Assembly (NCBI GenBank): GCA_040753955.1 | Contig: JBFMDQ010000004.1 | Location: forward strand, 5,889 to 69,888 | Source: Nitrospirota bacterium | Lineage (GTDB): Bacteria > Nitrospirota > Thermodesulfovibrionia > Thermodesulfovibrionales > SM23-35 | Length of the DNA: 64,000 bases | Direction of reading: 5' to 3' | Shown: positions 1 to 64,000 of the stretch, in pieces | How positions within the stretch are numbered: the stretch's first letter is position 1 | How the letters are laid out: every line of letters begins with the position of its first letter | Made by a program: the position numbers and the translations under genes | Notes under the pieces: generated by a model | What the model saw: the letters and a program-made list of their open reading frames with translations, nothing else | What the model was told of the DNA's origin: nothing | Databases searched by the model: none

Positions 1-201
1 CCTTCCCTTAAGCCCCGTCTCTTCTGCGACCTCCCTTATTGCAGCCTTTTCAGGGCTCTCACCTTTATCAATAAGGCCCTTGGGAAGGCACCATACCTTA
101 CCACCCTTAACAGCAACAAGGGCAATCTCTATTGAGGCATTATTTTTTCTAAATATAACCCCACCTGATGAAACCTGCCTTTTTATGGTCCCCGGCCTCA
201 T
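1..201 (-). CDS. Nudix hydrolase (partial; C-terminal part lies beyond the window start)
   Basis: Not in ORF track because it runs off the edge. Reverse-strand translation from ATG 201-199 gives MRPGTIKRQVSSGGVIFRKNNASIEIALVAVKGGKVWCLPKGLIDKGESPEKAAIREVAEETGLKG. It contains the Nudix box Gx5Ex7REVxEETG. ATGA start/stop overlap with the rseP stop (198-200). Confidence 0.75.
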   Translation of the reverse strand, partial: MRPGTIKRQVSSGGVIFRKNNASIEIALVAVKGGKVWCLPKGLIDKGESPEKAAIREVAEETGLKGR

Positions 202-1268
202 GGGATTGGCTTACCCGTAATGACTCTTATTATATCATTGTAAAGGGCGAAGGCCATTATGAAAAGGATTATTGCAAGTCCGACCCTCTGGGCAACGGAT
301 ATGAGCTTCTCGTTGAGTGGCTTTCTTCTGATCGCCTCAATCCCCAGGAACAATATGTGCCCTCCGTCAAGGATCGGGATAGGGAGCAGGTTCAGTATCC
401 CGAGGTTGATATTTATAACAGCCATAAATATGAAGAAATTTAAGATTCCCAGAGACGCCTGCTCCCCTGCCATCTGGATAATAAGTATGGGACCTCCAAT
501 TGTCTCCATGGGTATTACCCTCTGAATGAGCTTCGCAACAGCGACTAAGGTCAGGACAGATATCTCCCACGTCTTTCTGACTGAATTGGCTATAGCCTCT
601 GTAAGGTCACTCTTCCTTACGAAGGTATCTCCCGAGGGCTTTATTCCTATAAGTCCAACCTCTTTCTCCTGGCCAAAGATGTCTTTAACCCTTTTTCTCT
701 CTGGAATAATTGATATATTGACAACCTCGGTCTTCCTTTTAACCTTCAAATTGAGGCTCCTGCCAGGACTATTGTGTATGATCTTTGTCATCTCGTCCCA
801 CTGGGTTATTTGAGAATCATTAATAGAGATAATGGTATCTCCCCTCATAAGCACAGCCCTTTCTGCAGGTGACAGGGGTAGCACACCTCCGACCTCGGGA
901 AGCAATACAGGAATGCCGTATAAAAAGACAAAGACGAAGATAACCGTAGCAAATAACAAATTAAAGAGTGGCCCTGAAGATACTATTATAAACCTCTTCC
1001 ATACAGGCTGGTAGCTATAGGCAAGTACCTTCTCTCCTTCCATTAGTTCCTCTCCCCTGCTCTCGCCGAGCATCTTTACGTAACCACCAAAGGGGATTGA
1101 AGATATGAGGTATTCAGTATCACCATATTTTCTTCCCACAAGTTTTGGACCAAAACCGAGTGAGAATTTTAGGACCCCCACACCCATCAGCTTTGCAGAG
1201 AGGAAGTGCCCAATTTCGTGTATAAATATAATTGCACCGAGAAGGATTATTGCTAATAGAAATGCCAC
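198..1268 (-). CDS. rseP: RIP metalloprotease RseP (site-2 protease, PDZ domain)
   Basis: HEIGHF zinc motif near the N-terminus, central PDZ-like segment, NLLPIPILDGGH motif, multiple TM segments. Conserved context dxr-cdsA-uppS upstream. Confidence 0.9.
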   Translation of the reverse strand: MAFLLAIILLGAIIFIHEIGHFLSAKLMGVGVLKFSLGFGPKLVGRKYGDTEYLISSIPFGGYVKMLGESRGEELMEGEKVLAYSYQPVWKRFIIVSSGPLFNLLFATVIFVFVFLYGIPVLLPEVGGVLPLSPAERAVLMRGDTIISINDSQITQWDEMTKIIHNSPGRSLNLKVKRKTEVVNISIIPERKRVKDIFGQEKEVGLIGIKPSGDTFVRKSDLTEAIANSVRKTWEISVLTLVAVAKLIQRVIPMETIGGPILIIQMAGEQASLGILNFFIFMAVININLGILNLLPIPILDGGHILFLGIEAIRRKPLNEKLISVAQRVGLAIILFIMAFALYNDIIRVITGKPIP

Positions 1269-1270
1269 CT

Positions 1271-2431
1271 TTATATCTGCCTAATAACCGCTTCTGCCGT
1301 TTTCCTTGCCCACCTGTCGGCCTCTATTACTGCATCGAGTTCCGTATCAGGCATCACAACATGCCTTTCCATCGTTACTCTGATTATAAGGGGTATCTCG
1401 ATGAACCTTATTATGCCTTTCAGGAATGCATCCACTGCAACCTCATTAGCTGCATTAAGTACAGAAGGCATTGTGCCTTTAGCCTCCATAGCCATGTATG
1501 CATAAGAGAGGCATGGGAAGCATTCGTTGTCCGGTTTTTTAAAAATAAGAGATTCGATCCTGTCGAGGTCAAGACCCTGCATCACATCCTCAAGCCTTTC
1601 CGGGTAAGAGAGGGCATAAGCTATCGGCCCTTTCATATCAGGTATCGAAAGTTGCGCAATACAGCTTCTGTCATTAAACTCGACTATGGAATGAACAATG
1701 CTTTGTGGGTGGATGAGCACTTCTATCCTTTCGGGCTGAAGGCCAAATAGATAGTGCGCCTCTATCATCTCGAACCCTTTGTTCATGAGCGTTGCAGAGT
1801 CTATAGTTATCTTCTTTCCCATGCGCCAACTCGGATGTTTGAGTGCATCCTCTGGCTTAATATCATCAAGTTCTAAAATTCCCTTGCCTGCAAAAGGTCC
1901 GCCTGAGGCCGTGAGCATAATCCTTCTCACATCTTCTCTCCTATATCCTTCGATACATTGGAATATCGCGCTATGTTCGCTGTCCACAGGAAGGATTCTC
2001 ACCCCATATTTCTTTGCCTCTTCGGTCACAATCCTTCCTGCCATCACAAGGGCTTCCTTGTTTGCAAGTCCAATCGTCTTTCCGGAGCGTATGGCTGATA
2101 TTGTTGGGATCAGTCCAGCAGCTCCGACAATTGCGGAAAGGACAAAGTCTGAGTCTTCGTAGCTTGCGGCCTCAGCAACACCATCATGGCCTGATAGTAT
2201 CTTTAGGGAAGGGGCATGTCTTCCCATCCTCCTCTGCAATTCACTGGCAGCTGCCTCATCAGCAACGGCAACAACTTTGGGAGAAAAGGATTTTATTTGT
2301 TCTTCAAGGAGGTCGATGTTTCTCCCTGCCGTCAGTACAACAACCCTGAACCGATCTCTGTGGCTTGAAACAATATCAAGGGCATTTCTCCCCACCGAGC
2401 CTGTTGAACCGAGAATTGTTATGCACTTCAT
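1271..2431 (-). CDS. dxr: 1-deoxy-D-xylulose-5-phosphate reductoisomerase
   Basis: ILGSTGSVG NADPH-binding N-terminus, full-length 386 aa, typical uppS-cdsA-dxr-rseP synteny. Confidence 0.95.
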   Translation of the reverse strand: MKCITILGSTGSVGRNALDIVSSHRDRFRVVVLTAGRNIDLLEEQIKSFSPKVVAVADEAAASELQRRMGRHAPSLKILSGHDGVAEAASYEDSDFVLSAIVGAAGLIPTISAIRSGKTIGLANKEALVMAGRIVTEEAKKYGVRILPVDSEHSAIFQCIEGYRREDVRRIMLTASGGPFAGKGILELDDIKPEDALKHPSWRMGKKITIDSATLMNKGFEMIEAHYLFGLQPERIEVLIHPQSIVHSIVEFNDRSCIAQLSIPDMKGPIAYALSYPERLEDVMQGLDLDRIESLIFKKPDNECFPCLSYAYMAMEAKGTMPSVLNAANEVAVDAFLKGIIRFIEIPLIIRVTMERHVVMPDTELDAVIEADRWARKTAEAVIRQI

Positions 2432-2438
2432 GAACCTA

Positions 2439-3257
2439 CTATTTTATTATTCCCAAGGCTGTTAAAATCCAGAAAAGAATTGGTCCTGCAAAAAGTACCC
2501 CGTCAATCTTGTCTAATATACCTCCGTGCCCCGGGATTATAGTGCCTGAATCCTTGACGCCAGCGTCACGCTTAAACATGGATTCCACAAGATCGCCGAG
2601 GACGGAGATGATTCCAATTATTATACCAATTAAAAGTGCAGAGGGCACAGATAGAACAGGTATAAGGGTAGCTTTCATAATCATCGCAGCGATAACACCA
2701 CCAACGAGAGAACCTGCTGCGCCTGCTACGGTCTTATTGGGGCTTACCTCCACATAGAGTTTTCTCTTTCCCATCAATGTGCCAAGATAGTAAGCCACGC
2801 TGTCTGCTGCCCATACTGTCGCATAAAGGAGTATTATCCACTCAGGTCCGATCTCTCTGATCTGCGCCTGAAATGTGAGTAGGCACGGGATGTAGAACAA
2901 CCCAAAGACAGGGAGAGAGATTTCAGAAAGGGAGGACACGGGATTCCTCTTGAAAAAAAGCCTTATACCTGCTATCGCGATTACAGAAAAAATAATGATA
3001 TCGAGCAGGAGATCTTTCGAAATGTAAGATATACTGAGGATTGAGATTCCAGAGAACAGACCTGCATATCTTAAAATTCCTTCTATGCGATACATGGAAT
3101 AAAATTCTGACATGGCAATGATGGACATGAATATAAGAAAAAAGAGAAAATATATCGCAGGGAGATACATGATATAGAGATAAAGAGCAGGCAGAAGGAC
3201 TGCTGCAACAGCTATCCTCTTAAGGGCGTTGATATTATCTACGCCCTTAAGGTGCAT
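2439..3257 (-). CDS. cdsA: phosphatidate cytidylyltransferase
   Basis: C-terminal CDS signature SMFKRDAGVKDSGTIIPGHGGILDKID and a polytopic membrane profile. Start trimmed to ATG 3257 (MHLKG..) because the ORF-track start at 3383 lies inside uppS. Confidence 0.88.
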   Translation of the reverse strand: MHLKGVDNINALKRIAVAAVLLPALYLYIMYLPAIYFLFFLIFMSIIAMSEFYSMYRIEGILRYAGLFSGISILSISYISKDLLLDIIIFSVIAIAGIRLFFKRNPVSSLSEISLPVFGLFYIPCLLTFQAQIREIGPEWIILLYATVWAADSVAYYLGTLMGKRKLYVEVSPNKTVAGAAGSLVGGVIAAMIMKATLIPVLSVPSALLIGIIIGIISVLGDLVESMFKRDAGVKDSGTIIPGHGGILDKIDGVLFAGPILFWILTALGIIK

Positions 3258-3966
3258 CTCTCCTCGTAGAGATGACTCCGAACCTCCTCTCTCTCTGCTG
3301 ATAATCCTGTATTGCGAGAAAGAACTCTTCCTTTGTAAAATCTGGCCAGAGCGTATCCGTAAAATATAGTTCTGAATACGCACCCTGCCAGAGCAGAAAA
3401 TTACTTATGCGCATCTCTCCGCTGGTCCTTATAATAAGGTCCGGGGCAAGCAGGCCAGCAGTATCAAGGTAAGAGCCGAAAGACTCTTCAGTCAGTTCTT
3501 CAGGCCTGATACCTGAATAGAGAACCTTCTTTGCGGCCCTGAGGATCTCATTCCTTCCGCTATAACTTAATGCAGCAACAAGGGCCATGCCCTTGTTAGA
3601 AGCGGTCTTTTCCTCTACCTCCCTTATGAGGACCTGTATTTCTCCAGGCAGCCTCCGTATATCTCCAATCGTTTTGAAGACAATATCTTTTGCCATCAAC
3701 TCAGGTAGTTCTTTTTTCAGATATAATTCGAGAAGCCTCATCAAGGTCTTGACCTCTGATGTTGGTCTCTGCCAGTTCTCTAAAGAAAAGGCATAAAGGG
3801 TTAATGCCTTTACCCCGAGTTCCGCTGCTGCCTCGAGTATCTCACTCACGCGTTCAGCCCCTCGTCTGTGCCCCTCTATCCTCGGAAGGCCGCGCAGCTC
3901 AGCCCACCTTCCATTTCCGTCCATAATAATTCCTACATGTCTCGGTATACGTCCGGTTAATAGCAA
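3247..3966 (-). CDS. uppS: undecaprenyl-diphosphate synthase (cis-prenyltransferase)
   Basis: HVGIIMDGNGRWA and RTSGEMRISNFLLWQ motifs. Confidence 0.95.
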   Translation of the reverse strand: MLLTGRIPRHVGIIMDGNGRWAELRGLPRIEGHRRGAERVSEILEAAAELGVKALTLYAFSLENWQRPTSEVKTLMRLLELYLKKELPELMAKDIVFKTIGDIRRLPGEIQVLIREVEEKTASNKGMALVAALSYSGRNEILRAAKKVLYSGIRPEELTEESFGSYLDTAGLLAPDLIIRTSGEMRISNFLLWQGAYSELYFTDTLWPDFTKEEFFLAIQDYQQRERRFGVISTRRDAP

Positions 3967-3977
3967 TTCTCTCTCCT

Positions 3978-5777
3978 CTACCCCCTTTTAACCGAATAGA
4001 TGTAAAGTATTGATCCCAGTGGATTTTCTCCCTTCAGTATGTTTTCAGGCTTGATGCCAAACATGGGGCTTACCAGAACCATGACCTTGTCACCAATGAC
4101 TGCATAATCAAGGACAGAACCTTTTATGTCATCTATCATAACGCCTTCCTCCATAGAAAGCCCATCCCACCATAAGTTTTTAATCTGGGACCTTTTATAA
4201 CCAAGTCCCCTTGCCATCTCTAAAAAAGGAATCCTCTTGACTAAAAGAACCTCCCTGTTTCTAAGGAACAACCTATCTTTAATCGCCCATTCACCTCTGT
4301 CAATGAGTATCGAGGGAGATGACTTTTTGAAGGTTGTGAGAAAGCCCCCTGTGTCAGTTTTGCTCCTCCATAACCTTATATCTTTGTCATATAGATTAAG
4401 AAATCCTTTGTCATCGTAAGCAAGGATCAGTCTACCTGTTCGAGAGTCATCGACAAATATGAAATCATATATGTTAATCCCTTCTGGGAGTCCTATTGAG
4501 CTTCCCCTTTTATATTCTCCTTCCCATAATATACTGAATACATCACCCGTAAACCCTTCATCTTTCGAATAATCCTGGGCTATAAGTTCCTTTTCTATTC
4601 TCCGCAGAAAGACATTGTCTTTGTATAAAAGAACAAATTCCGTACCCCTCAGCTCATAGATGTAGGATACAATACCACCACTTCTAACTGAGGAGAGGGT
4701 GACCTCATCCCTCCCGTTTCTGTAAACGTCTTCTGTCTCAGCTTTTCTTCTCATTGAGGTGACGATGATCTCATCCCTTCCGTTTTCGTTAAGGTCTATT
4801 GTTTCAATCCAGAGGTGGTCGTCAAGGTTAGAGCCCTTTATATGGATTCCGCCCAGGGCAGGCTGTAGGTCCGCACCAGGCGTATAAATCCTGACATCCT
4901 TTCCTGTGCTGAGCAGAATCTCCTGGTTTCCATCTCCATCGATGTCACCTACTGTTAAAAGCCTTACGCCGAAGGGCAGGTCTACCTGTAGCCATGCCTC
5001 TTCCTTACGGAGTGTGAAGAACTCCTCACCGAACCTCATCTCCTTTGCATAGGCGGCATCGATCTTTGTATCCATCTCAGCAAACCCGAGGCCGTCAGAG
5101 ACCCAGAAAAGTCTCTGTGTGAGAAGCATGCCTGAGTCGACTATCCTGGATGTCAGGAGGAGTGCAACTTCTGCATTAAGCCTCTTCGCTTCCTTGATAA
5201 CCCCTTGTGGGTCATCCGTCTCAATGCCTGTTTCAATAAGATTAAATCTTCCTGTCTCCTTCAGAACTCTGTAATATGAGTCAGCTATATACCAGTCAAT
5301 ATCTCCTGACTGGCAGAAGAGCATACTGACTTGTGTCTCCGATATCCTGACCTTATCGCCTTCCTTTGCTTCTCCCGTAATTATGATGCCCATTGATGAG
5401 TCAATGCCGGCTTCTTTTATCTCGAGCCTGCCCACAGGAAACTCTAATTTTCCCAATGCCTTTTTTGTGACAGGGTGTATGAATGTAGCTCCTTCTCTCA
5501 GTATTGTAAATCTCATGCCAGTCTTCACAGAGTCTCCTGTCCCTAAATTAACTAAGCCCCTCTGACCCTCGACCTTTATGACTCTGCCTGTCATGGGTTT
5601 AAAATAGGAAACTGTTTCATCTCTCATTCCGTTAAGTAAATTACCATCAGCGTTAGCAGCGACAGGAAAGCATAGGGCATAGAGCACAGGGCATAGAGCT
5701 ATTAGCAATGCATACGTTAAACGGTTAAGGCAATAAAGTCCGTTTCGGTTACCCTTATCCTTTTCTCTACGAGTCAT
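3978..5777 (-). CDS. secreted/lipid-anchored FG-GAP (VCBS-like) repeat protein, function unknown
   Basis: N-terminal hydrophobic signal (LLIALCPVLYALCFPVAANA). Calcium-binding FG-GAP-like motifs DIDGDGNQEILL and DLNENGRDEIIV. Overlaps the GH57 stop by 11 nt, suggesting co-transcription. Confidence 0.5.
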   Translation of the reverse strand: MTRREKDKGNRNGLYCLNRLTYALLIALCPVLYALCFPVAANADGNLLNGMRDETVSYFKPMTGRVIKVEGQRGLVNLGTGDSVKTGMRFTILREGATFIHPVTKKALGKLEFPVGRLEIKEAGIDSSMGIIITGEAKEGDKVRISETQVSMLFCQSGDIDWYIADSYYRVLKETGRFNLIETGIETDDPQGVIKEAKRLNAEVALLLTSRIVDSGMLLTQRLFWVSDGLGFAEMDTKIDAAYAKEMRFGEEFFTLRKEEAWLQVDLPFGVRLLTVGDIDGDGNQEILLSTGKDVRIYTPGADLQPALGGIHIKGSNLDDHLWIETIDLNENGRDEIIVTSMRRKAETEDVYRNGRDEVTLSSVRSGGIVSYIYELRGTEFVLLYKDNVFLRRIEKELIAQDYSKDEGFTGDVFSILWEGEYKRGSSIGLPEGINIYDFIFVDDSRTGRLILAYDDKGFLNLYDKDIRLWRSKTDTGGFLTTFKKSSPSILIDRGEWAIKDRLFLRNREVLLVKRIPFLEMARGLGYKRSQIKNLWWDGLSMEEGVMIDDIKGSVLDYAVIGDKVMVLVSPMFGIKPENILKGENPLGSILYIYSVKRG

Positions 5778-7902
5778 ATATAAATTTTATATTAAACCCT
5801 AACCTTCTCTCATCACCAAAATCAAGCTTTTTCACGAATAGAAATGCTGTGCCCTGATAGATTCTCTCCACACCCTGCTCTGAAAGGGATATGGTCTCTA
5901 CAGGATAGTGCCAGAGATCTATCTCTTCATCAAAATTATAACCAATGCTGAGGTTCAAAGACTCATCCTTCAGATAAAACTCCTTAACATCACCATGGGT
6001 TCCCTTGTTCCTTATAGGGAGATTTTTATCACCCACAAGGATGGAAGAATAGGGAGAGCCGAAAAAGGAGATGTTAAACTCTACAGCAAAAAGTCCGGAA
6101 AATACACCATCAATTTTGTAACCTACCCTCAGTTCCAGAGGCATAGTTAATCTCAATGTCTTCAGAAGTTTTAAAGGATTGCCATTCACGATACCCTTTC
6201 TAAAAAGGTCCACGGTAACAGTATCTCCCTCTTTAATGTAATTCAATGAATAGATACCTTCAATGAAGTCACCCTGTTCCTCATACCTGGAATGCATCAG
6301 ATCGTCAACATTTGTGCCGTCCCTCAGAAAATGGTCAAGGAGTGATGCCCGCCTGTAATTGTCATAGACCATATAATCGATGATGTCTACTTCTTTTACA
6401 ATGAACTGTTCATGAATAGTCCTCGTCTCACCTGTATTAGAAACTGATGCCTGCGCGATCCTTGAATGGTAGGCCTCGGGCCTCCTCGCAATGATGTCAA
6501 GTATATTAATAGCCTTTTCCTTCAGAGATAGTTCTCTAAGGCTACCCCCCTGTTCTGTTAGCGAAAGTGAGATATCCCCCTCGCTAATATAAATATCTTC
6601 AAAACCATCACAATCATAGTCAGACCTTTCTACAGTTAATTTCTCACTAAGTACGCCTTCAGCTATGCCCTCTGCCCTCAGGAGATGCCTGTAAAGGGAT
6701 GACCTCAGGTGAGGCAGATAAAGTCCGCCAAAGATGCCGTGCCAGTAGGCATCATTACATTGGCCCTTCCAGAGCTCATGCAATAACCCCCCTATTTCCC
6801 CCCTTAGTAAGGGGGGAAATGAAGGGGGGTGAACGTTTAACTTTGAACTTTCAACTTTTAACTTTTTTATTGCTCTATGTACTTTTTTACTTATCATTAA
6901 CATGCGTTTCTGGATGTGGTTTGACTCAGGATATTTTGCGAAAAAGGAACGCCATATCCCACCTCTCAGGAGGCTCTTTGCCTTGTCCCCTATCAATCTT
7001 TGCATCTCCCTCAATGCATATTCATAATCGAGTGCCCTTTCAGGAGGAAGCACCCACTCACCCATTTCCCTGTATGATGCTGTGGGAAGATAAACCCTCC
7101 CTACAGGCCGAAACCGAGAATGATAGTCGCTGAATGTTGTCGTCTCTATCCAGTCAGAATTTTCTTCAATGGCATTAAAGAATCTTTCAAGCCAGCCATC
7201 TTCATAGCAGTGCTTGTAGGTTCCAGGCCATACACCAAACTTTTCTCCATCATCTGCCATTGTAAGCAATGGTTTGCCACCCCTCATGTGTATCTCTCCG
7301 GAGTATGAGAGAATTTCATCAATATTCCTGAAAGGTATATAATATCTCAGTTTCTCGCTACCTGGAAATACGCTGAGCTTACAGCCTTCTTCTTCTGTGA
7401 TGTAATAGCCTAAAAGGTCTTCCTCTTCAAGACCTGAAAGCTTGAAATGATAATCATCAACCGGCACATACTCGATGCCAGCTGTCGAGATATATTTTGG
7501 CATCTGTGGTTCCCATACCCTCTCTGCCAGCCACATGCCCTTTGGTGAATAGCCGAGGAGCTTTTTGATATACCCGGAGAGTTCCTTTATCTGAGATACC
7601 CTGTCCTTTTCCGGAATCGCGGAGAGTATTGGCTCGTAAAAACCTCCCGAGAGTATCTCGACCCTTTTCGCCGAGACGAGAGAATGGATCATTTCAAGGG
7701 CTTCGGGATGGCGTTTTTCAAACCATGAGAGGAGATTACCCGAATAATGAAGCACAACCTTTAATGAGGGATGAAGGTTGAGGACTTCGAGAAAAGGCAG
7801 ATAAGCCTTTCTATAAGATTCCTCAAATATATGTTCGAAATTTCCTACAGGTTGATGATTATGGATTGCAAGGATTAAATAGAGCTTTGAATTATTTACC
7901 AG
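5767..7902 (-). CDS. glycoside hydrolase family 57 (alpha-glucan processing enzyme); probable CTG start
   Basis: GH57 hallmarks: HNHQPVGNF (encoded upstream of the ORF-track start), WLAERVWEP, CNDAYWHGIFGGLYLPHLR. The frame is open from the TAA at 7923-7921, and the conserved N-terminus KLYLILAIHNHQP lies at 7890-7756. The only plausible start is CTG 7902-7900, 6 nt after GGAGGA (7914-7909). Confidence 0.8.
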   Translation of the reverse strand: MVNNSKLYLILAIHNHQPVGNFEHIFEESYRKAYLPFLEVLNLHPSLKVVLHYSGNLLSWFEKRHPEALEMIHSLVSAKRVEILSGGFYEPILSAIPEKDRVSQIKELSGYIKKLLGYSPKGMWLAERVWEPQMPKYISTAGIEYVPVDDYHFKLSGLEEEDLLGYYITEEEGCKLSVFPGSEKLRYYIPFRNIDEILSYSGEIHMRGGKPLLTMADDGEKFGVWPGTYKHCYEDGWLERFFNAIEENSDWIETTTFSDYHSRFRPVGRVYLPTASYREMGEWVLPPERALDYEYALREMQRLIGDKAKSLLRGGIWRSFFAKYPESNHIQKRMLMISKKVHRAIKKLKVESSKLNVHPPSFPPLLRGEIGGLLHELWKGQCNDAYWHGIFGGLYLPHLRSSLYRHLLRAEGIAEGVLSEKLTVERSDYDCDGFEDIYISEGDISLSLTEQGGSLRELSLKEKAINILDIIARRPEAYHSRIAQASVSNTGETRTIHEQFIVKEVDIIDYMVYDNYRRASLLDHFLRDGTNVDDLMHSRYEEQGDFIEGIYSLNYIKEGDTVTVDLFRKGIVNGNPLKLLKTLRLTMPLELRVGYKIDGVFSGLFAVEFNISFFGSPYSSILVGDKNLPIRNKGTHGDVKEFYLKDESLNLSIGYNFDEEIDLWHYPVETISLSEQGVERIYQGTAFLFVKKLDFGDERRLGFNIKFIYDS
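6787..6829. repeat. 43-bp nested polyC/polyG palindrome (copy in GH57)
   Basis: Structure C6-TATTT-C6-TTAGTAA-G6-AAATGAA-G6. It is followed at 6830-6880 by AACTTT-type short repeats. Translated on the - strand as KLKVESSKLNVHPPSFPPLLRGEIGG. Confidence 0.85.
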
Positions 7903-7908
7903 AGAGAA

Positions 7909-7914
7909 TCCTCC
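7909..7914 (-). promoter_or_regulatory. Shine-Dalgarno GGAGGA for the GH57 CTG start
   Basis: GGAGGA followed by a 6-nt spacer (TTCTCT) and CTG. No ATG/GTG/TTG occurs in frame between the upstream stop and codon 50. Confidence 0.55.
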
Positions 7915-8080
7915 AAAAGTTATTTATTTTTAATTTAATTATAACACAGTTCATTTTTAACGGAAGACAAGCTTAAGATTGATGAAAAAAAATTTGAATT
8001 GTAATGATATAATAAGTCACTTTAAAGAATGGGTAACACTTTTATGGGTTAACCCTTAAGTTGAGAGATCGGGAATAGAA

Positions 8081-8959
8081 ATGAAAGGTATAATCTTGGC
8101 TGGAGGCTCGGGGACAAGATTACACCCTGCTACCCAGGTTGTGAACAAACATCTTCTACCTATATATAACAAGCCCATGATTTATTACCCCCTTTCTACC
8201 CTTATGCTTATGGATGTGATAGATGTCCTCATTATCTGTAATAAAGAAGATTTAGAAGTTTATAGAAAACTCTTCTGGGACGGTTCCAAAATGGGAATTA
8301 ATATATCTTACAGGATTCAGGAAAAGCCGAGAGGTCTTGCAGAAGGATTATTACTTGCTGAAGATTTTGTGGAAGATGATGATGTGTGCATGATCCTCGG
8401 AGACAATATATTCTTTGGTCACGGGTTACCCGATCTCTTATTGGAGACACGAAGAGATCTTGAGAAAAATGGGGGAGCCATAATATTCGCCTACTGGGTC
8501 CATAATCCGAGAAAGTATGGTGTTGTTGAGTTTGATGAAAAAAGGGGTGTTCTGTCCATTGAAGAGAAGCCTAAACACCCCAAGTCAAACTGGGCAGTGA
8601 CAGGACTTTACTTTTACAATAATAAAGCTGCTGAGATCGCAAAAAATATCAGGCCTTCTCATAGGGGAGAGCTCGAAATTACAAGTGTAAATGAAGAATA
8701 TCTAAAAAGGGGAGAATTGAAAGTAAAACTCCTGGGGAGAGGTTTTGCATGGTTTGATGCCGGCACTTACGACAGCTTTTTGGAGGCGAGCGATTTCATA
8801 GCGACTATCGAAAATAAAACGGGGCTTTTGATTGGTTGTATCGAAGAGATTGCTTATAGAAAGGGGTGGATGAACAAGGGTCAGCTAATAAAGCTCGCCC
8901 AGCCATTGAAAAAGACAGAATATGGGGGATATCTTCTTAAGATAGCAGAGGAGAAATAA
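8081..8959 (+). CDS. rfbA: glucose-1-phosphate thymidylyltransferase
   Basis: [17 protein letters not shown]-terminus, full-length RmlA-like 292 aa, first gene of the rml set. Confidence 0.95.
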
Positions 8960-9532
8960 ATGCCTTTTAAATTTTCCCGCCTGGAAATTCCCGATGTGAT
9001 ACTCATTGAGCCTCTTTCTTTTGAAGACGTGAGGGGTTTCTTTATGGAAATCTATAAGTATTCAGACTTTGCCAAAGCGGGCATAAAGGAATATTTCCTC
9101 CAGGATAATTATTCCAAATCAGCAAAGAATGTCCTAAGGGGTCTCCATTATCAGAAAGATCCCGGGGCACAGGGGAAATTGGTGCGATGCATAAAAGGTA
9201 GAATCTTTGATGTAGCCGTAGATATAAGGAAGGGTTCTCCGACCTATGGTCATTGGGTTGGTGTTGAAATGTCGGGAGATAACAACCTCATGCTTTATAT
9301 CCCCTATGCCTTTGCCCATGGTTTTGTTGTCTTAAGTGATTTTGCTGAGGTTATTTATAAATGCACTGAGGAATATCACCCTGAGAATGATAGGGGGATT
9401 ATCTGGAACGACCCTGATATTAGAATAAACTGGCCTGTTAAAAAGCCTATCCTTTCAGAAAAGGATAGTAAACATCCAATGTTAAAGGACGCTGATAATA
9501 ATTTTAAGTATGGTAACAGCTTAGCCATATAG
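8960..9532 (+). CDS. rfbC: dTDP-4-dehydrorhamnose 3,5-epimerase
   Basis: RmlC cupin motifs (RGLHYQ, GKLVRCIKGRIFDVAVDIR). Start abuts the rfbA stop. Confidence 0.95.
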   Translation: MPFKFSRLEIPDVILIEPLSFEDVRGFFMEIYKYSDFAKAGIKEYFLQDNYSKSAKNVLRGLHYQKDPGAQGKLVRCIKGRIFDVAVDIRKGSPTYGHWVGVEMSGDNNLMLYIPYAFAHGFVVLSDFAEVIYKCTEEYHPENDRGIIWNDPDIRINWPVKKPILSEKDSKHPMLKDADNNFKYGNSLAI

Positions 9533-9576
9533 AGTGAAAAGATTCATAGGTTTTCAGAACATCTTTTTACACAAGT

Positions 9577-9683
9577 GTCATTCCCGCTTGTCGGGAATCT
9601 TTCTTCTGTTGTTACGCTTTAAAGAAGGATTTCGGACAAGCCCCGTTAGAAAGTTTATTTCTAACGGGGTAAGCCGAAATGAC
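9577..9683. repeat. GTCATT...AATGAC-bounded palindromic element (rfbC-rfbD spacer)
   Basis: GTCATTCCCGCTTGTCGGGAAT ... CCGAAATGAC. Internal hairpin CCCCGTTAGAAAGTTTATTTCTAACGGGG (9641-9669). Confidence 0.7.
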
Positions 9684-9720
9684 AGAACCCCATGGGCTTA
9701 AAGGGTCTAAACTACAAATT

Positions 9721-10557
9721 ATGAGGTTTCTCATTACCGGTGCAAAGGGGCAACTTGCGGGAGGGTTTCTAAGAACGCTACAAAATGATAAACATGAAAT
9801 AACGGCCCTGAACAAAGAAAGACTGGATGTTTCTGTTCTTAGTACTGTTTTAGAGGCAGTTTCACACTATAGACCTGATGTTGTTATTAATTGTGCTGCC
9901 TACAATTTTGTCGATAAGGCCGAAGAGGATTTTGATACCGCCTTCAGAGTAAATGCCATGGGACCTAAAAACTTAGCATCTGCCTGTAAAAAACATAACG
10001 TCCTTTTGATCCACTATAGTACAGATTATGTCTTTGATGGGAAAAAAGAGGATTTTTACACAGAACAGGATGAGCCAAACCCAATTAACAAATATGGCAA
10101 GAGCAAATTAGAGGGTGAAAGATTTCTAATAGAGGAAACAGATAACTTCTTATTATTCAGGGTTAGCTGGGTATTTGGGGAGGGCAGGCAGAATTTCCTT
10201 TACAAACTAAAAGAGTGGGTAAAGGAACAGAGAATTATAAAGGTGGTTTGCGATCAGACCTCTATACCTACGTACACAGAGGACATTGTGAGATTTACGA
10301 TCCATGCCATCGATGAAGGACTAAGAGGGGTGTACCATCTAACAAACAGTGGATATGCCTCCCGATATGAAGTTGCACGCTATTTTACTGAAAGACTTGG
10401 CCTTAATAATTTAATACTTCCTGTAGGCTCAGACCATTTCCCCGCACCAGCTAAAAGACCTTACTTTTCTGCAATGTCCAATGCTAAAATTTCAAAGGCA
10501 TTAAAAATTGACATTCCCCACTGGAAGGATGCTGTTAATAGGTTTATTAAAAGGTAA
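9721..10557 (+). CDS. rfbD: dTDP-4-dehydrorhamnose reductase
   Basis: MRFLITGAKGQLA Rossmann N-terminus, RmlD-like length. The ORF-track start at 9679 lies inside the terminal repeat of an intergenic element, so ATG 9721 is preferred. Confidence 0.9.
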   Translation: MRFLITGAKGQLAGGFLRTLQNDKHEITALNKERLDVSVLSTVLEAVSHYRPDVVINCAAYNFVDKAEEDFDTAFRVNAMGPKNLASACKKHNVLLIHYSTDYVFDGKKEDFYTEQDEPNPINKYGKSKLEGERFLIEETDNFLLFRVSWVFGEGRQNFLYKLKEWVKEQRIIKVVCDQTSIPTYTEDIVRFTIHAIDEGLRGVYHLTNSGYASRYEVARYFTERLGLNNLILPVGSDHFPAPAKRPYFSAMSNAKISKALKIDIPHWKDAVNRFIKR

Positions 10558-10567
10558 CCTTTCAACC

Positions 10568-10593
10568 GTCATTCCCACGAAAGTGGAAATGAC
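10568..10593. repeat. minimal GTCATT...AATGAC hairpin (rfbD-rfbB spacer)
   Basis: GTCATTCCCACGAAAGTGGAAATGAC, which is the termini only. Confidence 0.7.
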
Positions 10594-10648
10594 AAAAGAG
10601 AGGGAACGAAAACAATTAAAAGTAAAAATTAAAAGACCGGTGAATTGA

Positions 10649-11605
10649 ATGAAAAAGCTTCTTGTTACAGGTGGAGCTGGCTTTATAGGAAGTGAATTTG
10701 TCAGACAGGGAGTCAAGCATGGATATGAGATAGTAGTGGTTGATAAGCTCACATATGCCGGGGATTTAAGGAGAATAAAGGAGGTTGAGAAGGAGATAAC
10801 TTTTTATAGAGCGGACATTTCAAATAAAGAATCTTTGGAGTATATTTTTGCTAAAGAAAAACCAGATTCTGTCATACACTGGGCAGCAGAAAGTCATGTT
10901 GATAGAAGCATATGGGATGCCTCACCCTTTTTAGAGACAAACGTAAAGGGGGCCCAGATTTTGCTTGAGATTTCTAAGCGTTATCGAATAGAGAGATTCA
11001 TAAACATATCAACGGATGAAGTATATGGAGAACTTAAGGGCAGAGGTAATTTTTATGAAACATCCCCTCTAAATCCCAATTCTCCCTATTCAGCAACCAA
11101 GGCTTCTGCTGACATGTTAGCAAGGGCCTATTTTAGGACCTATGGTGTGCCCGTGATAACAGTGAGGCCATCAAATACCTATGGTCCATTCCAGTATCCC
11201 GAAAAACTCATTCCCGTAGTTATCAGCAGGGCAATAGACAATAAGCCCGTCCCTGTATATGCAAAAGGTAAAAATGTGAGGGAGTGGCTCTATGTGGAGG
11301 ATTGTGTAAGTGGCACTTATGCTGTGCTGGAGAAGGGAAAGATCGGGGAAATTTACAATTTAGGGAGCGGACAGGAGAGGAGAAATATAGATGTAGTAAG
11401 GAGGATTCTTTTTATCCTCGGTAAATCCGAGAGCTTGATAGAGTTTGTTCAGGACAGACCAGGGCATGACTTCAGATACAGTTTGAACTCGGAGAAGATA
11501 AAAAATGAACTTGGCTTTGAGGCTGAAACAGGATTTTATGAGGGATTAGAAAAGACCATCCGATGGTATGTGGATAATGAATGGTGGTGGAGAAGGCTCC
11601 TGTAA
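10649..11605 (+). CDS. rfbB: dTDP-glucose 4,6-dehydratase
   Basis: GGAGFIGS, STDEVYG and YSATKASAD (YxxxK) SDR motifs. Confidence 0.95.
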   Translation: MKKLLVTGGAGFIGSEFVRQGVKHGYEIVVVDKLTYAGDLRRIKEVEKEITFYRADISNKESLEYIFAKEKPDSVIHWAAESHVDRSIWDASPFLETNVKGAQILLEISKRYRIERFINISTDEVYGELKGRGNFYETSPLNPNSPYSATKASADMLARAYFRTYGVPVITVRPSNTYGPFQYPEKLIPVVISRAIDNKPVPVYAKGKNVREWLYVEDCVSGTYAVLEKGKIGEIYNLGSGQERRNIDVVRRILFILGKSESLIEFVQDRPGHDFRYSLNSEKIKNELGFEAETGFYEGLEKTIRWYVDNEWWWRRLL

Positions 11606-11606
11606 G

Positions 11607-12722
11607 ATGAGACTTGCATTTATAAAAAAGAGTTTCTCTATTCACGGCGGGGCAGAAAGGTACCTCCAAGCACTCGTAACAAATTTAAAAAGTGCAGGCC
11701 ATGAAATACACATCTTTGCAAATCAATGGTCAGGAGAAAATGGTATTTTTTTTCACAAAGTCGACACCCTATCCCTTAGTTCATTTCTCTCTGTTATAAC
11801 TTTTAATAAAAATGTTAAAAGGGCAATCAAGAAAGATAGTAGACCTGACTGTTTGATAAGTTTTGAACGAACTACCTGTCAGGATATATATAGAGCTGGG
11901 GAAGGGTGCCATTCAGAATGGCTTGAAATAAGATCAAAATTTGAGCCTCTCTACAAAAGATTGTCATTCAAAATAAATCCCCTTCATACCTCCCTGATCA
12001 ATCTGGAAAAGAGACTTTTCTCTAATACCAGACTTATACTTGCCAATTCAAAAATGGTAAAGGAGCAGATTATAAAACACTATGCCGTCCCGGAGGAAAG
12101 GATAACTGTAATTTATAACGGAGTTGATTTGATGAGGTTTTCCCCAGAAAATAAAGACAAATGGCATAGGGATGTAAGAAGGAGTCTTAACATATCAAAT
12201 GATCCAAAGGTGTTGCTCTTTGTTGGCTCTGGCTTCAAAAGAAAGGGGCTAAAAACCCTTATAAATGCTATCCCTATAATAAAAAGAGAGGATATTAAAG
12301 CTCTGATTATCGGCAAGGGTGATGTGAACGAATACAAGACCTTGGCAGAAAAGTACGGTATCTCTGATAAAATCATCTTCCTTGGAGCTCAAAAAGAGAT
12401 AGAAAAATTCTATGCAGCAGCAGACCTTTTTATATTGCCAACCCTTTATGATCCATTTAGCAATGCTACCTTAGAGGCAATGGCATCAGGTCTTCCTGTA
12501 ATTACAACAAGAAATAACGGGATGGCTGAACTCATAGAAAACGGACATGAGGGCTTTGTTCTGGATAACCTTTTCGATGCACAGGAATTAGCTGATAAGA
12601 TATCTCTCTCCTTAGGCAATATTGCACATGTGGGAGAAAAGGCAAGAAAAAAGGCAGAGAAATTTCCCATAGAAAAAGCTGCCTGTGAATTCATGGAGAT
12701 CATAAAGCAAGCTGTAAAATAA
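11607..12722 (+). CDS. GT4 glycosyltransferase (RfaG/WaaG-like)
   Basis: GT-B GT4 pattern: HGGAERY N-terminus, FVGSGFKRKGL, and the EX7E region PTLYDPFSNATLEAMASGLPVITT. Start set to ATG 11607 (MRLAFIKK), just after the rfbB stop. Confidence 0.8.
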   Translation: MRLAFIKKSFSIHGGAERYLQALVTNLKSAGHEIHIFANQWSGENGIFFHKVDTLSLSSFLSVITFNKNVKRAIKKDSRPDCLISFERTTCQDIYRAGEGCHSEWLEIRSKFEPLYKRLSFKINPLHTSLINLEKRLFSNTRLILANSKMVKEQIIKHYAVPEERITVIYNGVDLMRFSPENKDKWHRDVRRSLNISNDPKVLLFVGSGFKRKGLKTLINAIPIIKREDIKALIIGKGDVNEYKTLAEKYGISDKIIFLGAQKEIEKFYAAADLFILPTLYDPFSNATLEAMASGLPVITTRNNGMAELIENGHEGFVLDNLFDAQELADKISLSLGNIAHVGEKARKKAEKFPIEKAACEFMEIIKQAVK

Positions 12723-12729
12723 TTCATAA

Positions 12730-13812
12730 ATGCTTACCATACTTCATACAGAGGCATCACTGGGCTGGGGAGGTCAGGAGATCAGGATTCTTCATGAATC
12801 TCTGGGTATGATAAAAAGAGGATATAAGGTTTTAGTTGCCTCACCTGGAGAGAGTACTATTTCTAAAAAGGCAAAGGAAGCCGGCATAAATGTCTCACCT
12901 GTATATTTTCAGAAAAGGAATCCAACTTCTATATTAAAAATGGTCTCATTGCTTAATAGAGAAAAATTCAACATCATCAATACTCATAGCTCTTCTGATA
13001 GCTGGGTTGCAACTATAGCAGCAAAAATATCTCCAAACAAACCGAAGATTATCAGAACCAGACATCTTTCTACACCCATAAGTAACTCATTTCTCAGTCG
13101 TTTAATCTATGACATATTGCCCGATGCTTTGGTTACCACAGGTGAGTCTATAAGAGAGAGAATGATAAATTACAATAGATTTGATGCCTCAAAGATTTAC
13201 TTAATCCCTACGGGCATAGACTTGAAGCAATTCGACCCTGCAAGAGTAAGGCGTGCATTTTACACAGATTGCTTTTCCGTTGGGATGGTTGGTGTATTAA
13301 GAAGCTGGAAAGGCCACAGATATTTTCTCGAAGCAATTCCCATTATACTAAAACAAATACCTGATGCATATTTTTATATAGTAGGCGATGGACCTCAAAG
13401 GGAAAACATTACAAATCTCATTAAAAAACTTAATTTACAGGAGAAGGTCGTTTTACTCGGTCACAGAGAAGATATTCCTGAAATAATGGCATCTCTTGAT
13501 GTTATTGTCCACCCTTCATATGCAAATGAGGGTGTTCCTCAGTCAATACTTCAAGCTATGGCAATGGAGAAACCCGTGGTAGCCTCTGATGCAGGGTCTA
13601 TAAAAGAGGTTGTCATAAATAAAGAGACAGGTTTTCTCACAAAGCCTAAAAATCCAGAACAGCTTGCAGAAAAGGTTATTGAGCTTTACAAACATCCTGA
13701 ATACAAAAAAGAATTCGGGAAGAAAGGCAGAAAACTCGTTGGGGAGAATTATTCCTTAGAAGACATGCTTGATAAAATAGAATCACTATATAAGAAGCTT
13801 TTAAACCATTAA
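12730..13812 (+). CDS. GT4 glycosyltransferase
   Basis: WGGQEIRIL N-terminus and PSYANEGVPQSILQAMAMEKPVVASD EX7E-type motif. Confidence 0.85.
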   Translation: MLTILHTEASLGWGGQEIRILHESLGMIKRGYKVLVASPGESTISKKAKEAGINVSPVYFQKRNPTSILKMVSLLNREKFNIINTHSSSDSWVATIAAKISPNKPKIIRTRHLSTPISNSFLSRLIYDILPDALVTTGESIRERMINYNRFDASKIYLIPTGIDLKQFDPARVRRAFYTDCFSVGMVGVLRSWKGHRYFLEAIPIILKQIPDAYFYIVGDGPQRENITNLIKKLNLQEKVVLLGHREDIPEIMASLDVIVHPSYANEGVPQSILQAMAMEKPVVASDAGSIKEVVINKETGFLTKPKNPEQLAEKVIELYKHPEYKKEFGKKGRKLVGENYSLEDMLDKIESLYKKLLNH

Positions 13813-13824
13813 GAATAGTTTAGA

Positions 13825-14811
13825 ATGAAGATTCTTCTTTCGGTTCCCGGACATTTAAAGACTGTGCCGATGAATGATTATGTATTCAGAACTCTGAAAG
13901 AAATGGGGCATGAAGTAAGGCTTTTTAATTTTGGTGCTCATGGATTCTATCAACAAATTCTCAAAAAAATCTCTGAAGAGAGGTTTTTTAGTTACATAAA
14001 CAGGAAAGTTGAAGGATTAGTGAACAATTTCAGGCCCGATGTATTCTTTACAATCTGTGGATTTGATCATGGGAGAACAAGTATAGAATACATAAAGAAT
14101 AAATGTGTCCTTACAATCTGCTGGTGGCTTAATGACCCTTTCCAGCTTAAGAGGTCATTAAGACAAGCAGCCTTTTATGACTATTACTTTACAAATTCAA
14201 AGGGAACGATTAAAGATTACTATGCTAACAACATAAAAAATGTCTTCTATCTGCCTGTAGGCTGTTATCCACCTGTTCACCGAAAACTCATGAATGAAGA
14301 TAATAGATATGATGTCTGCTTTGCAGGTGATTGGCATCATGTGCGAGAAGAGATATTAAGTTCTCTTGCGCAGGACTTCGATGTCTCGATTTTCGGCCCG
14401 TGGAAGAAAAAAATAAACAAAAATTCCCATCTCACAAAAAATGTGGTAAGAGATGGATTCTTTTCACCTGAAGAGATGGTAAATATATTCAACCAATCAA
14501 AGATTATACTTAACATCCATACATGGCTTGGAAAATGGGACTATGGTATAAACCCCCGTATATTTGAGGCAAATGGCTGTGGTGCATTTCAGGTCTCTGA
14601 TTATAAAGAAGAGATACCTGAACTTTATGAGCCCGAGAGGGAAATTGTTCTTTATAAAAACACAGGGGAACTCAGAGAAAAAATATCCTTTTTTCTCACC
14701 CACGACAAAGAGAGGATTGATATAGCAGAAAAGGGTCTTCTAAAAACATTGAGATACCATACATATGAACAGAGACTTAGGGAGATGTTCCAAATTGCCC
14801 GCCTTGAATGA
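13825..14811 (+). CDS. CgeB-like glycosyltransferase (Glyco_trans_1_2-type C-terminal domain)
   Basis: C-terminal NPRIFEANGCGAFQVSDY...YHTYEQRLREMF resembles the CgeB/DUF3880-type family. Paralogous C-termini occur at 24139-25098 and 20679-21713. Confidence 0.6.
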   Translation: MKILLSVPGHLKTVPMNDYVFRTLKEMGHEVRLFNFGAHGFYQQILKKISEERFFSYINRKVEGLVNNFRPDVFFTICGFDHGRTSIEYIKNKCVLTICWWLNDPFQLKRSLRQAAFYDYYFTNSKGTIKDYYANNIKNVFYLPVGCYPPVHRKLMNEDNRYDVCFAGDWHHVREEILSSLAQDFDVSIFGPWKKKINKNSHLTKNVVRDGFFSPEEMVNIFNQSKIILNIHTWLGKWDYGINPRIFEANGCGAFQVSDYKEEIPELYEPEREIVLYKNTGELREKISFFLTHDKERIDIAEKGLLKTLRYHTYEQRLREMFQIARLE

Positions 14812-15614
14812 TTAAAGATTTCCGTAATTATCACAGTCTTTGATGGAGTTTGCGTTTTCTAAAGAATATCAAAAATAGTTATTTTTAACAGTTTTTGCTA
14901 AACTAAAATATTCTTTATTTATGCTATTTAAACTGCATTTAGGTATATATATCGTTGCTGTCCAAGATATTTTGAAATATGGTTCTCTTATTTTGGACAA
15001 GTCTTTATTATATATATTAAACAATGGGCTTTTTATGCCCCTTTAAAAAAATTATTTGCAATGCATGAATTCAAAGACGTTAAAAAAATCCTTGTTATAA
15101 AACTCAGGCACATTGGAGATGTCGTTCTTTCCATACCTGTGTTCAGGGCTTTACGTGAAAATTTTCCAAAAGCGCATATTTCAGCCTTTGTGAATTCAGG
15201 TACAGAGGATGTACTGACAGGGAATACACTTATTGATGAGATAATAGTATTTGATAGAAATATCAAAAAGATGAATCCTTTGCAGAGATATATTAACGAG
15301 CTACTATTCTTGAAATCAGTTAGGAGGAGAAAATTTGATATGACAGTTGACCTCACAAGTGGAGACAGGGCGGCGATAATATCCCTTGTTTCAGGTGCAA
15401 AGTACAGGCTTGCATACGATCCTGGCAAAGACGGGTTTTTGGGAAAGAAATATCTTTATACCCATCTTGCAAAGAAGGATGGTAGTCAGCATATGGTACT
15501 ACAGAATCTTGGCGTTGTCAGGCATTTTGGAATAAACACAGAAAATCTTTCTGTAGATTTTCATATTCCAGAAAAAGACAGGGTCTGGATTAGAAAAGTC
15601 CTTGAAGAAAATAA

Positions 15615-15653
15615 CCCCCCCTTACCCCCCTTTACTAAAGGGGGGACGGGGGG
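15615..15653. repeat. polyC/polyG palindrome (39-bp variant) at the first frame break of the GT9 gene
   Basis: Structure C7-TTA-C6-TTTACTAAA-G6-AC-G6. Frame-1 reading is NPPLPPFTKGGTGG*. Confidence 0.85.
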
Positions 15654-15840
15654 TTAAGGAATACTGTTGTACACGTTCATCCGACATCAAGGTGGCTATT
15701 CAAATGCTGGAAAGATGAGTATATGTCAGAAGTGATAAGCTGGCTTGTTGAACAGGGGGTAAAGGTAACAGTGACATCCTCGCCTGATAAAAGAGAAATG
15801 GAAAAAGCAAAGAGAATTTTGTCTTTAATCTCCGAATTTA

Positions 15841-15883
15841 CCCCCCCTTTGCCCCCCCTTGGCAAGGGGGGGCAAAGGGGGGG
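15841..15883. repeat. 43-bp perfect nested polyC/polyG palindrome at the second frame break of the GT9 gene
   Basis: Structure C7-TTTG-C7-TTGGCAA-G7-CAAA-G7. Reading is TPPLPPLGKGGQRGGN* (frame 0) or ARGGKGGVI (frame 1). Confidence 0.9.
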
Positions 15884-16189
15884 TAATTGACCTGTGTGGT
15901 CAAACTACCATAAAACAACTTGCTGCAATCTCAGAGGCATCTGACCTATTTCTTGGAGTTGATTCTGCTCCGATGCATATAGCGGCTGCTGTAGGGACAT
16001 CTGTTATCGCCCTTTTTGGTCCGACAGGTGAGGCCCAGTGGGGGCCATGGGGAGACAGGCATGTGGTTTTAAACAAGATAGAGTCGTGCACTGATTGCAA
16101 GTTTGACGTATGCGAGAATGCCGGCGTAAGGAAATGTCTTGAAATTATAACGGTGGAGGAAGTTATTACTGCCATTACAAAGATATTGA

Positions 16190-17290
16190 ATGGATAAAAA
16201 CTTTACAAACCTGATAGTTAAAGCTATTATAACTATCTCACAGAAACTAAATATTCCTGCAAGAAATGTAAGAAATCCCACTTCTCCATCTTTTCTCATA
16301 ATTTGTCAAACAAGGGTTGGAGACACTGTATTTTCGTTGCCAGCTATTAGGGCCTTACGGGAAGAGTTTCCGCAAAGCTATATTGGAATATTAACAAACT
16401 ATGTAGGGTTGGAGATATTTAAACATAATCCAGATATTAATGATATTTTTGTCCTTAAAAAGGAAGGAATATGTATTTATCATCTCTTTCCGTCTTAAAA
16501 CTGATGAGAAAGAAGCATATAGATACTGTATTTGTATTCAATGCCGTTGACCGCATTATATGGCCATTATGCTTTTTTACCGGTGCATCGCAGATAGTCG
16601 GCTTGCATGGGCAGAATAAGGGACTTGATTTCCTCCTCACACATATTGTTCATCTGCCAGAAGGGTTACATGCTGCAGAATGGAGACTTAAATTGCTTGA
16701 GCAGATAGGCATTATAAAATCCAGTGCAGCAGCTTCAATTTATCTATCTCAAGATGAGAAAGAACAGATGAGGCAATTTTTATGTAACAATGGCATATCA
16801 GAGAAAAAGCCATTAATTGGGTTTCACCCCGGCGCAGATGGTTTATATAGATGCTGGCCTGCTGAAAAATTCATAGAGGCTGGTAATATATTAACAGAAA
16901 GATTAAGTGCACAAATCGTTATTACAGGGGGGCCTGGCGAAGGAGATTGGCTAATATAATTGCTTCTGCGATAAAAGGCGCTATATCTTTTGCTGGAGAG
17001 CTCTCTTTAAGAGATACTATTGCGCTTATAGAGAGAATGGATTTGTTTATTGTCGGCGACACTGGCCCTATGCATATAGCAGATGCACTAAGAACGCCAA
17101 TGATAACCCTCTTTTGTCCTTCCGAGCCCAAAATAACCGGGCCTTATCACGCAGAGAAGGCAATAATAGTAAAAAAACCATGCCGTGTAATCCGTGTAAA
17201 TTAACTAATTGTAATAATAATTTTTGTATGGAGCAAATAACTGTAGAAGAAGTTGTTAATCACGCCAGAAGATTACTGTGTAAAGAGTAG
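16190..17290 (+). pseudogene. decayed GT9 heptosyltransferase-family paralog (three frameshifts)
   Basis: Four collinear fragments in frames 2,1,0,2 (16190-16498, 16471-16959, 16947-17204, 17171-17290). They align end to end with the intact neighbour 17295-18422, e.g. DRIIWPLCFFTGASQIVGLHGQNKGLDF vs DRIIWPISFLTGAAEIIGIEGQNKGLDF and CMEQITVEEV vs CMEQIKVEEV. Confidence 0.8.
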
Positions 17291-17294
17291 AGCC

Positions 17295-18422
17295 ATGAGA
17301 AAATTACATCAAAAAACCAAAAATTTCGCAATTAAAACAGTTATAAATCTGATAAAACAGATGAATCTTGTTGACATAAATTATTGTGCAGTACCATCCA
17401 AATTCCTTGTTATCAGTACTACTGGCATCGGAGATACACTATGGGGAACTCCTGCAATCAGGGCATTAAAGGAAACCTATCCCGAATGTTATATAGGAGT
17501 TCTGACAAACCCTGCAGGATTTGAGCTCCTTCGGGAGAATCCGAACATAGATGGGCTGTTCATTTTCAGAAGGGGATTAAAGGGAATTCTTTCATTACCA
17601 ATCCTGTTAAGGGCACTCAGACAGAAAAGGTTTGAAATAGTTTTTATATTTCATGCCTCTGACCGTATTATATGGCCAATAAGTTTTTTAACAGGAGCAG
17701 CCGAAATCATTGGCATTGAAGGACAGAACAAGGGGCTTGATTTTGTGCTTACACGGAGACTCGCACCACAGAATAATATACATGGTATAGAGGCAAGATT
17801 AAACCTTATTAATTTGATAGGAGCCGAAACTTCTAATAAGAGCATCTCTATTTATTTAACAGAGAAAGACAGAGAGACAGCTGAAAGATTTTTAAGAGAT
17901 AATGGTATTACTCAGGATACATTATTAGTGGGTCTTCATCCGGCTGCACAGAAGCCTTTTAAATGCTGGCCTCAGGAGAATTTTATAACTCTTGGGAATA
18001 CACTTACAGAAAGATTTAAATGCAGAATTATAATAACCGGTGACTCTGGGGAAAAGGCACTGGCTGATATGGTATCTTTAAAAATAAATGATTCAATCAC
18101 TTTCGCAGGGAAATTAACTATCAGAGAGACCGCAGCATTGATAGAAAGATTGAATATATTTATTACCAATGATACAGGTCCCATGCATATTGCATTTGCC
18201 CTGAAAACACCCACTATAGCCCTCTTTTGCCCGACAGACCCCAAGCTCTGTGGTCCTTATCATACAGAAAGAGTTGTTATAATAGAAAAACCAAAGACAT
18301 GCAATCCATGCATCGGGAAAAAATGTGATACCCCCAGATGTATGGAGCAAATTAAAGTTGAAGAGGTACTGGAATCAGTGAAATCTTTATTAAACTCAAA
18401 GATCAGGGACAATATAAAATGA
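17295..18422 (+). CDS. GT9 glycosyltransferase (heptosyltransferase family), intact
   Basis: GIGDTLWGTPAIRAL N-domain, NDTGPMHIAFALKTPTIALFCPT C-domain, CNPCIGKKCDTPRCM tail. ATG 17295 chosen because the ORF-track TTG at 17253 overlaps the pseudogene tail. Confidence 0.8.
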   Translation: MRKLHQKTKNFAIKTVINLIKQMNLVDINYCAVPSKFLVISTTGIGDTLWGTPAIRALKETYPECYIGVLTNPAGFELLRENPNIDGLFIFRRGLKGILSLPILLRALRQKRFEIVFIFHASDRIIWPISFLTGAAEIIGIEGQNKGLDFVLTRRLAPQNNIHGIEARLNLINLIGAETSNKSISIYLTEKDRETAERFLRDNGITQDTLLVGLHPAAQKPFKCWPQENFITLGNTLTERFKCRIIITGDSGEKALADMVSLKINDSITFAGKLTIRETAALIERLNIFITNDTGPMHIAFALKTPTIALFCPTDPKLCGPYHTERVVIIEKPKTCNPCIGKKCDTPRCMEQIKVEEVLESVKSLLNSKIRDNIK

Positions 18423-19891
18423 CTGAAAAAGTGACCCCGCCAAAAGAAATCAGAAGCGGATTTCCGAGGGTAAGCATCATAATACTCAACTGGAACAAAC
18501 TCGAATACCTGAAACAGTGCATTGAGAATGCTGTCAAAAATACCGATTATCCAAATTATGAGATTATCGTCCTCGATAATGCTTCGACTGAAACCGGCAC
18601 AAGAGAGTATCTTGAATCCCTGCCTTATATATCTATTATGAGTCCAGTAAATCTCGGGTTTGGAAAAGGCAATAATAAGGCTGCAAGGGCAGCTTCAGGT
18701 GAATATCTGCTTTTGCTAAATAATGATACAATTCCAAAACATGACTGGCTTACGCCAATGGTTGACCTGATGTTGAATACTCCCGGATGCGGTATTGTCG
18801 GAAGCAAGCTTCTATATCCTGACGGGACAATTCAGCACATAGGAGTATATATGGATTTTAAGGGAAGGAGAAAACACTATTTTAAAAAGTATCCTGCTAA
18901 TATCCCAGAAGCACTCGAAGTCAGAGAATGCGAGGCAGTTACCGCAGCATGTCTGCTTATTAAAAAATCTGTTTTCGAAAAAGTCGGTGGCTTTGATGAA
19001 CGATATATCCAGGGAGTCGAGGATATGGACCTCTGCTTAAAAGTCAGAGAATTAGGTTATAAGATATTTTTCTGTCCACATAGTGTTTTAATCCACTTTG
19101 AAGGTTCGAGCATGAAGGATATGGTGGACAAACAGCGAAAAAAAAATAAGAAAAGAAACGACAGGAACAATGAAAAGATTTTCCATAAAAAATGGGGCAA
19201 AAAAATTGATAGCTTCATGCTTGAGCTTCATCCGTGGAAATTCAAGTCATACTCTTATTACACCAGAGAATTCTCACATATCGTAAACTTGATCCCCCCT
19301 ACCGCAAAAAACATACTTGATGTTGGCTGCGGGGCAGGATTGTGCGGCAAAGAAATACGAGGAGCCGGCATTCGTGGAAATATAGTAGGTATAGAAATAA
19401 ACCCGGTTGTTGCCAAAGACGCTGAAATGCATATGGACAGGGTTATTGTGGGAGATGTTGAGAACCTTGATATACCGGGAGACACCAAATTTGATTGTAT
19501 TATATTAGGCGACATTCTGGAGCATCTTATAGACCCATGGACGATACTAAGGAAATTAAGTGAATGTTTATCGGAAGACGGGATTGTCATTGCGAGCATT
19601 CCGAATATCCGGCATTACAAAATAATAAAAGACATTCTCAGGGACAGATGGTTTTATCGTAAAGACGGGATTTTGGACGGCGGACACCTGAGATTCTTTG
19701 GCATCTCTACAATAAAACACATGTTTTCTGTATCAAGGCTTGATATTGTTAAGACAGAGCGATTACAAAAGGCAGAAGGTTTTATGAAATTGCTGAACAA
19801 GATTTTAGCGGGCAAGCTGAATGAATTCCTGACTTATCAATACCTGATAGTGGCAAAGAGAAAAAAGACCATGGGTAACAGGGGATTTTAG
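18419..19891 (+). CDS. bifunctional GT2 glycosyltransferase / class I SAM-dependent methyltransferase
   Basis: N-terminal VSIIILNWNKLEYLKQCI..IIVLDNASTE..EDMDLC (GT2, DxD). C-terminal ILDVGCGAGLCG..ILGDILEHL (SAM-binding motif I and post-I). ATGA overlap with the preceding GT9 gene. Confidence 0.8.
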   Translation: MTEKVTPPKEIRSGFPRVSIIILNWNKLEYLKQCIENAVKNTDYPNYEIIVLDNASTETGTREYLESLPYISIMSPVNLGFGKGNNKAARAASGEYLLLLNNDTIPKHDWLTPMVDLMLNTPGCGIVGSKLLYPDGTIQHIGVYMDFKGRRKHYFKKYPANIPEALEVRECEAVTAACLLIKKSVFEKVGGFDERYIQGVEDMDLCLKVRELGYKIFFCPHSVLIHFEGSSMKDMVDKQRKKNKKRNDRNNEKIFHKKWGKKIDSFMLELHPWKFKSYSYYTREFSHIVNLIPPTAKNILDVGCGAGLCGKEIRGAGIRGNIVGIEINPVVAKDAEMHMDRVIVGDVENLDIPGDTKFDCIILGDILEHLIDPWTILRKLSECLSEDGIVIASIPNIRHYKIIKDILRDRWFYRKDGILDGGHLRFFGISTIKHMFSVSRLDIVKTERLQKAEGFMKLLNKILAGKLNEFLTYQYLIVAKRKKTMGNRGF

Positions 19892-19892
19892 C

Positions 19893-20660
19893 ATGAAATT
19901 AGCTGTCTTTTTTGACAAATTTGCACCTATTCATGAGACAAAAGACCCCGGTCAAATTGTGCAGGGATTAATAGACATCGGGATACAAAGCGAGCTGTTC
20001 ACAATAGATAAGCCTGCATTAAGGAAAGGCTTTCCTTCTATTCCAATCAGACTATTATTAATGGAGCAGGCATCCGATGTTGAATACTGGCGTGGTGTTC
20101 CTTATGATGTAATTGTTGCATATACAAGGTTATATTCACAGATTGCTTATACATTAAAAAAAGCCAGTAAAACAGTCTTAGTAAAGGCTGACACCGACGG
20201 CAGACGCATTTTTCCTATATATCCGAGAGACATGTCATATTATCCGTTTAAGAAAGCAACAGAAAAAATTAAAATTTTTTATAAAAGGGTCAAAAGACGG
20301 TTAGAAGGCCGGACCCGTGCCAACAAGCTTGCCGAACACATAAATCTTGCAGATGGCGTAATAGTGGAATCTCCGCAGGCATATATCAACCTTGCTTACA
20401 TATTGTCATATTGGGAGATGCCGGAATTAATCAAAAAAATCTTTGTTATCCCAAATCCAGTCTCTGATTATTTTACTGCAACTCCACTATCTATTAAAAA
20501 CAAACTGATAGTAGCAGTTGGAGAATGGGATGGAAGGGTTGGCAGCTCGTATATAAAGAATACAGACACGATGGTTAAAGCGCTATGGTTGCTGCATCGA
20601 GAAGTAATTGCAAAAAGCTATTTACAGACAGCAGAGCAATTGTGGGAAAGAGCAACATAA
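19893..20660 (+). CDS. hypothetical protein, possibly a C-terminally truncated GT-B (GT4-like) glycosyltransferase
   Basis: Resembles a GT4 N-domain and ends shortly after IPNPV...LIVAVGEW, where a GT4 C-domain would begin. No EX7E region is present. Weak, pattern-based call. Confidence 0.35.
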   Translation: MKLAVFFDKFAPIHETKDPGQIVQGLIDIGIQSELFTIDKPALRKGFPSIPIRLLLMEQASDVEYWRGVPYDVIVAYTRLYSQIAYTLKKASKTVLVKADTDGRRIFPIYPRDMSYYPFKKATEKIKIFYKRVKRRLEGRTRANKLAEHINLADGVIVESPQAYINLAYILSYWEMPELIKKIFVIPNPVSDYFTATPLSIKNKLIVAVGEWDGRVGSSYIKNTDTMVKALWLLHREVIAKSYLQTAEQLWERAT

Positions 20661-20678
20661 TTTAACAGGATATTTACA

Positions 20679-21713
20679 ATGGAAGCTTACAAAGACAGAA
20701 AACCCAGAATTCTTATTTTTAAAGAAAGCATGGGCGGAGATCTGCAATTCTTAATGGAAACGGATGTCGCAGAGGTCTATGTCAGGAGCGCAGCGGATTA
20801 TTTTACCGAGAAGAAGAAGTTATTAAATAAAGAATATGATTTTATATTAGCAACCCCTTGGCGAGATCCTGTTTGGCATAGTGGCCGTCCATTTGTAAAA
20901 AATTGCTTTAGGGCAATAACAACACTTATTAAAAAACCGTCAACTTATTTTCCGGTGGTTTTGAGAAGATTAGTGCAAAAGACCGGAATGCGGCTTGGAA
21001 TAGTTGACTCAATTGATGCGCCGCTGATAGCAAAAAGGAATTTCGGGCTGTTGGATGTGTGTCATCGGTATTTTAAAAGGGAATTGCCCCAGAATCACTA
21101 CAATATATTTTTGTATACAACAGCAAGAAATAAGGACGCAGTAAACATTGTCCGGCAGGATTTTTTTCTGAAAAATGAAAGAAAATTAAGGCCAATACAA
21201 TTTGGGATTTCTGACAAGAAGTTTAATTTGGTAGAGCTTGAAAAGAACGAGAAAGAATACGATATTTTTTATGCGGGCAAGTCACATTATTGTACCGTAA
21301 GACAAAATGGCATTAAAGAGCTTCTACAGCTGAAGGGAGAGGGTGTGAGGGTTTATTTACCTGAGGAGAGGTTATCGCCGGAAGATTTTTACAGGGCATG
21401 CGGCAAGTCACGGTTAGTGTTGTCACCAGCAGGGTTGGGGTAGGATTGCAATCGGCATTATGAGGCTCTTGCCGCAGGAGCAGTGCCGGTGATAAATTAT
21501 CCGTGGATTGAACAATATTCAGCTTTTATTGATAGAGAACACTGCTTTTACTATGGTGTGGAGCCGTATGGATTGTTTAAAACAGTAAAAGAGGCATCGA
21601 AAGACAAGGAGCGGTTGAAGAAGATGAACGCCAATGGGCGGGAATGGATAATGAAAAATCTGACATTTAACCGCATTCTTGAATATGTTATCAAAGAAAT
21701 GATGAGCGATTAG
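20679..21713 (+). pseudogene. CgeB-like glycosyltransferase interrupted by a single in-frame TAG (21441-21443)
   Basis: ORFs 20679-21443 and 21483-21713 are in the same frame. The sequence reads ..LVLSPAGLG*DCNRHYEALAAGAVPVINYP.. straight across the stop. Paralog 13825-14811 has W at the matching spot (GKWDYG..RIFEANGCGAF). Confidence 0.6.
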
Positions 21714-21764
21714 AATTTTTAGGCTCTTTCTCATTTCAAGGGGCAGAAAAGGCAGGCAATTAAA

Positions 21765-22967
21765 ATGCAGAAACGGTTATCAATTAATTTTATTGTTCCG
21801 AAATTGGAGAAATATAAATTCAGTGCTGGCATTTACTCCATTTTAAAATATGCTGATGGTCTATCTAAAAAAGGACATGTAGTAAATATCATACCTCCAA
21901 TTGGGAGCAAAAAACCGAAGTGGATAGACTGTTCTGCCAATTTTATGCTCAATGCTAAAGAGAGGCTTTTAGGACATTCTGTTAATTCAACAGTCAAGAA
22001 TATCGTAAACTGGCTTGATAAAAAACTATACAGGAAAAAAAATGTCTTTACTCAAAGAGCTATTCGTATGGATTACATGCGATATGCCATACCGGATGCA
22101 GACATAACAATAGCAACTCTATGGGATACAGCCGAGATTGTATACAGATTTGGCAAAGGAGAAAAGGCGTATCTCATACAGCATTTTGAGCCTGTATTTT
22201 TTGAGACAGAGAGCTACGAGAAAAAGCTTTGCGAATGGTCTTATCAATTACCTCTTAATAAGATTGTTATTTCCACATGGATAGAGCAAAAGGTAGAAAC
22301 CTATTGCAAAAACCACAAAATTACTGATAAGGTTTACAAATGTGTCCATGCCGTTGATTTAGACATTTTTAAGAAAATTCCTGTAGAGGATTATAGAGAA
22401 AATCCAAAACATTTAAAGATCATCAGCTATGGCGGACGAAATGTAAAATGGAAGGGATTTGAGGAAATGGCGCAGGCTATAGCTATGGTAAGGGAGAAAT
22501 TGCCTGATTATAATATTGAATGGCTCGTTTATGGAGATGCGATGCTTCCCCCTAACAACCCAATTGCAGAATATACGCAGTTAGGCTTTTTGCAACCAAG
22601 GAAACTTGCCCTTGCATATAATAAATGTGACATCATGTTAAGCGCTTCTTGGTATGAAGGCTTTTCTGTGTTCGCCCTGGAGGCAATGGCATGTGGACTT
22701 GCTGTTATTACAACAAGATATGGGACAGAAGATTATGCCATTCATGGTTTCAATGCTGAAATAGTGGAGGAAAGAAATCCATACTCTATTGCTAATGGTA
22801 TTATTAAGTTAGTTACCGATAAAGAATATAGAAAAAAGCTGTCACATAACGGCCATGCTACAGCACAGAGATTTAATTGGAGTTTCTCCATAAACAACAT
22901 GGAACAGATTTTGTTTGAAATTTTAGAAGTAGAGCAATCATCAAAGGATGCCAAAAATAAAGTTTGA
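21765..22967 (+). CDS. GT4 glycosyltransferase
   Basis: SASWYEGFSVFALEAMACGLAVITT EX7E-type motif; 400-aa GT-B architecture. Confidence 0.85.
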   Translation: MQKRLSINFIVPKLEKYKFSAGIYSILKYADGLSKKGHVVNIIPPIGSKKPKWIDCSANFMLNAKERLLGHSVNSTVKNIVNWLDKKLYRKKNVFTQRAIRMDYMRYAIPDADITIATLWDTAEIVYRFGKGEKAYLIQHFEPVFFETESYEKKLCEWSYQLPLNKIVISTWIEQKVETYCKNHKITDKVYKCVHAVDLDIFKKIPVEDYRENPKHLKIISYGGRNVKWKGFEEMAQAIAMVREKLPDYNIEWLVYGDAMLPPNNPIAEYTQLGFLQPRKLALAYNKCDIMLSASWYEGFSVFALEAMACGLAVITTRYGTEDYAIHGFNAEIVEERNPYSIANGIIKLVTDKEYRKKLSHNGHATAQRFNWSFSINNMEQILFEILEVEQSSKDAKNKV

Positions 22968-23079
22968 TTTTTTAATAGTTGGTGCTGGATTTGCAGGTTG
23001 CACCCTTGCTGAGAGAATTGCTACACAACTTAACAAAAAAGTATTGCTCGTGGAGCAATGCAATTGTTTTGGAGGTTAA
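22948..23079 (+). pseudogene. glf: 43-codon remnant of UDP-galactopyranose mutase (glf) N-terminus
   Basis: Not in ORF track. Reads MPKIKFDFLIVGAGFAGCTLAERIATQLNKKVLLVEQCNCFGG*, the FAD-binding GxGxxG N-terminus of UGM, ending right after the ..IGG motif. No continuation in any frame. Overlaps the preceding GT4 stop, and its last codons form the RBS of the next gene. Confidence 0.7.
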
Positions 23080-23082
23080 AAG

Positions 23083-24087
23083 ATGGGTAATAAAAAAGAA
23101 AGAATCGCTGCAAATATACCAACCTATAACAGGAAGCAATTATTGGGTGAGTGTCTTGATGCCCTGCTTAATCAGACATACCCACTTGACGCTATTTATA
23201 TCATTGACAATGCTTCTACAGATGGTACTCCTGAATTCTTGCTGGAGAGAGGTTTTATAAACGTTTTATTAACTCCTGATAAAGAACCGATTAAATCAGT
23301 AAAAGCTATCCCATTGCCAACTTTTCCTGATAAAACTGTTGAGATACATTATGTAAGAATGCCCGAAAACACTGGCAGTGCAGGCGGCTACTACGAGGGC
23401 ATCAAAATGGGCTATAAGGCAGGATTTGATTGGTTGTGGTTGATGGATAATGATGGAGAGCCAAGAGAAGATGCTTTAGAAATGTTATTAAAAGCCATTA
23501 AATCAATCTGTTATCAAGAAAAGAAGATAGGTTTTTTAGTAAGCAAAGTAATTTGGAAAGATTACAAGCCGCATCATATGAATTTACCGCAAATTTCCTC
23601 TTTTGCGGGAACATTGCCTTTCAATTTGTTTGATGCGTCAGATTTATACTTAGTTAAAGCTGCTTCTTATACCTCTGCAATTATTTCTAGAGATGCTGTC
23701 GCACATGTCGGGTACCCTATTAAGGAATTCGTAATTTGGTTTGATGATATTGAATATACTTCGAGAATTGTGTCAGCAGGATTTTTAGGTGTTTATGTGC
23801 CTAAAAGTATTTGCATTCACAAAACTCCGGAAAATTACAGCGCAAATATTTATACCGATAAAGTAGAAAACCTATGGAGGTATAACCATGAAATCCGTAA
23901 TAGACTTTTTGTGATAAAGAGTAAATCTTTATTGAAGTTTTTAGGAAGATTATTTGATAGATTACTTGTTATAAATTTAAAACTTTTGGTAAAACGTAAG
24001 CAGAATAAATTGAGTTTTATTATTGCCAATACAAGGGCTACTATTGCTGCCATTGGTTTCAAACCAAAGATAGAGAAACCATGTTAG
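23083..24087 (+). CDS. GT2 glycosyltransferase
   Basis: IPTYNRKQLLGECLDALLNQTYPLDAIYIIDNASTDGT and WLMDNDG (DxD-like) motifs. Confidence 0.85.
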   Translation: MGNKKERIAANIPTYNRKQLLGECLDALLNQTYPLDAIYIIDNASTDGTPEFLLERGFINVLLTPDKEPIKSVKAIPLPTFPDKTVEIHYVRMPENTGSAGGYYEGIKMGYKAGFDWLWLMDNDGEPREDALEMLLKAIKSICYQEKKIGFLVSKVIWKDYKPHHMNLPQISSFAGTLPFNLFDASDLYLVKAASYTSAIISRDAVAHVGYPIKEFVIWFDDIEYTSRIVSAGFLGVYVPKSICIHKTPENYSANIYTDKVENLWRYNHEIRNRLFVIKSKSLLKFLGRLFDRLLVINLKLLVKRKQNKLSFIIANTRATIAAIGFKPKIEKPC

Positions 24088-24138
24088 ATGATCACTGGGA
24101 TGTAAGGCGTGGATAGCTAATAGCAATAAAGTCTTGTC

Positions 24139-25098
24139 ATGAAGATAGCTATTAACTACAGAAAAGGTAACCTAAGACTCAAAGAAGGCATTGAATCAGC
24201 CGGACATGAGGTCATAGATAATATCTGGGATATCAACTCAATTGTCTCTGAAAGAATTAATGCCGTAATCTTTGAGTTCAAATATATTTTTAAGGAAAAG
24301 TGGAAGTTCCTGTCGCTAATTTACAGATTAAAGCGGCATGGGATACCTGTTATTACATGGAATGTTGATTCCCCATGGAATGCGGGGATAAGAAAATGGA
24401 AAGTAAATTTGCTTCTAAGAAGCAATATTCTCTCATTATATGCAACCCACTCCCTTCAGGATACTGATTGGACCAAGCATACGAGAACTATATATCTACC
24501 GAATGCTGCATGGATTAGTAAATACAATCTTCGTAGTGCTACTTTAGAGGATCTAAGAAGACCAAATATTTACAAATGGGATGTATTCTTTATAGGTAAT
24601 ATGGACAAAGAAAGGTATCGCGAGCACGAAAACAGGGTTGAATTCTTAGAGAGAATTGGTAGGTTTTTAACAAAGAAGGGGATAAATTTTCTGTTTGCAG
24701 ATGGCAAGGACTTATCCTTTGATGAACAGGTAGAGATCATTCAAAGAAGCAAAATTAACTTGAGTTGCTTATCAGCGGCTGACTCTGTGTATGGAAAAAG
24801 CTGGGGGCTCCCTGAAAGGTGTTACGGTATCCCAGCATGCGGTGGTTTTCTTCTGATGGATGATCGTGTACATATCAAAGATGATTTTAGCATTGGCGAT
24901 GAAGTTGTTACATATTCTGATATTGAAGATTGTAAAAATAAGATATTCTATTATTTAGACAAACATGAAGAACGCAGAAGGATTGCAGAAAGAGCTTATC
25001 AAAAGGTGATGAAAGAACATACCTATATGCATAGAGCTCGAAAACTAATCTCGGAGATACAAAATCTAAAAAACAATGTCAATTTCCAAACAAATTAA
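24139..25098 (+). CDS. CgeB-like glycosyltransferase
   Basis: C-terminal ERCYGIPACGGFLLMDD..EHTYMHRARKL, paralogous to 13825-14811. Confidence 0.6.
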   Translation: MKIAINYRKGNLRLKEGIESAGHEVIDNIWDINSIVSERINAVIFEFKYIFKEKWKFLSLIYRLKRHGIPVITWNVDSPWNAGIRKWKVNLLLRSNILSLYATHSLQDTDWTKHTRTIYLPNAAWISKYNLRSATLEDLRRPNIYKWDVFFIGNMDKERYREHENRVEFLERIGRFLTKKGINFLFADGKDLSFDEQVEIIQRSKINLSCLSAADSVYGKSWGLPERCYGIPACGGFLLMDDRVHIKDDFSIGDEVVTYSDIEDCKNKIFYYLDKHEERRRIAERAYQKVMKEHTYMHRARKLISEIQNLKNNVNFQTN

Positions 25099-26041
25099 GA
25101 GATTATTTACACCAGGTCTTAGTAAAATCCTATCAATGGCAGTAAGGCGAAGAGATAAAAAATTTCTTGTCGCATGGAATAGAGGATTCGGTGATATACC
25201 ATTGGGGCTTTATGCCTTTGTAGATAGAGTGAAACAGTATATACCAGAGGCAGAAATAACTTTTCTTACACGTCCTGAACTCGAAGAGGCTTTTCGCTTA
25301 TTGGAAGGTGTTGAAGTTATTGTTGTGCCTTCATGGAAAAGAAAGGACGGCACTCCAACTATCCCTGTTATAAAGGAGACGCTTAAAACAATGGGCATTG
25401 ACTATAAGTATTACGATGTCATCTTAGACAAAGTAGATCCTACTGGTGAACTCAGAGATTATTGGGGCAAACTCATCCCAAGGCTTAAGTGGAAGGATGA
25501 GTATGACAACTTATGGAAACGCTTTAATTTACAGGACTCATCATTCTATATTGCTGCCCACGTAAATACAGAAACCCAGCAGTTTTATGGCTATAAAAAA
25601 GATTGGCCAGTCGATAGCTGGAAGATGCTTTTTGAAAAACTTTCTGAAAAATCAGATACAAAAATAATACTGTTTGGTCATAGTAAAACAGACTCTTTTA
25701 ATCTGTCTTCAATCATAGACCTCAGGGGTAAGACCAGCCTCCTTGAAATGCTCTCAATAATCAAAAACTGCTGCGATATCCTCATTGCTCCGGATGGAGG
25801 GGTTTTGTCAATAACATACTACATCGATGTTTACTTCCCTATAACTGTAATCTCATTGTGGGGAGATGCTAATCAGGGGATTATGAAACAGGCAATACCT
25901 TCACCGAATATAGAACTTAAACATATCCCTATAATCGGGAAAGGGAAGGATATATCAAAAATAAGTGTTGACGAGGTATACAACACTCTAAGCAATTACC
26001 TGATTGCACTTTCTATCTTCCTATTGAAAGTCTTTCAATAA
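25076..26041 (+). CDS. divergent GT9-like glycosyltransferase
   Basis: FLVAWNRGFGDIPLGLYAF N-domain and DLRGKTSLLEMLSIIKNCCDILIAPDGGVLSI C-domain follow the GT9 pattern. Start uncertain (25076 or 25136). Confidence 0.55.
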   Translation: MSISKQIKRLFTPGLSKILSMAVRRRDKKFLVAWNRGFGDIPLGLYAFVDRVKQYIPEAEITFLTRPELEEAFRLLEGVEVIVVPSWKRKDGTPTIPVIKETLKTMGIDYKYYDVILDKVDPTGELRDYWGKLIPRLKWKDEYDNLWKRFNLQDSSFYIAAHVNTETQQFYGYKKDWPVDSWKMLFEKLSEKSDTKIILFGHSKTDSFNLSSIIDLRGKTSLLEMLSIIKNCCDILIAPDGGVLSITYYIDVYFPITVISLWGDANQGIMKQAIPSPNIELKHIPIIGKGKDISKISVDEVYNTLSNYLIALSIFLLKVFQ

Positions 26042-26732
26042 GTAATGAAGGTAGACCCTCTTTTATCATCTTTTTCTGTACTGCCTCCACATCATAGGGA
26101 ACCCTCACTATCTCCATCTTCTCATCATCAGCGATTGCATAACATGCCCCCGGGTTACCATCTCTGGGCTGACCGACACTTCCAGCGTTTATTATGTACC
26201 TCTCCGTTTTTCCTATAGGAGCTGCCTTCTTATATGTGGCAAGCTCTCCTGACGGGAGCCTCTCTATAATAAACGGCTGATGGCTATGCCCGAGGAAGCA
26301 GAATTTATTGTCGAAATAATGGAAATTTATCTCTGCATCCCAGAGTGTGAGTAGATAATGCCACTCCTCCGGTTCCTTCGGGGTCGAATGCACAAGAAGT
26401 ATATCTCCCATTTCTTTTTTAACAGGGAAGGATCTGAGGGTTTTGCGATTCTTTTCTGTGAGCACACGCTTTGTCCACTCTATCGCTGCCCTTGCATATA
26501 CATTGAAGTATGCGATATCTGTTAGTCCGAGTACCCCCCAATCGTGGTTGCCGGCAAGCATGATTTCACATCTATTTACGAGAAGCTCAATGCATTCATT
26601 CGGGTTAGGGCCGTATCCTATTGAATCCCCCAGAAATAAGACATCTTCTATCTTCCTTTTATCTATATCTTCTATGACGGCTTTGAGGGCTTCGAGATTT
26701 GAGTGGACATCAGAAAGCACGGCATAGGGCAT
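26013..26732 (-). CDS. metallophosphoesterase (YfcE/MJ0936-like)
   Basis: DVHSN, GDSIGYG, GNHD and GHSH phosphoesterase motifs. Confidence 0.8.
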   Translation of the reverse strand: MPYAVLSDVHSNLEALKAVIEDIDKRKIEDVLFLGDSIGYGPNPNECIELLVNRCEIMLAGNHDWGVLGLTDIAYFNVYARAAIEWTKRVLTEKNRKTLRSFPVKKEMGDILLVHSTPKEPEEWHYLLTLWDAEINFHYFDNKFCFLGHSHQPFIIERLPSGELATYKKAAPIGKTERYIINAGSVGQPRDGNPGACYAIADDEKMEIVRVPYDVEAVQKKMIKEGLPSLLIERLSIGR

Positions 26733-27142
26733 CAGGCTTTACTAACCTCTTTCGCAAGCCTGTCAAGAATACCATTGATGAAGGGAGCTGCCTCTGAAGA
26801 AGAGAATTTTTTTGCTATCTCTATTGCCTCATTTATCGTAACGGCAGACGGAATATCTTTCCTGTAGAGTATTTCATATGTAGCAAATCTCAGTATATTC
26901 CTGTCTACTGCAGCCATCCTCTTTAGTATCCAGTTTTCTGCTACCCTTTCAATCATCGAGTCTATCTCATTCAGCCTTTTTATGGTCCCCCTGACAAGGT
27001 CCTCTGTGAACCTCTTAACGTCCTCGCTCTCTTCTTTGCCTGACCAGAAATCTTCGAGGTCCCTGCTATCAATCTCTTTCCCTTTAAAATCTACCTGGAA
27101 TAGCATCTGCAGTGCATACTCTCTTGCCCTGCGACGCTTCAT
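26732..27142 (-). CDS. nusB: transcription antitermination factor NusB
   Basis: RRRAREYALQMLFQ N-terminus, 136 aa, downstream of ribH as in many bacteria. Confidence 0.9.
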   Translation of the reverse strand: MKRRRAREYALQMLFQVDFKGKEIDSRDLEDFWSGKEESEDVKRFTEDLVRGTIKRLNEIDSMIERVAENWILKRMAAVDRNILRFATYEILYRKDIPSAVTINEAIEIAKKFSSSEAAPFINGILDRLAKEVSKA

Positions 27143-27144
27143 TT

Positions 27145-27257
27145 GAAAGTGAAAAGTGAAAAGTGAAAAGCCTTCGACCCGAGCTCAGGCCGAGGGTTGA
27201 AAAGTGAAAAAAGACCCGTTTTATAGTCTTTATTGATCACTGTTCACTACTCACTGT
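27145..27257. repeat. GTGAAAA tandem repeats plus inverted TCACTGTTCAC arm (ribH-nusB spacer)
   Basis: (GTGAAAA)x3 at 27149-27170, a GC hairpin at 27171-27196, then GTGAAAA again. Opposed by TCACTGTTCACTACTCACTGTTCAC at 27237-27261. Confidence 0.7.
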
Positions 27258-27719
27258 TCACAGTTTTTTGAGGAGTTGTGCCATTTCAATAGCTACCATT
27301 GCTGCATCCCATCCCTTATTACCACTCTTTGTGCCAGCCCTTTCAACAGCCTGCTCTATGGTATCAGAAGTTATGATTCCAAAGGCTACAGGCACACCTG
27401 TCTCTATCGATGCTGATGCAATGCCTTTTGACACCTCTGCAGCAATATATTCGAAATGTGGGGTTGAACCCCGTATAATTGTACCGAGACATAGGATTGC
27501 ATTATATGTCCCTTTCAATGCCAATTTTCTGGCTAACATAGGGATCTCAAAAGAGCCCGGAACCCTGATAATATCTATATCCTCTTCCTTTGCCCCATGC
27601 CTTAATAAGGCATCAAGGGCACCATCGAGCAACCTGCTTGTAATAAAATCATTAAACCTGCTGACTACTATACCAAATCTTAGCCCTTTGGCCTGAAGCT
27701 CACCTTCAATAGTCTTCAT
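27258..27719 (-). CDS. ribH: 6,7-dimethyl-8-ribityllumazine synthase
   Basis: [31 protein letters not shown] motifs. ATG 27719 is preceded by AAGGAGGA. Confidence 0.92.
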
Positions 27720-27759
27720 AAATCCTCCTTTTTTCAAACAACATTCAGCTTCAAATCAA

Positions 27760-27945
27760 CACGTCAAATAATCAATCACCAATAACCAAACACCAAATAA
27801 ATTCCAATAACCAAGCACCAAGTTCCAAACAATTTCAAGCACTTGTAACCAAACACAAAATAAGCCTATGCCTGTCCATTGGTTATTGAAACATTGGTTA
27901 TTATTTGGTCATTGTAATTTGATCATATTGATTATTAGGTATTTT
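27760..27945. repeat. ~180-bp imperfect palindrome of the CCAATAACC family (ribBA-ribH spacer)
   Basis: Left arm AATCAATCACCAATAACCAAACACCAAATAAATTCCAATAACCAAGCACCAAG. Right arm CATTGGTTATTGAAACATTGGTTATTATTTGGTCATTG. Confidence 0.7.
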
Positions 27946-29158
27946 AGACATTATCAAGTATATGCCCTAACTTCTTCTTCTTTGTTTTGAGATAGATAAT
28001 ATTTTTTTCATGCGGCCTTACCTCTATAGGGACCCTTTCAACCACCTTAAGGCCATACCCCTCGAGTCCGATGATCTTCCTCGGATTGTTCGTCATAAGT
28101 CTCATCTTCCTCACACCGAGGTCAACAAGTATCTGTGCACCAATGCCATAGTCTCTGAGGTCAGGTCTGAAACCGAGCTTGATATTAGCCTCAACAGTGT
28201 CAAGACCCTTATCCTGCAGCTCATATGCCTTCAGCTTGTTTATCAAACCAATGCCTCTGCCTTCCTGCCTTATATAGAGGATAACCCCTTTGCCCTCTCT
28301 CTTAACCATCTCCATTGCCCTGTGTAGCTGCTCTCCACAGTCGCATCTCTTTGAACCGAAGACCTCTCCCGTAAGGCACTGAGAATGGACCCTGACGAGG
28401 ACCTCATCTTCTGGTTTGATTTCACCTTTAACCAGGGCAACATGAATATTGTCGTCAATATCATTGGTATAAGCTATAGCATTAAACTCGCCGCCATATT
28501 CCGTTGGCAGTTTTACCGTTACGAACCTTTTTACAAATGACTCTGCCCTCATCCTGTATCCAATAAGGTCCTTTATTGTGACTATCCTGAGATTATGTTT
28601 TTTTGCAAATTCCATAAGCTGAGGAACCCTTGCCATTGTCCCATCATCATTCATTACTTCACAGATAACACCTGCTGGATAAAGCCCTGAAAGCCTTGTT
28701 AAATCAACAGAGCCCTCTGTCTGTCCTGCCCTTTGAAGCACACCACCTGGCCTTGCCTTCAAGGGAAAGACATGACCGGGCCTTACAATGTCTTCTGGTT
28801 TCGTCTTCGGGTCAACAGCGGTCCGTATTGTCGTTGCCCTGTCTGCTGCTGAGATGCCTGTCGTGACGCCTTTTTTTGCCTCTATCGAGACTGTAAAGGC
28901 GGTGCCAAAAACTGATGTATTGTCATCTGTCATCATCGGGAGCCTCAGTTCTTCTACTCGCTCTGGGGTAAGGGAAAGACAGATGAGCCCCCTTCCATAC
29001 TTTGACATGAAATTGATCGCCTCCGGTGTTACCTTCTCTGCTGCCACACACAGGTCACCCTCGTTTTCCCTATCCTCATCGTCAACAAGGATAACCATTT
29101 TGCCCTTTGCTATATCCTCTATGGCTTCGTCAATTGTATTGAATCTATACCTTTCCAT
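27944..29158 (-). CDS. ribBA: bifunctional 3,4-dihydroxy-2-butanone-4-phosphate synthase / GTP cyclohydrolase II
   Basis: [11 protein letters not shown] (DHBP synthase) and [19 protein letters not shown] (GCH II) motifs. ATG 29158 follows GGAGAGG. The ORF-track extension to 29338 only translates intergenic repeats. Confidence 0.92.
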
Positions 29159-29237
29159 TTTTAACCTCTCCAAAAATGAATAACCCTTGGCAAGACCCCA
29201 GGGTATCGAAGTATTGTTCACAATGATACCGTATGGC

Positions 29238-29306
29238 GTCATTCCGGGCTTGACCCGGAATCCAGTTCCTTTCATTTTCCTGGATTCCCGCTTTCGCGGG
29301 AATGAC
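29238..29306. repeat. GTCATT...AATGAC-bounded double-hairpin element (ribE-ribBA spacer)
   Basis: GTCATTCCGGGCTTGACCCGGAATCCAG..CTGGATTCCCGCTTTCGCGGGAATGAC. Flanked by CCGTAT/ATACGG and by two GGCAAGACC hairpins and AATTTTAAATTT repeats (29165-29406). Confidence 0.75.
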
Positions 29307-29407
29307 AGAATACGGATAACCCTGTGGCAAGACCACAAGGAATTGTTGAGTTAAAATTTTTAAATTTTGGTCTGTAATTTTAAATTTTTCTTTTTGAATT
29401 TTAAATT

Positions 29408-30046
29408 TCACTTGATATACCCCTCTTCTTTTAAAGTTTTCATTAGACCCAAATCTTTTCTCTCCATCCTGAGAAATCTTGCAACATACTTTCCTATAAC
29501 ATCCACCTCGATATTCACAGTATCGCCAGGGCCTTTGAATCCCATCGTTGTGAGCCTTGCTGTATGTGGGATAATCACTACAGTAAAACTGCCTTTTAGT
29601 ATATTAACAACGGTGAGGCTTATTCCATCTACAGCAACTGAGCCTTTCTCAACAAGAAAACCAATGATTTCCGGAGGCGCCTCTATCTCTATCTTGAAGG
29701 CATCTCCTATATCTGTCCTTGACCTTATCCTGCCTATACCATCCACATGTCCTGAAACAAAATGCCCGCCGAGCTTTGAGTCAGGCCGAAGGGAAGGCTC
29801 AAGGTTAACACGGTCGCCAGGTCTCAGCTGACCAAGGTTTGTAGACCTCAGGGTCTCATCAGAAAGGTCGAATCTTACGGTGCCACCTTTTATATCAACT
29901 GCTGTAAGACATACACCATTGACCGAGATGCTGTCGCCTATCCTTGCATCTTTTATGATCTCTCTTGAATTCAGGGAAAGGTGGACAATACCCTTCTTCT
30001 CTATCGAAGTTACTTCCCCCATCTCTACAATAATACCAGTAAACAT
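29408..30046 (-). CDS. ribE: riboflavin synthase (alpha chain)
   Basis: MFTGIIVEMGEV N-terminus, duplicated lumazine-binding halves. Confidence 0.9.
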   Translation of the reverse strand: MFTGIIVEMGEVTSIEKKGIVHLSLNSREIIKDARIGDSISVNGVCLTAVDIKGGTVRFDLSDETLRSTNLGQLRPGDRVNLEPSLRPDSKLGGHFVSGHVDGIGRIRSRTDIGDAFKIEIEAPPEIIGFLVEKGSVAVDGISLTVVNILKGSFTVVIIPHTARLTTMGFKGPGDTVNIEVDVIGKYVARFLRMERKDLGLMKTLKEEGYIK

Positions 30047-30047
30047 C

Positions 30048-30368
30048 TTACCTCTCTGTGTCAATAGTAAACTTGAGGGTTTTTCGATATATACCGAGTA
30101 TATCTACTACCTCGAACCACGAAGTCCTAATCCTCATAATCCTACCAGTTCTGGAGACCTCTATATCTCCTTTACTTATGGGTATCTTCAACTCTTTTGC
30201 CCTTTCAAATACCTTGTCCCTGATCTCCTCCTTATTTTCGAGGGAAACCCTCGAAATTTCTTTTGCATCAGCCTTAAAGGCTAAATATCGGTAATAGGGC
30301 ATGCCGAATTTAATACCCGAATATGCAAGAAAGGCAAAAAGTAGGAGCCAAAAAATTGCCTTTTTCAT
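30048..30368 (-). CDS. small membrane-anchored hypothetical protein
   Basis: Single N-terminal TM (AIFWLLLFAFLAYSGI), 106 aa, overlaps the lepB stop by 4 nt. Confidence 0.4.
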   Translation of the reverse strand: MKKAIFWLLLFAFLAYSGIKFGMPYYRYLAFKADAKEISRVSLENKEEIRDKVFERAKELKIPISKGDIEVSRTGRIMRIRTSWFEVVDILGIYRKTLKFTIDTER

Positions 30369-30979
30369 TGTACTGACCTTCCTACTCTATTAAACCTGAG
30401 CCAATTTTTTTTGGAATCCCAGGACCAATAAATAATAAGGGCCTCACCCTTTATATCCTTTATATCAACGAATCCCCAGTATCTGCTATCATGACTCTGG
30501 TCTCGATTATCCCCCATAACAAAGACCTTATTCTTAGGCACGGTTATTGGCCCAAAATTGTCCCTCGGGTTACTCCCCTTTGGTATGATATAGCTATCAG
30601 AATGATGCGCATAGGGTTCTATAACTGCCTTTCTGTTCACAGAAACTGTTTTGTCCCTCGACTCTAGAATATCACCCTCGGTGGCGATAACCCTTTTTAT
30701 AAAATCCTTCTTAGGGTTCTCAGGGTATCTAAAAACTATTATATCTCCTCTTTCCGGCTCCTTGAATACCAGAAACCGCCTATCAGAAAAGGGAATCTTT
30801 GTTCCGTATATAAACTTATTGACGAGTATATGGTCACCAATAAGAAGTGTAGGAATCATTGAGCCAGAAGGAATCTTAAAGGCCTGTATGACATAGGCCC
30901 TTATAACGAGTGCAAGTAACAGGGCCGTGAGTATAGCCTCTGCGTACTCCCTTATAAGTCTTTTTCTGTCCTTTTTCAT
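30365..30979 (-). CDS. lepB: signal peptidase I
   Basis: PSGSMIPTL (catalytic Ser), GDHILVNK and GDNRDQSHDSRYWG boxes. Confidence 0.92.
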   Translation of the reverse strand: MKKDRKRLIREYAEAILTALLLALVIRAYVIQAFKIPSGSMIPTLLIGDHILVNKFIYGTKIPFSDRRFLVFKEPERGDIIVFRYPENPKKDFIKRVIATEGDILESRDKTVSVNRKAVIEPYAHHSDSYIIPKGSNPRDNFGPITVPKNKVFVMGDNRDQSHDSRYWGFVDIKDIKGEALIIYWSWDSKKNWLRFNRVGRSVQ

Positions 30980-31918
30980 TCAGAATATAACCTCGAAAGG
31001 GTCATTCTCAAAGACAAGCCCTGCAGAGCCAATAATCCCTGCATCTTCTCCAAGTAAAGAAGGGATTATCTCTACTGCACCAAAGAGTTCCTTAAAGGCC
31101 CTTTTAGATGCCTCCTTTATAGCCTCCTGGATATATATATCCCATGCCCCTGTAAGGCCACCCGCGAGGATTATTGCCTCAGGACTCATCACGTTAATAA
31201 TATTTGCAATTCCGATGCCGAGATACCTCCCAGCTTCCCTAAGTGTCTCCCTTGCGAGACTGTCTCCACCGAGAGCTGCTCTGTAGATATCCTCTGCCGT
31301 GAGTTTGTAAAAATTCCCACCACAGAGTTCCTTCAGTATACTCTCTCTGCCCTTTTCGAGAGCAGATACTAATTTTGATAGCATCGCCCTCGCAGATGCG
31401 TAGGATTCGAGACATCCATAATTACCACAGAAACATTTTTCACCATCTGCATTTATGGTCATGTGCCCTATCTCTGCAGCCACATTGAGAAGTTTTTTGT
31501 CCTGTATTATTCCACCTCCTATGCCCGTACCGAGGGTAAAAAGGACAAGGTTTGAGAATCCCTTTCCCGCACCAATCCATTTTTCTCCAAGTGCTGCGGC
31601 ATTTGCATCATTCTCAATGAACACGGGCACCCTGAATTTCTCTCTCATTTCATTTACAAGATTAATCCCTTCTACAGCAGGGAGGTTCGGAGAGATTACT
31701 ATCCTGCCGCCTTCCCTGTCGACAAGCCCTGCCACACCGAGACCGATTCCTGCAATCTCGTCAGAAAAAAGGCTGCCTGCTACCCTGAAAATAGAGTCAA
31801 GTATCTTCTCGGATGTCGGCTCCTTCATCTTCCTGATAATCTCACCATCCCTCGTGACCAATGCCACCCTCAGATTTGTGCCACCGAGATCGATACCTAT
31901 GGCATGTCTTTTATTCAT
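30980..31918 (-). CDS. glk: ROK-family glucokinase
   Basis: GIDLGGTNLRVA ATP-binding N-terminus and ROK zinc motif CFCGNYGCLE. Confidence 0.8.
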   Translation of the reverse strand: MNKRHAIGIDLGGTNLRVALVTRDGEIIRKMKEPTSEKILDSIFRVAGSLFSDEIAGIGLGVAGLVDREGGRIVISPNLPAVEGINLVNEMREKFRVPVFIENDANAAALGEKWIGAGKGFSNLVLFTLGTGIGGGIIQDKKLLNVAAEIGHMTINADGEKCFCGNYGCLESYASARAMLSKLVSALEKGRESILKELCGGNFYKLTAEDIYRAALGGDSLARETLREAGRYLGIGIANIINVMSPEAIILAGGLTGAWDIYIQEAIKEASKRAFKELFGAVEIIPSLLGEDAGIIGSAGLVFENDPFEVIF

Positions 31919-32131
31919 TTACTCTTCTTTATAGACCTCTATCACTATTTCAGGGCACATCTGTGCACATATAGCACAACCCGTGCATTTCTCCTGATGT
32001 TCAGGGTGTGCAGGGAAAAAGCCCTTTCCGTTGAATCTATCTGAAATAATTATAACCCCCAATGGGCATGCATCCACACAATAGGTACAGCCTTTACACA
32101 GCTCCTTATCTATTACAATCATACCTTTCAT
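31919..32131 (-). CDS. 2x[4Fe-4S] ferredoxin
   Basis: Two CxxCxxCxxxCP clusters (CKGCTYCVDACP, CTGCAICAQMCP), 70 aa. Confidence 0.8.
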   Translation of the reverse strand: MKGMIVIDKELCKGCTYCVDACPLGVIIISDRFNGKGFFPAHPEHQEKCTGCAICAQMCPEIVIEVYKEE

Positions 32132-33780
32132 ACAGCACTTCCGAGTAATTCCTGCGCATGCTTTAAGGAGACCTCTGTAATCTTACCACTCAGCATGCGT
32201 GCTACCTCATCCAGTCTTTCCCTACCTGTAAGCTCTTCTACCTCAACATATACCCTTTCATCTCTCTGTCTCTTATCAATTTTTAGATGGAAATCTCCGA
32301 GAGAGGCAATCTGTGGTAGGTGGGTCGTGCAGAGCACCTGGTGCTTATTGGATATTGCCTTTAGTTTATTTCCTACAACCTCTGCAGTCCTTCCTCCAAT
32401 TCCTGCGTCAACCTCATCAAAAATGAGAATGGGTATATTGTCAACATCTGCAAGGACGCCCTTTAGAGCAAGCATAACTCTCGAGAGCTCACCGCCTGAT
32501 GCGATCTTTATAAGTGGCTTTGGAGGCTCTCCAGGGTTTGCAGAAAACATAAACTCAACCCTATCGAGGCCGTTAGATGTGATAGAATCCTGCCTTATAT
32601 CTATTCTGAATTCCGCTTTACTGAAGGCAAGCTCTTCCAGTTCCTTTTCGACAAGCTCCTCTATCCCTTTAGCAACCTTCCTCCTTTTTTCAGAAAGGGA
32701 AAGGGCAGCCTTTAGAAGCATATCTTCTTTCACATTGAGCTCAGCCTCTATAGAGTCGAGCCTTTTATCTGAGAGCTCAAGTCCCTTAAGTTCTTTCTCT
32801 GTCTCATCCCGGTATCTGAGGATAGTTTCGATACCTTCGCCATATTTCCTTTCGAGTCTCTTGACTAATTCGAGCCTCTCTTCGATTTCAGCAAGCCTTT
32901 CAGGTTCAAGGTCATATTTGTCCCTAAATCCTCTAAGGGAGATAGCTGCATCCTCAAGGAAGGGAAGTGCTGACTCAAGTAAATTCAGGGTCCCAGATAC
33001 GCTCTGGTCTATAGAGGACATCTCCCTCACCTTAGCTATTACAGAAGAAAGCCTTTCCGCACAAGAGCCCTCAGAGCCATAGAGTATTGAATAGGCCATC
33101 TCTATTAATTCCTTTAACCTGCTCAGGTTTGATAGAATCGTCCTCTCTTCAGTGAGTGTCTCTTTCTCGCCATGCCTCAGAGAGGCTGCATCTATTTCAT
33201 TAATTTGAAACCTGAGAAGGTCAAGCCTGTGTGCCCTCTCTTTCACCTTTTGTTTTAAATCATCCTTTTCCCTTCTGAGTGCCTGAACCACGCTATAAAG
33301 GGATTCTACAGTTTCTCTGTCATCACGGAGTTTGCCGTATGAGTCAAGAAGGTCTCTATGTTTCTCAATTGAGGTAAGGCTCTGATGTTCGTGCTGTCCA
33401 TGTATATCAACAAGGTATCTTCCGACCTCTACAAGGCTCTGCAGGTTTACCATCGTGTCATTTATGTATGCCCGGCTTTTGCCTCCAGGAAAAATAGACC
33501 TCCTTAGGATAAGGCCATCGGATATACCAATGCCAAGATCAGGGATATTGTCCCCTTCTACTTCAAAATATGCCTGAACAGCTGCCTCCTTTTCACCTGA
33601 TCTGACTAAATCTGACTGTGCCCTACTGCCCAGGGCAAGACTAAGGGCATCCACGATTATTGACTTCCCGGCGCCTGTCTCACCTGTGAGTACATTGAGT
33701 CCATTCTCGAATCTCACTGTAAGGTCATCAATGATAACAAGATTTTTGATTCTTAGTTCTTTTAGTTTCAATTTTGTCAA
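32128..33780 (-). CDS. recN: DNA repair protein RecN
   Basis: Walker A GETGAGKS, long coiled coil, C-terminal SGGELSRVMLALK / LIFDEVDAGIGG. Confidence 0.92.
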   Translation of the reverse strand: MTKLKLKELRIKNLVIIDDLTVRFENGLNVLTGETGAGKSIIVDALSLALGSRAQSDLVRSGEKEAAVQAYFEVEGDNIPDLGIGISDGLILRRSIFPGGKSRAYINDTMVNLQSLVEVGRYLVDIHGQHEHQSLTSIEKHRDLLDSYGKLRDDRETVESLYSVVQALRREKDDLKQKVKERAHRLDLLRFQINEIDAASLRHGEKETLTEERTILSNLSRLKELIEMAYSILYGSEGSCAERLSSVIAKVREMSSIDQSVSGTLNLLESALPFLEDAAISLRGFRDKYDLEPERLAEIEERLELVKRLERKYGEGIETILRYRDETEKELKGLELSDKRLDSIEAELNVKEDMLLKAALSLSEKRRKVAKGIEELVEKELEELAFSKAEFRIDIRQDSITSNGLDRVEFMFSANPGEPPKPLIKIASGGELSRVMLALKGVLADVDNIPILIFDEVDAGIGGRTAEVVGNKLKAISNKHQVLCTTHLPQIASLGDFHLKIDKRQRDERVYVEVEELTGRERLDEVARMLSGKITEVSLKHAQELLGSAV

Positions 33781-33784
33781 AGGT

Positions 33785-34063
33785 CTAATATTTTACGGTG
33801 AATCCTTTCAGGTCACCCCTGGGTTGTTCCCATTTCACCTCTATATTTGTAACCCTTGCGCCAGGCGGGCCGATATAGCACTCTCTAATAGCCCACTCTA
33901 TAACCCCTTTCGTGCCCTCAAATACAGCTTCAACCCTGCCATCGCGGAGGTTTCTTACCCAGCCTTTCAGACCGAAGGTATATGCAATATCCCTGGCAAA
34001 GGCCCTATAAAAGACCCCCTGTACCCTTCCCTCGACGAATAAATGAGCTCTTGCCTCATCCAT
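33785..34063 (-). CDS. acyP: acylphosphatase
   Basis: VEGRVQGVFYR and GWVRNLRDGRVE signatures, 92 aa. Confidence 0.85.
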   Translation of the reverse strand: MDEARAHLFVEGRVQGVFYRAFARDIAYTFGLKGWVRNLRDGRVEAVFEGTKGVIEWAIRECYIGPPGARVTNIEVKWEQPRGDLKGFTVKY

Positions 34064-34180
34064 ATTTTCAAATTATATCATACCGACTGAGTGGAAGGAA
34101 TATTTAAAAGTTGGGATAATATCTAAAATTTAAACTTCTAAAAGTTATTTCGGAACAGAAGGCAAAAGGATCTGCTTCAT

Positions 34181-34215
34181 ATTATAAAAGAAAGAGGCCG
34201 CCCTTCGGGCGGCCT
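34181..34215 (-). terminator. rho-independent terminator downstream of the porin gene
   Basis: Hairpin AGGCCGCCC-TTCG-GGGCGGCCT (34195-34215), followed on the - strand by CTCTTTCTTTTAT. Confidence 0.6.
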
Positions 34216-34275
34216 TAATATTTTTAGTACAGATTAAGAATTGGACAAAAGTCAGAGTTAAGAACGCTCTATCCC

Positions 34276-35895
34276 TTAAAACGAGAGATTGACCTCAAAG
34301 TATGGCCACCAATCATGCTGAAACTTCGAGCTCCCTAATATGGAAAGATCGGTACCTGCTATTTTAGACTCATGCTTTGTGTATATGAAGTCCATTAAGC
34401 CCAGACGGAAGCGCACATTGGGACGAAAATAGTAGTCATAGTAGGCATCCCATACCCCGGCATTAAATGGATAAAAACCTGCAATGTTGCTACCGCCACC
34501 ATAAAATTCATTTGCAGCGGGTTGCAGTACCGTACCTTTCCTCCTATAACCACGGTAATTGAAGGGATTGATCCATGCATCGCTTCCCTTAGCATATTCA
34601 ACACATAGCTGGTGATTCCGCCCGATTATATCTCCTGTGTTAAACCCTAAATACCAGATATGTCCGGGAAAACCATCTCCTTCAAATGTTCTGCTGCCGT
34701 ACGTATGTTCCGGTACTTTGAAATGGCTATAATAATGAGCTCCGTATACCTGAAATCCTGTAAGCTGTGTATCTACATAAAAGCCGGTCAAATAATAAGG
34801 AGTTTTAATATTCAAGTTAGACACAGCAGTTACGCCACTGGTGTTAGGCATATGCCAGTCATCCATATAAAGACCGTCCAGAATGATAGCTGTATCCTTG
34901 CCTATCTTCACCTCTGCCTGTGCCAGATATACGTCAGCATCTTCCGGCAGCGAAATCTTCCTTTCATCATATTTTAAGTATCCCAATATAATACCGCTTC
35001 TTTCTTTGACCTTCCTTTCGTAGCCCTCGAGCGTAACAAATCTCCTTACCTCCCCTTCAGGTTTACCAGCAGCGGCCGTGCTTGTCGATCCTCCACCCCA
35101 TAGTTTCTTTGTCCACGGGAGTTCTATGTCATCGAGCGCTGTCTTAGGTGCATCCCATTTGATTAATGTACCATCAATCTCGGAGTCTATAAAGAGTCTC
35201 GGGAAGAGGCTCCTTGCCTGACGTGATGGAGGACCATCCAGCCCTGGAAGGCGTCCAACATACCAGGTGATATCATAGGGTAGCTTGAATGTTGCATAGG
35301 CCTGTTCAAATCGTGCATTGATGTCATGTCCGATGCTTGCTTCAAAAGAATTTGGTTTATTAAATGGATCAGTGGCAGTAGTATCATAAGCACCCCAACG
35401 TTTGTTTATAGTCAGACGTGTATAGAAATCCACAATATCGGGCACAACTTCGGCATGCCCGTTCAACCTGATTCGTACAGGGAAAGAAGTTTCGTCTTTT
35501 TGTTCGAAACTCTCCGTAGGTTTTCCAATACCATAAAAACCTGACTCAGTTCTGGCTGTCTCACTCATAATACGAAACCGTGCTTCACCGCTTAGTTCGA
35601 CACGGTCCTTTAGTGACCTTTTTTCGGCCTTTTCTGCCTTTTTCTCGACCTCAGCAACCTTCTTCTCAGCCTCTCCTGCCTTTTTCTCAACCTCTATTGC
35701 CTTTTTTTCAGCCTCTTTTGCCTTCATCTCGGTCTCAGTCTGCCTTTTTTCTAAATCTTCGATTTTCTTTAGAAGCTTCCGTACCTCTCCTTTAAGCTGT
35801 TCTATCTCTTCTGACGGGTCAGCAGCTAAAACAGGCATAACCCATACCCAAAAAAGGAAAATCGCAGCAAAAAAAGAACATATTACCTTTTTCAT
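34276..35895 (-). CDS. putative outer-membrane beta-barrel (porin-like) protein with N-terminal coiled coil
   Basis: Signal peptide, then about 70 aa of EKKA-type heptad repeats (EAEKKAIEVEKKAGEAEKKVAEVEKKAEKAEK), then an aromatic/Gly-rich alternating region ending in a terminal ..NLSF (C-terminal Phe typical of OMPs). Confidence 0.5.
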   Translation of the reverse strand: MKKVICSFFAAIFLFWVWVMPVLAADPSEEIEQLKGEVRKLLKKIEDLEKRQTETEMKAKEAEKKAIEVEKKAGEAEKKVAEVEKKAEKAEKRSLKDRVELSGEARFRIMSETARTESGFYGIGKPTESFEQKDETSFPVRIRLNGHAEVVPDIVDFYTRLTINKRWGAYDTTATDPFNKPNSFEASIGHDINARFEQAYATFKLPYDITWYVGRLPGLDGPPSRQARSLFPRLFIDSEIDGTLIKWDAPKTALDDIELPWTKKLWGGGSTSTAAAGKPEGEVRRFVTLEGYERKVKERSGIILGYLKYDERKISLPEDADVYLAQAEVKIGKDTAIILDGLYMDDWHMPNTSGVTAVSNLNIKTPYYLTGFYVDTQLTGFQVYGAHYYSHFKVPEHTYGSRTFEGDGFPGHIWYLGFNTGDIIGRNHQLCVEYAKGSDAWINPFNYRGYRRKGTVLQPAANEFYGGGSNIAGFYPFNAGVWDAYYDYYFRPNVRFRLGLMDFIYTKHESKIAGTDLSILGSSKFQHDWWPYFEVNLSF

Positions 35896-36039
35896 AAAAA
35901 CCCCCTTTAGAAATTAAAAATAGGTCTTTATAGCGGTCTTAAAATAAGTCATCTCATTTTAAAAATCAACCTTTTTAATTGTTGTGAATGAATAATAAAG
36001 TATATTTCTGCATCCAAAATATCCTGAAACATGCAAAAG

Positions 36040-36075
36040 AGTTTACAAAAAGAAAGCCGCCCTTCGGGCGGCTTT
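36040..36075 (-). terminator. rho-independent terminator downstream of usp
   Basis: Hairpin AAAGCCGCCC-TTCG-GGGCGGCTTT (36053-36075), followed on the - strand by CTTTTTGT. It shares the 17-nt core GCCGCCCTTCGGGCGGC with the terminator at 34195-34215. Confidence 0.6.
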
Positions 36076-36102
36076 CGATATTTTAGTATTAAAAACTTTC
36101 TT

Positions 36103-36951
36103 TTATGGTTTTCTCACGACCAGAATAGGACACCCTGCATGTCCTATCACCCTTTCTGTTACGCTTCCCATAAAGAGTCTTTCAAGCCCTGTTCTTCCAT
36201 GGCTTCCAACAACTATGAGACCTGCATTCTTCTGATCTGCTGTCTTGACTATGACCTCATATGGCTCACCTTTTAGGGCCAGGGCCTCCACCTTTACGCC
36301 TTCCCTTTCTGCAACCTTTCTTACTATATCAACACTTTCTTTTGCCACTGGTAAGTTTTCGTCCTTTTTTGCAACGGAAAGGACGATCAGATTACTTCCA
36401 CAGCGCTTTGCTAAACTGATAGCCTCACGTGTCGCAGCCTCACTGTATTTTGAACCATCAGTAGCTATGAGGATACTTTCGCAGGGACATCTAAGTTCGG
36501 CAGCCCTCGGGACGACCAATACCTTGCATGGTGCATAGCCTATGACCTTTGCGGTCACGCTTCCCATCATAACCCTTTTAAGACCTGTCCTTCCCCTCCT
36601 TCCCATGATTATCATTTCAACTTTGTTTTTAGCTGCCTCATCAACAATATATTGATATGGTTCTTCTCCCTCATGTACAATAATCTCGCAGTCAACGCCC
36701 TCCTTTGATGCCTTTGATTTAACAGATTCGAGATGCTGCCTCGTCTCTTTTTCCATCTTTTCGACAAGCCCAGGTGCAAGGGCCTCAAACTCGGGATTTA
36801 CCTCTACAACGGATATCGCATAGAGTTTACTCCCACAGGTCTTTGCTAAATTAATAGATTCTCTTACCGCACCCTCGCTGAGTTCAGAACCATCTGTGGA
36901 TAAAAGTAACTTTTCAAGTCTTGCTACAGGACATGCCTGATATGCGCTCAT
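36103..36951 (-). CDS. tandem-domain universal stress protein
   Basis: Two UspA-like halves, each ending in G(S/R)(H/R)GRTGL(K/E)R..MGSVT..V. Confidence 0.85.
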   Translation of the reverse strand: MSAYQACPVARLEKLLLSTDGSELSEGAVRESINLAKTCGSKLYAISVVEVNPEFEALAPGLVEKMEKETRQHLESVKSKASKEGVDCEIIVHEGEEPYQYIVDEAAKNKVEMIIMGRRGRTGLKRVMMGSVTAKVIGYAPCKVLVVPRAAELRCPCESILIATDGSKYSEAATREAISLAKRCGSNLIVLSVAKKDENLPVAKESVDIVRKVAEREGVKVEALALKGEPYEVIVKTADQKNAGLIVVGSHGRTGLERLFMGSVTERVIGHAGCPILVVRKP

Positions 36952-36952
36952 A

Positions 36953-37375
36953 TTAGTGCCCTCCTGACTTTAAGATTCCACTTGCTGCAAGGACCAATAC
37001 TGCAACCTCTAATATTGCTATAATTGTATAAGAAGTATCTTTCTTTTTCATGAATATTGGCAATATTACCAGGTAGCACAGAATCGTAAGCCCTGCAAGG
37101 AGCGCTATCCCCACGAAATTAAGATAATCCCCTTTACCCACCATCGCCAACCAATCCCATCCTGTTGGGGCCTGCAAGTTATGTATGAAATCTCCCGACT
37201 TCATAGTCCAGTATTTAGGGATCTCCTGAGGGGAGATAAAAGGCGGTATTATCCCCAGGGCATACACGATGAAGGTCACCGTTATGATCGCAAGCCCTAT
37301 GTACATTCCAATATTTAAGATATTTGCATATGCTATCTGTTCTCCTGCTGCCTTTGTTCTTTTTTCTTCTGCCAT
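36953..37375 (-). CDS. small membrane protein (DUF1634-like), TauE partner
   Basis: 140 aa, 3-4 TM segments, immediately downstream of a TauE/SafE permease, the usual DUF1634 context. Family assignment is from memory of the context, not from a motif. Confidence 0.5.
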   Translation of the reverse strand: MAEEKRTKAAGEQIAYANILNIGMYIGLAIITVTFIVYALGIIPPFISPQEIPKYWTMKSGDFIHNLQAPTGWDWLAMVGKGDYLNFVGIALLAGLTILCYLVILPIFMKKKDTSYTIIAILEVAVLVLAASGILKSGGH

Positions 37376-37384
37376 ACTACCCTC

Positions 37385-38356
37385 CTATTTCCATATTCCA
37401 AGCCCTTTAAGTAGGGCCCTGAGTCCTGCAAATAATAGAAGTCCTATGACTATCCACCTGACTGCCTTTGGCTTTGCCACGGCAAGTATCCTCACACCAG
37501 CGATAGAGCCAAGCATAATCCCGATGACTGATGGGACAACTATCATTGGAAGCACTGCGCCTGAATTGAGATAAATCCATGCGGCAGATGTATCGGTTAT
37601 GGAGAGTAAAAACTTGCTTGTTGCAACAGATATCTTAAGTGGAGCACCCATCAAAAGATTCAAGACCGGGACATTTGCCCACCCGGCACCGAGCCCAAAC
37701 ATTCCTGCCATTATGCCAATAACTATAAATAGAACTAACCCTGGAACTGTTCGGTGTATCTGCCAATCAATATCTTTCCCGAGGGATTCTTCCCTGTAGA
37801 TCCCCATTATACCGAGGGTCTGGGACAAACCATCTGCTCTTGGGACATCTGGGAATTCAGATTTTTTTGCCGTTGCCATGATAACCACAATACCTAAAAT
37901 GGTTGCACCAAGGAGGGTCTGAACTATATGGGCAGGAAGTGCAAGGCCAATCATCGCTCCGATTATAGCAGCAGATGATGCAATAAGTGCAACTGGCAGG
38001 GCAAGACGGAGACTGGCGAGGTTTCTCTTGAGAAGTCCTGGTCCTGCCGCAAGGGCACCAGAGAGGGCCACTACAAGACCAGCACCTCTAACAAAGTCAA
38101 TGTGAAAGGGGAAAAAACCACTGACAAGTGGGACGAACAAGACGCCACCTCCTACACCACCGAGAACAGCCAAGATACCCAAAATAAATGTGAAGACTAA
38201 TAGTATAATCGGCCATACCCACCACTGCATCTGTGAGCCTGAGGTTGCCTCTGGCACTGCTGACGGTTCAGTAGTCGCAAATACAGTACCTGCTACTAAA
38301 ATTAATGTCAGAAATAACAAGCCTATAAATATAAATCTTGATAATCGCTTTTCCAT
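37385..38356 (-). CDS. TauE/SafE-family anion (sulfite-type) exporter
   Basis: Polytopic membrane protein with the duplicated GGGVLFVPL / GLGAGWANVPVL glycine-rich motifs typical of TauE/SafE. Confidence 0.75.
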   Translation of the reverse strand: MEKRLSRFIFIGLLFLTLILVAGTVFATTEPSAVPEATSGSQMQWWVWPIILLVFTFILGILAVLGGVGGGVLFVPLVSGFFPFHIDFVRGAGLVVALSGALAAGPGLLKRNLASLRLALPVALIASSAAIIGAMIGLALPAHIVQTLLGATILGIVVIMATAKKSEFPDVPRADGLSQTLGIMGIYREESLGKDIDWQIHRTVPGLVLFIVIGIMAGMFGLGAGWANVPVLNLLMGAPLKISVATSKFLLSITDTSAAWIYLNSGAVLPMIVVPSVIGIMLGSIAGVRILAVAKPKAVRWIVIGLLLFAGLRALLKGLGIWK

Positions 38357-38582
38357 ATTCTCCTTTTTGTCCTCCTTATCTATATTTTTTACCCCTCCAA
38401 TATAGGTTTACCTGATATCCTCAAATGCTCAAATGTATGTTTCGGTTTGCAACATATTGGATGTATTTCGAAATGTGACTTGCTTAAGGATTATAATTTA
38501 TCTAAATCGTAATTTTCCAGTCAATTAAATAACACTCATAAACTTATTAAATATTCTGATAACTTAAATTTTAATAGTCCTC

Positions 38583-39464
38583 TTATTCAGCTGTTACAAT
38601 CGTTAAGAAACCTATGAACATCAGCATTGCTCCGGAAAGCCTATCCCTTATATTTTCTTCTTTAAAAAATAAAAAACCATATAGAACCCCGATAATAAGG
38701 CTCATCCTTTTTATGGATATTACATAGGCTACCTTTGCAAGGCTTATTGCAACCATATGGGATACCACCATAAGAGAGTAAAAAATACCTGGCAGAAGAA
38801 GTGCATGGGGGAGACGTTGTCTCCCCCATGAGCCCCCTAAATCTTTCCCCCCCTTATACAACGCGATGGGTGTAAAGAGGAGAGTTAATACTGTGAAGTA
38901 AGTAATCCCGAAAAACAGGGGTGAAGAATGCTCTATAGCCATCTTGCCGAGTGATGAAGTGATACTGTAAATCAGTGCAACACCTATCATCAAGATCGAG
39001 CCTCTCTCTTTTATTATTGCCCTGATGGGCTCAAATAACCCCTCCCTAATTTTGCCAATATTCAATGTATAGCTTCCTGATGCAATTAAAAGGATACCTA
39101 CACTACCCCGCAAAGAGACTCTCTCACCGAGTATGATATAAGAGACAAAGATAAGGAATACAGGAGTAAGAGCAAGGAAAGGAAGGGTAAGACTTAACGG
39201 CGAAAGCTTCAGGGCCTTTATATATAAAACTATCGATAATATCTCCAGTGGCAGAGAAAGTAAAAAGGCAGTATAAAAAGCCCTATCAAGCTCAGGCACA
39301 GGTATAAATAAAAAGATGACGAACAACAGGGGCAGTGAAAAGATAAGCCTTAGCCATGCAACTATATACTCATTACTGGAGGTAAGGGCCTTCTTGGTAA
39401 GGGCATCGCTTGTTGCAAGTGTAAAGGCAGATATTAATGAAAGTAGTACCCATGAATAATCCAT
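38583..39464 (-). CDS. EamA/DMT-family transporter
   Basis: 10-TM profile, two EamA-like halves, 293 aa. Confidence 0.75.
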   Translation of the reverse strand: MDYSWVLLSLISAFTLATSDALTKKALTSSNEYIVAWLRLIFSLPLLFVIFLFIPVPELDRAFYTAFLLSLPLEILSIVLYIKALKLSPLSLTLPFLALTPVFLIFVSYIILGERVSLRGSVGILLIASGSYTLNIGKIREGLFEPIRAIIKERGSILMIGVALIYSITSSLGKMAIEHSSPLFFGITYFTVLTLLFTPIALYKGGKDLGGSWGRQRLPHALLLPGIFYSLMVVSHMVAISLAKVAYVISIKRMSLIIGVLYGFLFFKEENIRDRLSGAMLMFIGFLTIVTAE

Positions 39465-39518
39465 AATATAGACTGCATCTATACGATGAAGTTGTCAAGA
39501 AACAAAAAACCATATATT

Positions 39519-39685
39519 CGAATAACCAATGACCAAATTCCAATAACCAAATAGAATTATCAATGCAAAATTATCAGTGAACATTTAATCTGATAATTGC
39601 TTATTGATAATTTTGACTTGAATTTTTGGTGATTGGTTATTGAAATTTATTTGATGCTTGGAATTTGGTTATTTGGGGTTTGGTT
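39519..39685. repeat. ~165-bp imperfect palindrome of the CCAATAACC family (upstream of the 841-aa gene)
   Basis: Left arm CGAATAACCAATGACCAAATTCCAATAACCAAATAG. Right arm GGTGATTGGTTATTGAAATTTATTTGATGCTTGGAATTTGGTTATTTGG. Nested inner inverted repeats AATTATCAA/TTGATAATT. Confidence 0.7.
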
Positions 39686-39693
39686 TATAACAT

Positions 39694-42219
39694 ATGATAG
39701 AAAGCATTTTGCAAAAATTCACCACAAAGTATAATTTTAAAACCATGTATAGAGACCCAAGGATATTCTTAGTAATATTCCTGTGCTCCTTTTCGAGCCT
39801 TGCCTATGAGATAGCCCTCACGAGGATATTTTCTGTCTCCCTCTGGTACCACTTTGCTTTTATGATAATAAGTATTGCCATGCTTGGCATCGGTGCAAGC
39901 GGGACATTACTATCCCTCTATCCTAAACTTAGAAGCCTATCCAATATCGGTATTTATAGCCTGTTGCTCGGTACCGGAATATCTCTGAGTTATCTTTTTT
40001 CAAATCAGATACCCTTTGATCCAGTGAGGCTTTCTTGGTCAAGGATGCAGTTGCTTTATATCGGTCTCTACTACGTAACACTCTCGATGCCATTTTTCTT
40101 CACAGGATTGATCATCGCCACAGCATTCTCCTGTATAAGCGAGAAATCAGGTATGATTTATGGTGCAGACCTTCTCGGTGCAGGTATAGGCTCAATAGGA
40201 ATCCTGTATCTCATGACAATCACAGGGCCTGATAAGGCTGTTTTTATCCTCTCTTCAATCGTACTCATGGCATCATTCATTATCGGCAAGAAAAGGCTGA
40301 AGGCAATCTCTCTGGTATTAATCTTACTTAACCTTTCTGCTCTGTTCTTTCAACCTGTATTTATTAACCTCAGGATGTCTCCATACAAGGGGCTTCAGGT
40401 AGCCCTGAGATATCCTGAAGCAGAACATTTAAAGACCTATTTCAGTCCCTTCTCAAGGATAGACACGTTTAAGAGCCCTGTAGTGCGTTTTGCCCCTGGC
40501 CTGAGCCTCAGGTATCTTGATAAACTCCCTGAACAGATAGGGTTTTCAATAGACGGAAGCGAGATAAATGCTATAACAGCTTTCCATGGGGGGATCCCCC
40601 AAAGGGGAACGGAGTCCCCCTTTGGCACTTTTCTTAGATACCTGCCATCTGCACTCCCCTATGAAGTAAGCGTAGGGGAGGATGTATTAATCCTTGACCC
40701 AAAAGGAGGTCTTCAAGTCATCGTTGCAGCTCATTACAGCTCAAAAAATCTCTATAAGGTCGAGTCCAATCCTCTCTTGATAAAAATCATCAGGGATGAA
40801 TTCAAAGCCTTTTCTGGCAATATCTACAGGGACGATACATGGTCAGGGCTCGGAAGGTCGTGGCTCAAGTCAGGTTACAAGAAATTCGATATTATCGACA
40901 TCTCATTGATGGGTTCAGCACCCTCTGGTTCTTTTGGAATATCAGAGGACTACAGGTCTACTGTTGAGGCATTCATGGAATACATAGGCCATCTAAAACC
41001 GGAGGGGCTTTTGAGCATAAACCTCTTTATATTACCGCCTCCACGAATAGAATTGAGACTCATAAATACCATTATTACAGCTATGGAGGAGCTCGGGATA
41101 AAAGATATGGAAAAACAGGTTGTAGCTATTCGAAGTTGGGGAAGTATGTGTATTCTCATAAAAAGATCACCCTTTACCCTTAATGAGATAGAGGCTATCA
41201 AGGAGTTTTCAAAAGACAGACGGTTCGATTTAATACACTATCCGGGCATCAAAGAAGAGGAGGCAAACGTCTATATTCGAATGCCCTCAAATGAATATTT
41301 CACTGCCTTTAAAAATATCCTGAATCCCGAAACACGTACAGGGTTTATACATGATTATATCTTTGATATAAGCCCTGTCCGTGATGACAGCCCATTTTTT
41401 CATTATTATCTCAAACTCAAAAACATCAAGGAGACCTATAAAATTATGGGGGAAAAATGGCAGTATTTTATAGAAGAAGGATACATCCTTCCAGTGATCT
41501 TCATGCAGGTAATGTTTTTAAGCCTGATTCTTATAATTCTCCCGGCCTTATCAAGAAAATCATATGTCATTGCGAGGAGGTCGTTTCGACCGACGAAGCA
41601 ATCCCAACAGCAAATACTAAGAGGCAAAGACGAGATTGCTTCGCCCCGTATTGAATACGGGGCTCGCAATGACATGGGAAAAAGGTTTTTACCTTATTTC
41701 GCCTTCCTAGGTCTCGGATTCATGTTTGTAGAGGTGTCTCTGATCCAGAAGATCATCCTTCCCCTTGAAAACCCCTCCTATGCAGTCGCTACCGTCCTCA
41801 CATCAATCCTCATAAGTTCAGGTATCGGGAGTCTATTGAGTCACAGGGTTTCAGGTCTCAGAAGCCCCTCTGTAACAATCGCTCTCTCCTTTCTTATCAT
41901 CCTTTACAGCGTTCTTCTCCCATCTATCCCAGATATAATTTCTCCTTATTCGATACCGGTAAAGATTATCTCTGTATTCTTCATCCTCATGCCGCTCGGC
42001 CTTCTCATGGGTATCCCCTTCCCCGCGGGTCTGAAAATCCTCGGTGAGAAGAATGAATCATTAATCCCCTGGGCATGGGCGATAAACGGTTGCCTATCAG
42101 TCCTCGCACCTATCCTGACTATTATGTTAGCAATAGTCATCGGGTTCAAAATGGTCCTCTGGCTGGGGGCATTAACATATGTGATGGCGTTTGTATTTAT
42201 AAAGAAATTTGCCTCATGA
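39694..42219 (+). CDS. polytopic membrane protein with central spermidine-synthase-like domain; carries two intragenic repeat insertions
   Basis: The N-terminal TM block LAYEIALTRIFSVSLWYHFAFMIISIAMLGIGASG is typical of membrane-fused spermidine-synthase-like proteins. Soluble central domain, C-terminal TM block. Repeats at 40588-40625 and 41566-41673 are read through in frame. Confidence 0.6.
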   Translation: MIESILQKFTTKYNFKTMYRDPRIFLVIFLCSFSSLAYEIALTRIFSVSLWYHFAFMIISIAMLGIGASGTLLSLYPKLRSLSNIGIYSLLLGTGISLSYLFSNQIPFDPVRLSWSRMQLLYIGLYYVTLSMPFFFTGLIIATAFSCISEKSGMIYGADLLGAGIGSIGILYLMTITGPDKAVFILSSIVLMASFIIGKKRLKAISLVLILLNLSALFFQPVFINLRMSPYKGLQVALRYPEAEHLKTYFSPFSRIDTFKSPVVRFAPGLSLRYLDKLPEQIGFSIDGSEINAITAFHGGIPQRGTESPFGTFLRYLPSALPYEVSVGEDVLILDPKGGLQVIVAAHYSSKNLYKVESNPLLIKIIRDEFKAFSGNIYRDDTWSGLGRSWLKSGYKKFDIIDISLMGSAPSGSFGISEDYRSTVEAFMEYIGHLKPEGLLSINLFILPPPRIELRLINTIITAMEELGIKDMEKQVVAIRSWGSMCILIKRSPFTLNEIEAIKEFSKDRRFDLIHYPGIKEEEANVYIRMPSNEYFTAFKNILNPETRTGFIHDYIFDISPVRDDSPFFHYYLKLKNIKETYKIMGEKWQYFIEEGYILPVIFMQVMFLSLILIILPALSRKSYVIARRSFRPTKQSQQQILRGKDEIASPRIEYGARNDMGKRFLPYFAFLGLGFMFVEVSLIQKIILPLENPSYAVATVLTSILISSGIGSLLSHRVSGLRSPSVTIALSFLIILYSVLLPSIPDIISPYSIPVKIISVFFILMPLGLLMGIPFPAGLKILGEKNESLIPWAWAINGCLSVLAPILTIMLAIVIGFKMVLWLGALTYVMAFVFIKKFAS
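40588..40625. repeat. G/C-tract palindromic hairpin inside the 841-aa membrane protein gene
   Basis: GGGGGGATCCCCC overlaps the hairpin CCAAAGGGG-AACGGAGTC-CCCCTTTGG. Translated in frame as HGGIPQRGTESPFGT. Confidence 0.7.
41566..41673. repeat. 108-bp MITE-like element with perfect 11-bp terminal inverted repeats, inserted in frame (36 codons)
   Basis: Termini GTCATTGCGAG ... CTCGCAATGAC. Internal inverted pair GAAGCAATC/GATTGCTTC and hairpin CCCCGTATTGAATACGGGG. Flanked by AT on both sides. Translated as VIARRSFRPTKQSQQQILRGKDEIASPRIEYGARND. Confidence 0.8.
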
Positions 42220-42240
42220 CGAATTTTTTCAGTACTCTCC

Positions 42241-42282
42241 AGTCCCAAATCAACAATAACCAAGTCCCAAGCACCAAATAAG
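42241..42282. repeat. half-copy (single arm) of the CCAATAACC family (downstream of the 841-aa gene)
   Basis: AGTCCCAAATCAACAATAACCAAGTCCCAAGCACCAAATAAG. Confidence 0.55.
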
Positions 42283-42286
42283 ACCT

Positions 42287-43009
42287 TCACTTTTGTGCTT
42301 CGCCAACCATTGGCACAAAGGCCACAGGGCCCATCTGCTCGACATCAAGCTCGCCCTTCTTCTTTGTCACAAGGGTCAATACCTGATAATAGACTGTGCT
42401 TCCTAAAGGGATTATGAGTCTTCCTCCCTCTTTAAGCTGCTTAATCAAGGGCGGAGGGACATGGTTCGCAGCAGCAGTTATGATTATTGCATCAAAGGAG
42501 GCATATTCTTCCCATCCAGAATAACCGTCAGCATGTTTCACCTTCACATTCTTATAACCGAGGTCTTTAAGCCTCTTAGCCGCCATGTCTGCAAGGGATT
42601 TCCTTATCTCTATCGTGTAAACCTCTTTTACTATTTCTGCCAGTACCGCTGCCTGGTAACCTGAGCCTGTGCCTATTTCAAGCACCCTGTCAGTTGGCCT
42701 TAACATTAATGCCTCTGTCATTAGGGCAACGACATAGGGCTGAGAAATTGTCTGTCCCTCTCCTATCGGTAGCGGATAATCTGCATATGCCCTACCCCTC
42801 AGATATTCATCCACAAAAAGGTGCCTCGGAATCTTTCCCATCACCTCAAGAACCCTTTTATCTTTTATACCTCTGCCCTTTATATCATTCTCTACCATGG
42901 CCTGACGCTTCTGTAGATAAGGGTCCGATGCTGAAAGATCACAAGGGGATTGAAAAAACAAAAGGAGAAACAAGTAAAGGGTTATGGAAGACAGGACAGG
43001 GTGTTTCAT
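42287..43009 (-). CDS. pcm: protein-L-isoaspartate O-methyltransferase (with signal peptide)
   Basis: [19 protein letters not shown] and [17 protein letters not shown] motifs. Confidence 0.9.
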
Positions 43010-43380
43010 TGTATTCTTGCCTTGAGAACAAGGGTAACCATAGGCCTTTTAGGGTCATTGGAGGAAACCCGTACGCTTTTATAGATAGGGCCCACTCTGC
43101 CCTTTATATCAATCTTTGCAATAACCTTTCCTTTTTCCCCAGGCTTCAGGCGGCTCGAACTGGCCATCACCGCTGTGCACCCTCAGGAGGGAATCAGTTT
43201 TTCTATGACGAGCTCCTCATTACCTGCATTTGTAAACTCAAATGTATATTCGATCATTTCACCTACATCTATTGTCCCAAAATCATATCTGTCTGTATCG
43301 AACAATATTAAAGGCTGGGAATAGGAGACCACTGGGAAGAGGAGTAAAAACAATAGCAAAAAAATCTTTCTCATGGACAT
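43006..43380 (-). CDS. DUF1573 family secreted protein with in-frame TGA at the conserved Cys (selenocysteine candidate or nonsense pseudogene)
   Basis: Reads [42 protein letters not shown][TGA][35 protein letters not shown]. The TGA (43185-43183) aligns with the first Cys of the DUF1573 SCGCT motif. The downstream part stays open for 58 codons and ends in an ATGA overlap with the pcm start. Confidence 0.6.
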
Positions 43381-43542
43381 ATATTACAACATACCTTTTA
43401 AATAAGGAAATATCTCTGGTTATCGGGTAGCCGCAGACTTTAGCCTGCGTGCATTTTAGAAGTATTGGTTCTGAAGAATCGAGTCTCTTGAGGGTCTATT
43501 AACTTATTCGTATGCTTTAGGTTATATTGAAAAGATACTAAA

Positions 43543-46062
43543 ATGCAGAATTACATAACAATAAAAGGCGCAAGAGAGCATAATCTCAAGAATATCGACC
43601 TCTCAATACCCAGAGATACAATAACTGTAATAACAGGCCCATCAGGTTCAGGTAAATCATCCCTTGCTATCGATACGGTATATGCAGAGGGACAGAGGCG
43701 CTATGTCGAAAGTCTTTCAGTTTATGCAAGGCAATTCCTTGAGCAGCTCCGTAAACCCGATGTGGACTATATTGAGGGACTGTCTCCGTCTATCGCTATA
43801 GACCAGAAGACCGCAATAAGGAGTCCTCGCTCGACCGTCGGCACCATTACCGAGATATACAACTACATGCGCGTCCTTTACACGAGGATAGGCAAGCCAT
43901 ACTGTTATAATTGCGACTCTCTAATATCAAAACAGGAATCTAAGGATATTATTAATTCCGTTATGTCCTTACCCCGGGGCAGCCGTCTGCAAATCCTTGC
44001 ACCCATAGTCAGGGACAGAAAGGGCGAATACAGGAAAAAGCTTCAGCAGATGAGAAGAGAAGGGTTTATAAGGGCAAGGATAGATGGAAGGATGATGGAT
44101 CTCACAGAGGATATTGCCCTTAAGAAGCAGAAACGCCATACCATAGAGATTGTTATAGACAGGCTGATTATAAAGCCGGGCATTGATCGCCAGATAAAGA
44201 ATGCAATCGAAACAGCCCTGAGTTATTCGGATATTGTAGTAATAAACTTGATTGATGAAAACAGGGATATCCTGTTTTCGAAGACCCTTGCCTGCCCAAA
44301 ATGCGGAATTAGCTACCCCGATGTAAACCCTATGTTCTTCTCCTTTAATAGCAAGCAGGGTGCCTGCCCGAGATGTAATGGCCTTGGTTTTGAGAACATC
44401 GAGGAGAACTCTACCGAGCTTGAGGACCAGAAATATTGCAGACTCTGTAATGGTTTAAGGTTGAGAAGAGAGGCATTAAACATAAAAATACAGGATATAA
44501 ACATAGGTGAATTTGCAAGGATGTCTGTGAGGGATGCGCTGTTTTTTATCAACAATCTAAAACTCACGGAGAGAGAGCAGACAATTGCATCTCGTGTTCT
44601 TAAGGAGGTCAAGGACAGACTTAATTTCCTCGAGAAGGTAGGATTAGGTTATCTCACGCTTGATAGGTCATCCCTTACGATCTCGGGTGGAGAGTCACAG
44701 AGGATAAGGCTTGCAACACAACTGGGCTCTTCCCTGACAGGGGTTCTCTATATACTCGATGAGCCAACAATAGGAATGCATCCGAGGGACTGCAAAAAAC
44801 TCCTCGAAAGCCTTTCGTCAATAAGGGATGCTGGGAACACCGTTATCGTTGTCGAGCACGATGAGGAGACAATAAGGTGGGCAGACCATGTTGTGGATAT
44901 GGGGCCTGGGGCAGGGCTGAATGGTGGCTGGGTTACAGCCTCAGGGAAACCCGAGGAGATAGAGAAAAACGAAAAGTCAATAACAGGAAAATACCTCAGT
45001 GGCTCGATATCAATAGATACTCCTCTTATAAGGAGAAAGCCAGAGGACTTTATCAGGATAATAGGTGCTCAGGAATTCAATCTCAAGGATATCAATGTCA
45101 ATATCCCCCTCGGAACCTTCGCATGCGTAACAGGGGTTTCAGGTTCAGGCAAAAGCACACTCGTGCTGGAGGTACTCTATAAGGCACTCTTAAAGGAAAT
45201 TTACAGGAGCAAATTGACACCCGGCCGACATAAAGAGATAATAGGAGCGGATAAGATAGATCGTGTGATATGTGTTGACCATTCACCTTTGGGAAAGACC
45301 CCCAGATCTAATCCAGCAACCTATACCGGGGTCTTCTCATTTATTAGAGAGTTATTCTCACATGTGCCTGATTCAAAGATAAGGGGCTACACCCCTTCAA
45401 GGTTCAGTTTCAACCTGTCTGGCGGAAGATGCGAATCCTGCCGCGGAGATGGACTGATCAAGGTAGAGATGCACTTTCTCCCCCATGTTTATATACCGTG
45501 CGATACCTGCAAGGGGAAAAGATACAATAAGGAGACCCTCGAGATCAGATATAAAGGTAAAAATATTGCTGAGGTGCTTGATATGACTGTATCCGAGGCA
45601 CTTCAATTTTTCTCATTCATTCCTTCAATAAGGCAAAAACTCGAGGTCCTCGAAGATGTCGGGCTTGGGTATTTACAGCTCGGACAGCCTGCAGCAACAC
45701 TTTCAGGGGGTGAGGCACAAAGGGTGAGACTCTCAAAAGAGCTCGGGAAAAAATCAACAGGCAACACGCTCTATATACTCGATGAACCCACAACAGGGCT
45801 TCATTCTGTTGATATACATAAACTGCTCAATGTAATAAACAGACTCATAGATTTAGGAAATACGGTCATCATAATAGAACACAATCTCGATGTGATAAAA
45901 TCAGCCGACTACATTATAGACCTCGGGCCTGAAGGTGGAGAAGAAGGAGGAAGGGTTGTTGCAGAAGGCACCCCAGAGGAGGTCAGCATGAACCCCAATT
46001 CCTATACAGGGAAATTCTTAAGGAATAAACTGTTAAGGCCCAGTCACGCAAGAGTAGCATGA
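43543..46062 (+). CDS. uvrA: excinuclease ABC subunit A (short form lacking the insertion domain)
   Basis: Both ABC modules ([21 protein letters not shown]), zinc modules and LSGGE signatures. 839 aa versus about 940 in E. coli. Confidence 0.92.
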
Positions 46063-46229
46063 AGATTATCTGCCCTATATGTAAAAAAACAACAACGTGG
46101 GAGGAAAATCCCTGGAGGCCATTTTGTTCCGAGAGGTGCAAACTCATTGACCTCGGCAAATGGGTATCAGAGGAATACAGGATTGCAGGGGAAAAGCAAG
46201 AGGAGAAGAAAGAGGAAAAGAAAGAATAA
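46059..46229 (+). CDS. yacG: DNA gyrase inhibitor YacG (zinc-finger protein)
   Basis: Not in ORF track (56 aa). Reads [40 protein letters not shown].., matching the YacG CPxC..PFCSxRCxxIDLGxW pattern. ATGA overlap with the uvrA stop. Confidence 0.7.
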
Positions 46230-46244
46230 AGACAGGAGGTTATT

Positions 46245-47048
46245 ATGGTCAGGATAGCAGTTGCAGGGGCAGCAGGAAGAATGGGTAGCAGAATCACTGC
46301 CCTTTCGAGGGAATATCCTGAATTGAAACTCACAGGTGCCTTCGAAAAAAAGGGGCATGATGCGGTGGGAAAGGACATTGGACTTGTAATCGGAATAGGT
46401 GAGATAGGGATAAAACTTCAAGACAGCCTTGAAGATATTATTGACAATGTAGATGTAATTATCGACTTTACTACTCCGAGCTCGACAAAAGAAAACGTAA
46501 GGCTTTCGGCTAAGAAAGGTAGGGCAATGGTGATAGGAACAACCGGATTCTCAAGGGATGAAATGAAGGAGATAGAGGCTTCGATAAAAAATATACCATG
46601 CGTTATGTCATCCAATATGAGCGCAGGCGTAAATCTCCTGCTGAAGGTGTTGCAGAATACAGCAAAGGTTTTGGGTGACGAATACGATATAGAAATTATC
46701 GAGGCACACCACAGGATGAAAAAGGATGCACCCAGTGGCACGGCAATGAAGATGGCACAGTTAATTGCAGATGCTATAAACAGAAATCTTGATGAGGTTG
46801 CTGTATACACAAGAAAAGGGCTTATTGGCGAGAGAACCAGGAAAGAAATTGGCATACAGACTATACGTGCAGGTGACATTGTAGGAGAACATACCGTTAT
46901 ATTTGGTGGCCTCGGTGAAAGGATCGAGATTACCCATAAGGCATCAAGCAGGGACACATTCGCAAGGGGTGCATTAAAGGCAGCTATGTGGGTATATGGT
47001 AAACCAGCAGGTCTTTATGATATGCAGGATGTGCTTGGGCTGAAGTAA
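46245..47048 (+). CDS. dapB: 4-hydroxy-tetrahydrodipicolinate reductase
   Basis: GAAGRMG N-terminus and EAHHRMKKDAPSGTA catalytic motif. Confidence 0.95.
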   Translation: MVRIAVAGAAGRMGSRITALSREYPELKLTGAFEKKGHDAVGKDIGLVIGIGEIGIKLQDSLEDIIDNVDVIIDFTTPSSTKENVRLSAKKGRAMVIGTTGFSRDEMKEIEASIKNIPCVMSSNMSAGVNLLLKVLQNTAKVLGDEYDIEIIEAHHRMKKDAPSGTAMKMAQLIADAINRNLDEVAVYTRKGLIGERTRKEIGIQTIRAGDIVGEHTVIFGGLGERIEITHKASSRDTFARGALKAAMWVYGKPAGLYDMQDVLGLK

Positions 47049-47050
47049 AC

Positions 47051-47082
47051 CCCGTTAGAAGACCTTTCGCCCTTCTAACGGG
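47051..47082. repeat. CCCGTTAGAA...TTCTAACGGG hairpin just after the dapB stop
   Basis: 11-bp stem CCCGTTAGAAG/CTTCTAACGGG. Same stem family as 9641-9669. No U-tract, so it is a repeat hairpin rather than a clear terminator. Confidence 0.6.
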
Positions 47083-47137
47083 ATTGCTCACACGAGGCAT
47101 TGACCCCGTGTTCGCTTGAAAAGGAACTTATTTTCAT

Positions 47138-47187
47138 CCCCGCTCTGCCCGCCCCGCTTCGCGGAGCGAGGCCGGGGAAGAGCGGGG
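47138..47187. repeat. GC-rich compound hairpin
   Basis: CCCCGCTCT..CCGCTTCGCGG..AGAGCGGGG (9-bp outer stem with an inner hairpin). Confidence 0.55.
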
Positions 47188-47226
47188 CTTTATGGGGTGC
47201 GGGGTAAAGCAGGATCTTTTATTTAA

Positions 47227-47394
47227 ATGAAAAAACCTACAAAAAGGAAAAAACCAAAACCCCGCCTTCCTATCGAGGCAGCCTTGAAACTCCGCAGCCA
47301 TCCCGTTATAGCAAAAAAGGGTGAGAAAGGATATGATAGAAGGCGTATTAAGCAGCAAACCACGGAAATCATTGAAGAAGAAAAAATTGAATAA
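47227..47394 (+). CDS. small highly basic ORF (55 aa), function unknown; faint ArfA-like pattern
   Basis: Not in ORF track. Reads MKKPTKRKKPKPRLPIEAALKLRSHPVIAKKGEKGYDRRRIKQQTTEIIEEEKIE*. An AT-rich hairpin AAAAAATTGAAT/ATTGAATTTTTT straddles the stop codon. Coding status unproven. Confidence 0.3.
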   Translation: MKKPTKRKKPKPRLPIEAALKLRSHPVIAKKGEKGYDRRRIKQQTTEIIEEEKIE

Positions 47395-47443
47395 AAAAGA
47401 TTGAATTTTTTGCCTTTATCTGGTATATTTCCATCGCTTTGCG

Positions 47444-47974
47444 ATGGAAGACAGAGAAAAGATATCGGTGTTTGAAGCACTCTTGTTTCTTTCAGGGGAA
47501 CCAATAACGCCTTCCACTATAAAGGATGTGATAGAGCTCCCTGAGTCTGAAATAAAAAGGCTTATGGAAGAGTTGATGGCACAGTATAAAGAGCGAAATG
47601 CAGGGCTACTGATAGTTGAGATAGCAAATGGCTACCAAATGGTGACAAATCCTGAGTATTCGGAATGGGTAAAGAAGTTCAAAAGTGCCCATTTATCAAG
47701 CAGACTCTCAATGCCTGCCCTCGAGACCCTCGCCATAATAGCATACAGACAACCCATAATCAGGGCCGAGATCGAACAGCTAAGAGGTGTTAATTCGGAC
47801 AGCGCTATCAGGACTCTCCTCGATAGAAGGCTCATAAGGGTAATAGGCCGTAAAGAGGCACCTGGCAGGCCCTTTCTTTATGGAACAACAAAGGAATTTT
47901 TGCAATGTTTTGGTTTAAAAGACCTTACAGAACTGCCGACCCCTAAAGACCTCGTGAGGGAAGAGGCAGCCTGA
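47444..47974 (+). CDS. scpB: segregation and condensation protein B
   Basis: ALLFLSGEPI.., LSMPALETLAIIAYRQPIIRAEIEQLRGV winged-helix motifs. Confidence 0.9.
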   Translation: MEDREKISVFEALLFLSGEPITPSTIKDVIELPESEIKRLMEELMAQYKERNAGLLIVEIANGYQMVTNPEYSEWVKKFKSAHLSSRLSMPALETLAIIAYRQPIIRAEIEQLRGVNSDSAIRTLLDRRLIRVIGRKEAPGRPFLYGTTKEFLQCFGLKDLTELPTPKDLVREEAA

Positions 47975-47989
47975 TCCTGGAAGGGTGTT

Positions 47990-48878
47990 ATGAAGAGATT
48001 TTATTTATTGACCTTGCTCTTAACCTTTTCTATTCTGCTTACAGCCTATGCTCACGCAGAGAAGAGAGCCGAAGCCACACCCGAGACCAAATATCATACT
48101 GTAAAGAAAGGTGATACCCTATCAGCCATATCGAAAAGGTATTCCATATCAGTCAGTGAACTCAAGGAAATCAATAACCTCAGATCAGTAAAACTCAGAC
48201 CTGGACAGAAACTCCTTGTTAAATGGATCGGACCGAAGACCTATACGGTCAGAAAAGGCGATAACATCTTTAAGATTGCCAGAAAATGTAATATTGATGC
48301 AGACGAACTGAAAGATATCAATGGCCTCGAGACAGATTTATTAAAACCGGGGCAGAAACTCCTTCTCGAACCTGAAGAGGAATTGAATGAACTAAAAAAA
48401 ATATGAGACAATACCCTCACAGGCTCGCATAGATGAAGGGATAGAAAAGGTAGTCGAATCTAAAGAACTCAGCGAAATCGGGCTGCAGGACAGAATTATC
48501 CTGTTCGCAAAAAAATTATTAAATGTTCCTTACAGGTTTGGTGGAAACAGCCTCATGGGAATTGACTGTTCAGCATATGTTCAGAAAGTATATGGCCTTC
48601 TCGAAATTAACTTGCCACGATCAGCAAGAGAGCAGTTCCATGCTGGAGAAATGGTTGAAAAAGATGACCTTTCCATCGGCGACTTAGTATTTTTTAGGAC
48701 ATACGCATCTTTCCCTTCGCATGTAGGTATTTATCTCGGAAATGACCTGTTTATACATGCCTCAAAAAAGGGCAGAAAGGTCACTATAGACAGCCTTAAT
48801 ACCCCCTATTATCTCAAGAGATTTATAGGGGCGAAGAGAATTATTGAAGGAGAGGGCGAAAAAGGAGAACTACACTAA
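47990..48878 (+). pseudogene. LysM-LysM-NlpC/P60 cell-wall peptidase split by a frameshift in an A8 tract
   Basis: 47990-48406 holds a signal peptide and two LysM repeats (YHTVKKGDTLSAISKRY.., YTVRKGDNIFKIARKC..). The NlpC/P60 domain (FAKKLLNVPYRFGGNSLMGIDCSAYVQKVY..HVGIYLG) lies in the adjacent frame, which opens exactly at the A8 run 48394-48401. A7 would fuse the two parts. Confidence 0.7.
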
Positions 48879-48892
48879 AGGATGAAGGATAA

Positions 48893-50815
48893 CTAACCTT
48901 CGTACATCACCTCTCCCATGTCTGATATATCATATCCTCCAAGCCCTATCACCATCTCCCTGAATTCAGCATCTTCTTTTATAATCTTCAGGAGATACTG
49001 TAGCATCTCGGTCTTGAAGAATTCATGAGGTATGGCAAGGTCATACCTCTCTTTTGCAACAGGGATAAAATCAAGACCCAGGGCCCTCGCAGATGCAAGG
49101 ATTGCAAGACCTGTGTCTGCAATCCCAGTAAGCACTGCTGATGCTACACCCATGTGTGTGTATTCTTCCCTTTCATAGCCTTTAACATCTTTCGGGTTTA
49201 TACCAAGTTTCCTCAAGCACTTGTCAGTAAGAAGCCTCGTCCCTGCACCTGACTGCCTGTTAACAAAAACAACATCATCTCTTGTTAAATCCTCAAATCC
49301 CTTTATGCTTTTGGGATTGCCTTTTAGCACAAGAAGGCCTTGCTCTCTATAGACAAGATTTACAAGTATAATCCTTTTATCAGAAAGGAGTCTTTTTATA
49401 AATGGTACATTGTAATCCCCTGTCTCCCCATCAAGAAGGTGCGTTCCTGCGAGATGTGCTTCGCCCTTTTTCAATGCCATCAGGCCGCCCACTGAGCCAA
49501 CATGGGCTGAGGAGAAGGAAAACTCTGGGTACCTCTTCTTTAATATGTTTGCAAGCAGATCAAGTGCATTGTCATGGCTTCCTATACAGACAACCGTATT
49601 TTCGATATCACCTTTAGATCTCATTAGCTCCACATCCACCTCTGTGCCTGCCCCGATACCTTCAGACATGGCAGGTATCCGGACAAAGCCATCAGCGCGC
49701 ACCAGAGACATAAGCACACCTGCCCCACGGCTAACGGGAGTTGCTATAAAATTATCTCCTACCTTCCCTACCTTTACCCTCAGGAATTCCTCATGCCCGA
49801 GGGTGGATGCAACCTGCCTCGAAATCTTTGCCCTGAGCATATCAGGCTTTTCAACCTCAAGGCCCTGCCATCTGTAGATAAGAGGCTTTGCAAATAACTG
49901 GAATGTTATATATGCAGATACAGGATAGCCAGGGATTCCAAGCACAGGTTTACCTTTCACCCATCCGAGGATAACAGGCTTGCCCGGCTTTATATTAACC
50001 CCGTGAAGCATCATTTCTCCAAGCTCTTCTATAGCCTTTGCGGTAAAATCCTCTGAACCAGCAGATGCACCGGCATTAACAACAATCAAATCTCCCATGT
50101 CAAGGGCTTCAAGTATCGCTTTTCTGATTTCATCAGGCCTGTCAGGCACTATCCTGAATCTCACTGGCTCTCCACCCCATTCAGAGACAAGACCACTCAG
50201 AATTCCCGAGTTGTATTCGATAATGTCACCCTTCTTTAATTCGGTGCCCGGTTCTACAATCTCCGTTCCTGTAGGTATAATGACTACCCTCGGCCTCCTC
50301 CTGACCACAATCTCCGTATGCCCACCTGCAAGCATTGCACCTATGTCAACAGGTCTTATCCTATGGTTCTCGGGGATTATCAACTCCGTTGCCACGATGT
50401 CTTCACCAATTACCCTCACATTCTGCCAGGGTGTTGCAGGCGAAATAATTTCAATAAAGTCACCCACTATATTCACATCCTCTATCATTATCACTGCATT
50501 AAACCCATCAGGCATGGGGTCACCTGTATCAATATACATCGCCTGCTCGCCTATCCTGAGTCTCCTGGGATTAGTTTCCGAGGCGCTGAATGTATCAGCG
50601 AACCTGACGGCGTAGCCGTCCATTGCTGATGAGTGATAGAAGGGAGACGAGATTTTTGCGATAACTGCCTTTGCAGTAATCCTTCCGAGAGAATCCTCAA
50701 ACCTAATTGTCTCACCTGAAAGAGGTCTTCCAACCCCTTCAGAATCAAGCTTCCTAAACCACTTTGTCAGCGCCTCATTTAAAGGTGTGCCTTCAAGATA
50801 GATTTTTCGGGACAT
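48893..50815 (-). CDS. moeA: molybdopterin molybdotransferase MoeA fused to a periplasmic-binding-protein-like (molybdate/tungstate-binding type) domain
   Basis: N-terminal 400 aa are MoeA-like (SPFYHSSAMDGYAV, GGVSVG-like GASAGSEDF region). The C-terminal about 230 aa have a PBP-like fold pattern (GSHDNALDLL..GTHLLD..NRQSGAGTR). Confidence 0.75.
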   Translation of the reverse strand: MSRKIYLEGTPLNEALTKWFRKLDSEGVGRPLSGETIRFEDSLGRITAKAVIAKISSPFYHSSAMDGYAVRFADTFSASETNPRRLRIGEQAMYIDTGDPMPDGFNAVIMIEDVNIVGDFIEIISPATPWQNVRVIGEDIVATELIIPENHRIRPVDIGAMLAGGHTEIVVRRRPRVVIIPTGTEIVEPGTELKKGDIIEYNSGILSGLVSEWGGEPVRFRIVPDRPDEIRKAILEALDMGDLIVVNAGASAGSEDFTAKAIEELGEMMLHGVNIKPGKPVILGWVKGKPVLGIPGYPVSAYITFQLFAKPLIYRWQGLEVEKPDMLRAKISRQVASTLGHEEFLRVKVGKVGDNFIATPVSRGAGVLMSLVRADGFVRIPAMSEGIGAGTEVDVELMRSKGDIENTVVCIGSHDNALDLLANILKKRYPEFSFSSAHVGSVGGLMALKKGEAHLAGTHLLDGETGDYNVPFIKRLLSDKRIILVNLVYREQGLLVLKGNPKSIKGFEDLTRDDVVFVNRQSGAGTRLLTDKCLRKLGINPKDVKGYEREEYTHMGVASAVLTGIADTGLAILASARALGLDFIPVAKERYDLAIPHEFFKTEMLQYLLKIIKEDAEFREMVIGLGGYDISDMGEVMYEG

Positions 50816-51165
50816 TATTCCCTGCCGAGCAACTTTCTTATCATGGACTTAAGTTCAACGAGGTCTGATGACTTAACAATATAAGCCTCTGAGGCCCATA
50901 CAGAAAAATCATTCCTGTAATCATAAGCAGTAGACATAATAATGGGCAACTTCGGTCTCTTCTCCTTCATCTGCCTCAGGAGATAGATACCATCTGCATC
51001 AGGCAATCGTATATCGAGCGTAACAAGGTCGGGACTCTCTCTCTCAAACATTTCCATTGCCTCAGCCCCATTAGCTGCTACGACAACTTCATAGCCCTCC
51101 TCAGTTAGCTCTTCTTTATAAAGCCTCTGGATATGCAGGTCATCATCAACAACGAGTATTTTCAT
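50815..51165 (-). CDS. single-domain response regulator (CheY-like receiver)
   Basis: MKILVVDDD..DLVTLDIRLPDADG..K (receiver Asp pocket), 116 aa, no output domain. Confidence 0.85.
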   Translation of the reverse strand: MKILVVDDDLHIQRLYKEELTEEGYEVVVAANGAEAMEMFERESPDLVTLDIRLPDADGIYLLRQMKEKRPKLPIIMSTAYDYRNDFSVWASEAYIVKSSDLVELKSMIRKLLGRE

Positions 51166-51166
51166 G

Positions 51167-53227
51167 TTACTCCCCCCCTACTTCTTCTCTAATTTTCAAT
51201 GGCAGAAACACCTTAAATGTGCTTCCCATGTTAGGTTTACTTTCGACCTCGATCCTTCCATTGTGTTTTTCTATAATCTTATGTGTGATCGTAAGTCCAA
51301 GGCCGGTACTGCCAGCACCCTTCGTAGTAAAAAACGGGTCGAATATAAACGGCATGACCTCCTCTGATATGCCATGACCGGTGTCTTTTATTTCGACTAC
51401 GACAGAGTCTTTCTCCACATATGTCTTAACAACAATTGTGCCATTGCTTCCGATAGCATGAACAGCATTTGTGAGGATATTGAGCAAGGCCTCTCTGACA
51501 TTACCAGGATCCATATACACCTCGAAGGGGGCGTTAAGTTCCTTAATAAGGACTATCTGCCTTTCTTCGAGCTCAGACTTTATCACAATAGTAACCTCAT
51601 CTACAAGGGAGTTAATATCTGCCATCTGCTCTTCAAGACTTACCCCTCTGACAAAGGCGAGAATCTCGCCGAGGACAATCTCGAGTCTCGCAATCTCTTT
51701 AGCAATTATCCCTGCATATTCCTTAAGATTTCCCCCTAAATTCTTTTCGAGTCTCCTTGCAAATCCACCAATAGAAACGAGAGGATTTCTTATATCATGT
51801 GCTACCTTTGCCGCAACCTCCCCGAGTGCCACCATCCTCTCCGCCAGAACGAGTTTCTCCTTTAGTTTCTTAATCTCTGTTATATCTGTGGCTACATGGA
51901 TCGTACCTATGAATTCCCCTGTGCCATCAAATATTGGGGAGCTCGAGGTAATGAAGGTCCCTCCAAGGTTCGGTTCTTCGAGTTCCTCGGCATAGGGCTT
52001 TTTTGTCTCGATAGTTTTATGATGAGGGCACTCTAACCATGGTTCGCTCCTGCCATGAAATACCTCATAGCACCTCTTTCCTATGATCTCTTCAGGCGGT
52101 TTCCCCAACCTTTCACTGACAGCCTTATTAACCTTTCTAATCACATAATCCTTACTGGTGAAAAAGACCATATCTGATATTGACTTAAATATGTTTTCAA
52201 GCTCCCGTTCTGCAAGGGCAACCTGCTCGAAGAGCCTTGCGCTCTCTACAGCGCTTGCGACGTGGTTCGAAAAGGCGCTCAAAAACCTCATATCCTCCTC
52301 GAGGATAGGTCTCCTGTTAAAATGGTTGTCAACCCAGATAACACCTATTACCTTATCTCTCGATATCAGAGGTGCGACGGCATAAGCCTGCGTGCCTAAC
52401 TGCTGTGTGAGGACAGCATCCGAGAGTGACTCCTCTTTTACATTCTGAATATTAAAGGGCCACTTCTCTTTAACCGTTTTTGTAAGGATTGTTTCCTCTG
52501 ATAGAGGTATCTCTATACCGAGGCTGAGCCTATCGAGAAATGAATCCTTTCTCAACGGCCCTGTCTCAATCTCATGAATCATATCAGACAGCGTTTTCTT
52601 CTCTAAGGAAAGCCTCTCCCATATCTGCCATGCCTCCTCATGGCTTGCAGGTCCAACTCCCATAGTCCCTTTCAACAAACCTTTATTTTCGTCAATGAGA
52701 AAGAGGATTGCACGGTTAAAGCCGAGGCCATCACTCATGGTTACCGCTGTTAATATCATCCTTAAAAGTCTGTCGAGTTCAAGTGTTCCCCTCATTGCCG
52801 AACTAATAAAGAAGAGTCTTGAAAGCTCCTGGTTTCTCCTTATCAGCTCCTTCTCCACGCGCTTTTTCTCCGAGATATCCCTCGATATGCAAGCAACTCC
52901 TGCAATCCTTCCTTCTACATCTCTTATCGGCGAGAGAGTAAGGCTGACCTCTGTGATCGTGCCATCTTTCCTCTGTCTGATGGTATCGAGATCCTTCAGG
53001 ACCTCTCCATTTCCTATCCTCTCGATGTTTTCCTTCTCAGCCCCAATAAGAAATTCCGGGACAAAGGGCAAAAATCTCCCCATGACCTCTTCCTTCGTGA
53101 AGCCATACATCTTCTCTGCACCCATATTCCATAATGTAACAATACCGTTCAGGTCAGAGATAACGATAGCATCTGCAAAATTGTCAATAATGCCTTGAAG
53201 GTACTCCTTATCCATCACAAATCCCAT
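51167..53227 (-). CDS. PAS-GAF-PAS sensor histidine kinase
   Basis: PAS (TLWNMGAEKMYGF), GAF region, second PAS, H-box AHDIRNPL, and N/G boxes NAVHA..DTGHGI..GLGL. Confidence 0.85.
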   Translation of the reverse strand: MGFVMDKEYLQGIIDNFADAIVISDLNGIVTLWNMGAEKMYGFTKEEVMGRFLPFVPEFLIGAEKENIERIGNGEVLKDLDTIRQRKDGTITEVSLTLSPIRDVEGRIAGVACISRDISEKKRVEKELIRRNQELSRLFFISSAMRGTLELDRLLRMILTAVTMSDGLGFNRAILFLIDENKGLLKGTMGVGPASHEEAWQIWERLSLEKKTLSDMIHEIETGPLRKDSFLDRLSLGIEIPLSEETILTKTVKEKWPFNIQNVKEESLSDAVLTQQLGTQAYAVAPLISRDKVIGVIWVDNHFNRRPILEEDMRFLSAFSNHVASAVESARLFEQVALAERELENIFKSISDMVFFTSKDYVIRKVNKAVSERLGKPPEEIIGKRCYEVFHGRSEPWLECPHHKTIETKKPYAEELEEPNLGGTFITSSSPIFDGTGEFIGTIHVATDITEIKKLKEKLVLAERMVALGEVAAKVAHDIRNPLVSIGGFARRLEKNLGGNLKEYAGIIAKEIARLEIVLGEILAFVRGVSLEEQMADINSLVDEVTIVIKSELEERQIVLIKELNAPFEVYMDPGNVREALLNILTNAVHAIGSNGTIVVKTYVEKDSVVVEIKDTGHGISEEVMPFIFDPFFTTKGAGSTGLGLTITHKIIEKHNGRIEVESKPNMGSTFKVFLPLKIREEVGGE

Positions 53228-54688
53228 TTAAACCATGCCCTTTCTCTTCTTAATAGCATAATCGTAGAGTTCAATGTATCTTTCTGCTGATCTCTTCCAC
53301 GAAAAGTCCGCCTTCATAGCATTTACGATTATCCTCTGCATTTTATCCCTATCAGTATAAACGCAGAGTGCCCTTTTTACAGCATCCAGCATTGCAGATG
53401 GGGTATAATCAGAAAAAAGGAATCCCGTTCCCTTTAAGGTCAGTGGGTAGAAGTCCTGGATAGTATCAGCAAGACCACCTGTCTTCCTCCCAATGGGAAT
53501 ACTGCCATACCTCATCGAAATAAGCTGGCCAAGTCCGCATGGCTCATACCTCGAAGGGGCGAGAAAGAAGTCTGAACCTGCATAAATCCTGTGGGCAAGT
53601 GGCTCTTCAAATCCAATTGTAACAGAGACCCTACCCTTATATCTGTTGGCAACCTCTGAAAAACCAATATGGAATGCCTCCTCCCCTTTGCCCAGGAGAA
53701 TAAGGTTTACACCTAAAGATAAAAGTTCCTCAATAGATTGCAGAACAAGGTCTAAACCTTTCTGAGCAGAGAGCCGGGTGATCATACCTATAAGGGGCCT
53801 TTCGAGTTTCTCAAGAGATACCTCCTTTACAAGCTGCCTCTTGCATTCTCTCCTACCCTGAAGATTTTTGATATTAAAATTTTTGGGTAAAAACCTATCC
53901 TTAAATGGATCCCACTCCTTATAATCTATACCATTTATAACACCATAGAGGTCTTTTTCTCTTCTCTGCAAAACGCCTTCGAGGCCAAAACCAGATTCCT
54001 TTTTTAGAATCTCTTTTGCATAGGTGTAACTAACCGTTGTCAGTACATCTGTAGATATGAGACCTGCCTTCAGAAAGTTTATCCTTCCATAAAACTCTAT
54101 ACCTTCAGGGTTAAAAAGCTCCCATCCAAGGCCAGTAAGGGACATCTCAGAGGCTGGAAAAAGCCCCTGATAACCAAGGTTATGTATTGTGAGTACAGTA
54201 GCTGTTTCATCGAAAAATTGATCTAATCTATATATTGTCTTGAGATATAAAGGTATAAGGCCTGTCTGCCAGTCATTACAGTGAATTACATCTGGTTTGA
54301 GGTTAAGTGCCTTGCATGTCTCTATTACTCCCCTTGAGAAGAATATAAATCGAGATGCATTATCAATATAATCTCCTTGAGGAGTACCATATAATTCCTC
54401 TCTGTCAAAAAATTCATCACAATCTATAAAGTAGGTTAAGGATTCGTCGCTGAATATCCCCCCCTCTATTTCTCTATCTCCTATAGGTACTTTTATCTTT
54501 AAACCCGTATTTTGTAGGGGCGTATAGCTATACGCCCCTACCTTCTTCATCTTTCTGTAAAGAGGCAGGATAATATATGCCTCCTTATTCATATCTCTAT
54601 ACTTCTTTATAAGCGCGCCTGCAACATCTGCAAGGCCCCCGGTCTTTGCATAAGGTACTGCCTCAGGAGTTGCAATCAGTATTCTCAT
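53228..54688 (-). CDS. glgA: glycogen synthase (ADP-glucose type)
   Basis: PYAKTGGLADV N-terminal motif, PSRYEPCGL, 486 aa. Confidence 0.9.
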   Translation of the reverse strand: MRILIATPEAVPYAKTGGLADVAGALIKKYRDMNKEAYIILPLYRKMKKVGAYSYTPLQNTGLKIKVPIGDREIEGGIFSDESLTYFIDCDEFFDREELYGTPQGDYIDNASRFIFFSRGVIETCKALNLKPDVIHCNDWQTGLIPLYLKTIYRLDQFFDETATVLTIHNLGYQGLFPASEMSLTGLGWELFNPEGIEFYGRINFLKAGLISTDVLTTVSYTYAKEILKKESGFGLEGVLQRREKDLYGVINGIDYKEWDPFKDRFLPKNFNIKNLQGRRECKRQLVKEVSLEKLERPLIGMITRLSAQKGLDLVLQSIEELLSLGVNLILLGKGEEAFHIGFSEVANRYKGRVSVTIGFEEPLAHRIYAGSDFFLAPSRYEPCGLGQLISMRYGSIPIGRKTGGLADTIQDFYPLTLKGTGFLFSDYTPSAMLDAVKRALCVYTDRDKMQRIIVNAMKADFSWKRSAERYIELYDYAIKKRKGMV

Positions 54689-55683
54689 ATCTTTGCCTCT
54701 CTCATAAACCTGGCTGCCTCCTCAGGAGGAGTGGGATTAATATAAAATCCCGAGCCCCACTCGAAACCGGCAATCTTGGTAAGCTTAGGAATAAGTTCCA
54801 GATGCCAGTGGTAGTACTCATTTATCTCATCGTGGAGAATGGATGTATGGATTACAAAATTATAAGGAGGTATATCGAGTATCCTGTCCATCTGTCTCAA
54901 GACCTTTTGAAGTATATCTGCAAGACCCGAAAAATCCTCTTCAGGTGGATAGAAATGGGGTTCATGCGCCTTTGGGAGAATCCACGTCTCAAAGGGCAAC
55001 CTCGATGCAAAGGGTGCGAGGGCAACGTAACCACCGTTTTGATATATTACCCTTCTGCCGTCTTCAAGTTCTTGATTTATAAGATCACAGAATATGCATC
55101 TTTCCTTAAATTCATAATACCTCCTGGATGCATCTATCTCCTCTTTAACAAGCCTGGGGATAATCGGGAGTGCTATCAACTGGGAATGCGTATGCTCAAG
55201 AGATGCACCTGCCACCTCTCCTTCATTTTTGAATACCATTACATATTTAAACCTCTCATCCCCTTTAAGGTCAGAAAGCCTGAAATAATACGCCCACAAT
55301 ACATCCTCAACCGCTTTTAATGGCATTGTCGAGAGAGATTGAAAATGCTCAGGTGTCTCTACAATTACCTCATGGGCGCCTATTCCATTCATCATATCAA
55401 AGACTCCCTCTCCCATCTTATTCAAGTCCCCATGGACTTGGAGGGCAGGGAATTTATTAGGCATAACCCTCAATCCCCACCCTGGCGAGTTCGGCTTTGT
55501 ATCGGGGGGTCTGAAGGCAAGTATCTCAGATGGAGTAGTATATTCATTACCGGGGCAGAATGGGCAAAAACCACCTTTCTTTCTCTGGGAGAAGGGGGAG
55601 ACAAAATCTGTTGGTCTTTTACCTCTTTCCACGGAGATGATAACCCAGCGGCCAGTCACAGGGTCCTTTCTAAGTTCGGACAA
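54685..55683 (-). CDS. galT: galactose-1-phosphate uridylyltransferase family (HIT-type hexose-1-P nucleotidyltransferase)
   Basis: CPFCPGNE zinc site and HTHSQ (HxHxQ) catalytic motif. 4-nt overlap with glgA. Confidence 0.8.
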   Translation of the reverse strand: MSELRKDPVTGRWVIISVERGKRPTDFVSPFSQRKKGGFCPFCPGNEYTTPSEILAFRPPDTKPNSPGWGLRVMPNKFPALQVHGDLNKMGEGVFDMMNGIGAHEVIVETPEHFQSLSTMPLKAVEDVLWAYYFRLSDLKGDERFKYVMVFKNEGEVAGASLEHTHSQLIALPIIPRLVKEEIDASRRYYEFKERCIFCDLINQELEDGRRVIYQNGGYVALAPFASRLPFETWILPKAHEPHFYPPEEDFSGLADILQKVLRQMDRILDIPPYNFVIHTSILHDEINEYYHWHLELIPKLTKIAGFEWGSGFYINPTPPEEAARFMREAKI

Positions 55684-55704
55684 ATTTCCTCCAAACTATC
55701 GTGA

Positions 55705-55767
55705 AACGTAAGGCGTCAGGCACAAGGAGTCTCAAAATCCCTTACGCCTAACGCTTAACGCCTAACG
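55705..55767. repeat. TAACGC-type short repeats with hairpin (upstream of galT)
   Basis: CGTAAGG...CCTTACG 7-bp stem followed by CTAACGCTTAACGCCTAACGG. Related ACGCGTAA/TAACGCGTAACG words occur at 63622-63650 between clpP and clpX. Confidence 0.5.
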
Positions 55768-55814
55768 GATTTTGGATTATTATATCATAACAGGATAATA
55801 GGATATAATAACTC

Positions 55815-56783
55815 ATGAAACCTACATTCATTCACAGGCTGATAAATAGCCCTTTTGAAGACCCCTCTCTTTTTATCAGGATAATAAGGGAAAGGAGGGC
55901 ATTTTTATTTGACATAGGCAGCATAGACAGACTTAAACCCGGTGATTTGCAAAAGATAACGGACGTCTTTGTAACGCATACGCATATAGACCATTTCATT
56001 GGATTTGATACACTTCTCAGGGCACTCCTCAGGAGGGAGAGGCCTCTGAGGATATATGGCCCTCCAAATATAACGGACTGTATAGAGGGTAAGCTAAGGG
56101 GCTACACATGGAATCTTGTAAAGGAATATCCTCTGAAGATAAAGGTCTTATGCATAAAGGGAGATAAAATAATCACCTCAAGCTTTCATGCCGAAAACTG
56201 CTTTGAGAGGATAGATAATGGTGTATCCGATTTCAATGGTACCATCTTAAGGGAGCCTTTATTCGGGGTAAAGGCTATCCAGTTAGACCATCAGGTGCCG
56301 TGCCTCGCCTTCTGCCTCGGGGAAGAATTTCACATTAACATAAATAAGGCTACCTTAATAGAGAGGGGACTTCCCGTTGGGCCATGGCTTTCAGAACTGA
56401 AAAGGGCTATCAGGGAGCAAAAATCAGGGGATACAGAGTTCATAATCTCTAACAGGGGATATAAGCTCGAAGAGTTGAGAGACATCGCAAAGATAACAAA
56501 AGGTCAAAAGGTCTCTTATGTCACTGATGTATCCTTAGATGACGAAAATATTAAAAAAATTGTTGAGTTTGTGCACGACTCTGATACACTTTACTGTGAG
56601 GCCTATTTCCTGGAAAAAGACAGAGACAGGGCATTGGAGAGGTTCCACCTTACAGCAAAGGCCGCCGGAAGGATTGCAAGAGAAGCGAAGGTCAAGAATC
56701 TTATCGTCATGCATTTTTCACCTAAATATAGAAGACAGCCAGAAACCCCAGAGGATGAGGCAATTAGGGAGTTCAAAGGCTAA
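55815..56783 (+). CDS. MBL-fold metallo-hydrolase (RNase Z/BN-like)
   Basis: HTHIDH metal-binding motif, 322 aa. Confidence 0.7.
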   Translation: MKPTFIHRLINSPFEDPSLFIRIIRERRAFLFDIGSIDRLKPGDLQKITDVFVTHTHIDHFIGFDTLLRALLRRERPLRIYGPPNITDCIEGKLRGYTWNLVKEYPLKIKVLCIKGDKIITSSFHAENCFERIDNGVSDFNGTILREPLFGVKAIQLDHQVPCLAFCLGEEFHININKATLIERGLPVGPWLSELKRAIREQKSGDTEFIISNRGYKLEELRDIAKITKGQKVSYVTDVSLDDENIKKIVEFVHDSDTLYCEAYFLEKDRDRALERFHLTAKAAGRIAREAKVKNLIVMHFSPKYRRQPETPEDEAIREFKG

Positions 56784-56824
56784 CCCCGCCATCCTCCCCT
56801 TAGTAAGGGGAGGTTAGGGAGGGG
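56784..56824. repeat. degenerate member of the polyC/polyG palindrome family in the convergent MBL/fabF gap
   Basis: CCCCGCCATCCTCCCC-TTAGTAA-GGGGAGGTTAGGGAGGGG, with the same TTAGTAA loop as copy 6787-6829. It overlaps the last fabF codons (..KTPP*) and is a possible bidirectional terminator. Confidence 0.65.
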
Positions 56825-58022
56825 TCTTGAAAACCAGCACCGCATTTACTCCACCGAAGCCGAAGGAATTAGATATAGCAGCCTCGATCTCGGCCTTTCT
56901 TGGTTGCCTCACATAATCGAGGTCACATTCAGGGTCACTTTCCTCCAGATTGATTGTAGGCGGGATAACTCCTTCATTTATACCCATTAGGGTGAAGGCT
57001 GCCTCAATGGCCCCCGATGAAGCAAGCATATGACCTGTCATGGATTTCACGGAGCTTACAGGGATGTCCTTTGCCTTTCTACCAAATACAATTTTTATCG
57101 CCTCTGCCTCTGTCTTATCACCAAGGGGTGTTGATGTGCCATGGGCATTAATATAGTCAATATCTTCAGGTCTCAACCCTGCCTCATCTATTGCCAGTCT
57201 CATCGCTTTCGCCTCACCCTCAGATAGGGGTATTGTTTGGTGAAATGCATCTGTTGTGTTACCATACCCTGCAATCCCTCCATAAATATTTGCACCTCTT
57301 TTTAATGCACTTTCATAATCTTCTATTACAAGAATGCAAGCGCCCTCTGCAATAACAAAACCATCCCTTGTCCTGTCAAAGGGCCTGCTCGCTGTAGAAT
57401 CATTAACCTTAGATAAAGCACCTGATACACCATATCCTTCAACACATACCCTGCATACAGGAGCCTCGGTACCACCACATAGCACAGGACCTCGATAGCC
57501 TGACTTGATTAACCTATATGCCTCACCTATTGCATTTGTGCCTGAGGCGCAGGCATTAGATATACCGAGACAGTAGCCTTTTATGCCCAGTTTCTGAGCA
57601 ACATAGGATGAGGCCATGCTGATTGTTGTTGAAGGCATAAGATAGGCAGATATGCGTGACGACTTAAGACTATTGACTATCGACTGTTCTATTGTGCTTA
57701 TTCCGCCGCGGCTTGACCCAATAATAACACCACCTAAAGTCAAATAGTCGTTTATCAGTCCTGCATCTTCCACAGCCATCATTGATGCAGCAACAGCATA
57801 ATGCACGAATGGGTCAAGACGGTTTATCTCTTTTTGAGAAAGATACTCCCCTGCATCAAATCCTTTTAATTCCCCTGCTACCTTCCATCTCATCTCAGAG
57901 ATATCAAATCTCCTTATAGGCCCTATGCCTGATGACCCGGCCTTTGCAGCCTTCCAGGACTCATAAAAGGAATTGCCGAGGGGACTAACAGCCCCGATAC
58001 CAGTAACAACAACCCGATTCAC
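56814..58022 (-). CDS. fabF: beta-ketoacyl-ACP synthase II
   Basis: VVVTGIGAVSPLG, active-site NACASG, HGTSTPLGD and GHMLASSG motifs. Confidence 0.85.
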   Translation of the reverse strand: MNRVVVTGIGAVSPLGNSFYESWKAAKAGSSGIGPIRRFDISEMRWKVAGELKGFDAGEYLSQKEINRLDPFVHYAVAASMMAVEDAGLINDYLTLGGVIIGSSRGGISTIEQSIVNSLKSSRISAYLMPSTTISMASSYVAQKLGIKGYCLGISNACASGTNAIGEAYRLIKSGYRGPVLCGGTEAPVCRVCVEGYGVSGALSKVNDSTASRPFDRTRDGFVIAEGACILVIEDYESALKRGANIYGGIAGYGNTTDAFHQTIPLSEGEAKAMRLAIDEAGLRPEDIDYINAHGTSTPLGDKTEAEAIKIVFGRKAKDIPVSSVKSMTGHMLASSGAIEAAFTLMGINEGVIPPTINLEESDPECDLDYVRQPRKAEIEAAISNSFGFGGVNAVLVFKTPP

Positions 58023-58154
58023 CTGAATCTTCCAATCGCATTATCTGGGTTCATTGTTAGCTATAATAGCATAGTGGAGTTTGCAATTCTCCTTAGATTT
58101 ATTGCTCTTATACATGTTATTATTGGCAGAACTCCCTATATATAAGGAGAGCAA

Positions 58155-58835
58155 TTGGTAGGGGAGATACTGAGGAAAAGACGTGAGGAATTAGGCCTGG
58201 ATCTCGAGGAAATCGCCGGAATTACGAAGATAAGACATGACTACCTGAAGGCGATTGAGGATGATACCTTCGAAAAACTTCCTGCGGAGGTCTATGTAAA
58301 GGGCTATGTCAGAGAATACGCTAAAATCCTAAATATCGACCCAGAGACTGTCATAGATGTTTACATTCAGCAGACATCAACGACTGAAGAGAAGGAAGTC
58401 CCTCAAAAGGAGATTTCACAGAGGAAAAGGCTAAAGATTCGATATCTATTAATTCTGTTAATCCCGGTGATAACCTTCGCATCTATTATTCTCTACCCCT
58501 TTGCTCCGGAAAAACAAAAGATGCCATCTCGCCCTTCCGAGACTAAAAAAGAAGACCTTTTCGAAGCTAAGTATGATACACCACTTATCCTCGAGGTTAT
58601 TGCCGAGGATACAACCTGGCTGCTCGTAAATATAGATGGAACAAGATCGAAAGAAATACTGCTGAGGTCCGGGGAGTCAGTTAAGTGGGATGCCAAGAAT
58701 AGTTTCTCCTTAAAAATTGGTAACGCAGGTGGGATTAAATTGGTCTTTAACGGAAAGGAGATCGGACCTCTCGGAGAAAAGGGCCAGGTCATAAGGCTAA
58801 ACCTTCCGCCTTCTGAACTCAAGAATAAGGGATAA
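58155..58835 (+). CDS. rodZ: RodZ-like cytoskeleton protein (HTH + TM + DUF4115)
   Basis: N-terminal HTH (LRKRREELGLDLEEIAGITKIRHDYLKAIE), central TM, C-terminal WLLVNIDG..VKWDA..LKIGNAGGIKLVFNG. TTG start. Confidence 0.7.
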   Translation: MVGEILRKRREELGLDLEEIAGITKIRHDYLKAIEDDTFEKLPAEVYVKGYVREYAKILNIDPETVIDVYIQQTSTTEEKEVPQKEISQRKRLKIRYLLILLIPVITFASIILYPFAPEKQKMPSRPSETKKEDLFEAKYDTPLILEVIAEDTTWLLVNIDGTRSKEILLRSGESVKWDAKNSFSLKIGNAGGIKLVFNGKEIGPLGEKGQVIRLNLPPSELKNKG

Positions 58836-58887
58836 TGGTATCTTAATAAAAGAAGGCGAGCAAATAAGGATTAAGGTCTCGATAGCC

Positions 58888-58972
58888 TGGTGCGAGAGAG
58901 GGGAGTTGAACCCCTACGGGTTGCCCCACTGGATCCTAAGTCCAGCGCGTCTACCAGTTACGCCACTCTCGC
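58888..58972 (-). tRNA. tRNA-Leu (anticodon UAG), CCA encoded
   Basis: Reverse strand reads GCGAGAGTGGCGTAACTGGTAGACGCGCTGGACTTAGGATCCAGTGGGGCAACCCGTAGGGGTTCAACTCCCCTCTCTCGCACCA. It has a 7-bp acceptor stem, anticodon stem CTGGA/TCCAG with loop CTTAGGA, a long variable arm, and T-arm GGGG-TTCAACT-CCCC. Confidence 0.9.
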
Positions 58973-58991
58973 AATTTTAACTTGTTACTGC

Positions 58992-61664
58992 TTAGTGCGC
59001 CTCTACCCAGTTTTCCCCGCAACCGATATCTACTCTTATAGGCACAGAAAGCCTTATTACACCTTCCATCTCCTTTCTGACAATATCTGTAGCGACTCCG
59101 AGCTCCCGCATGGGAAGCTCGAATAAAAGTTCATCATGAACCTGCAGAATCATCCTTGCCTTCAAACCTCTCTCTTTAAACCTCTTCCATATATTTATCA
59201 TCGCAATTTTAATAATATCTGCTGCTGTTCCCTGCACAGGAGAGTTTATCGCAAACCTCTCACCCTGCTGTCTTATATTTGAGTTCTGGTTTTTTAGCTC
59301 TGGAATGAAACGCCTCCTTCCAAATAGTGTTGCCACATAACCCCTATTCCTTGCACCCTCGAGGGTTTCCTCTATATACCATTTGACGCCAGGGTGTCTA
59401 TTAAAATACTGCTCTATATATTTTCTTGCATCATCTCTGGATATACTGAGGGTTTCTGATAACCCGAATGGCGATATACCATAGATAACCCCGAAGTTTA
59501 CTGTCTTTGCAATCCTCCTCATATCGGGAGTGACTTTATCTATTGGAATACCAAAGAGCTCGGATGCTGTCCTTGCATGTATATCGAGGTCATTTCTGAA
59601 GGCCTCAAGAAGACCCTCGTCCTGACTCAGATGGGCAAGTATCCTTAATTCAACCTGTGAATAATCTGCTGAAAGCAGGATATTACCTTCTTCTGCTATA
59701 AAGGCCTCTCTTATACGCCTGCCCCACTCTCCCCTGATCGGGATGTTCTGTAGATTCGGCTCGCTGCTGCTTAGCCTTCCCGTAGCTGTTGCTGTCTGGT
59801 TAAAGAAGGTATGTACCCGCCCCGTCTTTAAATTTACTAAGCGAGGCAGCACATCCACATAAGTAGTTTTTAGTTTACTCAGACTCCTATAATTGAGTAC
59901 CTCTCTGGGGAGTTCATGGGATTCTGCGAGTTCTTCAAGTACACTCAACTCCGTAGAATAACCTGTCCTTGTCCTTTTAGTTGGTTGGAAACCGAGACTT
60001 TGAAACAAAACCCTGCTAAGCTGTTTTGGTGAGTTTATGTTAAACTCTTCTCCTGCAAGAAAATATATCCTCCTCTGAATTCCATCAAGCTCTCTTTCAA
60101 GCTCCTTTGAGATTCCCTCGAGTTTATTAGAATCAATTTTCACTCCTGCCTCTTCCATATCGGCAAGTACATAAACAAGGGGCATCTCTATATTAAAATA
60201 AATATTTTCAAGATCATTTTCTCTGAGTTTACTGAATAGTATCTCTTTTAGTTCAAGGCTGAGACTTACATCCTCAGCCACATAGGGGGCGGCCTCTTCT
60301 AAAGGAACCTCTGAAAATGAACTTCTCTTTCCCAGAACCTCCGCAAAGGTCTTTTTCCTATACGATAGATATTCCAGTACAACCTCTTCGAGACTGTGGT
60401 TAGGTTTGTTTGGATTAATAAGGTACGATGCAATCATCGTGTCAAACAATGTTCCTTTAATATGAATGCCATCCTCTTTTAGAATTAAAATGTCATATTT
60501 GAGATTATGCCCTATCTTTGATATCCTTCCGTCTTCGAAGATCTTGGTAAACTCCCATGATATATCCTTCCTATTTATCTGAACGGGCACTCCAGGATAC
60601 GAATGGGAAACAGGGATATAAAAGGCGTGACCTTTCTCTATGCATAATGCCAGGCCAACAAGGCTGTCAGTTATAAGATTTCTGCCTCCGCCTGAGGTGG
60701 ATGCCTCGGTGTTAAAAGAAAACTCTCCGCCTGCGGATTCTATTAATGTGACTATCTCCTTGAGCCTTTCAAGGGAAAGAACTATTTCATATTCCCTTTC
60801 TCTGGATTTTACTGGGATGAGCTTCATAAGGCTACCGAATTCAAATTCCCTGAATAAGGAAAGGAGATGAGGCCAGTCAGGCTCTTTTAATCTGAATTCT
60901 TCCATATCAATATCAAGAGGCACAGATGTGTCAATGGTCGCAAGTTTCTTACTTAACCTCGCTATATCAGCGTTTTCGGACACAAGCAGCCTCAACTTAT
61001 CTTTTTTTATCCTGTCTGTATTATTCAGCAGGTCATCAAGGTTTTCAAACTCTGAAAGAAGTCCTTTAGCTGTCTTTTCACCAATACCTTTAATCCCCGG
61101 GATATTATCAACCGTATCTCCTGTAAGGGCCATAAAATCTGTAATCCTTTCAGGCCCGACGCCGAATCTCTCTTTTATGTATTCTTCACCGAGGATTCTA
61201 TCCTTCATCGGATCGTAAATCTTAATGCCTCTATTAACAAGCTGGAGCATATCCTTATCTCCGGTAACGATGAATACATCTATTCCTTCAGATGCTAAGC
61301 TCTTTGCAACTGTACCGATGAGGTCATCTGCCTCATAGCCAGGCATCTCGAATATCTTTATTTTAAAGGCAGAAATCAGCTCCATTATATGTGGCATCTG
61401 CTCCACAATCCCTCGAGGGGTTTCGGGCCTGTGGGCCTTGTATTCTTCAAAGATTATGTGCCTCTTTGTTGGGATAGGTGAATCAAAAGATACGGCAATG
61501 CCGTCTGGTTTCTTTTCCCTGATGATTTTAAGGAGCATATTTGTAAAGCCATAGATGGCATTGGTAGGGAATCCCTGTGATGTTGAAAGCTCTTTTATAG
61601 CATAGTAAGCCCTATAGGCATAAGAGTTTCCATCAATAAGATAAATAGTCATGGTGTTTGACAA
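58992..61664 (-). CDS. polA: DNA polymerase I
   Basis: 5'-nuclease N-terminus, 3'-5' exonuclease-like middle, and polymerase motifs (DYSQVELRILAH, KTVNFGVIYG, QVHDEL). Confidence 0.95.
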   Translation of the reverse strand: MSNTMTIYLIDGNSYAYRAYYAIKELSTSQGFPTNAIYGFTNMLLKIIREKKPDGIAVSFDSPIPTKRHIIFEEYKAHRPETPRGIVEQMPHIMELISAFKIKIFEMPGYEADDLIGTVAKSLASEGIDVFIVTGDKDMLQLVNRGIKIYDPMKDRILGEEYIKERFGVGPERITDFMALTGDTVDNIPGIKGIGEKTAKGLLSEFENLDDLLNNTDRIKKDKLRLLVSENADIARLSKKLATIDTSVPLDIDMEEFRLKEPDWPHLLSLFREFEFGSLMKLIPVKSREREYEIVLSLERLKEIVTLIESAGGEFSFNTEASTSGGGRNLITDSLVGLALCIEKGHAFYIPVSHSYPGVPVQINRKDISWEFTKIFEDGRISKIGHNLKYDILILKEDGIHIKGTLFDTMIASYLINPNKPNHSLEEVVLEYLSYRKKTFAEVLGKRSSFSEVPLEEAAPYVAEDVSLSLELKEILFSKLRENDLENIYFNIEMPLVYVLADMEEAGVKIDSNKLEGISKELERELDGIQRRIYFLAGEEFNINSPKQLSRVLFQSLGFQPTKRTRTGYSTELSVLEELAESHELPREVLNYRSLSKLKTTYVDVLPRLVNLKTGRVHTFFNQTATATGRLSSSEPNLQNIPIRGEWGRRIREAFIAEEGNILLSADYSQVELRILAHLSQDEGLLEAFRNDLDIHARTASELFGIPIDKVTPDMRRIAKTVNFGVIYGISPFGLSETLSISRDDARKYIEQYFNRHPGVKWYIEETLEGARNRGYVATLFGRRRFIPELKNQNSNIRQQGERFAINSPVQGTAADIIKIAMINIWKRFKERGLKARMILQVHDELLFELPMRELGVATDIVRKEMEGVIRLSVPIRVDIGCGENWVEAH

Positions 61665-61718
61665 AGTCTCGCTATTATTTTAACATTAAAATATTAATAA
61701 AAATTCGAGGAGGAAAAA

Positions 61719-63032
61719 TTGCTCCAGGTGGTAGAAGATATCAGTCCGACAAAGAAGCGTCTCAGGGTAGAGATTCCATCAGACGTGATCGAAAAGGAGA
61801 TAAAGGATTCTCTCGAAAGGTTAAGACAGAAAACTAATATACCGGGGTTCAGGCCTGGCAGGGCTCCAGTTAATCTAATAGAAAAACGCTTCGGCAAAGG
61901 GGTTGAAGCAGAGGTACTTGATAAGGTAATCTCTGAATATTACAGCAAGGCATTAAAAGAAGCTGAACTCATACCTGTAACAATGCCTGTATTTGATGAG
62001 AAGCTTGGCTTTAAAAGAAACAATCCACTTAATCTTTCATTCACGGTTGAAGTGATGCCGAAGATTGAGAATCTTAATTACGAAAATATAAAGATAAAGG
62101 ATATTCCTATAGTTGTCGATGAGGCTGAGGTAGATGATTACATTAAAAAACTCCAGGATAAAAAGGCTATATATGAAGTTGCTGAAAAAGATGTAGATAT
62201 GGATGACCTTGTCACATTTGAGTATGTAGACTGTAAAATGATCGGGGAAGAAAGCCCCCCATCCATAAAGGAACAGATATTGAAGATGGGTAAAGAGATA
62301 TTCCCCCTGGACATAATGGAAAGAGTGATGGGGAAGAAAAAGGGCGAGGTAGTGGAGTTCACTACCACATTCAATGAAGGTTGTAAGTCAAAAGAACTTG
62401 CGGGAAAGACGGTTGATATGAAAGTTATGATAAAGGAGGTAAAGCAGAAAATCCTACCGGCAATTGATGATGAATTTGCAAAGGATCTTGGTTTTGAAAA
62501 TATCTTGGAATTGAGAGAAAGGATAAAAGAAGATATATATAAAGCTAAAAAAGAACAGGCTATGAAAATCCAGAAGGCAGAGATTCTCCATAAGATTATT
62601 GAGCCCCATGATTTTGAGGTACCAGAAACCCTGCTCAGAAATGAGCTGGAATCCCTTATGATGCAAGAAAACACCCCCCTCACTCCCCCCTTACCAAGGG
62701 GGGAATTTAAGGGGGGTGATGCTGGCAGCCCAGAACAGGAAAAAGAGGATGTCGAAAACTTACAGGCTAAACTGAAACATAAGGCATTGAGGAACGTACA
62801 GGCATCGATAATTATAGATGCCATAGGCCAAAAAGAGGAAATCGCAGTAACAGAAGATGAAGTGAAGGATCGAATCCATTTTATAGCGGAAAGGCTCTCG
62901 GCCAAACCAGAGGTTGTCATGAAATTCTACATAGCGAGAGATGGCTCTCTGGAAGGCCTGAGGCATTCGATCTATGAGGATAAAGTCCTGGATATGCTTT
63001 TGTCCAAAGCCATTTCTGAGAAAGGAGAGTAG
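61719..63032 (+). CDS. tig: trigger factor (carries a 43-bp palindromic insertion)
   Basis: N-terminal ribosome-binding GFRPGRAP motif, PPIase-like middle, tig-clpP-clpX synteny. TTG start. Confidence 0.9.
   Translation: MLQVVEDISPTKKRLRVEIPSDVIEKEIKDSLERLRQKTNIPGFRPGRAPVNLIEKRFGKGVEAEVLDKVISEYYSKALKEAELIPVTMPVFDEKLGFKRNNPLNLSFTVEVMPKIENLNYENIKIKDIPIVVDEAEVDDYIKKLQDKKAIYEVAEKDVDMDDLVTFEYVDCKMIGEESPPSIKEQILKMGKEIFPLDIMERVMGKKKGEVVEFTTTFNEGCKSKELAGKTVDMKVMIKEVKQKILPAIDDEFAKDLGFENILELRERIKEDIYKAKKEQAMKIQKAEILHKIIEPHDFEVPETLLRNELESLMMQENTPLTPPLPRGEFKGGDAGSPEQEKEDVENLQAKLKHKALRNVQASIIIDAIGQKEEIAVTEDEVKDRIHFIAERLSAKPEVVMKFYIARDGSLEGLRHSIYEDKVLDMLLSKAISEKGE
62674..62716. repeat. 43-bp nested polyC/polyG palindrome (copy in trigger factor)
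   Basis: Structure C6-TCACT-C6-TTACCAA-G6-AATTTAA-G6. Translated in frame as TPLTPPLPRGEFKGG. Confidence 0.9.
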
Positions 63033-63623
63033 ATGAGTATTATCCCTATCGTTATAGAGCAGACAGGTCGTTCAGAGAGGGCCTATGACATTTACTCAAG
63101 GCTCCTTAAAGACAGAATTATCTTCATCGGCACGGGTATAGATGACCATATAGCTAACACGGTTATCGCACAACTCCTCTTTCTTCAGACAGAAGACCCT
63201 GACAAGGACATTCATCTCTATATTAATTCACCGGGGGGTATAGTATCCTCTGGCCTTGCAATATACGACACGATGCAGTATGTAAAGTCGAGCATCGCAA
63301 CCTACTGCATCGGACAGGCAGCCAGCATGGGTGCACTCCTGCTTGCAGCAGGTACAAAGGGCAAGAGATTCGCGCTCCCTCATTCAAGGATTATGCTGCA
63401 TCAGCCCATGGGCGGTTTCCATGGACAGGCCACCGATATTGAAATCCATGCTCGAGAGATACTCAGGATGAAGGATACACTTAACAGGATACTTGCAGCC
63501 CACACGGGGCAGTCTCTTGATAAGATACAGGCAGATACAGACAGGGATTTCTTCATGTCAGGAGATGAGGCAAAGGAGTACGGGATAATAGATGAAGTGA
63601 TACACAGCATTAAAAGTAAGTGA
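63033..63623 (+). CDS. clpP: ATP-dependent Clp protease proteolytic subunit
   Basis: [11 protein letters not shown], catalytic [13 protein letters not shown] motifs. Confidence 0.95.
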
Positions 63624-63660
63624 CGCGTAATATGTAACGCGTAACGTGTGTGGAGGATAT

Positions 63661-64000
63661 ATGGCCAAGAAAGACGAGAGTTTGCCCAAATGCTCATTCT
63701 GCGGTAAGGAGCACAATGAGGTAAAAAAGCTCATTGCAGGGCCCTCGGTTTATATATGCAATGAGTGCGTTGCGCTCTGCAATGAGATCATTGCAGATGC
63801 TTTCCATACAGATGTGGAAGGTCCCACGTTTCCGAAGCTTCCTACTCCGAGGGAGATCCATTATTTCCTTAACGACTACGTTATAGGCCAGGAGAGGGCA
63901 AAAAGGATACTCTCCGTCGCTGTATATAACCATTATAAGAGGATCTACAGCCCAGGTGAATCAGAAGTGGAACTACAGAAAAGTAACATACTCCTGATAG
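63661..64000 (+). CDS. clpX: ATP-dependent Clp protease ATP-binding subunit ClpX (partial, continues beyond window end)
   Basis: Not in ORF track because it runs off the edge. Reads [44 protein letters not shown].. (C4 zinc finger), then [35 protein letters not shown]. Confidence 0.9.

Follow-up and report, generated by a model that had tools for sequence, protein, structure and literature searches.

An in-frame TGA shared by nine lineages points to a small exported DUF1573-family selenoprotein in Nitrospirota

Our analysis indicates that a short minus-strand gene in the 64,000-nt stretch of DNA studied here (the window) codes for a small, presumably exported selenoprotein that belongs to the DUF1573 family and would receive selenocysteine (Sec) at an in-frame TGA. 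Judged from comparison of sequences, we put the probability of this reading at about 0.88. It is favoured because the TGA is found at the same codon in nine lineages, the frame beyond it is intact and under purifying selection, homologs carry Cys at this position, and a conserved hairpin and a zone of synonymous constraint follow the codon. This bears out the proposal of a selenocysteine candidate made in an earlier note on the same DNA. The features on which the argument relies are the following:

43006 to 43380, minus strand: complete candidate selenoprotein gene, with a signal peptide and one DUF1573 (PapD-like Ig) domain
43318 to 43380, minus strand: predicted Sec-pathway signal peptide, cut before QP (by inspection of the translation)
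43183 to 43185, minus strand: proposed selenocysteine codon TGA, in the column where homologs have the first Cys of C-G-C-T
43177 to 43185, minus strand: U-G-C motif (TGA GGG TGC), presumed redox or metal-binding centre (alignment and AlphaFold model of a Cys homolog)
43149 to 43168, minus strand: SECIS-type hairpin GA-UGGCC-AGUUCG-AGCCG-CC, within the coding sequence (nine-lineage alignment)
43128 to 43137, minus strand: purine-rich stretch GAAAAAGGAA (codons E-K-G-K) of near-invariant nucleotides, 46-55 nt after the UGA
43006 to 43009, minus strand: ATGA overlap of the terminal stop with the pcm start (sequence)
42287 to 43009, minus strand: pcm, protein-L-isoaspartate O-methyltransferase (NF001453, 261 bits for a cutoff of 188, residues 33-239)

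The minus-strand frame 43380..43006 comprises 124 codons, one of them the putative Sec-UGA, and its translation opens with MSMRK and ends with KARIQ before the terminal stop. The second ATG, at 43374 (MRK...), is probably the conserved start, since the proteins of relatives open with MRK, MKM or MRT. The single internal TGA, at 43185-43183, closes a 65-aa ORF (43183..43380) that is only the N-terminal piece of the frame, and 58 sense codons lie beyond it. The earlier note had already read the frame as running on for these 58 codons, and the domain search agrees with the translation in this respect. Indeed, once the TGA was read as Cys, PF07610 (Pfam DUF1573) matched residues 26-120 across the codon (E=7.9e-24, 84 bits), above the gathering threshold (cutoff 26.1 bits) and covering profile positions 2-95 of 98. 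Each half searched alone matched its own half of the model (5.7e-08 for the N-terminal half, 2.6e-05 for the C-terminal one). Because the match runs across the TGA, the locus corresponds to one interrupted domain and not to a chance open frame.

Elsewhere in the window TGA is an ordinary stop, as the earlier note had stated for rseP, uvrA and ribH. It terminates 12 of the 43 long ORFs, including rseP, uvrA and pcm, and the TGA at 27260-27258 closes an ORF with a Pfam match to ribH (DMRL synthase). The standard genetic code therefore applies, and an alternative code in which TGA is a sense codon is ruled out. Among further same-frame ORF pairs across the window none resembled a TGA-interrupted gene; the pairs at 29367-30284 (plus strand) and 45983-46957 (minus strand) were discarded, having no Pfam match and overlapping real genes on the opposite strand.

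The same-codon TGA was recovered in nine distinct lineages with 57-90% protein identity to the window, on more than 20 contigs from NCBI, JGI, ENA and Logan assemblies. These lineages are the window, L001, L002/L008, the L012 group, L029, L030, L031, L032 and L033. Among species-representative genomes, scanning brought up two relatives, L001 (a Thermodesulfovibrionales MAG, JASEEX01, 89% protein identity) and L002 (a Nitrospirota MAG, 60% protein identity), both showing the TGA followed by an open frame. The metagenome scan added L008 alone; its gene is identical to that of L002 in the first 405 nt, the part compared, and it may stem from the same sample. Used as query in an exhaustive HMMER search, the 65-aa fragment recovered the 63-aa representative P0102, whose 90% cluster holds nine 63-aa products ending in ...KLVPS and a single product of 133 aa that has W at this position; the contigs of this cluster, L012-L024, come from JGI, ENA, Logan and NCBI samples and without exception have TGA there. 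A profile search yielded P0173-P0176, four further JGI gene calls that are full-length and diverged (57-66% identity) and have 'W' at the TGA codon, together with many N-terminal fragments stopping at the site and C-terminal fragments beginning just beyond it. The underlying DNA of L029-L032 and of L033 reads TGA in every case; the W-bearing gene calls are not reproduced by translation under table 11. Downstream of the TGA, extra stops or frameshifts were absent from all nine lineages.

Alignment of the homologs that lack the TGA placed a Cys at this column in 14 out of 14, within C-G-C-T, which agrees with the earlier assignment of the TGA to the first Cys of the DUF1573 motif. Positions C78, G79, C80 and T81 are invariant in the alignment of Cys homologs. 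The motif is less rigid in two other proteins: L002/L008 reads U-G-Y, the second Cys being missing, and P0178 has S-S-G-T where others have S-U-G-C, so that neither residue is present. These variants imply that loss of the second Cys is possible, and so is loss of the Sec itself.

Since TGA is a single-base change from a Cys codon, we considered that a base-call or assembly error could have converted TGC or TGT to TGA in the window. The lone independent contig of identical sequence, L011, was found via pcm and begins 5 nt past the TGA; as it does not reach the codon, it carries no information on this question. Neither for the window's 65-aa ORF nor for uvrA was an exact match on record in the contig collection. 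Against an artefact stands the presence of the same TGA in more than 20 contigs that differ in sample and assembler; L001, 93% identical, is one of them, and so is an independent Logan contig that encodes the same 63-aa product as L001. We regard the chance of such an error as very small.

To the 3′ side of the TGA, comparison of the window with L002 gave a dN/dS of 0.35 at a dS of 0.81, and upstream of the codon the ratio was 0.12-0.17; synonymous divergence between the two ranges from 0.8 to 2. On these substitution patterns, the frame 3′ of the TGA is under purifying selection. Together, the shared TGA, the open frame and the dN/dS of 0.35 exclude a nonsense pseudogene and a sequencing error, two of the outcomes that the earlier note had named as able to overturn its proposal, and make a terminated or split gene very unlikely.

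Codon choice is constrained as well. Out of 26 degenerate codon columns at conserved residues, four are codon-invariant across the nine lineages (AGT, AGC, GAA and GGA), and all four lie +8 to +18 codons from the UGA (4/9 in this zone versus 0/17 elsewhere; hypergeometric p = 126/14950 = 0.008). AGT and AGC are six-fold Ser codons inside the hairpin, and GAA and GGA belong to the purine-rich stretch, which may belong to the recoding signal or may reflect constraint at the protein level. Pairwise synonymous-site tests of the SECIS zone (window or L001 against L002 or L012) were not significant, the test being informative with nine lineages only and not in pairs.

The hairpin emerges from alignment of the 60 nt after the UGA in the nine lineages as a nearly invariant consensus, UGGCY-AGUUYR-AGCYR. 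Counted from the U of UGA, its core stem pairs nt 20-24 with 31-35, and pairs 19:36 and 18:37 can lengthen it. The hairpin lies 21 nt past the UGA and displays a 6-nt loop, AGUUCG in the window, with G-U at loop positions 2-3. U20, G21, G22, C23, A25, G26, U27, U28, A31, G32 and C33 are the same in all nine lineages. In the extended hairpin 87% of the cells are paired, compared with 16-48% in a control in which the partner strand was slid, and the basal pairs 18:37 and 19:36 show G-C/A-U/G-U exchanges across lineages. Covariation is modest, no higher among the nine lineages than in shuffle controls. The loop-closing pair of the window hairpin is a C·A mismatch, found besides only in L033.

PMC13188914 defines a bacterial SECIS by a loop of 3-9 nt, an upper stem of at least 4 bp, a G in the first two loop positions, a distance of 16-37 nt from the UGA and an MFE of -7.5 kcal/mol or lower. 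The consensus hairpin fits the geometry given there (loop, stem, loop G and distance). A rough scan with these rules, using a 2 kcal/mol band, passed L001 and L012 and failed the window and L002, while 18% of random TGA sites of the window also passed. When sequences were folded singly, the hairpins were no better than shuffles (z-scores of -0.2 to -0.8), and hence thermodynamics alone cannot support a SECIS. A search of the locus region against Rfam in gathering and permissive modes found nothing relevant, and the lower stem is not conserved among lineages. As for the stems named in the earlier note, CAGCGG...CCGCCTG, 7 nt downstream, is present and forms part of the minimum-energy fold of the window, but is only partly conserved; the second one, CCAG...CTGG, is not conserved in relatives.

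Set beside the canonical bacterial element (the E. coli fdhF type, following the 2005 model of Zhang and Gladyshev as presented in PMC13188914), the hairpin is alike in forming a stem-loop within the open frame shortly after the UGA, in its 6-nt apical loop with G then U at positions 2-3 and an upper stem of 5-7 bp, and in a loop that begins 21 nt beyond the UGA. It differs in the missing Rfam match, in the unconserved lower stem and in the C·A mismatch of the window, and binding of SelB is putative here. From the alignment, the hairpin is a candidate SECIS, conserved and compatible with the bacterial model.

Could translation simply stop at the TGA? A 65-residue secreted fragment would then be made, perhaps with a separate C-terminal fragment, from a split or decaying gene. 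Gene callers do report 63-aa products (NCBI MCX5719788.1) and separate 'MASSS...' products, and a Met or Val codon (ATG/GTG) is found 6 codons past the TGA in all lineages. Furthermore, in the comparison of the window with L001 non-synonymous change is relatively more abundant downstream than upstream (dN/dS of 0.79 downstream, on about 15 differences). However, the AUG or GUG 'start' lies in the stem of the conserved hairpin (U20 G21), and its being part of the stem accounts for its conservation. A C-terminal half made by reinitiation would have no signal peptide, and would thus end up in another compartment than the N-terminal half; in the structural model, moreover, a beta-sandwich cut after its third strand would not be expected to fold. 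In addition, it is to the far stop, and not to the TGA, that pcm is coupled, and the unbroken frame with its dN/dS of 0.35 has been retained with the TGA in all nine lineages. Termination is in our view very improbable, and reading of the TGA as Sec remains the preferred interpretation.

None of selA, selB, selC and selD was found within the 64-kb window by a Pfam survey of about 50 larger ORFs and a tRNA search, the latter returning one tRNA (Leu). According to PMC5389517, genomes of Thermodesulfovibrio possess the full selA/B/C/D set along with genes for a tRNA(Cys) that resembles tRNA(Sec), and other Sec proteins occur in Thermodesulfovibrionia (PMC13510729). One of these, MccSep, which is a multiheme cytochrome c selenoprotein found in sulfur reducers, is common in the class and shows that it decodes UGA as Sec (PMC13510729).

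The tRNAs of this group leave room for another possibility, namely that recoding of the UGA follows a SECIS/SelB-like route but delivers Cys, always or at low selenium, by means of a selC* tRNA(Cys). The comparative evidence at the DUF1573 UGA supports recoding and is silent on the residue inserted. In favour of Cys, selC* tRNA(Cys) genes have been described in Thermodesulfovibrio and on contigs probably from Nitrospirae, and delta-proteobacteria have an opal-suppressing selC* with dedicated SelB* and CysRS* (PMC5389517). The occurrence of such a tRNA in the lineage gives this explanation a small possibility. On the other side, the form with an opal anticodon and its own selB*/cysS* belongs to Desulfobacterales and Syntrophobacterales and not to Thermodesulfovibrio, and the same Thermodesulfovibrio genomes hold the full selA/B/C/D set (PMC5389517). 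Besides, plain TGC or TGT would suffice for Cys, yet the UGA has been kept over deep divergence in nine lineages. We therefore judge insertion of Cys to be improbable, and Sec the likely residue.

With Sec as the residue, we infer the following course of events. A ribosome arriving at the UGA at 43185-43183 would encounter the hairpin (UGGCC-AGUUCG-AGCCG, loop G-U), which would recruit SelB·GTP·Sec-tRNA(Sec); Sec would be inserted instead of termination, and the 58 remaining codons would be translated. The product would be an Ig-like beta-sandwich (PapD/ASH-type) of ~100 residues, sent to the periplasm by its N-terminal signal peptide and exposing a Sec-Gly-Cys turn where homologs carry Cys-Gly-Cys. 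SelB-dependent decoding, export, the redox role and the coupling with pcm are all proposed on this basis, and ribosomes finishing Sec insertion would probably also drive translation of pcm.

Export is suggested by a predicted signal peptide with a basic n-region, a hydrophobic core and an S-Y-S cleavage motif, and the pattern ...(A/V)(S/A)(Y/F)(S/A)-QP is found in all nine lineages. The AlphaFold model of the Cys homolog P0006 (pLDDT 85) is a seven-stranded sandwich that places C-G-C at an inter-strand turn (residues 78-80 in the numbering of alignment A5), where modelled strand 71-76 gives way to strand 80-85. Among solved structures the closest folds are Ig domains of the PapD-like/ASH kind, namely HYDIN 2e6j, the C-terminal domain of VesB and 2qsv from P. 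gingivalis; none of them offers a catalytic precedent. A PDB sequence search gave no relative, and a literature search, which brought up four papers that name the family, including both selenoprotein reviews, found no experimental function for any DUF1573 protein.

The U-G-C turn would most likely serve as a redox centre, forming a reversible selenenylsulfide or binding a metal or sulfur species, in a setting of periplasmic electron or thiol-disulfide transfer. The absence of the second Cys in L002/L008 (U-G-Y) is a poor fit to a simple selenenylsulfide mechanism. Woycechowsky and Raines are said to have described, in 2003, a CGC tripeptide as a mimic of protein disulfide isomerase. The window protein would resemble such CXC redox motifs in having two chalcogen residues separated by one Gly at a turn of an exported protein; it differs in its scaffold, which is Ig-like and not a thioredoxin fold, and in the existence of natural U-G-Y and S-G-T variants. 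Sec at the C-G-C turn would mark this turn as an active centre and speak against a disulfide of purely structural purpose. Overall, we infer that the window protein is a periplasmic Ig-like module for redox or chalcogen handling, whose full translation would drive that of pcm.

The kind of selenoprotein is not new, although the branch is. The earlier note knew of no listing of DUF1573 among selenoprotein families; this has to be corrected, since tables in PMC9312934 and PMC13188914 list a DUF1573 domain-containing protein (PF07610) with the motif UGC, both citing the work of Zhang and Gladyshev (2007) on the delta-proteobacterial symbionts of Olavius algarvensis, so that the family has been on record since 2007. 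Its place in the tables corresponds to OS_HP2 of that study, where the name DUF1573 is not used. There is also an NCBIfam model, NF041425, named 'OS_HP2 family (seleno)protein', with a cutoff of 100 bits. The window scored 70.5 bits on it, the L012 type 65.8 and the L002 type 58.3, while generic Cys DUF1573 proteins from Bacteroidales and delta-proteobacteria scored 57-80. Scores of 58-71 bits, below the cutoff of 100, indicate that the clade is related to the curated subfamily without being a member of it.

The comparison with OS_HP2 was made through the NF041425 model and published descriptions. By these sources, OS_HP2 shares with the window clade the PF07610 domain, the UGC motif, Sec in place of the first Cys of C-G-C and the existence of Cys homologs. 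The two differ in that the window clade stays under the NF041425 cutoff, scoring no better than generic Cys DUF1573 proteins, and in that the nearest named relatives of the window are Nitrospirota/Thermodesulfovibrionales and not Desulfobacterota. They differ too in the pcm partner, uvrA and the cytochrome c fusion of the window clade, none of which is reported for OS_HP2 in the accessible parts of PMC9312934 and PMC13188914. On model scores and alignment, then, the window clade is a further Sec branch of a known selenoprotein family, outside the curated subfamily.

Public annotation splits the gene: in NCBI it appears as a 'DUF1573 domain-containing protein' of 63 aa (MCX5719788.1), and in JGI calls Trp stands at the TGA codon. 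With its present cutoff the curated model NF041425 misses the whole clade, and a corrected model would recover a selenoprotein of at least nine diverged lineages. Knowledge of Sec decoding itself is left unchanged by this locus.

The overlap ATGA between the terminal stop and the start of pcm, at 43009-43006, is present as the earlier note had read it, and equivalent stop/start overlaps occur in L001 (GTGA) and in L002 and L012 (TAGTG). The start of pcm thus overlaps the terminal stop of the DUF1573 gene in 4/4 lineages examined, which implies translational coupling of both genes. In seven of nine lineages pcm, which is taken to encode an exported enzyme, is the next gene downstream, and uvrA is usually found upstream. 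Gene order and overlap together indicate that pcm shares the operon as its downstream member. The gene context of the Cys homologs P0006 and P0009 was uninformative.

A further contextual clue comes from L033, where, in the uvrA/pcm context, DUF1573 with U-G-C continues at its C-terminal side into a fused domain that has two CxxCH motifs and matches Pfam cytochrome c; the database fragments P0213-P0221 have the same DUF1573-CxxCH architecture. This fusion is a hint at a redox role for DUF1573 and, with the conserved coupling to pcm, gives a first indication, from context, of the domain's role. MccSep is comparable as a periplasmic selenoprotein tied to c-type haem (PMC13510729). It belongs to an unrelated family, however: in DUF1573 the haem motif is confined to those orthologs, such as L033, that have the fused C-terminal part, and the window protein has no haem-binding part.

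One could go further and view the Nitrospirota clade as a periplasmic module of its own. It would have arisen by a Cys-to-Sec conversion probably independent of that in OS_HP2, and would consist of an Ig-like selenoprotein, with or without a c-type cytochrome, coupled to pcm in such a way that selenium supply gates the expression of an envelope protein-repair enzyme, the U-G-C serving as the redox or sulfur-handling site that acts together with this enzyme. We consider this extended scheme speculative and rather unlikely as a whole. The encoded Pcm itself has a hydrophobic N-terminal extension of roughly 30 residues.

The Sec-DUF1573 gene is followed by pcm in seven of the nine lineages that share the UGA codon, and in the four lineages compared the selenoprotein stop overlaps the pcm start codon (ATGA, GTGA or TAGTG). 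We located pcm, and the gene convergent with it, as follows:

window 42287..43009, minus strand: pcm (protein-L-isoaspartate O-methyltransferase), downstream of the Sec-DUF1573 gene
L001 5369..6103, L008 6408..7145, L012 10402..11139: pcm in related contigs
window 39694..42219, plus strand: gene for an 841-aa protein, convergent with pcm
L008 7155..9689, L012 11351..13861: its counterparts in relatives

In the window and in these three relatives, the pcm product carries a hydrophobic N-terminal extension of ~30 residues, which suggests that the enzyme is exported or membrane-anchored. The gene for the 841-aa protein is syntenic in all longer related contigs; with hydrophobic blocks at both termini, its product looks by eye like a multi-pass membrane protein, and it has no Pfam match. 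Pfam likewise returned no match for several sizeable ORFs (window 3978..5777, minus; 19893..21443, plus; 15061..15657, plus): one of 598 aa adjoining the GH57 alpha-amylase/4-alpha-glucanotransferase gene (window 5767..7752), and those of 255, 254 and 198 aa within the glycosyltransferase/LPS cluster (window 8-26 kb).

The same uvrA/pcm context surrounds an ortholog in which DUF1573 (U-G-C) is followed, in one fusion protein, by a c-type cytochrome domain at the C-terminus, with the CxxCH motifs CRSCH and CIMCH:

L033 (GCA_036704645.1), about 4788..5480: DUF1573-cytochrome c fusion

Database proteins P0213-P0221 and P0178 share its two-domain architecture; in P0178, S-S-G-T replaces S-U-G-C.

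The motif itself also varies. In the L002/L008 lineage, Tyr (TAT) replaces the second Cys, while the protein has gained Cys at other sites (VPCGD, SSSCLKP):

L002 5196..5204: U-G-Y variant, identical in L008, with which L002 may share one sample of origin

In three MRTLFF-clade variants of 67 aa each (P0188, P0191, P0192), ...SIVFD runs directly into E(E/K)GFISSVV... after an internal deletion that keeps the frame and takes out both the Sec codon and the hairpin; these could be real deletion alleles or assembly artefacts.

In public annotation, the gene appears as a 63-aa DUF1573 fragment (NCBI MCX5719788.1, P0164), and JGI products P0171 and P0173-P0176 give Trp for TGA.

Further downstream of the UGA lies a stretch whose nucleotides hardly vary among the nine lineages, its GAA and GGA codons being invariant:

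window 43128..43137, minus strand: purine-rich GAAAAAGGAA, 46-55 nt after the UGA

In sequence, this stretch is similar to a Shine-Dalgarno-like AAGGA.
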